Translations under genes and position numbers: made by a program | Part shown: positions 1 through 64,000 of the stretch, in pieces | Layout of the letters: each line of letters opens with the position of its first letter | How positions within the stretch are numbered: the first letter of the stretch is position 1 | Notes under the pieces: model-generated | Told to the model about the DNA's origin: nothing | The model's database searches: none | Seen by the model: only the letters and a program-made list of their open reading frames with translations | Assembly: GCA_904063045.1 (NCBI GenBank) | Contig: CAJFCJ010000026.1 | Location: 598,964-662,963, forward strand | DNA from: Dimorphilus gyrociliatus | Lineage: Eukaryota > Animalia > Annelida | Direction: 5' to 3' | Length of the DNA stretch: 64,000 nucleotides

Positions 1-674
1 TAAAAAAGACTAATTGAATTGTTGGAGCGTTGATCTAACTGCCTACGAAGCGATCATACAAACGTAAATTGTTCATCTAAATTTGATTGGGATAAATGTA
101 AGCAAACCACGCGATACATCCGTCCATCACAAAGATTCAACAACAGCCAGCCCAGCCCTTCCTGTTAGCATCAATCAATCAGACATCAACAATGATAGAA
201 TGCTTATCTACGAGACAGAAGCACAAGTGCCATCAACAGGTATCTACCATTCGCAAGATGATTGCCTTAATAGATACTGGAGCCTCAATGTCTTTGATAA
301 GCCGTAAATTTCTCCTACGAACGTCATATAAACCAAAGCCAGATGAATAATGCTGTATTGACAAATCGTATACGAACAACTCGTTTCAGCCAGTTGTCTT
401 AGAACAAGTAAAATAATGTTGCCTCACTTAGATCCATTGTACGACATATATTGCTTACGTTGTCGATTGCCTACTAAGAAACAACCAGCTGTATACAGTT
501 GTACTCCTCATCATGGTCCTCTACAAATGTTTCGACGCAATAGTTTCACGTATATCAAGTACCCACTCGGTTGGTACCGAACCTCTCTCTCTCTCCAACC
601 GCCGAAGAACCCTATATGATAAATTGCATCTCATACACAGAAACGAGCAGTAGTGTTCATCACTTTCGTTCAAC

Positions 675-675
<1 letters not shown>

Positions 676-704
<29 letters not shown>
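676..704. repeat. (TC)n microsatellite
   Basis: Uninterrupted tctc run of ~14 units. Confidence 0.95.
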
Positions 705-705
<1 letters not shown>

Positions 706-759
706 AATGACATTCGTGCTATTAACCATCCTTCATAATAATAAATCTATGGCTAAAGG

Positions 760-1180
760 CGGATTTCAATCTATTCGACGACAAGCTAACATTTAACACC
801 GAATAGTTCAAAGGAATACAGACCCTGCTCGACAAGGATTACACTTGTCCTGTACCTGACGATGAAGTTGAATTTTATCTTCCACATCACGGCGCTAAGA
901 ATCTCAAGAAAGAAACCGTTCGAATCGTAATGCCAAGTACCACAGCCAGTCTTTAAATGTCTTACTGCCAGGCCCATCACTACTCACATGAAATCAATGT
1001 TTGTGAACGTCAGAGTACACATTCCTCTACTTCGGTTTCCTCTACGAAGATCCTACTGGGAAAGGTCATCTTCTCTCTTCTGTCATGACCCTTGATATAT
1101 TCGGATATTGGGAGCTACTAGTTCACCCTTTATAGCCTGTACTGCCCTAAACTCTGCTACAACACAACTACTTCGCTATC
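760..1180 (+). mobile_element. BEL/Pao reverse transcriptase relic
   Basis: Frameshifted translation FYLPHHG..KKETVRIV..AKY..SLN..LLPGPSLL matches the RT of the complete element (IYLPHHG...KIRIVFDGAAKYKGYSLNDTLMTGPSLL at ~25.3 kb). Confidence 0.8.
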
Positions 1181-1614
1181 AACCCAAGAAAAGCTTGTAA
1201 TATCTGATGAACGTAATCGATTGAACGAAATATGCTGAATACGAAACTGTTTAACAAAGTAAGAGACAAATTGAAACTAGGATAGATCTCGAAAGAATTT
1301 TTGGAACGGGCATGCCAGATTTATTCAGGTCATAATAAGGTGGAAAGAGACATTAGGAATTCAATCCCCCACCTCTCAAGCCACTCTATTTACATTGCCT
1401 TCGCCAGTGCAGTCGATGGTCATAATGCATGATGCCAAACTCACGTGATGATATGGCGTTGTATCATTCAAACTTAAAGACTGTATCATAACTTCATTCT
1501 CTATTGCATTGTTCATTATTCAGCAAATTTCCTTCAAATTATTAGCGATTATTGTCGAATATAAGATTATTCCAACTTAGTACCTACATACCGACGACAA
1601 CACATACAGTATAT

Positions 1615-2400
1615 GTTACATCTTTTAGAGTAAAAATTTGGGAAAAGCCGGAAATGACGTCACTGAAACTACCGTAGAATAGAACATTCGAAAGTGAAGA
1701 ACTGCTGAAAGGAATGAAGAAGTGGAAAAACTTGATAAGAAAAAAGGACGCTATAAAATTGTTAAATACAAAAGTTACTACTATTTGATGAATCCAAAGA
1801 GGTAATCATTAGCGAATCTTCTAATTGGTAGATCGATGAAAGGTTCATTAAAAAGTATGGTAAACACGAAATAAGATGGAAGAGAACTTTTGAGGACGAA
1901 CTGATCGTTGAAATTGTAGATGGGGAATAAATTGGAAACTATAAAACTAGTCAAAATTACTGCTTTTCTATATCCTTTCAAACAAATCAAATAGTGGAAA
2001 TATTTTAAAATTAGATGGAGATTTCGTTCTGCAAAATGATTTTTTTTGTTCCAAAGTTGTACTCAGCTTGATGCTAAAAATGTGAGATGAAAGATTCGTT
2101 ATCAAAACGAACAGACTGATGGGAAAGTCGTAAATTTTGGAGGGACATTTTCATGAAAAGACGACCATGAAGAAGATATTGTTTAAACCAAAATTTATTG
2201 AACGAAACCTAATCGACGACAATGAAGAGATTTGGTTTTAAACCAAAAATTATGAAAAGAGCCATCGGATGCTACACTTGTTCAATTAACCGCATCATAC
2301 ATAATATGAAGAAGATCTTGGCTTGTTTTAATCCGTTTTTTCGTTTCAGACTGTTTTCCTTCATATTGATCATTGATCTATTGTTACGCTTTTCTTAAAG
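1615..2400 (+). pseudogene. 5' part of the repeated Ig/FN3 gene family (copy 1)
   Basis: Starts with the family signature tttgggaaaagccggaaatgacgtcactgaa and has the gaagaagat..ttaaaccaaaattt internal repeats seen at 14.3, 18.7, 22.4, 27.8, 31.5 and 40.2 kb. Confidence 0.6.
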
Positions 2401-2479
2401 TAAGCCGAATAGAATGGAATGAGGAATGACTGGCAGACAATTTTTATGTTTTTATAATATTTTGCTTTTTATCGAAATT

Positions 2480-2830
2480 TATGAAGGAAACTGTTTGGAA
2501 AGAATAGACAGCTGAGAAGAGAAGAGAAGAGATGTTTTAGTATTTTTCCAGTTTTTTTTGTGAAGAAGATTGGGTAAACCAAATTTTCACTATGGAGTTT
2601 TGGAAATGAAGAATGCAAAAGAGAAAATACTATCTACATGATCGATAATTTGTCGTCGTCGATGGGAATATGCAAATGAATGATCCTAATTACATCACCA
2701 AAACGGTTAAGCATCAAGGTGTTTTGGTATGTGAAATACAATAGAAATAGAGGACTCTGCAAAGTGTGATGAATACATGAAAAAAATTGTATAAAGCCTT
2801 TTCCCCGACCAAAAAATGTATGAATTATAA
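2480..2830 (+). mobile_element. Tc1-like transposase relic
   Basis: DPNYITKTVKHQGVLV at ~2680-2730 resembles the Tc1 motif P.Y...TVKHGGGSVMVWG. Confidence 0.55.
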
Positions 2831-4197
2831 TGAAAGATATGGATCGACTTGAAGTAACATTTTTAGTGTTTACAAATTATTTTACGTCGATAACGTTAAA
2901 AATCCTACTTCAGCAAATATTTTTGCACGTTCCTTTCTCGAACATCACAAACAAGTGACGCTAAATTATTTTTCGAAACAAAACGTTTAATATAAATGTT
3001 ACATTAGCTTAATCCTACAAGATATTAGCATGACGTAGCCAAATATCGAATCAATGTTTATTTTTCCAAACCACTTTTAATTCAAAGACGTGAAGGAAGC
3101 CAAAAAATAGACGATAATAAAAATGTTCTGTATTGAACATCTTAGTTGAATTAGTATAATTTAAAACTTTGATAATAAATTTTAGAAAGAACCTAGCTTA
3201 GGACGCTTTAGAAGAGATTGCAGGCGCTTTACAGATACATATATTGGTATAAAGATAGAATATCGTGATAAAAAGAGAGACTCTTATTTATCTTTGACAA
3301 ACTTTCGACGTTGATAAAAGTGCAGTAAGAAAGGGAACAAAAGAATGAATTCACACGATTAGGCTATTTAAATTTCATAAAATCTATTGTTCATCAGTAG
3401 CGTGAATTGAAGATGAGAAAAGGATAGGAGATTTGCAAAGTTAGCGAAGAAAATTTAACAAATGACCTTTATTACAATAAATACAAAAAACACGATAAAG
3501 AAATAATAAAATTGTATCATTTTTCATTTTAATATGTTCTTTTTGTTCTTTTTTAGTGCGTTCTCCTTGTCAGCTGGAAGCGGAAACTTATACTTTTTCA
3601 TACATTTCTCTAATGTTCTTTGATAAAAGTATATATCAAACCGAAGTAACAACTTTCTCACGTACTTTATTATCTTTCAATCTTGGTCAAATTCTTCGTT
3701 TTTATCATTTATTTTAAAACTCATTTTGCAACTTCTTCATAAGTATTTTAGTATTTACCTAACGTTATTGCTTAGAGATATCTACTGATTTTAGGAAGAT
3801 TAATAATGAATTTTCATGAGAAATATTCATTAAATACGTCGAAATTGACAATATTACTAAATAAAACACAACTAAATATTGGAACGTTTAGTATTCGATA
3901 GTTCTTCTTAATTTGTATAATATTGAATTGACTCAGAGGAAACAGTGTCTTGTCCCTGAGAATTTTGAAAAGAAGAACAATAGATACCTATTTTTTCAAA
4001 GAAGATTCAAGTTGAAATGTTCTAACTGATAAACGATAAAAAATAGTGGATTAATGTAAAGAACAAAATTGTTCTAAAATACGAGCGGATGTACGTACAT
4101 GTTCTTTTACTCTTTTCTTAAATTGTTCTATAGAATTTGTTATGCATATCGAACAAAATAAATCTCACTTTATTTATTGTATATAGAGAAATTGTTA

Positions 4198-4560
4198 TTA
4201 TATTTTCGCTTTATCATTTTTAGTAGGTGAAACCTTTAAGTTCTTTTTGCGCTTACCTCGAATTCCGGACAAAATACTGTGAATAGGTTGCTTTGGTATG
4301 CTAAAATCAATAGCTTCCAGAATCTTTCGTACTGATACCTCTTCTTGATTTTCTTCCATTCGCTTTAACTCTCTTCTTACCCGACGTTTTATTTCGTCTG
4401 ATATCTTCCTGGACTTTTCAACTTTAACATTTCCTTCAGGTTTACAAATGTATTGTATTAGCGACGCTCTAGTATCATATATCCTTGCTATTTCGCTGAG
4501 TGACATTCCCTTTTTTCTCCTTTCTAAAATTGCTTTTTCGATCTCACAATTAAATCTCAT
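4198..4560 (-). mobile_element. Tc1/mariner transposase N-terminal HTH fragment
   Basis: 120-aa ORF: ILERRKKGMSLSEIARIY...SRKISDEIKRRVRRE...SVRKILEAIDFSIPKQPIHSIL fits the bipartite HTH; no DDE domain follows. Confidence 0.6.
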
Positions 4561-5103
4561 GACGACCAGTCGTTGAATGGAACATTTCTAGCCGCCGTTC
4601 TCTTTAGAGAACATTAATGTAGACAAAAAACACTTTTGCAGAGAATATTTTTTCAGCGCCAAATTTAAAAAAACATTCCAGAGCCAATGTAAAGCTAAAT
4701 AGAATTTTCGTCTAGTATTTAGGAATAATGAATGATAAATAAACTTGAAATTGGAAAAAAAGAGACATTTAACTCTTTATAATTGAAAAATTCAAAACTT
4801 GAATGACAGGAAAAGAAACATTTAAAAAACAAAACATTTGAAAACTAAGGAGAAATGTTCTCCAACGAATACTTCGATGATCACGTGATAATTACCTATA
4901 AAAATCATAGCCACCATGTTTGTTCGATGGCCAATTATCGATTGATGAATGAACGATTTATTAAATATGATAGAATAGTTTTGTAATATATTTAGTGACA
5001 TATTTCTTATCCTAATCAATTGGCTATGGATTGATTACGGAAAATTCCAGGACAGTATTTGACAAAGGTAAGTTGAAGAAAAACTGGAAAATATTATTTA
5101 TAT

Positions 5104-6516
<1,413 letters not shown>

Positions 6517-6563
6517 ATGAAAGCCAAAAAGGCATCTATCTGTTAAGTAGGCCACTTATTTAG
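6517..6563 (+). pseudogene. trnN: NUMT 1: mitochondrial tRNA-Asn remnant
   Basis: Anticodon arm tctat-ctGTTaa-gtagg between cox1 and cox2, the usual annelid position. Confidence 0.6.
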
Positions 6564-7016
6564 ATGATAACCTGATCTCAATTATCATTTCAAGACGCTC
6601 TATCACCCACTATATCCCAACTGATTTTCTTTCACGACTACGCCATAACTCTTCTATTCCTAATTATTACCCTCATTTTCTATGCATTCATTGCCCTATT
6701 CTTTAATAAACTGTATGAGCAGTTGTCCCAGCTCTTTCACTACTCTTTCTAGCCCTTCCATCTCTTCGAATTCTTTACCTAATAGACGAAACAAACGACC
6801 CAGCTATCACCCTCAAAATTATAGGACACCAATGATACTGATCTTATGAATATTCAGACTTTAATAATCTAGAATTTGACTCTTATATAATCCCCACATA
6901 CGACTTATCCCTCTGGAGACTATCGACTTCTCGAAGTAGATAACCGAGTAGTTCTTCCCTATAACTCTACCGTTCGAGCCATCATCTCAGCAGCAGATGT
7001 AATTCATTCATGAGCT
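6564..7016 (+). pseudogene. cox2: NUMT 1: cox2, 5' two-thirds
   Basis: WSQLSFQDALSP...FFHDYAM...LKIMGHQWYWSYEYSDF...[11 protein letters not shown]...AADVIHSW, then an abrupt switch to nad5. Confidence 0.95.
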
Positions 7017-7380
7017 TGGAGATGTCCTAATTCTTCTATCAATTGCTATAGTTCAATTCTCCAACCAATGAAACGCCCTAACTATTAATCATTCCCTACC
7101 TGCAATCACTGCTATACTACTTATATTCGCAGCTATGACTAAAAGAGCACAAGTACCTTTCTCTTCATGACTTCCTGCTGCTATGGCGACCCCTACCCCA
7201 GTCTCAGCTTTAGTACACTCATCCACTCTAGTAACAGCAGGTGTATTCTTATTATACCGATTCCATCCCTTTCTTTATTCATTCCCTAACTAGCAGAACA
7301 AGATCTAAAAGAAATTGTAGCTCTATCAATCTTAAGGCAACTAGGAGTAATAATAGCGAGATTAGACCTAAAAATTCCCA
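7017..7380 (+). pseudogene. nad5: NUMT 1: internal nad5 fragment
   Basis: GDVLILLSIA...[45 protein letters not shown]...EQDLKEIVALSILSQLGVMM. Confidence 0.93.
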
Positions 7381-7386
7381 AGTAGC

Positions 7387-7449
7387 ATCTCTTTAGTATA
7401 AATCGTACATGTTCCTTCCAAGAATAAAGTCCGAAACAGGGAAGAGATA
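7387..7449 (+). tRNA. trnG: NUMT 1: mitochondrial-type tRNA-Gly (TCC), nuclear copy, presumably non-functional
   Basis: Perfect acceptor stem atctctt/aagagat, anticodon arm tgttc-ctTCCaa-gaata; immediately 5' of the cox3 ATG. Confidence 0.85.
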
Positions 7450-7940
7450 ATGCTACGTTCCCCTTTCCATCTCGTAGAATACAGACCATGACCCCTAACA
7501 GGCTCTTTAGGAGCCCTATGCATTACCATTGGACTTACATCTTGATTTCATAACCTCGGAAAGGGACTTTTTATTATAGGACTAATTCTAGTAATCATAA
7601 CTATATTCACATGTAAATACTGTATTCACTTTCTTTCATAGAAGACTGGCCCCAACAGCTGAATTAGGATGCTCTTGACCCCCCACAGGAAATACTCCAA
7701 TTAACCCATTTAGAGTACCCCTTCTAAATACCTCACCACGCCTTAATAGATCAAAATCACCCTAGAACTATTCAAGGCCCAGCTCTTACTTTACTTATTT
7801 CCAAGGACTAGAATACTGAGAAGCTCCTTTCACTATCGCAGATAGAGTATTCGGCACAGCATTCTTTGTAGCAACTGAATTCCATGGCCTACATGTTCTT
7901 ATTGACTCCCTATTCCTATTTACCTGCCTCTACCGAATTA
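7450..7940 (+). pseudogene. cox3: NUMT 1: cox3 with internal deletions
   Basis: MLRSPFHLVEYSPWPLTGSLGA...INPFSVPLLNT...[31 protein letters not shown]. Confidence 0.95.
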
Positions 7941-8099
7941 GAGCTATTTATAGCATTTATATTAACTATCAATTTCGCAATCAATTATAGATCTTGAATA
8001 TCTTTAATCATTTTTCTAATCTATAAACTGACAAAGTACAATGTAAATCGTTCAAAAACCTACTCTACCGCTTTCGACAATCAAGTAACAAAGGCAATA

Positions 8100-8420
8100 G
8101 TCGTCTCTACACAAGTTTTCAGAAAAGATGGAAGAGGCGAGAGAAGTGGGTATCATTCAAAACTATAAAGATCGACGCAAACCAAACAATAGAACCCATA
8201 AATCTGATTATAGCAGACTTCCCCTCCATAATAAAAGGATTCTGGCCTAAAATGAGTCCTAAGATTTACAAATAATTGTCGTTTACCAATATAAGATCAA
8301 TTGAAGGAATCAAACACGTCAACATACAAACTAGAACTACCTCAACGTTACCTATTTAAAACGGTTCAGAATTCTATGCAATAGAGAAATTAATAAAACC
8401 ATATTCTCTAATAAAAGGAG
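8100..8420 (+). mobile_element. BEL/Pao RNase H-integrase junction relic
   Basis: WVSFKTIKIDANQTIEPINL...IKGFWPK; homologous to ~30290-30400 and ~36260-36360. Confidence 0.6.
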
Positions 8421-8499
8421 AAGAGGATATAAAAAAGATGTTTGTCAACCTATCATCACGAAACACAACATCTACAACATCGTTATCGTCATACTCTCT

Positions 8500-8660
8500 G
8501 ATGGTTGAGGTCCAATTGATTTTAAATAAATGGGGAAAAGAACCATAGAATGACGTTAAATTCATAAATAATTGACTACTAAGTTGGACAAAATGACGAA
8601 AACTACAACCGATAGTCGTTTCAATAAATCATCAGTTTCTGGTAAATCAAAAGTTTAAAC
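8500..8660 (+). pseudogene. FN3-domain relic of the repeated Ig/FN3 gene
   Basis: gaaaagaaccatagaatgacg...aaaatgacgaaaactacaaccgatagtcgtttcaataaatcatcagtttctggtaaa is homologous to the FN3 exon at 28.8 kb. Confidence 0.65.
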
Positions 8661-8759
8661 TTTTAAATTAAAATGGAAACATCTATTCTATCGAAAAATT
8701 GGATACTAATTAATTAATTAATATCAGTAAATACAAAAGTTACCGATCAGGAGTGGTGT

Positions 8760-9060
8760 TCATTGTTCACCACAGAAACGCCACAATTCCTTCCCGAACT
8801 AGAGGGTTATTTAAGAAAATTTCCCCAAATTCACCCTCCATTGTGTCGATCTTGTTAGCGTCTAAAATTGGCAAATATAGCTGCCACGTCATTACATTAC
8901 GTTGAACTTCCACTAGGTGCAATTTTAGGGAACAAATGAGATGTATATTTTCACACTTCCGTTCATGCGTTACTATCAAGGCGTTTTGCCCGAAGTGGCT
9001 AACTCAAGCATTGTCATGTCGCATCTGGGGCTTTCCCTTTGCTCTTCATGGATCATACTT
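8760..9060 (-). pseudogene. Unidentified multicopy minus-strand ORF family (family U), copy
   Basis: LVEVQRNVMTWQLYLPILDANKIDTMEGEFGEIFLNNPLVREGIVAFL aligns with the 38.9-39.1 kb copy YPVEVEPDLTTWLLQSPVFDPDKVEALDVEFRKGCINAPLIREEIIAFL. Confidence 0.65.
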
Positions 9061-9169
9061 GTATCAATTTAATAAGCTTTTTGCTCTTTCCAATCGGAGT
9101 GTCAACAATTGCAGATGTATTTGTTCATTCTACTCTCCTTCGTCCCCTTTGTCTACTTATTTTCGCCGC

Positions 9170-9680
9170 TCTCCTTCTTTTTCGAATGCTATGTTGATAA
9201 ACGAAAAGAGACAATTGAAGAAGATGTTAAACCGAAATTTATCAATGAAATATAATCAACGAAAATCAAGAGATTTTGTTTTAAACCGAAAGTTATCAAG
9301 GTAACCATCGGAAACTGTAGACTTACGAAAGAAGAGAACGTTTTAAAATTACAGCAAAGTGTATGAAAACTTTCCGATCGTACGTTATTCTGTTGAATAG
9401 AAATTAACCACTGGAACGCATAAGAACTGATAGAGACTGAATGCGAATTGGATGTTGGTAAACCTCCAGTGATTTAAAGACAACCGTCAAATATTAATAT
9501 GAATAAATAGCTTCAATAATATATTGGTTGTAGTCCATATCCAAAACACAGAAGCTTCTCGCATAGGCAGATATTCCTCTAAAGCTATGAAACACCATGA
9601 TATTCTCGAAAATCTTGTATCGAAAACATAAAAAATCCGAGTTATTTAAAATGGAAATATATTAACAAATACAATGTAGT
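9170..9680 (+). pseudogene. Ig I-set domain relic of the repeated Ig/FN3 gene
   Basis: ETECELDVGKPP / *FKDNRQI / ILVVVHIQNTEASRIGRYSSKAMKH: I-set hallmarks C..GKP.P, W(to stop)FKD and L.I.N....G.Y.C.A.N; second copy at 28.35-28.55 kb. Confidence 0.75.
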
Positions 9681-11744
9681 TGTTATTCAGAATACATTCA
9701 TCGGATGTTGCGGGTATTTAGAAATAGACATGTATTATTGTTTTGAACAGTTAGAATTCAATTCTCTTGAAAATGAGAATTTTATTGAAAAAAAGAGGAA
9801 AATCTTTACAAAAATATGTTTTTGTTATTGCATCAAGTAGTTTTTGATAGTTTTTAGTGAAAGCATTAGAAGGATAGATGAGTTTAGAAAATATTTTATG
9901 TTTTAAAATAAGTTAAAAAGCAATTGATTTTATAAAAATGTGTGAATTATGAAAAAGAAAATTTGAATTTTAAGAGGGAAGTGAATGGCTTCGTAATATA
10001 ATTAATTTTACAAACAAGATCCATTTTATGACGAGGAAAGAATTTTAGTCGATATAATTTTTTTGGAAATAGGTTAAACAATATGATTTTGATAAAAATT
10101 CGAGAATGCCTCTAAAACAAAGCATTCAAGGGGAGATGTCGAAGGTGAACCGAAAAAAAATATGGCGGATTCATAAGAGTTTATGTAATTAAAAAATAGA
10201 CACCATGTTTGAATTAATTGAATGTCGTAAATGGTTTAAGATATCTTGAAAGACGACTGTAATCAGCGGAGGTCACTCTTTCCTTTTTGCTCGAGAGGCC
10301 GACGGAGCAACATCTCTGCCAAACTTTCCGTTCATAGGACAATGAAGACAAAGCTTGAATGAATGATGCTCAACCAGCTGATGGTATGTTAATATTAATA
10401 GCGAATAATAAGCAATGTAGTTAATTAATTATTTTCCTTTTATTTCAAGGTGCAATGAAGATTTGAAGGTAAATGAACAGAACGTTATACATTATGTGTT
10501 AGTGTGAGTCAGTGAATGTATGTCAATATGTTAGCGTCACTTAAAAGGGGAGCTTGACTTTGCCAAAGTTAGGACAGTAGATAGAGAGCAACGTGGCGCA
10601 AACGTGGCAACACGAATGAGCAGTGTCAAGCACCCAGTTAAGTGACACTAGCAAAGGTAAAAAAAAGAGAGTGAATGTATCTAAACGTAGTGAGAAAGCT
10701 TTTTATATTAAATGAAGGACAGTTATAATTAACATTTGATTTCAAAAACCTGACAGAGATTGAATATGATCAGGCTTAAGATTAGAATTTGTGAACGCGC
10801 TTTTGAACGTTTATGCCTTGAAAATTTCCCACCTACGTACGTCTAGACAAAAACTCGTGACTCTCAGTACAGTCAGGACGACCAGATTTGGAAATACGCC
10901 TTTTCATTCTCTTGTAATTTGTAAGTATCGTCTTTTTAAACAATATCTGCTCTTTTTTATTATTGATGTTTGAATTTTTCTTTCTTTTTTTTTTTAGACA
11001 CAGGACTTTTTTCTTTCTTCGCAAAGATTAATTTCTTTGGCCTCTTGAATTGACTCGAATCCAACTTGAACCAGCGATTGGCAGAACATTTTTGATTTTG
11101 GTTTGATTCATCGATGTTTTACAGCATCTGGGTGATTTCCGTAATGGTTATCAACCAAGTTGGACTTTTAAGTTCGGCTTAACAACACGTTCAACATTTG
11201 GGTATATCATCGTTAACTGCGAAATTGTTGCTTTGTATTCTGACTTGATTATTACAAGAGCAAATTTCGAAATGAATAAACCAATTATGACCATAGATTT
11301 GTTGTTGTTGTTATTATCTACTTTATATTTATCAAAGAATTTTCCTTGAAATTAAGTCCTTTTAAAAAGTATAACTACGTTAGTAATAGGTTCTCTTGGT
11401 TGACTATCTGTTATCGTATTAGTCAATTAATCTAGCTCTTGATTAAAAATGTGATTAATTGATGCTTATTTATTGATTCGTGTGATACCTTTTTTGGTGA
11501 CGGGCGATGTGTACACATCTTAATTGTTTATTACACTTATAGGTGTAATTACTACTAGGTCCACCTTCATTTCTAGGAAATTCGTATCTTTATGAAGATT
11601 GTAACCCATCTCTTCCTTTCCATAGTCTACATTTTGACCTGACGTAGTTATTTAAAAGCTAATTTCTTTTTATTTGGTAATAAGCTGGAAACGGCAATAT
11701 ATAGGATGATTTTTCAAGGAAAGGTAAAAATATAATCGTGGATT

Positions 11745-12415
11745 ATCAAATTAAAGGACAGGTTCCCTTAGGAGTTTAAGATACCGCCAAATTTTTTGAG
11801 TTTCTTAGAATAGCTAGAGGCAGTGAGGTAGTTAGTGATATGAATAACGAAGAGGCAATTAATGGAATTTCAGCTCCAAGATTGAGGAATGGGGGAGCTC
11901 CTATATCCAATAAAGAATCATATTATAGACATGGCTGGTGCGAATATTAGGATTCCTTTATTAATAATAAGGGCTCGGGAGTTTGTTATTTCGTAGGCTG
12001 TTCTAGTTATAAATAGGGAGATTGATCATCAGAAATTGATAGACGGGGATAGTGATGTTTGAATTATGGAGAATTCTTGCGATTGAATACGAGTTATTAG
12101 AATATTTTAGTAATAGGGGGAGCGAAGCTCTTATGGTATAAATGATGAAGTAGGTGCCTGCTTGTAGTCGTTTGGGTTGTTACCCTCATTTTTGGATAAG
12201 GAATAAGGTAGGAATTAATGTAAATTCGAAAGTAAAATAGAATGTTAGGGGAGATTTTATAGAGAATGCTAGAGTGATAGATGTGAATAGGGCTATAATT
12301 GATACAATAAATAAGGATCTGTTATTTCTTTTAGTGATTTTCAGTGAGGCCATGATTATAAGGGCGGTAATTCATAATAAGGATGATTAGGGTGAATGAT
12401 ACATTATCTATAAAC
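11745..12415 (-). pseudogene. nad4: NUMT 2: nad4 fragment with deletions
   Basis: LWITALMIMAS...[42 protein letters not shown]...NLGAEIPLI. Confidence 0.9.
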
Positions 12416-12419
12416 AATA

Positions 12420-12830
12420 AATTTGATGAGTAGGTAGAGAATATAGATATTGCTGTTATAGGCCTGATAATTATTATAATTATACCAATTAGAACATAAG
12501 TGTCTTCTACTGGGCATCCTCCAATTCATGTTAGAATTAGGATATTGGCTACAAAGATTCAAAATAGAATTTGATTAGGGAAGGAGAAAGCAATTCCTCG
12601 AGATTTAGGTCTTGCCGAGAATGGAGGAGTAAGAAGTACTAATACCGTGGCGGCTCAAAATCTTATTTAGATGCTCCTCCGTCCATTTGCGGATAAAATA
12701 CTATAAGAAATAAGTTAATCTGGATAGAATCAACAGATAAAGAAGAAAGTGAATTAATACGATACTACATAGAGATTTTATTCGATGAAAAAGGTGAAAT
12801 CATGGGTTTAAATGGGTAGAAACGTATAAA
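12420..12830 (-). pseudogene. cob: NUMT 2: cytochrome b, heavily deleted
   Basis: MSFWAATV joined directly to the C-terminal region [25 protein letters not shown]. Confidence 0.85.
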
Positions 12831-12939
12831 GAAGACGCTTGAGATGATGACTAGATACTCAGACCAGCAAATGAAAATAAAGCTATTTAAAAAGCAGGAT
12901 TTTTACCTCTACAATAACGATGGAGTTACAACTCTTCTT

Positions 12940-13400
12940 CTTTAATAATTTCTTCTCAAATTAGACGGCCATTTAAGCATAAATTTACATAAATTCGTTT
13001 TTCAATGTTTTGACCGTATGAGGTCAACTTCTGATGAATGTGGCTGCCACATCATTAGATTACATTCAACTTCCACTGGGTACCTGATAGAGATTAGTTA
13101 TTTGTATATTATCAATCTATAGATTATCTGTTAACGTTCCAACCATTAGTATGTAGCATAAAAGGCTTTCCTCTTGTAGTATTTACTGCATTGCTGATCG
13201 TGGATTTGTATTTGTAGCGATTCCACCAATTATTATTTTCCGTCGGTGTCTCAACAGTAGTAGGTGTATTAATCCTTTCTCGCCCCGTTCGTTGCCTGTC
13301 TTTTTCCGCTTCCTGTCAAACATTTGCGGTTGTCTTCGTCATCTTCTACCGCAATTAGTTTCAAATACACTTTAATACACTTTATTCTTGAAAAGAAAAT
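12940..13400 (-). pseudogene. Family U copy
   Basis: IRYPVEVECNLMMW and upstream LVESLQIQIHDQQCSKYYKRKAFYATY; shares caacttccactggg with the 8.9, 39.0 and 41.0 kb copies. Confidence 0.55.
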
Positions 13401-13479
13401 ATGATACATGACTACAATTAAATAATCAGGATATTGAAGATCGAATAGATTAGTGCATTCCGGATAAACAGTTTTTAAT

Positions 13480-14300
13480 GTGTTTTAAGAAGAGATGCAA
13501 TACTTTCGCCAATCACATAAAAGACACCGAAAAAACATTCGAAATAATCAAAACAAACAAATAATATCTTTTCTATTTAACGACTTTGCGGTAAAAACTG
13601 AAAAGCACTCAAAGAAATATATAATAAAAAAACGTTGTCCAATTAATTAGTTCCAAAACTCAGCCTATAATTAAAACAACAACAACAACAACAACTCACA
13701 ACGTGGCTATCACGTGACTATTTTGTATAAATATAGGAGAAAATTGACGGTGGATTGTCAGTTACCAAATTGAGAAGACCCCGTCGTTTTCTCTGTCAGA
13801 TTTTTCTCTGATTTTATACATTTTTCAATAAGTTTTTTCAAGGATCTCGCAAAAATCAAAAGACAGAAAATGGAATTGTCATTTACTCAAACATTTGTCA
13901 TTCCATAATTGATTTAGATGAAATGATTAACATGATTCTCTTAACCCCAAGCATTTCTCCATCCACTTGACACTCATTTTGGTAACTTAGGAAATGCAAC
14001 ATGGCCTAAAATTGCATGTTGCACCCTTTTTTTAACTGAAAATAAAAGCCGATAAATAATTCGGCAAAAAGAACATGTCTCGCTTAAAGTTGGTCATGTT
14101 TTTTACGATGGAACTTTGTCTCGTGCTCTTTCACCGGAAGTGACGTCATGGATTTCCATGTAATTCGCCGAATTTACAACCTCAACTTTCTCTTTTTTTT
14201 CCGTCAACTGGAAAAGAATCTCTTTGTTCAATAAAAGTGAAATTTGCAGTATAAATCGTAGGGTAAATATTTAGTTAAAATGTATATGATTTTTGTATAT
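13480..14300. repeat. Repeated intergenic module, copy A (conserved core 13635-13864, hairpins, ETS-CRE)
   Basis: Core nearly identical to 18042, 21289 and 39492; contains tcacgtga, tataaata, tcagtt and, further on, ccggaagtgacgtca. Confidence 0.92.
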
Positions 14301-14329
14301 TTACTTACTAATATATATGTATTACCTTT

Positions 14330-14950
14330 TAAAGTGCATTTGGAAAAAGCCGGAAATGACATCACTGAATATCGGGAATAACCGTAGAATATGAGTTTCG
14401 AAAATGGAGAGTTTCCGAAACGAAGGGAGAAATAGAAAAATTGGAGAAAAAAGGCGTTAAAGATGAGCTGAAGCGTTTTCTGAAAAGCGAAATGAAAGAT
14501 AAAGAATAAAAGAAATGGGTAAGTGAGATTTGTATAAATGAATTATACGTGATTTAAAGAATATTCTTTTCAGATTGTTTTCCTTCATGTTTAAAAGAGG
14601 ACAATCGAAGACAATGAAGAAAGTTGTGCTTTAAGCCAAAGTGTATCAAGACCCATTCGAAACAATACATTTAAAAGATTGGAAGAAACTTTTCAAAAAG
14701 TTGTAAATTTTCGAGGGAAATGTCCATATCTGAGAAAAAGCAGCGTATAGAAGATATTGTTTTAAGCGAAAAATTTTTAATGAAATGTAATAAACGAAAA
14801 TGAAGAAATCTCGTTTTAAACAAAAAAAATTTCAAGATAACTATCGGAAACTATAGACACGAAAGAAGAGAAGAGACTCTTCAAAAAGTCCTGTATTTGA
14901 AGTCAAACGTGGATATGTCTAAAGAATAATATGAGAAAGATTTTGAAAAT
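14330..14950 (+). pseudogene. Ig/FN3 gene family, 5' exons, copy
   Basis: gaaaaagccggaaatgacatcactg start; conserved 55-bp intron gtaag...ttttcag (14519-14573); EEIEKLEKKGVKDELKRFLK frame with stops. Confidence 0.65.
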
Positions 14951-15299
14951 GATATCACTAAACATTTGTCATATTTATTCAAATAGAACCTCAAGTTCGT
15001 ACACGAGTATTACAAGACAAGGTGAGTATTGAATATTCTGAGCTATTATCTCTAAGCAAGCGGTTAGAAAACCAAGCTAACAACTGTTCAATTCGTATGG
15101 TTTAAATGCTTTCCTTAACAGTTTAACAGTTCACAATTTCAAAGTTCCAACAATGGAAAGTAACGTTTGACACAATTGAAAGCACTACAAATGGTTCCAC
15201 ATTTAATTCGTCCCATGCATCCTTTGGAATTGGGTTGGATAAGTCAGATATGATACCGTCATTGACTCCCCTAGATCGTCAATCGCAAAATTTAGAGGA

Positions 15300-17100
15300 C
15301 AACGATTCATTAGGTTCTCGATCGCCGAGACAGTGAGGCGAATGGTATATCCCAACTTGGATACTTATTTATTTTTATTTTGCTGGTGAGCATCATCCCC
15401 TTTATCAGGCCGATTCGCAATTTTTAGGACAGTCCTTTTATAATTCCTTGTTATGCATAGTTTACATCTCCTTAGGACGTCTTTTATTCCTGTCGTATCG
15501 TGGAGGAGATGCAAATGTTTTGACAATTTTGACCAGATGACCTTGAATGACGCATGGTTCATTTCGTGGTGTGTATCATACATTAATCTATTAAGGATAG
15601 GATGGCGAGCGTTGATTATTTCATTGTCCCTGATTCTATCTGTTGACTGGAAGTTCGAATTGAACCTCAGGATCCAAGCCATTACACGCCTCATCTTAGA
15701 CCATTCTCCCATTATTTCTAGGGGTGAAATCGGAGGTTATCATATTGATCGTAATATTGAGTGTATAATGTTCGATCTCTATTTCTTTAAATACTTCCCA
15801 TTTCTCCCTCATCTTTCTTTACTTTTTGTCAGGTAATCGGCAGGGTTATCCTCCGATCTAATGAAACACCAACTGCCTTGCGATTTAGTTTTCGGTATTA
15901 ATTTCACAGTTAGACGTACATCATTTGCCAGTTTCAAGTCTCCATTCTCTAAGTCACAAAGTACTATTTGACTGTCAACGAAAACTTTGATCCGAATGTC
16001 TGGGAAAATGGTTTTATAAACCTTAATGAAAATTTGCGGCTCATAAGGCTGCCGTCAATTCTGCTCGAGGGAAAAAAGCGAGAAGTAGATGCCAGCAAAT
16101 AGCCTTTATTGCTAGTGGCAATATCTCGTCTAGATCTGGAATATAGGTTAGCCCTAATCTACTCTACCACTGGGTACTGATGGCTTAGTATAATTCGGAT
16201 TAATATATGTATCGGGCTGTTCCCGTATGAGGGATAATGAGTCTACAACGTAGGTATCGACATCATATTTCCTACCTAAATAGAGAAATATGATTCTGAC
16301 TTTTTCTGTTGTTATAGTTTGGAAATTGTTGTTGACAAATGATATGTCAATCTGACAAAGATTTCTGGGATTTGTTGAATATGATATAGACTCTAAGTAT
16401 TGTCTGCTAATCAGGGAAATGAGGGCTGTAATTTTATGATCCATATAGTTGCCTGATGCTGGAATTTTTACAGTTGCAGCATATACTCTTTCTCTCTCTC
16501 TTATCTCCTTTGTGTGTCGTGGCTCCTTGTGATATAAAGATGTGTGATGTGATTGATTGCATTGTTTGCAGCTTGGCCAACTCGAAGGCAATTTCAACAA
16601 CGGTTAAATAGTTCAATCAGTCTTTATCTGCCTTTAATATCAGCACTTATGTCTGTTAAGTGATGTGGTCGAAGGAACTCTGTCCTTAATCTTGGCCTCC
16701 GAATTCGGAGAAAGGTGTTTTTCTTGTATTTTGTGTAGACATTTTTGGAAGATCTTTGATTCAGGGAGTTTTCAGTTTGTTTGGTCATGTTGGAAGCTAA
16801 AATATTTGACTCTATTGTCTTACAGATATAAGTAATATGGATTTTTAATGACTTTCGATATGTATTGACCAAATTTAGACACTATGGAAGGTGTTGGTTA
16901 GTAAAGTAAACGAAGAACCTTTGTCATTTTTGCCGCCATTTGTATATGATGTTGAGTTATTTTGAAGTTTTGAAAGTTCGACAAACCTCCATTTTGGTCT
17001 TCGACCGTTGGAACATGTTCCATCTCTTGCATTTGAATAGAGACAGCTGATTTATGTGATTCTTTAGTCGAATCTGTTTGGGTAGAACGTATCATATTTA
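15300..17100 (-). mobile_element. Internally deleted BEL/Pao element (gag, protease, RNase H, integrase N-terminus; RT missing)
   Basis: EHVPTVEDQNGG gag motif; CKQCNQSHHTSLYH knuckle; TVKIPASG..HKITAL; GEWSKMRRVMAWILRF; all homologous to the complete element. Confidence 0.85.
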
Positions 17101-17289
17101 TACATGAATACATTTATATACTGTATATATTAATGTAAGCCGTTAAGAAATAAATTTGGCGGGTGACTAAGACTAGTCGTTAATTAGAATGATTGATAAA
17201 CACAAAAGAAAAATGCAAAGGAACCAGCTACGACAAACTTATCGTTCGCGTTATCGTTGCTTACATTAGGACACTTCAACATTAGAAGC

Positions 17290-17770
17290 TTATAGGAGTA
17301 AATAAAAAAACCTATACGATAAACATTTCTGGTGTGTTTTTGAGAAAAAAGAGCCAGTGATAAAGTAGAATGTGAACAGTCTAAAAACACTTTCCACCGT
17401 TTTCAACAATTGAGAGATAAAGATTACTCCATACACCTTTAACCTATAAGAAAACGGTATCTCACTGTGTGTAACATACTCGAAGAAACTTAGAACCTTA
17501 CAATGGTGTCCCATAACAATATTGCATACGCGCGGATCTACAATCTTCAAATACTTCTAGCGTAAACTGCTTCAGCCAGGTTCTCTTCTTTGAAAACATT
17601 AAAAATACCATAATTTCTTCCTAAACTATAGGAGCGTTGCAGTATCCTTTACAAAATTCGCAGTCCGATGTCAACATAACGGGGTCAACTACTGGTGAGG
17701 GTAACGACTACGTCGTTAGATCAGGTACCGTCGTTGTGGTGGTGGTCTCCTACGGTTGTTAGACCAAATC
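17290..17770 (-). pseudogene. Family U copy (C-terminal part)
   Basis: KIVDPRVCNIVMGHHCKVLSFFEYVT; homologous to the 20.8-21.1, 29.7-30.1 and 38.8 kb segments. Confidence 0.55.
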
Positions 17771-17889
17771 AAATCTATCAACAACTTTAGTTCTGGAGAG
17801 AATTTTTAGTTAATTGTTCTCTGCACTTAACAACTATTCAACAACAGGATATAGAAGATCCAGCATATTACCATATTATTGGATAATCA

Positions 17890-18700
17890 CCTTCAAAGGT
17901 GTTTTCAGAAGAGATGCAAAACTTTCGACAATTACGTAAAAGATACCGAAAAAACACTCGAAATAATCAAAACAACCAAATATCTTTTATTTAACGAACT
18001 TAATTTAAAAATTCAAAAATAGAAATATACAATAAAAAACATTGTCCAATTAATTAGTTCCAAAACTCAGCCTATAATTAAAACAACAACAACAACTCAC
18101 AACGTGGCTATCACGTGACTATTTTGTATAAATATAGGAGAAAATTGACGGTGGATTGTCAGTTACCAAATTGAGAAGACCCCGTCGTTTTCTCTGTCAG
18201 ATTTTTCTCTGATTTTATACATTTTTCAATAAGTTTTTTCAAGGATCTCGCAAAAATCAAAAGACGGAAAATTTCAATTTTCATTTTCTTAAACATTTGA
18301 AATGATTAACATGATTCTCTTCACTCCAAACACTTCACCAATCCCACTTGACACTCATTTTGGTAACTTAGGAAATGCAACATGGCCTAAAATTGCATGT
18401 TGCACCTTTTTTTAACTGAAAATAAAAGCCGATAAATAATTCGGCAAAAAGAACACGTCTCGCTTAAAGTTGGTCATGTTTTTTGCGGTGGAACTTTGTT
18501 TCGTGCTCTTTCACCGGAAGTGACGTAATGAATTTCCATGTAATTCGCCGAATGAACAACCTCAAAATTTTCTCTTTTTTTCCCGTAACTAGAAAAGTTT
18601 CTCTTTGTTCAACAAAAGTGAAATTTGCAGTATAAATCGTAAGGTCAGTATTATGGGAAAAAATGTGATTTTAGTACATTTTAGTACATATTTATATATG
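17890..18700. repeat. Repeated intergenic module, copy B (core 18042-18265)
   Basis: Core identical to copy A except for (aac)n length. Confidence 0.92.
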
Positions 18701-18714
18701 TAAAATCTTTTAAA

Positions 18715-20720
18715 GTTAATTTGGGAAAAGCCGGAAATGACATAACTGAAAATCGGGAAATAACCCTCGAAAGTGACTTGAAAATGGAGAGCTTCCGAAA
18801 CGAATGAAGAAATAGAAAAATTGAAGAGAAAAGACGTTTAAAATGAAATGCAGTATTTCCTGAAAAACGAAAAGAAAGATAAAGGGAAGAAGAAAAGAAA
18901 CAGAGAAGTAAGATTTATATAAATGAAGTAAACATGATTTAAAGGACACAGTTCTTTGCAGATTGTTTTCCTTCATATTTAAAGAACACAATGGACGACA
19001 ATGAAGAAAATTGTGCTTTAAACTGAAATTTATCAACATCCATTCGAAACAACACATACGATAGATGATAAGAGTCTTTTTCGAAAGTCATGTTTTTTCG
19101 AGTGCGATGTTGATAAACGAAAAGAGACGATTGAAGAAGATGTTAAACCGAAATTTATCAATGAAATATAATCAACGAAAATCAAGAGATTATGCGTTAA
19201 ACCAAAGTTATCAAGGAAACCAGCGGAAACTATACTTACGAAAGAAGAGAAGAGAGTCTTCAGAAGGTTGTACTTTTGTAGTCAGACCTTGATGCCTACA
19301 ATGACTAATACGAAGAAGATTTTGGTTAAACAGAAAATTACCAATGAAGCATGGGAAATAATAGAGAATGTAATGGGAAATACTATCTACAATAATTTGT
19401 TATTTATCAATAAACTACAATCAGCTATGAAGAAGATCGTTTTTTAATTGCAGTAAAGTGTATGAAAACTTTCCGAACGTACGATATTTTGTTAAATAAA
19501 TTTGGTAGACCTTCAAAATGTCTAGATTTAGATGTTTAGAATCGGATGAAGGATCCAGTATCCAAAGTATTATATTGAAAAGGCAGATTCAACTAAATTC
19601 AATTTAGAGTAACTGACAGTACCGAAGATGCATCATTTAAATTATGGAAACTGTACGAAATTAATGAATATAGATATTTGATTGGTAGCTGAGAAAGAAG
19701 TTGTAGTTGGAATTTATGGATAATAGAATGATATTATAGTAGAATTACTTAGTAAGAATTATTCTAATCTCTATCTTTATCGTAATGTTTCGATAGAAGA
19801 TATTACCAAATCAACTTGTTTATTGACAGTGAATATGGCAGTTAACGACAAAATTTCTGGATAGTCGTCCAGGTAGATTAAGATTATCAAAGAAGAAATA
19901 AAGTAATTTTCTCCTAGCTCTCAATGTACTTTTTGAGGATAGTGAATACGATTTTAGAGTAGTTGCTATCAACAAAGCAGGACATTTCAACACTTTCGAA
20001 TCAATTGGCATAATAAAAAGCGGAAGAGATTCTTACGACAAAGCAAACAAAAGAAAAGTGTATGAAGAATTGTTAGCTAATAGCCCAACTTTTAGATGTT
20101 ATTTATAGTTGATGTTCACTTATTTCAAGGTGATAAATTTCATCGAATCCACAGGATTTTACATTTACTAAGACAGAAAGAAGCGAAAAATTAACAAAGG
20201 TGATGATCCTGAATCAGTTAAACGCTATACATAGCATAAAATTTCTCTAAATTTTAATATAATCACAAAATTGTTTGAACAATTAACCGAAAAATAACTT
20301 TTACAGAAAAAAGTCAAAAAGAAATTGTTATAGTTAGTAATTCAGCTATTTTACATATTAACTTAATTGTTCCGCTGAAATCTGAAATAGTATGGTTTCT
20401 ATACAAAAAAAAAAACACTTTAAGAAATTGTCAAATAAATGCTTCAATTGTTTCTTATTATATTTTAGCAACTTTGAAGAGTTGCTATATTTTTTGTTAA
20501 TAATTTCAGTTAAGTATTTTATTAATTAATCCTATTTGAATAGACAAACTTCCAGCTACCTTGTAAGCTAACGGCAAAGAATGTAGAAAAAGAGAAATTA
20601 GCTTAAGCATAGAACGAACCGAGATGTTATGATCATTGATTAGAAATAACTCTTGTTGAGATAAAATCTAAAGCTCAAACATCTTCACCACCGAGAAACT
20701 TAAAAATAACTCATTCGGTT
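18715..20720 (+). pseudogene. Ig/FN3 gene family copy with FN3 relics
   Basis: 54-bp intron 18908-18961; KYYIEKADST..; LFEDSEYDFRVVAINKAG (titin/twitchin-type FN3) at ~19925-19985; TSSPPRNLKIT at ~20680. Confidence 0.75.
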
Positions 20721-20779
20721 TAATGATTTTCTATAACGTTTTATACAATGTAGTTGGTCTTTATTTAGCTGGGTCACTC

Positions 20780-21130
20780 GATATGCCTTTCATATAAATG
20801 TATAACAATACAGAGCATGATTTTGTAACCTGCTCGAGGAATTTTTAAAGAGACATAACTCTAGAAAAACGTTCGATATAGTTTTAGGATCTACCATCTT
20901 CAAATGATTGTGACTTAACCCGCATAGACAAGGGGATTGGTGTTCTTTAAAAACCTCAGAAATGCTATAATTTCTTTTCGGATTAGAGGGGCTTTTTAAG
21001 CATCCTTACTTAAATTCGTAGTCCAATGTGTCAAGCTTATCGGTGTCAACTACTGGTGAGGGTAGCAGATACGTCGTTGGATCAGGGACGATGGTTGTGG
21101 TGATGGTGGTCGCCTACCAACTCAAATCTA
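20780..21130 (-). pseudogene. Family U copy
   Basis: Homologous to 17.6-17.8 kb and 38.8-39.0 kb (gtcaactactggtgagggta, aaatgctataatttctt). Confidence 0.55.
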
Positions 21131-21249
21131 CCACTCGCTTTAGTTCTAGAAAGAATTTTTAGTTATTTGTTCTCTACACTTAACAACTATTTAACAACAG
21201 GTTGTAGAAGATCGAAAATATTACTATAAATTGGATAATCACCTTCAAA

Positions 21250-22400
21250 GGTGTTTTCAGAAGAGATGCAAAACTTTCGTCAATCATATTGTCCGATTAA
21301 TTAGTTCCAAAACTCAGCCTATAATTAAAACAACAACAACTCACAACGTGGCTATCACGTGACTATTTTGTATAAATATAGGAGAAAATTGACGGTGGAT
21401 TGTTAGTTACCAAATTGAGAAGACCCCGTCGTTTTCTCTGTCAGATTTTTCTCTGATTTTATACATTTTTCAATAAGTTTTTTCAAGGATCTCGCAAAAA
21501 TCAAAAGACAGAAAATGGAATTGTCATTTACTCAAACATTTGTCATTCCATAATTGATTTAGATGAAATGATTAACATGATTCTCTTCACTCCAAACACC
21601 TTACCAATACCACTTGACACTCATTTTGGTAACTTAGGAAATGCAACATGGCCTAAAATTGCATGTTGCACCCTTTTTTTAACTGAAAATAAAAGCCGAT
21701 AAATAATTCGGTAAAAAGAACACGTCTCGCTTAAAGTTGGTCATGTTTTTTACGATGGAACTTTGTTTCATGCTCTTTCACCGGAAGTGACGTCATGGAT
21801 TTACCATGTAATTCACCGAATTAACAAATTCACAAATTTCTCTTCTTACATCGACTACTAACAGAGTATCTCTTGTTCAATAAAAGTGAAATTTGCAGTA
21901 TTAGTCATAGGGTAAGTATTTAAGCAAAATATGTGGCCTAGTATATAAAAGCATTTGATTTCTTTTTAATAATTTTGGGAAAAGCCGGTAATGACATCAC
22001 TGAAAAACGTGAAATTAACGTGGAATATAGCATTCGAAAGTGGAGAGCGGTTTTAACAAAATGAAGAAATAGAACAAGTGAGAAAAAAAACATGTTTAAA
22101 TTGACGTTAACTGAAAATAAAAGCCGATAAATAATTCGGCAAAAAACACATGACTCGCTTAAAGTTGGTCATGTTTTTCACGGTGGAACTTTGTTGCGTG
22201 CTCTTTCACCGGAAGTGACGTCATGGATTTCCACGTAATTCACCAAGTTAATAACTTCAAAAATTTCTCATCTTATATTGGCAACTAACAAAGTAGCTTT
22301 TTTTAAAAAAGAAATGAAATTCGGGTTATAAATTGCATGTAAGTATTTAGAGAAAAATGAATGATTCTAGTAATGATATAAACAAAGTATTTTTTAGTAA
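21250..22400. repeat. Repeated intergenic module, copy C, with a second copy of the hairpin/ETS-CRE block (~22110-22260)
   Basis: Core 21289-21509 differs from copy A by 2 substitutions and (aac)n length; gccgataaataattcggc...ccggaagtgacgtca occurs twice. Confidence 0.92.
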
Positions 22401-22740
22401 ATTTTGGAAAAGCAGGAAATGACATCACTGAGAATAGGAAATACCCATCGATTATGACATTTGAAAATAACTAATGAAGAAATAGAAAAATTGGAGTGAA
22501 AAGACGTTTACAATGAGAAGCAGTATATCATGAAGAGCGAAAAGAAAGATAAAGGGAAGAAGAAAAGAAACAGAGAAGTAAGATTTTTATAAATGAAGTA
22601 AACGAGATTTAAGAATATAATTATTTTCAGTTTGTTTTCCTTTACATTTAAATAACACAATTGACGGCAATAATGAAGAATATCATGCTTTAAACCGAAA
22701 TTTATCAATAGATTCGTTCGAAACAATATATACGATATAC
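22400..22740 (+). pseudogene. Ig/FN3 gene family, 5' exons, copy truncated at the LTR insertion
   Basis: ggaaaagcaggaaatgacatcactgag; 53-bp intron 22578-22630. Confidence 0.65.
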
Positions 22741-22748
22741 TGTATATA

Positions 22749-22991
22749 TGTAGTCGATGGTACGTCGCCTAAATTTGGCAGCGAGCCAAATTACCTTACG
22801 TTTATATATACTTCGTTACGTCTATATGTTTAAAATCCATCATATTTCATTATCCTTTATCATTTCTATACGTCATTACTTATTATTACTGCTATATTTG
22901 CTAGTATATACCTTTAAACTTTAACGCGTTGTAGTAGTAAAGTCGGTGAAAATAGCCTTAACCTACGTCCGCTACTCATTCATCGACTACA
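22749..22991 (+). repeat. 5' LTR
   Basis: TGTAGTCGATG...CATCGACTACA perfect 11-bp terminal inverted repeat; direct repeat of 27550-27792. Confidence 0.96.
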
Positions 22992-23020
22992 GTAATAATA
23001 ATTAATTGTGAAATACTGAA

Positions 23021-24439
23021 ATGCCGAGAAAAAAACAAATCAAAACGGTCGCTAAATGCGCCAACCCTCCAAATCAATTGGAAAACCTCAATCAACAGGC
23101 CAACATGATCGACTCAGCTGCATTCGAACAGAAACTGGATGATCAGAGAAGAACGTTTGAAGATAAATTGGACGAACAATCAAGAAAAATCGAAGAATCG
23201 AACGCTCAGAATTTAGCGACGTTGGAAACAAAATTTGAGTCAAAATTGGAAGCAAACTTGAAACAAATCGTTCAAATAGTTAATTCCATTAAACTCAACT
23301 CTCACCAAGAAATACCGTTGAATTCTGGTTATGTTCCAGAATTGGAACATCTCTCAACGGTTGAAGAACAAAATGGCGGAAATTCGCAGGTTCGAAATAT
23401 TTCGAATCCAATACAGGAAGCCGAAAGTTCTTCGAAACAACTCGATCCTAGAATCGAAAACCTAAGGAATAAAAAGGTTACCCCATCAGAAATGTTCAGT
23501 GGTACCAATTTTCAAGATTTTCGTAGGAATGCCATCGTTCCATTATTAGAATCCGACATTTCCGAATTGGAAAAACGTCAGATTTTAAAGAGATGGACAA
23601 TGGAAGGGACAGTGTGCCACGAATATTATGATCTAGCAAATCGTAAATTCGATAGTGGGAATTTCGTACAATGCGTTCAGAAACTTGATTATGTTTACAC
23701 GGATATATCATCACAAGGATGCAACTTAGTGCAACAAATTCTAAACAAAAGGGATCCATTCCAACATCGGATCTTGTCCTATTGGGTCGAATTTAGGACT
23801 CTCCTTACGTTGCTAGATATGCCAAATTCCGAAAATCGATTGAAATTCGAAAGGCTTAGACAGTTTTCTAAGAGATTACCTCATGAATCCCAATCTCTAG
23901 TCACCCAGTATATAAATGAATATTATGACGATTTTGATTCAATCGTAATTAAGTTGGGACAATACATATCAAAAGTTGCCAATGGAATCGAAGATGGGAT
24001 ATACATTCCCGAGAATACAGAGACAAGAGTTGTAGCTTCAAGTATGACAAAGGACGATGGTAAATTTATGAGGCAGACCTCCCCCTCTTTTTCACCTAAC
24101 CGTAAGCCTTTGAAACATGTCCAGATACAAAACAAAGATAGGACTACACCTCCTAAAAATGATGGTAGATGCATGTGCGCTGAAAATCACATATGCCTGG
24201 CTTATTGTCCGATTTATATCAATCTTGATGTTAAAGGTAGGCAGCGAATGGTCCGACTGCTCCATAGACGTCAAAATTGTCTACGAAGTGGACACACAAG
24301 CGAAAAATGTTCATCAAGATATAGCTGTAAAAAATGTATCAAGCTCATCATACGACACTATATCATAAAGAGGCAACCACCCCAAAGGCAGTATCTGCTA
24401 TCAACTATAATTTATCAAAGAGAAAGCAAGAAAGAATGA
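23021..24439 (+). CDS. gag: BEL/Pao Gag (472-aa ORF, frameshifted near 24335)
   Basis: Coiled-coil N-terminus; Cys/His knuckles CMCAENHICLAYC, NCLRSGHTSEKC and CKKC; correcting one frameshift continues as QAHHTTLYH into the protease. Confidence 0.85.
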   Translation: MPRKKQIKTVAKCANPPNQLENLNQQANMIDSAAFEQKLDDQRRTFEDKLDEQSRKIEESNAQNLATLETKFESKLEANLKQIVQIVNSIKLNSHQEIPLNSGYVPELEHLSTVEEQNGGNSQVRNISNPIQEAESSSKQLDPRIENLRNKKVTPSEMFSGTNFQDFRRNAIVPLLESDISELEKRQILKRWTMEGTVCHEYYDLANRKFDSGNFVQCVQKLDYVYTDISSQGCNLVQQILNKRDPFQHRILSYWVEFRTLLTLLDMPNSENRLKFERLRQFSKRLPHESQSLVTQYINEYYDDFDSIVIKLGQYISKVANGIEDGIYIPENTETRVVASSMTKDDGKFMRQTSPSFSPNRKPLKHVQIQNKDRTTPPKNDGRCMCAENHICLAYCPIYINLDVKGRQRMVRLLHRRQNCLRSGHTSEKCSSRYSCKKCIKLIIRHYIIKRQPPQRQYLLSTIIYQRESKKE

Positions 24440-27400
24440 CCGTATAGGAGACAACTGTTCAAATTCCAGCGTCTGGTAAATCGACAAATCACAAAATTAC
24501 TGCTCTCCCTCGATACTGGAGCAGCAGTATCCCTGATCAGCCGATAATATTTAGAAAACATATCTTATGTCCCAATAGCTGAAAATTGTTGCCGAATAGA
24601 CATCTCCTATGTCAATAATGATTTCCAGACGATAACGACAGAAAAAGTCAAGGTCATATTCCCTAAATTGGGAAGTAAATACGATGTTGATGCCTATGTA
24701 GTAGATTCACTGTCCACTATACCAGAACAACCAGCGATAAAAATCAACTCAACCTACACAGAATGATCACTTCCAAGTGGCAGAATCGACTTATTAATAG
24801 GTCACAACTCAAAACTAGATAGACCTCATGCACATCTCAGTCCTATAAACCTGTATAAAACTAAAATTTTACCTTCGTGCAATATGCACTAGGATGGTTT
24901 AGAACCACTTCCCCCTATAATGAGACGCCTTATTCGGGACGCAACGTGAACATGATCTATGCAGAGACTCAGCCAAACGTCCATTACATAATCGAGTTAC
25001 CTGATGTGGACGATTTGGACGCAGATCCGCCATGCTCTATTAACGACGCCTGAGTAAGTGACATAATGGTAAACTATGTTCAGCCATCAAAAACTTATTG
25101 GACATTCCCTCTCCCTTTCAAATATGACCCGAACATACTATCTAACAATTACGTCATTGCAAAGAATCGATTTCTGGCTATTCGCCGTAAACCTATTTAT
25201 AACGAAGAATACAAAACAGACATTCAATCCCTGTTTGATAACAGTTATGCTCGTCGAGTGCCACACAAAGAAGTCAAAATTTATCTACCCCACCATGGAG
25301 TATCAAACCCAAATAAGAAGAAAATCAGAATAGTTTTCGATGGTGCCGCGAAATATAAGGGTTATTCTCTGAATGACACTCTCATGACGGGCCCTTCCTT
25401 ACTATGTAATCAAGCCCACCTCCTTACCTTGTGGCGAACTCAACCCTACTTCATTCTAGCAGACATCAAGCAAATGTTCATGAACATCCACGTGGACATT
25501 GAGCATCAACCCTATTTTGGTTTCCTGTACGAGGACCCAAAAAAAGAAAACAATATTCTATAGGCTGTCATGACTCGTCATATATTCGGCGCAGCTAGTT
25601 CTCCTTTTATTGCCTGCACAGCTCTTAACGCCACAATCAAACAAGTAGCCTCACTGAATAGCGAGGAGAAGGACATTATATTGAAATCCTTTTACATGGA
25701 TGATCTAATACTGGTTGGAGACAATGAAAAGCAATTGGAAAATCTGGCCTTCCGCCTTCACCAGGAGCTAGCAGCGAAAGGTTTACCCCTCACCAAGTAC
25801 TCTACAAATAATGAGTGGATAAGTACTCATTTAAAGTTAAACATCGAATTTATTCAACACCCTATCAAAGTTTTAGGCTTGTGCTACAAACCGCACCAAG
25901 ATCAAATCGAAGTCAACATACCCGACCGAGTACCTGAACACATTACTAAAAGGCTATTCTATTCGATTATTGCAAAAATATACGACATCATGGGTTTTAT
26001 AGAACCGATCAAGCTTCAAGTAAAAATTCTAATTTCCCAATTTCATGGCTTAAACTGGGACGATACAAGCCAAGATCAACAACATATTATTAAAATATTA
26101 AAAGATATCTCTGGTTCCTATTCAATCTCGAGATATATACCCTTTCCTATGCCAATGCCTCAGATATTGCTTATGGCGCAGCGGTATATGCGGTCCAAGC
26201 AGGAAAAGGCTACCTTTTGGCTTCTTCCTCCCGCCTTTTTTCCTTGCCGAGATCATCAATCCCGTGAGCAGAATTGACGGCATCGATTAGGGCAGCTAAC
26301 TATATCAAACCGTATAATACCTTATTCCCAGGTGTTCCCATCAATATATTCATAGACAGTAAAGTGGTTATCAGCTATTTAGAGAATGACGACCTAAAAC
26401 TTACTAAACATGTCCGCCATGCAGTAAAAGCAATACTGAAAACCAAATCAAAGGTTAAATGGCACCTAATTAGTTCAGAAGACAACCCAGCAGATTTCCT
26501 GACGAAATCAAGAAAGAGGATGAGAGAAAAATGGGACAAATTCCAGGAAATTCAAATCAAATGCGACGTGCAGAAAGTCACAATCAATATGTGCTCTGTA
26601 GACTCCACCTTTGAAATATTGGGAGATTGGAGGAAAATGAGACGGTCCCTGGCATGGATCTTAAGATTCGTGTCAAATACTCGAATCCAACCCTGTGACA
26701 GAATCAAGAACCATGAGTTGAATACTTGAGAATATCGCCATGGACTGTACCGGGCCCATATGTAAATCGACGGAGGGAGATAAAGTATACCTACTCGTCA
26801 TCTCCTGTTTAAGATCAAGAGCAGTGCAAATTTCACCAACAAAATCCCTATCAACGAAAGCACTTATGATTGAGTTCCAAATATTTATGGACAATTGGAG
26901 TTGGCCTAAATCAATAATCTCGGACTCGGCCCCAACCTTTAAGAAACTATACAAACTAATGAACGATCATTACAAAAAACAATCCAGAGTAAAACATATT
27001 ATCTGGAAATTCAATTCACCTTATTCAGCTCACAAAATGGGAGTTATTTGATAAAACCGATGCTCCTCACAACTGAGATAAAAAAGGACGCCTGCCTTGA
27101 GTGGGATATCATACGTCTCACGATTTCGGCTATTGAACATCTGTTAAATAACCGCCCCATAAGCTTTGGAATCAATGACTTAGGAGAACCCATGACAGTG
27201 TCACCGGTGGACTTCATAAAACTAAACAGAGTTCCAATAAAGGATGGAGAGTACGACCCCATCATTGTTACACGTGAACGCCAAATTCTGAACAACAAAT
27301 GTTGCACGGAATTATTTAATGGCGTCCACAAACACATAAAATGTTTCAAAGACAAATACAAGACAGATCTACATCCAGGAGACACTATCCTATATCTGGA

Positions 27401-27549
27401 TCAAAGATCGTCATATAAATTTAAATTGGGAATAATAACCCGTAAAATTACTGACCGAACCTTTGAAATGTACACTGGACACAGTAATATTGAGAGAGAT
27501 GTGAGATATTATTCCATTTCTACCCTCTCCTCTCCTCTTCCCCGGCCAG
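24440..27549 (+). pseudogene. pol: BEL/Pao pol (protease, RT, RNase H, integrase) with multiple stops and frameshifts
   Basis: LDTGAAVSLI; YLPHHG, RIVFDGAAK, ADIKQMF, FGAASSPF, YMDD; SSEDNPADFLTK; DCTGP, ISDSAPTF, WKFNSPYS. Confidence 0.93.
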
Positions 27550-27792
27550 TGTGGTCGATGGTACATCGACTAAATTTGGCAGCGAGCCAAATTACCTTAC
27601 GTTTATATATACTTCGTTACGTCTATATGTTTAAAATCCATCATATTTCATTATCCTTTATCATTTCTATACGTCATTACTTATTATTACTGCTATATTT
27701 GCTAGTATATACCTTTAAACTTTAACGCGTTGTAGTAGTAAAGTCGGTGAAAATAGCCTTAACATACGTCCGCTACTCATTCATCGACTACA
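27550..27792 (+). repeat. 3' LTR
   Basis: 239/243 identical to the 5' LTR; preceded by ctctcctctcctcttcccggccag. Confidence 0.96.
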
Positions 27793-27819
27793 TATATATA
27801 CATGTATATACGATAAAAA

Positions 27820-29170
27820 AGTACATTTGAAAAAAATCACATCACTGAGAATGGGAAAATAATCGTGGAATATAATATTCGAAAGTGGAAACGACTGAAA
27901 CGAATGAAGAAATATAAAAACTTGAGAAAAAAGGCGTTAAAAATGAACTGAAACTTTTCCTGAAAAGCGAGAAGATAGATAAAGGCAAGAAGAATAGAAA
28001 TACAGAAGTAAGATAAAGGAAACATGATTTAAAGAATATAATTCTTTTCAAATTGTTTTCGTTCATATTTAAAATACAATCGACGACAATGAAGATTATG
28101 GTTCAAACCAAAATTTAACAGCAGAAGCATTCAAAATAATACAAATGATAGATAGGAAGAGACTCTTCCGAAAATTATGTTTTTTCGAAGGACATGTTGA
28201 TAAAGGAAAAGAGAAGAATGAAGAAGATATTGCTAAACCAAAATTTACGAAAGAACAGAAGTGACTCTTCAGAAAGTTGTATTTTTTTTAGGGAGACATT
28301 GATATATGTGGGAAATGAAGAATGTAAAAGTGGAAATACTATCTTGAATAATGACAACCGTTAAATACTAATATGAATAAGTAGCTTTAATAACAGATTA
28401 GTTGTACTCTATATCCAAAACACGGAAGCTTGTCGCATAGACATATGTTGCTGTATAGCTTTGAATAAGCATGATGAAATTCTACTGAATTCCCTTTTGG
28501 AAGTTGGATATCCTTGAAAACATAAAAAATCCGAGTTAATTTAAAATGGAAATATATTAACAATGATATAACGAATGATGATAAAATACTTGTATTCAAT
28601 TTAACACTAGAATATTGGAGTAGAAGAGAAAAATCAAGCAGGAAAATATATAGTATATTTTTATACAAAGAAACCCTTCGAAAAAGTTATAAATAAATGC
28701 TCTCAACTCTTTCCTATCAATATAAAGTTGAAACATCTTCACCACCAAGAAACTTAAAAATAACTGATTGAAATCAATCATCTTGTAAACTTTGTTGGAA
28801 AGAACCATAGAATTGACGTCAAGTTAATCAATTAATTAAGTACTATATTGAAAAAAATGACGAAAATTACAACCAATAGTCGTTACAATAAATCATCAGT
28901 TTCTGGTAAAATTCAAGTTTAAATTACAACAATTGATAGGAATTCTAAAATAAAGTAGACAGCATCAACAACAGATGAATATTCAAATTTCTGTTTGGAA
29001 AATTATCGATAATAACAAATATTTGAAATCTTTTGATTATCAATTGGAAACAAAGTTGGATCTAACTCTTAAATTATCTTATTTGAAGATGACGAAATCT
29101 ATTTGATGGAAAAATTAGACGCTTTTATTAGCGATTATCGACAATCAAGAGAAAAAAAGCATTCCTTTTA
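27820..29170 (+). pseudogene. Ig/FN3 gene family, most complete relic (5' exons, Ig, FN3)
   Basis: RLVVLYIQNTEACRIDICCCIALNKHDE (Ig); TSSPPRNLKITD*NQSSCKLCWKEP...KYYIEKND (FN3); TKLDLTLKLSY segment shared with 40.6 kb. Confidence 0.8.
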
Positions 29171-29349
29171 TAATGTATTGGACAACGTATTTTTTTTAGT
29201 GAATGAGAGAATCTCTTCAAGGAAAATTTATATACAGTTATAAAAAGCTATTATGGGGATGAAACTCTGACGTATGAATAGGAAGAAAAATTTTGAAGGC
29301 TTCCAGAGATCTGGTCACTAAGGCAGCTGAGATACTGCTGTATTCAGTT

Positions 29350-29650
29350 TTCTGTGACCGTTCAGGAAAAATATAGGTTGAATTTATTGAGTAAGGAGAA
29401 ACAATCAACTTTATACAAAACATTAATAGTGTTGAAAGATTAAGAAAAACGTTACACCAAATTTAACCAGGAAAAGAGAGAGTGTTACAGTATGACAGCA
29501 CAAGACCTCATACAGTAGATTCTCCATACGAGGATGGTCATTGTTTCCACACCCTTCATTTTACCCCTAACCATTTAACTATTATCTTTTTGGAAGATTA
29601 AAAGATCATATCAGAGGTGTAGACCGTGAATATATGCACGAGTTAAAAAA
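29350..29650 (+). mobile_element. mariner-type transposase C-terminal relic
   Basis: LQYDSTRPHT...WSLFPHPS...FGRLKDHIRG resembles LHDNARPH / LPHPPYSPDL / LK..LRG. Confidence 0.55.
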
Positions 29651-29699
29651 AAGACATAAAGTATTATCTGAGGAGGAAACCATCTGGTCTCAATTCAAA

Positions 29700-30120
29700 C
29701 ATCATAGACCTTCTTCCAAGTGATTGCCAAACATGCATATAGTAATGGAGGGGACTATAAAAAATATAATTGGTCAAAGATTTCTTACAAAAAAAATACA
29801 GTTTGAAATCTTTCAACTTGTATAAAACAATACGATGCTTGATTTGTGTAACATACTCGAGGGGCATTTTGAAGAGACAAAACCTTGGAAAAATATTAAA
29901 TATTGCTTGCAGATCTACCGTCTTTAAACAATTCTTAGCTGGAGGAAATTCACATCAGACACTCGAATTCTTCGAAATGTGCGCCGCTCTAATAACGACC
30001 TTGGCGCGTTAATTTTAAAGATCAGCAGTGGTGTTCTTTGATCGACTTAAAAATGCTTTAATAATTTCTTCTAAAATTAGACGGCCATTTAAGCATCCTT
30101 ACATAAATTTGCTGTTTCGA
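29700..30120 (-). pseudogene. Family U copy
   Basis: KTVDLQAIFNIFPRFCLFKMPLEYVT; gtggtgttcttt...aaaatgct..taatttcttc shared with 38.9 kb. Confidence 0.5.
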
Positions 30121-30189
30121 CCGTATAAAAAATTTTAAACATGTGAATTTTTTAACGGCCGTAATATAGTTATAGTCTCGACTATTTCA

Positions 30190-31477
30190 TAAGATATTAA
30201 GTAATTTTAACACAGGAAAATGGAATTGCAGATTACAAAGAAAATAAAGATTTAAAGCAAACTGGACAAAGTCAAGGAAAAGAATGAAGGAAAAATGGCC
30301 CTTTTTTAAAGCAATCCAGACGGACACAAACGAAATCAAGGCAATCATACAACTTGTATTGGTTGATTTTTCACATAGCATACCAGGATTGTGACCAAAG
30401 ATGCGTCGTACAATGTCGTGAATCCTGGGATTCATGAACAATTGCCGTGCATCAAAACACTTAAATATATCGACAGCCGAATTGGACTCTGCTCAGCGAT
30501 ATAAATTTAAAATCGTACAAGGTTCTATGCCAATATAAAAACTAATAAAACCATACTCGCTAGCAAAGGAGGATGATGGTATCTATATGACATTAGGAAG
30601 GTCCGACAAGTTCAGAGAGACAAAGAAAGCTATCGTGGATGCACGTCACCCCATCGTCAAAAAGCTCATCAACTACATTCATTATGAATACAATTATACG
30701 TCTCTCAATGCAACCTGGATGAAACTAGCTGAATGCGAATATCCCATATACCAAAAGGCGCAAAATCTGCCTAACAACCATAAGAAAACGATATTACAGA
30801 TGGCCAATCTGCCAGATTCACGGACAGGAGACTTTATCTGCCCATTTCAAGATTGTGCAATGGTAACGACAAGGTATATCTCCTCGTCATTATATGTCTC
30901 GGCTCACGCGAGTAGTTGTACTACTCTCTACAACATCTCTATCGTCAGAAGTTCTGATGGTTGAGGTCCAACTGTTTCTAAATAAATGAGAATATCCTAA
31001 AACCATCATATCCGATTCAGCCTCACAGTTCAAAAAATTATATGGAGCAATGAATCAATATTATCAACAACAATCTAACGTGAAATACCTAACATGAAAG
31101 TTTAGTTCTCCATACTCTCCTCATAAACTGGGAGTTTTTGAGAGCCTTATAGGCATCATAAAGTTTCTACTCTCTATGTCAGTTAGGGACGGGAAATACG
31201 ACCCAGCCATAATATCGAAGGAACATAACCCCTATCTCTCAAGAAACTCTCTTCCCTTTTCCTCGGCCAGTGTAGTCGACGAAGGTAGCAACTAAACCTT
31301 GCCAACATGCCAAGTTTACATTATTTTACTAACCATATTACGCCTTTAAACTATAGTTAAGATTTTTATCATTCTATTCCGTTCACCTACTTAAAATTAT
31401 TCATAATAATAATTATAACAGTAATTATTGTCGAGTGTAAAACTACCTTAGCTAAGTATTTCTCTACGTCGACAACA
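30190..31477 (+). mobile_element. BEL/Pao 3' relic (integrase and 3' LTR 31271-31477)
   Basis: DARHPIVKKLINYIH, MANLPDSRTGD, ISDSASQFK; cctcggccag followed by LTR TGTAGTCGACG...CGTCGACAACA. Confidence 0.85.
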
Positions 31478-31499
31478 TATATTATCTATATGTAACGTC

Positions 31500-32000
31500 T
31501 TTTAAAGTACATTTTTGAAAAGCCGGAAATGACATCACTGAATATCGGGAAATACCCGCCCGACGAATTTGACATTTGAAAGTGAAGGGCATTTGTAACG
31601 TTGGAAGAAATAGAAAAATTTGAGAAAAAATGATGTTTAAAATGAGTTGAAGCTATTCCTGAAAAACAAAAAGAAAGATAAAAGGAAGAAGAAAAGAAAT
31701 AGAGAAGTAAGATTTGTATAAATGAATTAAACGTGATTTAAGGAATAGAATTCTTTTCAGAGTGTGATTCCTTCATAATTATACAACACAATCGACGACA
31801 ATGAAGAGATTTCATTTTAAACCAAAAGTTATCAAGGCAACCATCGGAAAATAAAGAAGAGAGGAGAGTCTTTAGAAAGTTGTATTTTTGGTAGGCACAC
31901 ATCGACACATGTGAACATACCGAAAACTATCAATGAAGCATGAAAATAAATACTATCTATATGAACTATAATGAAGAAGATATTGTTTAATTTCCTATTA
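31500..32000 (+). pseudogene. Ig/FN3 gene family, 5' exons, copy
   Basis: gaaaagccggaaatgacatcactg; 54-bp intron 31707-31760. Confidence 0.65.
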
Positions 32001-32899
32001 ATATATAGAAAGGGAAACCTAGCTTTTGTATAATCAGGAACGAATATTAATAACGAATTTTGGATTTGTATCAGAATGATGCTTTGGTTTGAGCTTAATA
32101 AAAATTTCGGCTGGACTGTGAATGATCTTCAATGGAAATAGTAGAGCTTACCAACCAACTGAGGTGGTTAGAAAATGTACGAATTGTTTTGTCACTTTTT
32201 CGTCTATGAGATATTTATATATTTGTTCGTTGATTGTATGACTTAAAAATCATTGTTATATGGATAGAAGTAGATAGCATTAGAAATGAGATTTAAAGAA
32301 ATGAAAAAAGCGAGACGAATAAAAAATGTTTTCATTGCAAGACTCATAAGCTAATTTAACGAGAGATGCTTTACGTTTGGAAATATTCAAAGTTCATTCG
32401 AAATTCTTTTTGAAGAAATTGATCAAAGGCAAGGAAAACTAACTATTATGTAAAGTAGTTTTGAAGTGTTGCTTTCATGTAAGTTGTTTCTTGAAGAGAT
32501 GTTAATCTTTAATTCGTTTTATTATTTTTTTTATCAAGATACATCGGGAAAAGTTGAAAGTTTGACTGCTCAGAAAGACAACTGATAATTCTAAGATAGA
32601 AGAGAAAGATGGTTGAAAATATAACTGAGAAAAAATTTGAAATATGAATTAAAGGCAAGTAATTTTGACCAGAAGACAACGATTCACTAAATAACGGCTT
32701 TACTGTTAAAGGTCGTCTTTCCAATATAGTTAAAACTAGTAAAAGTCACTATCTATTTTATCAAAAACGAGGTGGCTAAACTACCTAAATCAAACAGGAA
32801 GTTGCCTTATTATAATCATATCTTTGATTATTAAAAAAAAACGGAATTCGTTTGTTTGGTAGTTGAAAAATATCATTATTAAAATATTTAAGATACATG

Positions 32900-33190
32900 T
32901 CATAATTGAAATTACAGACTATGCAAATTAAATGAGCGAATCGAAAGAATAATATGTCTTATATCGAGAAGAAAATTCTTGTTAGCCTCCGATTTTGCAT
33001 CAGTAATATCTCTTTCAACTTGTAAGAATATTTTAAGGAAACATAGCTGAAGAGGCTATAAAACATCCCTATTCAAATTGAGACACATTTCAAATTGGAG
33101 AAAGTTTTCTTAAAGACTCGTCTCTCGAAGCACAAATGAGATTAATTCTATTGTGTTTTCAAATGAGACAAAGATCGATTTATATACAAA
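32900..33190 (+). mobile_element. Tc1-like transposase relic
   Basis: ISLSTCKNILRKH..RGYK...IVFSNETKIDL (compare Tc1 VLFSDESKFNL). Confidence 0.55.
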
Positions 33191-33329
33191 AAAAAAAATT
33201 GTTCATTATTTTTAAAAAGAGACTACAACTATTCCTTTTTCTACTGAAGTAGAAGAGAAAAAATTCAGGTAGGAAAATAGAAAGAGTTTACTAAAAAGTT
33301 AAAACATTTGATAAATCTTTTGAATCTCT

Positions 33330-33486
33330 AGATTTAAAGGTTAAAAAAAATCGAATAAAGATTCTAATATCCAAAAATATGGTATTGATAAAGGCAGATT
33401 CAACTGCATTCAACTTTACGGTAGCTGACAGTATCGAAGATTAAGCATTTCAAGTTTGCAAACTGTGCGAAATTAATGAATATGGA
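33330..33486 (+). pseudogene. FN3 relic interrupted by an LTR
   Basis: IQKYGID..ADSTAFNFTVADSIED*AFQVCKLCEINEYG; homologous to 19550-19680. Confidence 0.6.
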
Positions 33487-36400
33487 TGTAGTCGATGAAC
33501 ATTTAGCCTAAGTTTGGCAACGTGCCAAACTAATCTACCATTATCACTATAAACGTTACGTGCCCATATTTAAAGCCTATGGTATCATTCTTTTCCCTGC
33601 ATTTATCGCGTTATACTGTGTCTACTTTAAATTATTGAATATTATTCCTTTAAACGATTTCTTACGCTTTATATCAGTAAAATTCGGTAAATAGCGATAA
33701 CCTTAAATGTCAAATCCTAAAACGATGGTTAGCAGAAGATGAGGACTGCTGAGAGTAATATGACATGAGTAATAATAACGACAACTTTACGAATCTATTA
33801 CAGACCTTAGACTTCGCCAAGGAGGAAACACTTTAGAACGATTTCTCAACAAGACAAACCCTTTACAACCCAGTGTCCTGTAGCCGATTGGGTCGAGTTC
33901 AAAAAACTTCTCATACTCTTGAACCTACAAAATTATAAAGGACACCTGTAATTTGAGAAACTTAAAGACATTTGGAGCCAGGCCGCTCGTGTTGTGTTTA
34001 AGCATGCTAATAACTTTGTATTAAAATTGACGAAATACATCGCAGGAATAATCAAAGCTATCGAAATGGTTCCTATATCTAGTGTAGTACAGAAACAAGT
34101 ATTGTCGCTTCCAACATGACTAGACACACCGATGTTCATATAAGTAAAAGGTCACCCAAACGCCAATACAAGTCGCGAGAAGAACATTCCTTTCTGAACC
34201 TTGAGATCAAGATTAAAGACAGGCAAACTACATTATCTGACAAGAACTTCAGGCGTTTGTGTATTGAAAACTATCTGTGTCTCGCTTTTAAGCTACTCGT
34301 AGATCATAAAATATAGGGGGCGTACGGAAAATTGGCTTGACTATTCCAAAAAATTTTCGTACTCATTAAAAAATTGTATCTGTGAATATAAGAAAGGAAT
34401 TCAGGCTTTAGTGGATAATTCTTATGCACGTCCGGTATCTGACGAAGACGTAAAATTCTATTTACCCTACCATGGGGTTGTTAATCCAAAAGAAAAACTC
34501 TATTCGTATCGTTTTTGACAGAGTTGCTAAATATAGAGGACATTCCCTAAACGATATACTTCTCCCGGGACCATAGTTGTTGTTCAACCACGCTTATCTT
34601 CTCACGCTATGGCGAACCAAACCATACTTTATTTTAGCAGATATTACATGTTTATGAATATTCATGTTGACAAAACTGTTCCCCCTTATTTTGGATTTGT
34701 ATACAAAGACCCACAAAAGGAGGGTAGCATTCTTCCCTCCGTGATGACACGTCATATTTTTGGTGCAACTAGTTCTCCGTCTGTAGCCTGTACGGCCTTA
34801 AACGCCACTATAAACAAAGCCTCTTCCCTGACTATCCAAGAGAAGAAAGGAATATCAAAGTTGTTTTATATGGACAACCTTATTCTGGTAGATGATAACG
34901 AGAAAGAGCTAGAAAATCTGGCGTACCGTCTACATCAAGAATTGGCAGCCGAAATCTTACCCCTGGCAAAATACGCAACGAATAGCATATGGATTGGTGC
35001 ACATTCTTCCCTAAACATTAAGCGCATAGAGGACCCTATTAAAGTCCTATGACTAACGTAAATTCTGGATCAAAACAAAGTCAACATTCATAATCGAGAT
35101 TCCGAACGTACGATCACGAAACGTCAGTTTTATTCATACATTTATATGAAATTGTAGTCGACGAAGGTAGCAACTAAACCTTGGCAGTGTGCCAAGCTTA
35201 CATTACGTTTTATTGCACTACTCCGATCGAATTCAAGAAATGGAACATCCGACGTCTGTTGAAGAACAAAATGGCGGAAATTTGAATATTCGAAACCTCC
35301 CAATCCGCAAGAATCAAGGAAATCATGGAGGTTCTTTGTACAATTCCGATCCTAGAATCGATAAGCATTTCATCCGAAAAGTTGAAAGCCGCTAACTATC
35401 ACGACTTTCACAAGAACGTCATCATTCCATTATCGGAAGCTTATATCGATGACGCCGAACAATGCCAAATCCTAAAACAATGGGTAGCGAATGAAACGTT
35501 CTACAGTTCTGATATGAAATCTCTGCCAGGATTGTTCTTAGAAATTGGAAAAAGTGAATTATTTAACTAACAGGACTTGCTTAATTAAATCTTTTTGTTT
35601 AGAATGCCATTTTGTAATGAATCAATGGATTCAGAGCAATACATTAACATATTAAAAAGCAAGCTATTGCTTATATACACGAGGCAAAACATTTTTCATC
35701 AAGATGGGGCAAGATGCCATACGTCAAAAATATATTAAAGACTAGCCTGCCCAAAGTCCAGATCTAAACATCATAGAGAATCTTTGGGCAGTGTTAAAGA
35801 AAAGGGTTCATGCAAAAATACCCAAAAATATGGATGAGTTAAAGTTGACGAATTTTTTTCAATTTCGGAAGAATATATAAAAAATTTATATAATTCATTA
35901 AAAAAAAGGGTCGCCTTGTAATCCAAAATAAAGATTACTCAATTAAGTTCTTGATAAAAATTGAAATTTCTTCAGTTTTTTTTTTTTTGGAACATGGCAG
36001 GAACTTACTCTCCTTCGTTTTGTTGAAAATTTTTAAATAAAGATTACTGTAAAGTTAGAAAAATTTTTTAATCTAACAACAATCCTGGCAGAGATTTCAT
36101 ATCGGGGACTGTAGAACGTTTCATTCGCTACCCATTGTTTTGGGATTTGGCATTGTTCGGCGTCATCAATATTATCGTACCTAGAAAATGGGGACTTGAA
36201 ACTGTCACTACATCAAATCGTTAACCAATCCCGCAGATTATCTGATAAAAACAAGAAAGAGAATAAGGGAGAAATGGCTCTATTCAAAACAATCCAGATC
36301 GAATCAAACAAACTCAACACTACTATAAATCTAGTGATACCAGGATTCTGGCCAAAAGTTGCGTCGCATAATGTCTTGGATCCTGAGATTCGTAAACAAC

Positions 36401-38750
36401 CATTGCGCTTCATCAGAGAATCGATCAAAATGTCCAAATACGTCGACAATCGAGTTAGACTTAACCAACGCTACCTATTCAAAATTGTCCAACTCTCTAT
36501 ATTCCAATACAAAAACTATTGGAACCATACTTGCTAGCGAAAGAGGACGACGGTACCTGAATTACGTTAGGAAGGTCCGATAAACTAAGAGAGAAAAAGA
36601 AAGCGATCATACAAACGGCAAACCCACCTAACTCTTGAACAGAAGCATTTAACAGTCCGTTCCAAGACTGTGCTGTAGATCTAACGCGCTGTACAGATAT
36701 CGCCCACAAAATCTCTAACACCGGACTCTATGATGGTAGAATTCCAACTCTTTTCGGATAGGTGAGGAATGCCAGAGTCAATTATATCCGATTCTGCGCC
36801 GACCTTCCGAAAATTATACCGAACAATAGAGAAACATTCCCAAGAACAATCTAATGTAAAACACCTGGAAGTTTAGTTCACCGTACTCCTCTTACAAGAT
36901 GGAAGAGCTGTAGAGAGACTCATAGGACTCATCAAAGTCATGTTTTGTCTACATCAAAATTAAAGAAGAAACGCGCTTCATCATAGGAAGTTATACGCCT
37001 CCACAAAAGGACGAAATGGTGGAAGGACAAATATAAGATCCCCTTGCACACCGACGACTTGGCTCTTTACTTAGACCAACAAGCAGTTCGCAAATTTAAG
37101 CTGGGATACATTTCGAGACAGATATCTGATCGTACGTATGAGATCTACTCAGGACACAATCAAACAGAAAGAGATGCCAGAGTCATGAGATTCATAGAAC
37201 CTGTAAAACTACAGGCCAAAATCTTTATCTCCGAATTCCATGGTCTGAACTGGGACGACACATGCAAAAACGAAATTCACATCAACAAGATATTGAAGGA
37301 TATATCCAATCCCTATTCAATTATAAGACAGATTCCATCTCCTGATGCCATCCATATGTTCGCCGATGCGTCGGACATAGCTTATGGGGCAGCTGTATAC
37401 GCAGTTAGTGAAGGTAAAGGCTACTTGCTGGCATCTTCTTCTCGTCTCTTTTCCTTATCAATCCCGCGAGTAGAATTGACGGTAGCTATAAGAGCCGCGA
37501 ATTTATCAAATCATACAGTACCATTTTCCCAGTTGTATTAAGATTCAAGTCCAATGCTCAATCTCCACCTACTGATAGAATCAAGGACAACGAAGTGAGT
37601 AATAGAGAACTCGATGAACCCCAACGATACCAATAAATAAGTTTCTAGAACCTTATTCACTGTTTGAAGAGGAAGACGGAACCTATGTCATCATGGGAAG
37701 ATCAAACGAATCACAGCGAACAAAAAAGATCACAGTCGACGCCTGCCATCCTATTCTTACTAAGCTGATTAACCATATATTAAACAACTGGAACCATCTC
37801 GATGAACCGTCGCCCTATAAGCTTCGGGATAGAGATTTCTTTTTATCACAGTGAAAAATGGGGGAGTGGGTGAAGTGATTTGAGAAATAAGCTCAATAGC
37901 TGATAGCTTTATCTTTTCTACCTAGGGTTATTATCACTCCAACTTTTTATGGATTACAGTCTCTCATCCGACAGGAAGAGAACAATTTTCAGATTTTTTT
38001 TAAATGTTTTGAGACAAATCAGATTATGAAAACCAGGCAATTGGTCTCATCAAGAGGAATGTTCTTTCACCTCAGATATTTGGTCACGTGCCACTTTTTA
38101 ACTCCTCTAAATTTTTGTAGGAAGTCTAAAGGTGCCAAGTCTGGGGCCAATTTTGTCTTCTTACGAAGATGCAATCATACTTTTTGTATTGTAGCCAATC
38201 AGCATCCACATCCTTTATCAACCTTTCAAATAGTCTCTTGAGCAATATCCAATATTTTTGCTATAGTGACGATTAAGGCTATTATAGCCTTGTCAGCTGT
38301 GCACAACAATACCTGGAATATCTGAATAATCTCAACACTTTCTTCTACGACTCTGAAAAAGGTAATCGATGTTAAATTGGGTTAGACTGTTATTAACAAT
38401 ATAAATAAAGTTGTTCAAGTATTTCTTAAACGTTATTGTCAAATCTTTTTTGTATTAAAATATTCTAGCAATCTAGGGGAACCTCTATTAACGATCCATG
38501 TATAACTTCAAGCTGGGATATATCACCTATAAAGTCACAGAACGTAATTTGGAAATTCATACCGGGCACAGCAAAATTGAGAAAGACGCAAGAGATATAA
38601 TCCCTTACTCACCGAATGAGCCTCTTTCCGTTCCTCTTCCCTCGGCCAGTGTAGTCGATGAACAACGTGCCAAACTAATCTACCATTATCACTATAAACG
38701 TTACGTGCCCATATTTAAAGCCTATGGTATCATTCTTTTTCTCTGCATTT
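33487..38750 (+). mobile_element. Decayed BEL/Pao element with nested insertions and rearrangements
   Basis: Matching LTR relics at 33487-~33710 and 38650-~38750 (tgtagtcgatgaac...gtgccaaactaatctacc); gag, RT (MTRHIFGATSSP, FYMDN), RNase H (HMFADASDIAYGAAVY) and integrase pieces; extra LTR and gag piece at 35153-35520. Confidence 0.8.
35590..35860 (+). mobile_element. Tc1 transposase catalytic-domain relic nested in the Pao element
   Basis: MDSEQYINILK...IFHQDGARCHTSK...PAQSPDLNIIENLWAVLKKRV. Confidence 0.85.
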
Positions 38751-38759
38751 AATTGTCTT

Positions 38760-39260
38760 GAATTAGCAGGGTCACTCAATGCTGTGCGTGATTATGTTAC
38801 GTAGTCAGGGAGTTTTTGAAAGTGATAGAATCTTACAATGATGTTCTATAACAATAATGTTATATCTAAGATCTTCGCCATTATTAGGAGTGGTGTTCTT
38901 TAATCAGCTTAGAAATGCTATAATTTCTTCTCGAATTAGAGGGGCGTTTATGCATCCTTTCCTAAATTCGACGTCCAATGCCTCGACCTTGTCGGGGTCA
39001 AATACTGGTGACTGTAGCAGCCACGTCGTTAGATCAGGTTCAACTTCCACTGGGTATCTTCGTAGGGGATGGATTAGTTATTTGTATACATGTGTATTAT
39101 CACGTTGCAGTTCATCCATTACTTTTCAGGCGTTCTTCCAGAGGATGATTATCTCAGATACCAATCGCGGTTTGTACTTGTAACTGTTCAACGAGCAAAT
39201 GTTTTTCCGTCGTGATACCAATCTTGTTTACGGTGATGTGAAGCGGTTTTTGGGATAAAA
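38760..39260 (-). pseudogene. Family U, best-preserved copy
   Basis: HPLEERLK / VMDELQRDNTHVYK*LIHPLRRYPVEVEPDLTTWLLQSPVFDPDKVEALDVEFRKGCINAPLIREEIIAFLS*LKNTT. Confidence 0.65.
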
Positions 39261-39359
39261 CGAATCTATAAGTTCAGTTTAGTTCTGTAAAGAAATGTTG
39301 GTCTGTGACTTTCCAAGAACAATCAGGATAACATGAAAAGATGAGTATAATCTTGGAAA

Positions 39360-40150
39360 TTCAGTTTTCAGAAGAGATGCAATAACCTCAAAAAAAGACT
39401 GAAATAATTAAAACAACCATATATCTCTTCTATTTAACGAATTTTGGTGTAAAAACTCAAAAAGACCTGAAGAAATATAGAATAAAAAACGTTGTCCAAT
39501 TAATTAGTTCCAAAACTCAGCCTATAATTAAAACAACAACAACAACAACTCACAACGTGGCTATCACGTGACTATTTTGTATAAATATAGGAGAAAATTG
39601 ACGGTGGATTGTCAGTTACCAAATTGAGAAGACCCCGTCGTTTTCTCTGTCAGATTTTTCTCTGATTTTATACGTTTTTCAATAAGTTTTTTCAAGGATC
39701 TCGCAAAAATCAAAAGACGGAAAATTTCAATTTTCATTTTCTTAAACATTTGAAATGATTAACATGATTCTCTTCACTCCAAACACTTCACCAATCCCAC
39801 TTGACACTCATTTTGGTAACTTAGGAAATGCAACATGGCCTAAAATTGCATGTTGCACCTTTTTTTAACTGAAAATAAAAGCCGATAAATAATTCGGCAA
39901 AAAAAACATGACTCGCTTAAAGTTGGTCATGTTTTTTACGGTGCAACTTTGTTGCGTTCACTTTCACCGGAAGTGACGTCATGGATTTCCATGTAATTCA
40001 CCGAATTAACAAATTCACAAATTTCTCTTCTTACATCGACAACTAACAGAGTATCTCTTTGTTTGATAAAAGTGAAATTTGCAGTATTAGTCATAGGGTA
40101 AGTATTTAAGCAAAATGTGTGGCCTAGCATATAAAAGCATTTGGTTTCTT
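39360..40150. repeat. Repeated intergenic module, copy D (core 39492-39718)
   Basis: Core differs from copy A by 1 substitution and (aac)n length. Confidence 0.92.
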
Positions 40151-40700
40151 TTTAGTAATTTTGGGAAAAGCCGGTAATGACATCACTGAAAAACGTGGAA
40201 TATAACATTCGAAAGTGGAGAACAACTGAGAAAAAAAACACGTTTAAATCGAAATTAAACTTTTTCTGAGAAACGAAAACAAGATTAACCAAAATCTGAT
40301 TAGCATCGAGAAAAAGTAACGTTTACGCACAAATAATAAAGACAAAATTTAAAACTTAATTATGTTAAAGAAAGTGAAAGTGAAAGACAACTGATTCAAC
40401 TCAATCGGCTTGTAACAATTTTGTTGAAAGAACGAGAGAATGATGCCCAGCTAATTGATAATTGACTACTTTGTTGGAAAAAAATGACAAAGCTACAATG
40501 AACGATCAAAAAATCAAGTTGACAATTTCCGCTTGGATATTATCGATCATAAAAAATTTTGTATTAAAAACAAAGTTGGATCTAACGCTTAAATTATCTT
40601 ATTTTGAAGATGACGAAATCTATTTGATCGAAAAAATTAGACGCTTTTCAATTTATATCAGTAAATACAAAAAAGTTACCTTTTTCGCGATTTATCGCAA
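40150..40700 (+). pseudogene. Ig/FN3 gene family, internally deleted copy
   Basis: gggaaaagccggtaatgacatcactg; FN3-like gaaagaacgagagaatgatg...gactactttgttggaaaaaaatgac; TKLDLTLKLSYFEDDEIYL. Confidence 0.6.
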
Positions 40701-40819
40701 GAGGAAATGATCAACGAATCTTCTAATTGTACAATGATGAAAGACCAGTCAGTAAGATTGATAAACAAGATATGAAGACTCAAAAGCTTAATTATCAACA
40801 ATTTCGTTACCGAATATCA

Positions 40820-41080
40820 ATTTTTGTATGATTTCTTGTATAACTAGAGAGGCTTTGAAGCATCCTTTCCCAAATCGCCGGCCAATGTGTCTACCTTATC
40901 GGGATCAACTACTGACTAGGGTAGCAGCTATGTTGTTAGATCATTTTAAACTTCCACTATGTGCCTTATTAGGCAACTGTAGTTCATTCTTTACTTGTTT
41001 AGGCGTTCTGCCAGAAGGTGGCCACTCAGGCATTGGTATGTCGCATCTGGGGCTTTTTTTTATCAATTTCCATGCATATT
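40820..41080 (-). pseudogene. Family U copy
   Basis: KAPDATYQCLSGHLLAERL...IVEV*NDLTT...VVDPDKVDTL; gtcgcatctggggcttt shared with 9.0 kb. Confidence 0.6.
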
Positions 41081-41099
41081 AATTTACAATGGTTGACTT

Positions 41100-41750
41100 G
41101 ATAACTTTTGGTTCATTTGGTTATCGATATCGGGGCGAGCAGGATTATTGTAGCCTTCTATGATTCGGTTGACCCTTAGGGCATCACGTCGTCCAGTTTA
41201 AAAGCCTTTTCTAATCTAGCCAGAACGAGGTTGTGCGCCTTTGATCATCTGTACCGTGTGAGCTACATTCTGGCAGTACATGGAGAAGGGTTTCTGATAT
41301 GCCAGATGTTCAGGCATCTTCTGCAGGTTGTTGAATGGTTGTTATCGAACATGTGGATGATGGAATTTAATTTCCTTCCAATCCAGTCTCGATGAAGGCG
41401 GCGTTAGCATAAGGAAGACCGCTTTAGTTGGTCGTTATTTGTCTGGCCAGTTTCAAGGGTTTGGATCGATCCTGGATTGTTTTACATCCAATTACCTTTC
41501 ATTGTTCCTTTCAATTTAAATCTACGATCGTGCCAACGCCCATTGACAGGGTAGGGTCTTCCTTCCAATTTTCCTAAATTGGCACGAACAGCCCTCCTAA
41601 TTAAACGGTCAGCCCAGTTTAGGAACAACGCTTGGCGTTATCCTATTGGCGAAGCCCATCTTCTCCAGAAAGCTGGGGATTAGACGATGCGGGCAGGTCA
41701 ACAAAAGCGATAAATGTCTACAATAATTCAGGTTGTGTTCCGAGCATCCT
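41100..41750 (-). mobile_element. Relic of an RLE-type non-LTR retrotransposon (R2/NeSL/Utopia/HERO-like), C-terminal region
   Basis: TCRRCL..ETLLHVLPEC (CCHC knuckle), HNLVLARLEKA (RHN motif), LRVNRIIEGYNNPARPDI (PD of the restriction-like endonuclease). Confidence 0.75.
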
Positions 41751-41899
41751 TTCGTCGCCAGAAACCTTTTTTGATTTTCTTGAAGAAGATGATGGTAAGA
41801 CTAACCTTTTCAAAGGGTTTTTGTATTCATAAAAGTATCAACGCCAATAACATGGATTATGAAAATTTAGAAAGTTTACAATACGACATACATGTTAAT

Positions 41900-43150
41900 T
41901 TTTTTTCTGTCTGTTTGGACACGATTTACCTTTTGGTAAAAAAAAACCAGACCCAACCTTTTCGGTTCATGTTTGTTTGGATTTGGATATTTGTGTTGCA
42001 ACACGAAATACTTTCCAAGCTGATCCAACAAGTAAGCTTCCAGGGTTAATACTAATAATAAGGTTTTTTGGTGTGTGAAATACAGTGGAGATGAAGGAAT
42101 ACATAGCTGAAGAAAGATATAAAATTACTGGAAAACCTAGCATATTTGTATTGTTAAGAATGAATTTATCCACAAGATCCAGATTGTTACTGCATAATTT
42201 GATCCTCATTTCAATCTTCCTCTTAATATATCTTCCAGAAAAAGCTTCTATAAGATTAAACACTAGGCTGAAGACTTCATCCTTGTATTACTTTCTGAGG
42301 AAAAGTGTTCAAAAGGCGTCCTTTTCAGATCGACCGATCAGTGAACACAAAAGTCTTCTAGAATCTACGAAAGCACAGGACTGCCATCCATACTATGACA
42401 ATGTCTTTCGAGACTTATTTATCAAATGAACTTAAAAAAATCCTTGGAAACTGGTAAAATTATCAAAGGGAACTTGATTGTTTTAATTACATATTCGAAT
42501 TGTTCAAATAATTGACTATTAACTGAACAATATCAGAGTATCCTTCCTGTGAATGAGGTCAGTAAATAAGTTTTTCTCTGCATCGCCTCCAAAGGCTGGT
42601 CTTTAATCACCTCACCTATCTTAATAGTAGCTTTCTTTGTTTGGCCATCCCTGAACGATTGCACAATAGAGTTCTCAGATAGGCTGTTTGTCTATCCAGT
42701 TTTGATATCATTTCCAAATTGTTTGCATCCCAAACCTTAAGTGATTTATAAAGGAATTCAGTTATTTTCTTTCCTGTTTCTCTACTCTAAATTCTTAGAT
42801 GTTCATCCCAATCTTTTCACACTTCCACACTTTAAGACCCGAATGGATCATAGACAATCTCAGGTCAAGTAAAAAATCTTAATATTCTTGATGATTTGCA
42901 ATGAAAATTCAATAAAAGACCACGACCACGATAGGGTCATTATTCCATAAGATTCTATTCATTTCCATCACAGAATAACCCTTTCAATAACCACGATTTC
43001 ACCACAGCAATTCCTAACAGCTGCATTAGTTTGATAGAATCAAGTGCAATCATGGCCCAGTGATGAACGCGATAGAATGGAAATCTATTGGCTCTGTTAG
43101 ATAATATCTATTAGATAAGGGTTTCATATTCTCATGTTTTGCATATAGCT
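41900..43150 (-). mobile_element. Highly degraded LINE-like relic
   Basis: Fragmentary RT-like frames (FGNDIK..., SIVQSFRDGQTKKATIK); clade not assignable by eye. Confidence 0.3.
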
Positions 43151-44369
43151 TCTTCATAATTGATTTAATCTGTATAGTTCTATTGCTATTTTATTTAAAT
43201 GATGGATTCTTGTAGTTTTCATAGATAACGGTTAGGGTTAGGTTAACCCTACATAACATGTTTGGAAAATTACATATACAGTATAATACAGTATAACCAA
43301 ACAAACAGTTAAAATAGTCATGAAGTTGGATTTTGATGATTTCATCTAACGGTCTAAACATAATTTCAAAGAGTTCTCATTCTATTATCAAAATTGATTT
43401 GGGTAATTGAACCTAAACCCTAACCCCAAGTCCTAATTCTCAAAGAATTGAACCTCCCTTGTAGTAGTGAAGGAGTAATCAACAAGAAAAGGAGAAGAGT
43501 GAGCAGTCAAGAAGGAGGTGGAGAGGGAAAGAATGATAGTAAAGGCAAGGGCAAAAAGAGGAAGACCAAGAATAAGAAGGGTCAATTTACCAGCACTGGT
43601 ACTTCCTCAAATAATCCTCAGCATCCCCTCAATACCAAACTACAGAGGATATCAAAAGGATTGTGAAAGACAGTTTAGGTGAGGAACTACCTAAACTGAA
43701 GACAGAAATGATGGACTTTTTTCAAAGGTACAATGTCTGTGCAAGGTAGTGGAAATAATAATCCATACACCACTCATGGTGATACCACACCAGTAGTGCA
43801 GAGAGTATAAATCCAGATCAGATCACAAGCAACCATAAATAAGTCCATCAGATCTCTCTCTGAATCCTCCTCCAGCACAGTTAATAAAACAGGAAGGAGG
43901 AATTTAAACAATCAAGAAAGGGGAAAACCCAAGCCAAAATAGTAGGTAACTTGGAGCAATGTAACAATATATCCAAGCCAATTCGTTTGTTAGATATATT
44001 ATATAATCAGAGTGTAGATGGTTTGGTTTTAAATTCAAAGTCCAAACTGGAGGTTAAATCAGCCCTCAACTTAGATTCAGTGGTATTTCATGATGCGGTA
44101 ATGAACAGGGCTCTGGACCGCCCCATGAAACTAGGATTGGCCATATATGTACAGAGAAAGGAACATAGAATTGATTTTAGGTCTTCCTTTGATACATTTT
44201 ATGAGAGGCTACTAATAGATTGCTATACCTGAGGTTACGTGAACAGGTTATCCTCTAAATTGGTGTAGAACAGCAGTGACGAATACCTGATCCTAAGGTT
44301 ACAGCTGCCGAATATCAGGAATAGGTGTAACAACCACTTGCGACCTACGTCTTTTTTCAAAGCGTCATA

Positions 44370-44470
44370 GCTCCTAAACGGCAGGGCCGATTTGGCTCAA
44401 ATCTTGTACAGAGGTTGGTTCGTACCAGGACTAACCTTATACAAAATTTCAAGGAAATCGGAGCACTTAC
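44370..44470. mobile_element. DINE-1/Helentron-like short element fragment
   Basis: tagctcctaaacggc..gccgatttggctcaaatcttgtac...atacaaaatttcaaggaaatcgg with ccgattt/aaatcgg inverted arms, a pattern common in such elements. Confidence 0.35.
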
Positions 44471-47199
44471 CTGAAATTATCGGAAAAATTTAAAGTCATT
44501 CCAACTACACTATTATTCGTTATTACTTACCAATCTTCATTTTTATCTTTTTCTTCTTTCAGCTAAACATTTCTATTCGATTAACTCTCAAAGCGGTGGA
44601 TAAAAGGGACGGCACTGACTATTAATTTGCTCAAAGATTAACAATTAAGACAAACCAACAATGAGGGATAAATGAGCTGTTCGATGAAGCTCAACTTAAT
44701 GATAGAAAAGGTTTTTTTGAATCATTTACCTTTCAGAGATTTGAGAAGCAAGTCTACTTTCTCAAAGATCTCTTGCCAAACGAAAATCGTAACCCTAACA
44801 TAACCCAAAGTTGACGAAGTTGAACAGATAATTCCTAATTACAGGTATTTTTTCCATACTCACCTATATTATCTATATAGGAGTTGTATACTCTTTATAA
44901 TGGTTAGAACGTTGAAAATGCACTCGTATTTGATTGTCATAATACTATCTGGTGCAGTAGCTCTGGTCATCAATTGTTCGATTAGACCAGAGTATCCTCT
45001 CAACAGGTAAATTATGACAGTTATCTACCTGTTAAGCTGCCTCCTAACCACGCGTGGTTGGTCCATTTGCGTTTGAAGTGCCAAATATTCTTTGAAGAAT
45101 AATAGCTAACTGTCGAATATAGATCCTTTCCTTAGCCCTTCGTTTAGTCATTAATCCAATTTTGCCAATATTTTCGAACTTACCTAGCAACCATCTGCTA
45201 ATTCGTTATTCCTCACCTCCCTATTTATTAGGGTTAGGGTTAGAAAAAGATATTCTTCCTCTCATTCTGTCCATCTGTCTCTTTATTGCAAAGACTGGGA
45301 TTCATCACCTAAAGCAATGATGATGTAGTCTCTTTGGAAAATTATCCTATATGCTATTGTGTGTATTGTTTCACACCGAATGTCAAAATTTTCGAGAAAC
45401 TCTACTTTTTTAAGCATTATTTACCCTGTGATTGCTGTACTTGCAATAATTGCTAGGCTCATCTGCAGTGCGAAGATACTGCAAAAGGAGAGGAGTGGAT
45501 TGCACATCTGTATTAGAATGACCATCTTGTCTACATTTATCGGAATCTACCCTAACCCTAATCGGAATCATTTCCGGTTTATTGCATTTATGCAAATCCC
45601 AAGCCGATATATGATACGCCTAAAAGGACAACTATCATCTTCCTGTAAAATTGACACCAATATCTCAACATCCAACTGCTAATTCTTTGATTGAGCAATG
45701 ACAAACAAACTGTTTGATTTTAAATTAAAAGCCGAATAAATAAATAAACATGTATAGGCAGTCTGACAGTTGATGAGTGTGTTTGTCAAAGTTCAAAAAG
45801 GTTCTCACTTGCCGTGAAAAGTCAACATTCTCTCAATATTTTTCTATATAATAGTATAGGTTCAATAAACCATAAGTAATATTGCTCTCGCTTCCTCTCT
45901 CTTCCATGGTTTGTTTGCTATTTAAAGGCTTCGTCAGTTTTGGTCTTTGAATAGGCCCAAAGCCTGTTGATTTGTTGATAAGTGGAATACCCTTCAGATC
46001 GTTAACACTGTAACACTGATGGCAGAGGCCATATAAGATATTGTGAAAACTAAAAAGGGTTACCTCTGAAAGATATTATGACCAACAAAATGTATTATCA
46101 TCTTCATAGGATAGATGAATATCTATTACAGTCTTTTTTAGATTTTCAAGAGAATCAACTTTAAGCGACAGGTTAGCTAATTTCTCTTAATCTCTTTCCC
46201 TTTCTCACTTGATATTTGGCTGTAGTATTTGCACAATTGTTTGACGACGGTAAACCTTCCTGATTCAATTGAAGCTACTGTCGCCTATGTCCTTAATCAT
46301 TACCATACCTCTGACCAACAGAATGTAGCGATTATTGGTCTTTGGAATCTGGCAAAATCGTGCACACCTGTCACCGTTTCGTACGGCGGCTTCCGATTCG
46401 TCGATTGACTTAGACGTAAAGCGGTGGTAGAAGAAAAAGTCAAGAGTGGGATGAGCTGTTTGAGTCCTCTATGAAAAGATAAACTATTAACAGAGATAGC
46501 CAGTAACCTAAGGCTCTTGATAAGAGGGAAGAGAGATAGATCGATAGCTTCTCTATAGTCGACTCTGCAATAGGAAGATTGAGCTTAAAAGTGGCAACTA
46601 TAATATTATCCCAAAAAGTGGAGGAGGAGGGGAACCGTTCCCAATCCTGTCTAGCAATATTAAAACTATCACCAACATGTTGTTTCTCAAGATTTCTCAA
46701 AATGTTCTTTTTCAAGCGAGGACTTCCAGAAGGTTAGATAATTAATGTCTAAAAGGGAGAACGAGAGACTAGATGGAATAAAGGAATTGTAAGGGCTAAA
46801 CATGCTGTCTAAAGGTCGGTAGGGTTGTTCCAGTCTTATCATCTAACTTAGGCACATTAATCAAAGATTATGTTGATTCACTTACATGACGTCATGAATT
46901 CGTCTATTCAACCTATCCGGTTGATCTAATTCTTTGAATTTTATCTTTATTGTTCGACGATTCTCTTCGCTATTTTTATTTTTTTTCTTGTTAAAATGAC
47001 GTAACATATATAGTATTTCCCAAAAACACGTGTATTATTATTGATAAATATACGCATATTTCTAGCGCTTGAGTGTAATCATTTAGTTATTTTTTTTTGT
47101 TAATAAGACTTGTTTATAATATCATTAACTCTTTCACATTAAAAATTGTATTTTGTAACTAAAACAAAAAAGTTTATTCGGAATTCTGCCAGTTGGTAA

Positions 47200-47255
47200 A
47201 TCCATGACGTCACTCTTTACGTCACGCAAATTCAACGCATTTAAAATGGCCGACT
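47200..47255. promoter_or_regulatory. Promoter-like motif cluster (CRE and YY1)
   Basis: tgacgtca 47205-47212, a half-CRE acgtca, and aaaatggccg 47243-47252, at the edge of the gene-dense region. Confidence 0.4.
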
Positions 47256-49083
47256 TGATTCACATGCTCTATCGTCAAGCCACATTTCCTTAAATAAAAC
47301 AATATAGTGGTGCTTGTGAACAGCTGTGATAAGGCTGAGAAGCGAGTGGAGTTATACTCTTTATCTGAGGGAAAAAAAAGAAATGTATTTGAAAACTGTG
47401 ATACAAGACATGTTAATGAAGTTCCGGTAGTCTTGGAAAGAAGTTGATATCCCAGATATATTTGCTGGACAAAGAACGAAGCTAATTAGAAAGCTGTATT
47501 TCGAAATAAAGTAATTTTGATGAAATCCTCCGAAAAGAAAATAGAAAAGAGATTCAATTTTATGATTGAGAAAAAAAAGAGTCACAAGCTACAACGGCGT
47601 GTAAAATATTGACACTTTCCACGTTGTACAACGAAACTAAAGACACTTGTAGAGTTTCAAGATGAAATGGCAACTCAGATTTTTTGCCACTTCCAAACTG
47701 TTCGTAAAGAAGACTTTATAAAGAGATGAATGGAAAGCGAAGATCTTTATTCTTGCTGGGAAAAACTTATTCAAAAATGTATAGGTAACGTAAAAGAATT
47801 TTAAAAATGAAACACAATTAATTAATTAATTAATTAACAATTAAAATATAACTAAACAGAACTTTAACGTTGGAAAATTACACCTTCGGAAGTAGTCATA
47901 AGGAGACGATGAGAATCTTTTAACTTCTTTGTCTTCGAAAATTGGAGATTTAATTGTTTACATTTAATCGACAAATACAAGCTAACTATGTACGAAGAGT
48001 TAAAGAGGATGAAGAAAACAAATTGAGAAGATAATCAATCTATTCATTCGAAAGAAAGAATGAAAGAAAACAGTTCCATTAGAACTGTCTATTATTTGTA
48101 GGTAAGAAAAAACGCTTATTTCTAATTAGTTCAAATAAATTGATTTAAATTTTTCTTTTTTTGTATTATAGAAAGCAATGAAACGGTTATCGTTATCTGA
48201 AAGTTCACTTATAACAAAAGGAAATAGGTAGCGTTAATTTCTTGAACAAAAATGTGAAGGAATAATTTGAGATTTTTGTTCTTGTTAGAATAAACTTATT
48301 AAAAAATGCATAGGTAGAGTATAAGAAATAAACTGATTTTAAATTATTGATAATTAAATAATCAATGAGATCACTGGTAGTTGACTATTGGATGGAAACA
48401 TAAAAGGAATAGTAGATGGTGAGTCTTGTTCCAACGGCAGGAACTCAATTGATTTTATTCTGAAAGATATCATCCGAAACAATGATAGTGTTATCGCCAA
48501 TGTGGAGGAAGAAATGTTTGGTTGATACAGTACGTATAAATTAAATAAGTTTTAGGATTATTCGTCAATCTTATTAAAAGTATAAATATAGATAGATACG
48601 GCAACGAAGAGCAAAACAAAATGTACTGCTGCCTGTAAAATAAAATATATTTAACAAGAAAGGTATTACCTCTATTAGTTTGTCTGTTAACCAAAAAATA
48701 AATTCAATATCAACATCTAACAGAGGTGATATCGATAGGAGGTAGATAAGCTTCCGTCTTTGGATATAAACAAAAGATAATATTAATCTTATTAAGTTTT
48801 TGAAGACTGATTTTAGGAGATGATTCAAAGTTATAAATCTATTAAATGAATTGATTTTTGTTAGTTAAAAATTTTTCGGTAATTTAGTAAAGTTAGTGTT
48901 TTGTATTTCGTGCTAAAGCAACCGGAAGTTGCATAAATAATTACCAGTTTCTTGAAAATGGTACCATAATCTTTCTCTGTTATTATACACGTGCAGAGTT
49001 GCATATTCAATTGAAAATTGTTGTTTTCTCTCTTTAATTAAATCCTATTTGAAGATAAATTTGAAAATACCAACTCGAAAGCA

Positions 49084-60349: not shown

Positions 60350-63300
60350 TTAATTGTTTACAGGAATTATTTTTTGATCTTCAAACCATATCAATGTTAA
60401 TGATTTAATAGCTTCTCTTAGATATTTTCCTTGTACATCTGTTAACGAACAGCAGCCAACATTCAATTTCTTCAGTATACAACTATGTTTTAATCCTTCG
60501 CAAACTGATAAGAATCCATTACCCATTTCTGTATTTCCAAATAAATCCAACTTCCTTAAACTGGTTGCTTTTTTAAGAAAATTTCCAAGATATTTCGTTT
60601 CAACCTCTTTTAAATTGCATTTTCGAAGACTTAACTTTTGTAGAAAGGAACAAGACAATGATAAACTGGAGAAGATATATTTAAATCCATGTCCTATATC
60701 CGTATTATGCGACAGATCTAAATTTTCAAGATTGGATTCTTGCAGAGAATAGGCAAGATATTTTGAATGAATTTCATTTAGATTACAATTACTTAACAGT
60801 AGCATTTTTAAACTTTTAGATGATTGAGTCATAGAATTGCATATAGATTTAAAACCATGACCCATTTCAGTATTCCATGTAAGATTTATTGATTCCAAAG
60901 TTGTACATTTATTCAATATTCTTCCAATCCCGGTAGCTTGTTCCTCACCTAAATCGCAACGTCCAAGGTGTATGCATTTAATACGCGGAGTACAAGATCT
61001 TAATCCACCATCCACTCCCTGATACCAATTTCCCATACGTGTATTCCAAGATAAGTTTAATTCTTCTAAATTAATTAAGAGTTTTAATAATTTTCCCAAC
61101 AATATAGCCTGTTTTTCATTCAAAGAACAATTACCAACATCAAGAATTTTAAGACTGTTTACAGATGATTTTAATCCGTTATATATAAATTCAAATCCAG
61201 TTTGCATATTCTTATTACTCGTCAGATTTAAATATTCTAATTTCTTGGAATTTTCAATAAATTTACCCAATTGACCAATTTGTTCTACGCTCAATGAACA
61301 ATTGCTTAAATCTAATTGCGTTAGAGTTTGACTGGAATTGTGTAAACTTTTAAATACATCGTAAAGGCCAAGGTCAGTATTTTGATTTTGGGAAATGAAC
61401 ACAGATTGAATATTATTACATAATCTTAATAGACTTCCAAGTAGTCTTCCTTGTTCTGTAGTTAACTCGCAATGGTTAAAATTCACAAGTTGAAGAGTTT
61501 TACAAGAAGATTCTAATCCTTTGAAGATATCTTTCAACCCATCTTTCATCTTTCTATTACTTGCCAGACTAATTGCTCTTATCTTTGATAGATTTCCTAA
61601 CGAAATTCCTAATTGTTTTGCTTGTATTTCGTTCAAAACACAACAATTTAACATTAAATTTTGAAGGTTTAAATTGGATTTTAAACTTTGGCATATCATT
61701 CCAAATCCATCTTCCATACATTTATTCTCCGATAGATTGATTTCTAATAAATTGGTACAATTCTCCAATAGATTTGCAATAGCTATTGCAGATTTCCTAT
61801 TTATATTACAATTTGTTAGATTAATACTTTCTAAATATGACGAAGAGCGTAATCCTTCACAAAGATTATAAAATACTTGGTTTAATTTTAAATTCCATGA
61901 TAAGTCAATTATTTCAAGAGTGTTACAATTTTTCAAAAGATCTCCTAAACAAAGTCCCTGTTCTTCTTGTAGGTTACAATCTCTTAGGGATATACTCTTT
62001 ATTGAATGTGATGAATTCTTTAATCCGGAGCATAATGAATTAAAACCATCATTCATCATGAATTTATTACCATTTAGATTGAATACTTCAATAGAATTGC
62101 AAGCCATTATCGGTAATCCTAAAAATTTAACATTTCCATTTGCTAAACAACAATCCTCTATTGTTATAGTTCGAAGAGTTTTTGAAGAAGAGTAGATAGC
62201 GGCTGAGAGATAATTGAGAATTGAAGATACATCTATATCCTTAATTTGAATTGTTTCCAATTTATTACAATTTTTAAGCATTTCCCAACTCATCTTATCA
62301 ATAGTCTGATATTGAAGATTATGTGAAAGATTTAAAAATCTAACACTTTGGCTAGATATTCTTAAAAGTTCTAGAATTCTATCCGTATACAAAACATTAA
62401 CAATTCTAGGTAGATAAATTTGTAAATGCCCCATTTCGATTAGGTTCTTTTTAATGGCATCTTCTAAATTTTGAATATTATTAATATCCGAATCAATATT
62501 TATACTTTTCTTATAGTTTTTATGTAAACTAGTTTGTATAGTTTTCATATTTAGTAGAAAATTTAAATGTTTGTTCTCATCTAGAATAATATCTATAATG
62601 TTCAAAGATATTTTATTTTCTTGCATCTTATCAGTTTCGTATTTATGAAAATTTTTTGATGAAATATTTAAGAAACAATTCCAAAAGAAATTCTTATCAG
62701 GATTTTCAATAATACAATTTTCCAAATAGACATTTTTCAATTTATTATCATTTCTCTTCTGTAAAATAACTTTAAAGAATCTATTACATACATCCATTCC
62801 TAATAAGTTATTAGTAATCGTAAGCGTTTCAATGTTATTCAACTTTGCTAAATAATCTAAAAACCAATTACTAATACAATTCGGATAGTTTCCTAAATAT
62901 CCTGGATCAACGTTTACTTGTATTAGATTACATCCGGTTATTAAATCTTTGGTAACGATACAGCTTTGAATAAATATGTAATTTTCTTGTTCTATTCTAT
63001 TATTTTTCATCTTTTCAATAAGATTATCCTCTTTTTTTGTTATTTTCTTAAATTTCTCTAATAGTATTCGATCAAAGAAGTTTTGTAGATTTTTTCCATT
63101 ATCATCGTCATCATCATCATTATTAATTAAATCGTTACAATACATTGTATCACTTAGAAAGAGTGTCTGTAATCTTGAGAAATGATCGAAGAGTATCTCC
63201 AATATTACTTGTACTTTTAATATTAATCTTATATCGTTACATCTATCGAAATCGTAGAGTAGATGATTATTTTTTTTCAAAAATATGGAAAAACATTGAC

Positions 63301-64000
63301 AGGGATCACTTCTAGGAATATAGAGATATTCCAGTGATTTACAGCATAGAATTATTGAGAAAAGGGAATATAATGCTTTATCCGTTAGAGTACATTCAAA
63401 AATAATAATCTCTCTTAAATTCTCAGAACAAGACTTTAACGATGAAATAAATTCAAAAATTTCAATTCTTTCAGTATTTAAACTGAATTTAACAATTTCT
63501 AAACTTTTACATTCTTGTATTAGACAACCTAGATGATTATCATCCGATTCTGTTAGGTAAAAATTCGACAATTCAATACTTTTAAGATAATCTGCTGATT
63601 TCTTTAAAGCGATACAAATCTTTTGAAATTCAGTCTTTGATATTCCATTACCTTCTATATCAATATATTTAATATTTGGACAATTATCAATAAAATTCAC
63701 AAATAAAGATGTTCGCTTTTCTTCTTTTAGAAACTTTTTTCCAACTTTTATATCAGTTATTTTTAATTTTGAATGATTTAGTAAAATGAATAAATCATTA
63801 TAATCATCTTGTTCATCATCGATTGAAGATAGATTAACGGATGTAATGTTTGTACAATGTTCCAGGCATTTATTAATATCTATTGCAGTTTTCTTCATAC
63901 ACTTGAAGATTAGTGAGGATAAATGAGTAAATATAATATAGTTTTGTCTAACAGCCTCTAAAAATGCAGTTAATCCTTTTGAATCGAATATAATCTTCAC
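60350..64000 (-). CDS. Ribonuclease-inhibitor/NLRC3-like leucine-rich repeat protein, 5'-truncated by the window edge
   Basis: 1216-aa open frame with many ~28-aa repeats LxxLxLxxNxxxxxG...LxxLxLxxCxL, alternating A/B type. Confidence 0.92.
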   Translation of the reverse strand: MKIIFDSKGLTAFLEAVRQNYIIFTHLSSLIFKCMKKTAIDINKCLEHCTNITSVNLSSIDDEQDDYNDLFILLNHSKLKITDIKVGKKFLKEEKRTSLFVNFIDNCPNIKYIDIEGNGISKTEFQKICIALKKSADYLKSIELSNFYLTESDDNHLGCLIQECKSLEIVKFSLNTERIEIFEFISSLKSCSENLREIIIFECTLTDKALYSLFSIILCCKSLEYLYIPRSDPCQCFSIFLKKNNHLLYDFDRCNDIRLILKVQVILEILFDHFSRLQTLFLSDTMYCNDLINNDDDDDDNGKNLQNFFDRILLEKFKKITKKEDNLIEKMKNNRIEQENYIFIQSCIVTKDLITGCNLIQVNVDPGYLGNYPNCISNWFLDYLAKLNNIETLTITNNLLGMDVCNRFFKVILQKRNDNKLKNVYLENCIIENPDKNFFWNCFLNISSKNFHKYETDKMQENKISLNIIDIILDENKHLNFLLNMKTIQTSLHKNYKKSINIDSDINNIQNLEDAIKKNLIEMGHLQIYLPRIVNVLYTDRILELLRISSQSVRFLNLSHNLQYQTIDKMSWEMLKNCNKLETIQIKDIDVSSILNYLSAAIYSSSKTLRTITIEDCCLANGNVKFLGLPIMACNSIEVFNLNGNKFMMNDGFNSLCSGLKNSSHSIKSISLRDCNLQEEQGLCLGDLLKNCNTLEIIDLSWNLKLNQVFYNLCEGLRSSSYLESINLTNCNINRKSAIAIANLLENCTNLLEINLSENKCMEDGFGMICQSLKSNLNLQNLMLNCCVLNEIQAKQLGISLGNLSKIRAISLASNRKMKDGLKDIFKGLESSCKTLQLVNFNHCELTTEQGRLLGSLLRLCNNIQSVFISQNQNTDLGLYDVFKSLHNSSQTLTQLDLSNCSLSVEQIGQLGKFIENSKKLEYLNLTSNKNMQTGFEFIYNGLKSSVNSLKILDVGNCSLNEKQAILLGKLLKLLINLEELNLSWNTRMGNWYQGVDGGLRSCTPRIKCIHLGRCDLGEEQATGIGRILNKCTTLESINLTWNTEMGHGFKSICNSMTQSSKSLKMLLLSNCNLNEIHSKYLAYSLQESNLENLDLSHNTDIGHGFKYIFSSLSLSCSFLQKLSLRKCNLKEVETKYLGNFLKKATSLRKLDLFGNTEMGNGFLSVCEGLKHSCILKKLNVGCCSLTDVQGKYLREAIKSLTLIWFEDQKIIPVNN

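Follow-up and report, generated by a model that had tools for sequence, protein, structure and literature searches.

Anatomy of the element

The window analyzed here is a 64-kb stretch of DNA (C26:598964-662963 of a 78-Mb assembly), and all positions below follow its numbering unless another contig is named. It contains an LTR retrotransposon of 5,044 bp, in which both LTRs are 243 nt long and 98% identical, with four differences. The 5′ LTR lies on the plus strand at 22749..22991, ends in CTACA, and is repeated directly by the 3′ LTR (27550..27792, plus strand). The 5′ LTR is delimited by perfect terminal inverted repeats of 11 bp (22749-22759, TGTAGTCGATG, and 22981-22991, CATCGACTACA), and the LTR terminus of the lineage is TGTAGTCGA.... 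The whole element is flanked by a target-site duplication, TATA(TA), at 22743..22748 (strand not applicable), with its partner at 27793-27798.

Within the 5′ LTR, a TATA-like box (22823..22836, plus strand) stands out as a conserved block in the alignment of the LTR subfamilies. A leader of 29 nt (22992..23020, plus strand), which contains no TGG, separates the LTR from the gag ATG. It is followed by a gag ORF of 472 aa (23021..24439, plus strand), for which no match was found in Pfam. Gag is intact, whereas the pol behind it is broken in every frame. This pol (24440..27549, plus strand) is spread over three frames, with the reverse transcriptase (RT) and PF05380 in 25564-26274, a weak RNase H-like match at 26268-26726, and a weak match to the integrase core at 26722-27048. 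A pyrimidine-rich tract ending in GGCCAG occupies 27520..27549 (plus strand), the place where a polypurine tract is expected. The Rfam scan of 22600-27900 returned no match.

Other traits of the LTRs and of their insertion sites were observed. The 11-bp inverted repeats are unusually long, and at the RNA level they could let the end of U5 pair with the start of U3, which would unite both priming sites. U3 contains a perfect NFI-type palindrome, TTGGC(N5)GCCAA, at 22775-22789 and 27576-27590; since it is retained in diverged LTR subfamilies with different spacers, it is likely an enhancer of the LTR promoter. Furthermore, the insertions lie in runs of (TA)n and are flanked by TATA or TATATA duplications (window copy and loci L005-L008, L012, L014, and L015), which suggests a target preference for TA repeats.

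Assignment to BEL/Pao

The Pfam scan of the window pol identified RVT_1 followed by PF05380, which scored 29.2 bits against a cut-off of 22.3; further downstream it gave weak matches to RVT_3 and rve. In the sister copy on contig C74, PF05380 reached 46.4 bits, with RVT_1 upstream and a weak rve match downstream. Because PF05380 is Pao-specific and lies above the cut-off and downstream of the RT, the element family belongs, on the basis of its protein domains, to BEL/Pao. The same assignment had been made in an earlier reading of the window from its letters and open reading frames (hereafter, the sequence-only reading), and it is borne out by PF05380 in both copies.

The LTRs are those of a BEL/Pao element as well, having TGTAG...CTACA ends and a duplication of TATA or TATATA, within the 4-6 bp of the superfamily. 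Indeed, the lineage shares with the canonical Belpaoviridae (Pao, BEL, Tas, Sinbad, and Suzu) the TGT...ACA ends of the LTRs, a short target-site duplication, a metazoan host, and a gag followed by a pol with RT, PF05380 region, and integrase core. It is compact, at 4.3-5 kb, a size within the 4.2-10 kb of that family (PMC8742986). Every copy seen is decayed, with a broken pol, and a metagenome scan for relatives found none.

The difference from the canonical members lies in two cis features. The Belpaoviridae carry an 18-nt primer-binding site (PBS) for tRNA-Arg or tRNA-Gly, and upstream of the 3′ LTR they have a polypurine tract of ~10 nt; their ICTV profile describes tRNA-primed replication (PMC8742986). 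The lineage has neither feature: the six leaders that we recovered are all without TGG, their junction sequence varies by subfamily, and pyrimidines stand where the purines would be.

The LTR-leader complement in the window copy

A candidate self-complementary PBS straddles the LTR-leader boundary, with its first 2 nt in the 5′ LTR and the other 15 nt in the leader (22990..23006, plus strand; core 22990-23001). Its partner is a candidate self-primer segment inside the LTR (22875..22891, plus strand), the core of which (22880-22891) is an exact complement of the junction, and 22875-22879 gives four more pairs beyond one mismatch. Overall, the pairing of 22875-22891 with 22990-23006 covers 17 positions with one mismatch. 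In the 64-kb window, TTATTATTACTG occurs only at 22880-22891 and 27681-27692, that is, once in each LTR on the plus strand, and at 22990-23001 on the minus strand; the chance expectation for such matches in the window is 0.01.

These results agree with the sequence-only reading, which had described a leader devoid of a TGG-type PBS and an exact 12-nt reverse complement between 22990-23001 and 22880-22891. That reading had also cautioned that the match is AT-rich and low in complexity, and the caution is justified, since 20 of 5,000 dinucleotide-preserving shuffles of the LTR yielded a complement of at least 12 nt to the junction window and (TA)n flanks yield chance complements of up to 12 nt. 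The match in a single copy is only moderately unlikely, and the case rests on the other copies.

Conservation of the complement across copies

Searching the genome by LTR, by leader plus gag, and by the gag start motif, we recovered six 5′ LTR-leader junctions belonging to four sequence types. The five junctions besides that of the window copy (on contigs C74, C231, C5, C12, and C52) have 68-82% identity. Type A comprises the window, C74, and C231 copies (~82% identity between copies), and its duplex is of 12-13 bp when exact and of 17 bp with one mismatch. Type B′ (C5, 72% identity to the window copy) has 14 bp with one mismatch, and type B (C12, 68%) has 13/13 bp. Type C (C52, ~70%; the leader is also found on C155 behind a truncated LTR) has 14/14 bp, in a sequence unrelated to that of type A. 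No TGG was found in the leaders of the six junctions.

The position of the complement is maintained among the types. In each of them, the LTR side of the best (longest or top-scoring) LTR-junction complement is 94-117 nt away from the LTR end and, counting from the first nucleotide of the leader, the junction side falls within −3 to +15; across the four sequence types, the duplex starts at −3 to +2 of the LTR end. Dinucleotide shuffles equaled the observed match in 18/5,000 cases for the C74 copy of type A, in 4/5,000 for type B, and in 0/5,000 for type C; the exact match of type B′ was not significant against shuffles. The duplexes have imperfections: type B′ carries a mismatch, and the type A extension keeps one conserved mismatch.

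Among the five alignable sequences, 92% of the cells of a 15-bp core are paired, and two core pairs are changed on both sides among types A, B, and B′ (U-A to A-U in one case, C-G versus U-A in the other). The paired cells outdo all but 10 of 500 shuffles, a modest result obtained on five alignable sequences. Controls with slid partners paired at 14-64%, and slides of 3 columns gave 54-64%, a high value due to the 3-nt periodicity of the A+T-rich sequence. As a further control, the ordinary flanks of 17 LTR copies gave only (TA)n-type complements of 10-12 nt, located at the TATA box of the LTR, and they matched the primer segment in no case, except for one 10-mer beside it.

In a type-C-like copy near 690 kb (L047; G000:C26:686000-695999, minus strand, locus ~4750), a deletion of ~16 nt in the leader removes the whole candidate PBS, and the LTR segment is retained. 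The pol of this copy has 11 stops, and the deletion is thus probably post-insertional decay. For the 31271- and 33487-type LTRs, no 5′ junction survives in the DNA reached, where only 3′, solo, or truncated LTRs were found; three additional gag fragments are 5′-truncated.

The comparison answers several points raised from the window alone. Copies with a TGG-type PBS, which would indicate a site deleted from the window copy, were not seen, and five further leaders are without TGG. The complement, suggested as a trait to be sought in sister subfamilies, is present in every subfamily with a surviving 5′ junction, with a differing sequence. The compensatory changes proposed as a check consist of the two double-sided changes among types A, B, and B′, together with the unrelated 14/14 duplex of type C.

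Predicted RNA folds and transcript start

Folding of the LTR-leader RNA had also been proposed in the sequence-only reading. The RNAs of the six copies were folded from the primer segment through the AUG, and in 6/6 the predicted minimum-energy structure has the junction duplex as its closing helix, with fold z values of −3.4 for type A and −2.9 for type C. The folds of types A and C also contain a predicted 9-bp stem (in the window copy 22942..22987, plus strand; 22942-22950 with 22979-22987) immediately inside the primer/PBS duplex, in a position like that of a U5-IR stem-loop. Its cells are 84% paired, none of its pairs changes on both sides, and in types B and B′ it is weak.

The primer segment lies 39-52 nt downstream of the conserved TATA-like box. 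The data suggest that a TATA-directed start would fall at ~22849-22875, upstream of the complement rather than exactly at 22880. With a start upstream of 22880, the segment would still be within the transcript; it appears to be transcribed, inside R, but it probably does not constitute the first nucleotides of the RNA. An internal primer segment would be compatible with self-priming because strong-stop DNA can move to the 3′ R, where the upstream part is copied. The motif TTCATTA is conserved at 22846-22852. A TCATTA resembling an initiator, which borders the complement (22873-22878), was considered as support and dropped, as it is present in the window copy only; the TATA-like box points to a start 15-35 nt farther 5′.

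Probable self-priming and alternative explanations of the pairing

We consider Tf1-like self-priming the best explanation for this decayed lineage, with a probability of roughly 0.6; in its active period, minus-strand DNA synthesis would have begun on the RNA of the element itself instead of a host tRNA. It fits the data because the duplex always abuts the U5 boundary, no tRNA-type site is present, and the paired sequences turn over. According to this mechanism, a 12-17 nt segment of the transcribed LTR, located in its 5′ part (22875-22891 in the window copy), would fold back onto the site at the LTR/leader boundary (22990-23006), closing a domain of ~100 nt. The RNase H of the element would then cleave the RNA on the 3′ side of this paired segment, and the freed 3′ end would be extended through U5 and R. 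If the primer were retained and copied by the plus strand, the PBS would be rewritten from the LTR in each cycle. Such rewriting would account for the perfect matches of 13-14 bp in LTRs that are otherwise 20-30% diverged, and also for the tolerated overlap with the last 2-3 nt of the LTR. In Tf1, the primer is reportedly retained. The self-priming interpretation first advanced from the window copy is, coherently, supported by the comparative sequence evidence, from which the mechanism itself is inferred.

Among the alternatives, the one that best survives is that selection has kept the LTR-leader pairing as an RNA structure for some other function (packaging, dimerization, circularization of the genome, or control of gag translation), the primer being something else. 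We regard this as unlikely, though it is the strongest of the competitors. The duplex is suited to such a role, as it closes a stable 5′ domain shortly before the gag AUG, which lies 12-20 nt further downstream, and covariation indicates pairing rather than priming. The lineage is anomalous at its 3′ end as well, having no polypurine tract, which makes its replication signals as a whole hard to interpret. However, a structure of this kind leaves no alternative primer site, given that no leader contains a TGG. Furthermore, the duplex is always found at −3 to +2 of the LTR end, exactly where the 3′ end of a primer must sit, and a stem for packaging or translation would have no cause to follow this boundary through the sequence turnover and the leader indel of type C.

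Chance complementarity in A+T-rich, low-complexity sequence, combined with the shared descent of the copies, is improbable in our judgment. It draws on the window copy, where the match is unlikely only at the ~0.4% level, on the 10-12 nt complements produced by (TA)n flanks, on the 54-64% pairing of partners slid by 3 nt, and on the three type-A copies, which have a common duplex through descent. On the other hand, chance would have to place three different duplexes (types A, B, and C) at one LTR position and at the junction, with shuffles matching type C in 0/5,000 and type B in 4/5,000 cases, and to change two positions on both strands; moreover, the control flanks miss the LTR segment, bar the one adjacent 10-mer.

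Least probable of the three is priming by a host tRNA, by an internal tRNA segment in the style of the copia half-tRNA, or by an A+T-rich tRNA of mitochondrial type, or else the descent of all copies from defective masters that had lost their PBS: the ICTV profile has BEL/Pao elements primed by tRNA-Gly or tRNA-Arg (PMC8742986) and all our copies are defective, but each junction type matches its own LTR, so that three tRNA segments would need to coincide with the LTR, the leaders lack TGG, the tRNA-Cys and tRNA-Glu genes of the window (the two tRNA species compared) complement the leaders by at most 7 nt, and subfamilies 18-32% diverged, with several copies each, point to repeated successful transposition with this junction.

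The 3′ end of the element

In 10/10 of the 3′ LTRs examined, representing four LTR subfamilies, the coding strand just ahead of the LTR is rich in pyrimidines, not purines, and this stretch ends in GGCCAG. In the window, tracts ending in (C/T)(C/G)GGCCAG are located at 27520-27549, 31241-31270, 38620-38649, and 1378-1407. The tract seems to lie inside the C-terminal reading frame of pol. Its opposite strand resembles a TGG-type site followed by a purine run. An opposite polarity of the element was considered and rejected, as RT, PF05380, and gag are all on the plus strand. The tract was also evaluated as a copy of a tRNA 3′ end and rejected: neither the acceptor nor the T-arm that it would imply looks like that of a tRNA, and the similarity is confined to TTCCCGG, a motif common in T-arms.

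The folds include a possible stem spanning the U3 border, for which covariation gives no support. A broader form of the self-priming reading is that both strands are primed by the RNA of the element through structure-directed cleavage, with the LTR/leader duplex serving the minus strand and the U3-border fold the plus strand, as a surviving or re-invented hairpin priming of the type proposed as ancestral. We consider this broader form a speculative and improbable extension.

Comparison with known self-priming elements

To our knowledge, the only elements in which self-priming has been demonstrated are Ty3/gypsy elements of the Tf1 type, and it has been predicted for a single lineage of Ty1/copia. 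In Tf1, self-primed reverse transcription is established (PMC4600332). The published working rule for predicting self-priming in plant elements, which asks for a complement of 10 bp or more beginning 0-5 bp after the 5′ LTR (PMC6317226), applies to the lineage studied here as well. The complement of at least 10-11 nt that characterizes the Tf1 class is found in all four types, as 12-14 bp exact or as 14-17 bp with one mismatch.

The Tf1/sushi and Tcn1 group of Ty3/gypsy chromoviruses (Tf1, Tf2, Tj1, and sushi) resembles the lineage in several respects. Both are without a tRNA PBS, and in both the site beside the 5′ LTR finds its complement early in the LTR transcript, over 11 nt in Tf1 and 12-14 nt in the lineage (PMC4600332, PMC6317226). 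In addition, the gag start follows closely behind, and the stem predicted beside the duplex in types A and C may correspond to the U5-IR stem-loop. There are also differences. The pol of the lineage is not of the chromovirus type and carries the Pao-specific PF05380, a domain that assigns it to another superfamily. The Tf1 primer is the very 5′ end of the RNA, whereas the paired segment of the lineage probably is not. Moreover, the predicted duplex of the lineage takes in the last 0-3 nt of the LTR, and the 3′ LTR has no polypurine tract in front of it.

A second term of comparison is the TAR lineage (Houba and Osr-1) of plant Ty1/copia elements, for which the prediction of self-priming came purely from a complement of 10 bp or more to the inside of the LTR, beginning 0-5 bp past the 5′ LTR (PMC6317226). 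That evidence is equal in kind and level to the evidence for the BEL/Pao lineage. The TAR elements have the integrase before the RT, as plant Ty1/copia elements, and are unrelated to BEL/Pao.

The lineage would thus represent a Tf1-like mechanism outside the Tf1 clade, in elements that are BEL/Pao by their proteins and lack two of the cis features described for that superfamily. Self-priming is a known mechanism, and what would be new is its occurrence in BEL/Pao. The sequence-only reading knew of no such case, and we found no report of self-priming in Pao or Belpaoviridae elements in the open-access full-text literature; a report in a subscription journal is possible. Two large BEL/Pao surveys do not discuss priming sites.

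If the self-priming reading is true, all three LTR-retrotransposon superfamilies include tRNA-independent members. This would bear on whether hairpin priming, which has been proposed as ancestral to LTR retroelements (PMC3601003), is indeed ancestral or has arisen repeatedly. Furthermore, annotation pipelines that require a tRNA site and a polypurine tract would miss or misclassify lineages of this kind.

Other features of the window

The tRNA genes mentioned above form a duplicated pair, tRNA-Cys(GCA) and tRNA-Glu(TTC), at 57945-58918. The anticodon arm of the tRNA-Cys has TCGACTGCAG, similar in the same sense to the LTR end TCGACTACAG; the similarity is probably fortuitous.

Two stretches of 300 nt, at 18082-18381 and 39535-39834, are 100% identical and lie 21.4 kb apart, bracketing a cluster of BEL/Pao fragments. 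A third copy, with 74% identity, is located at 21326, and all belong to a repeat array in the host region.
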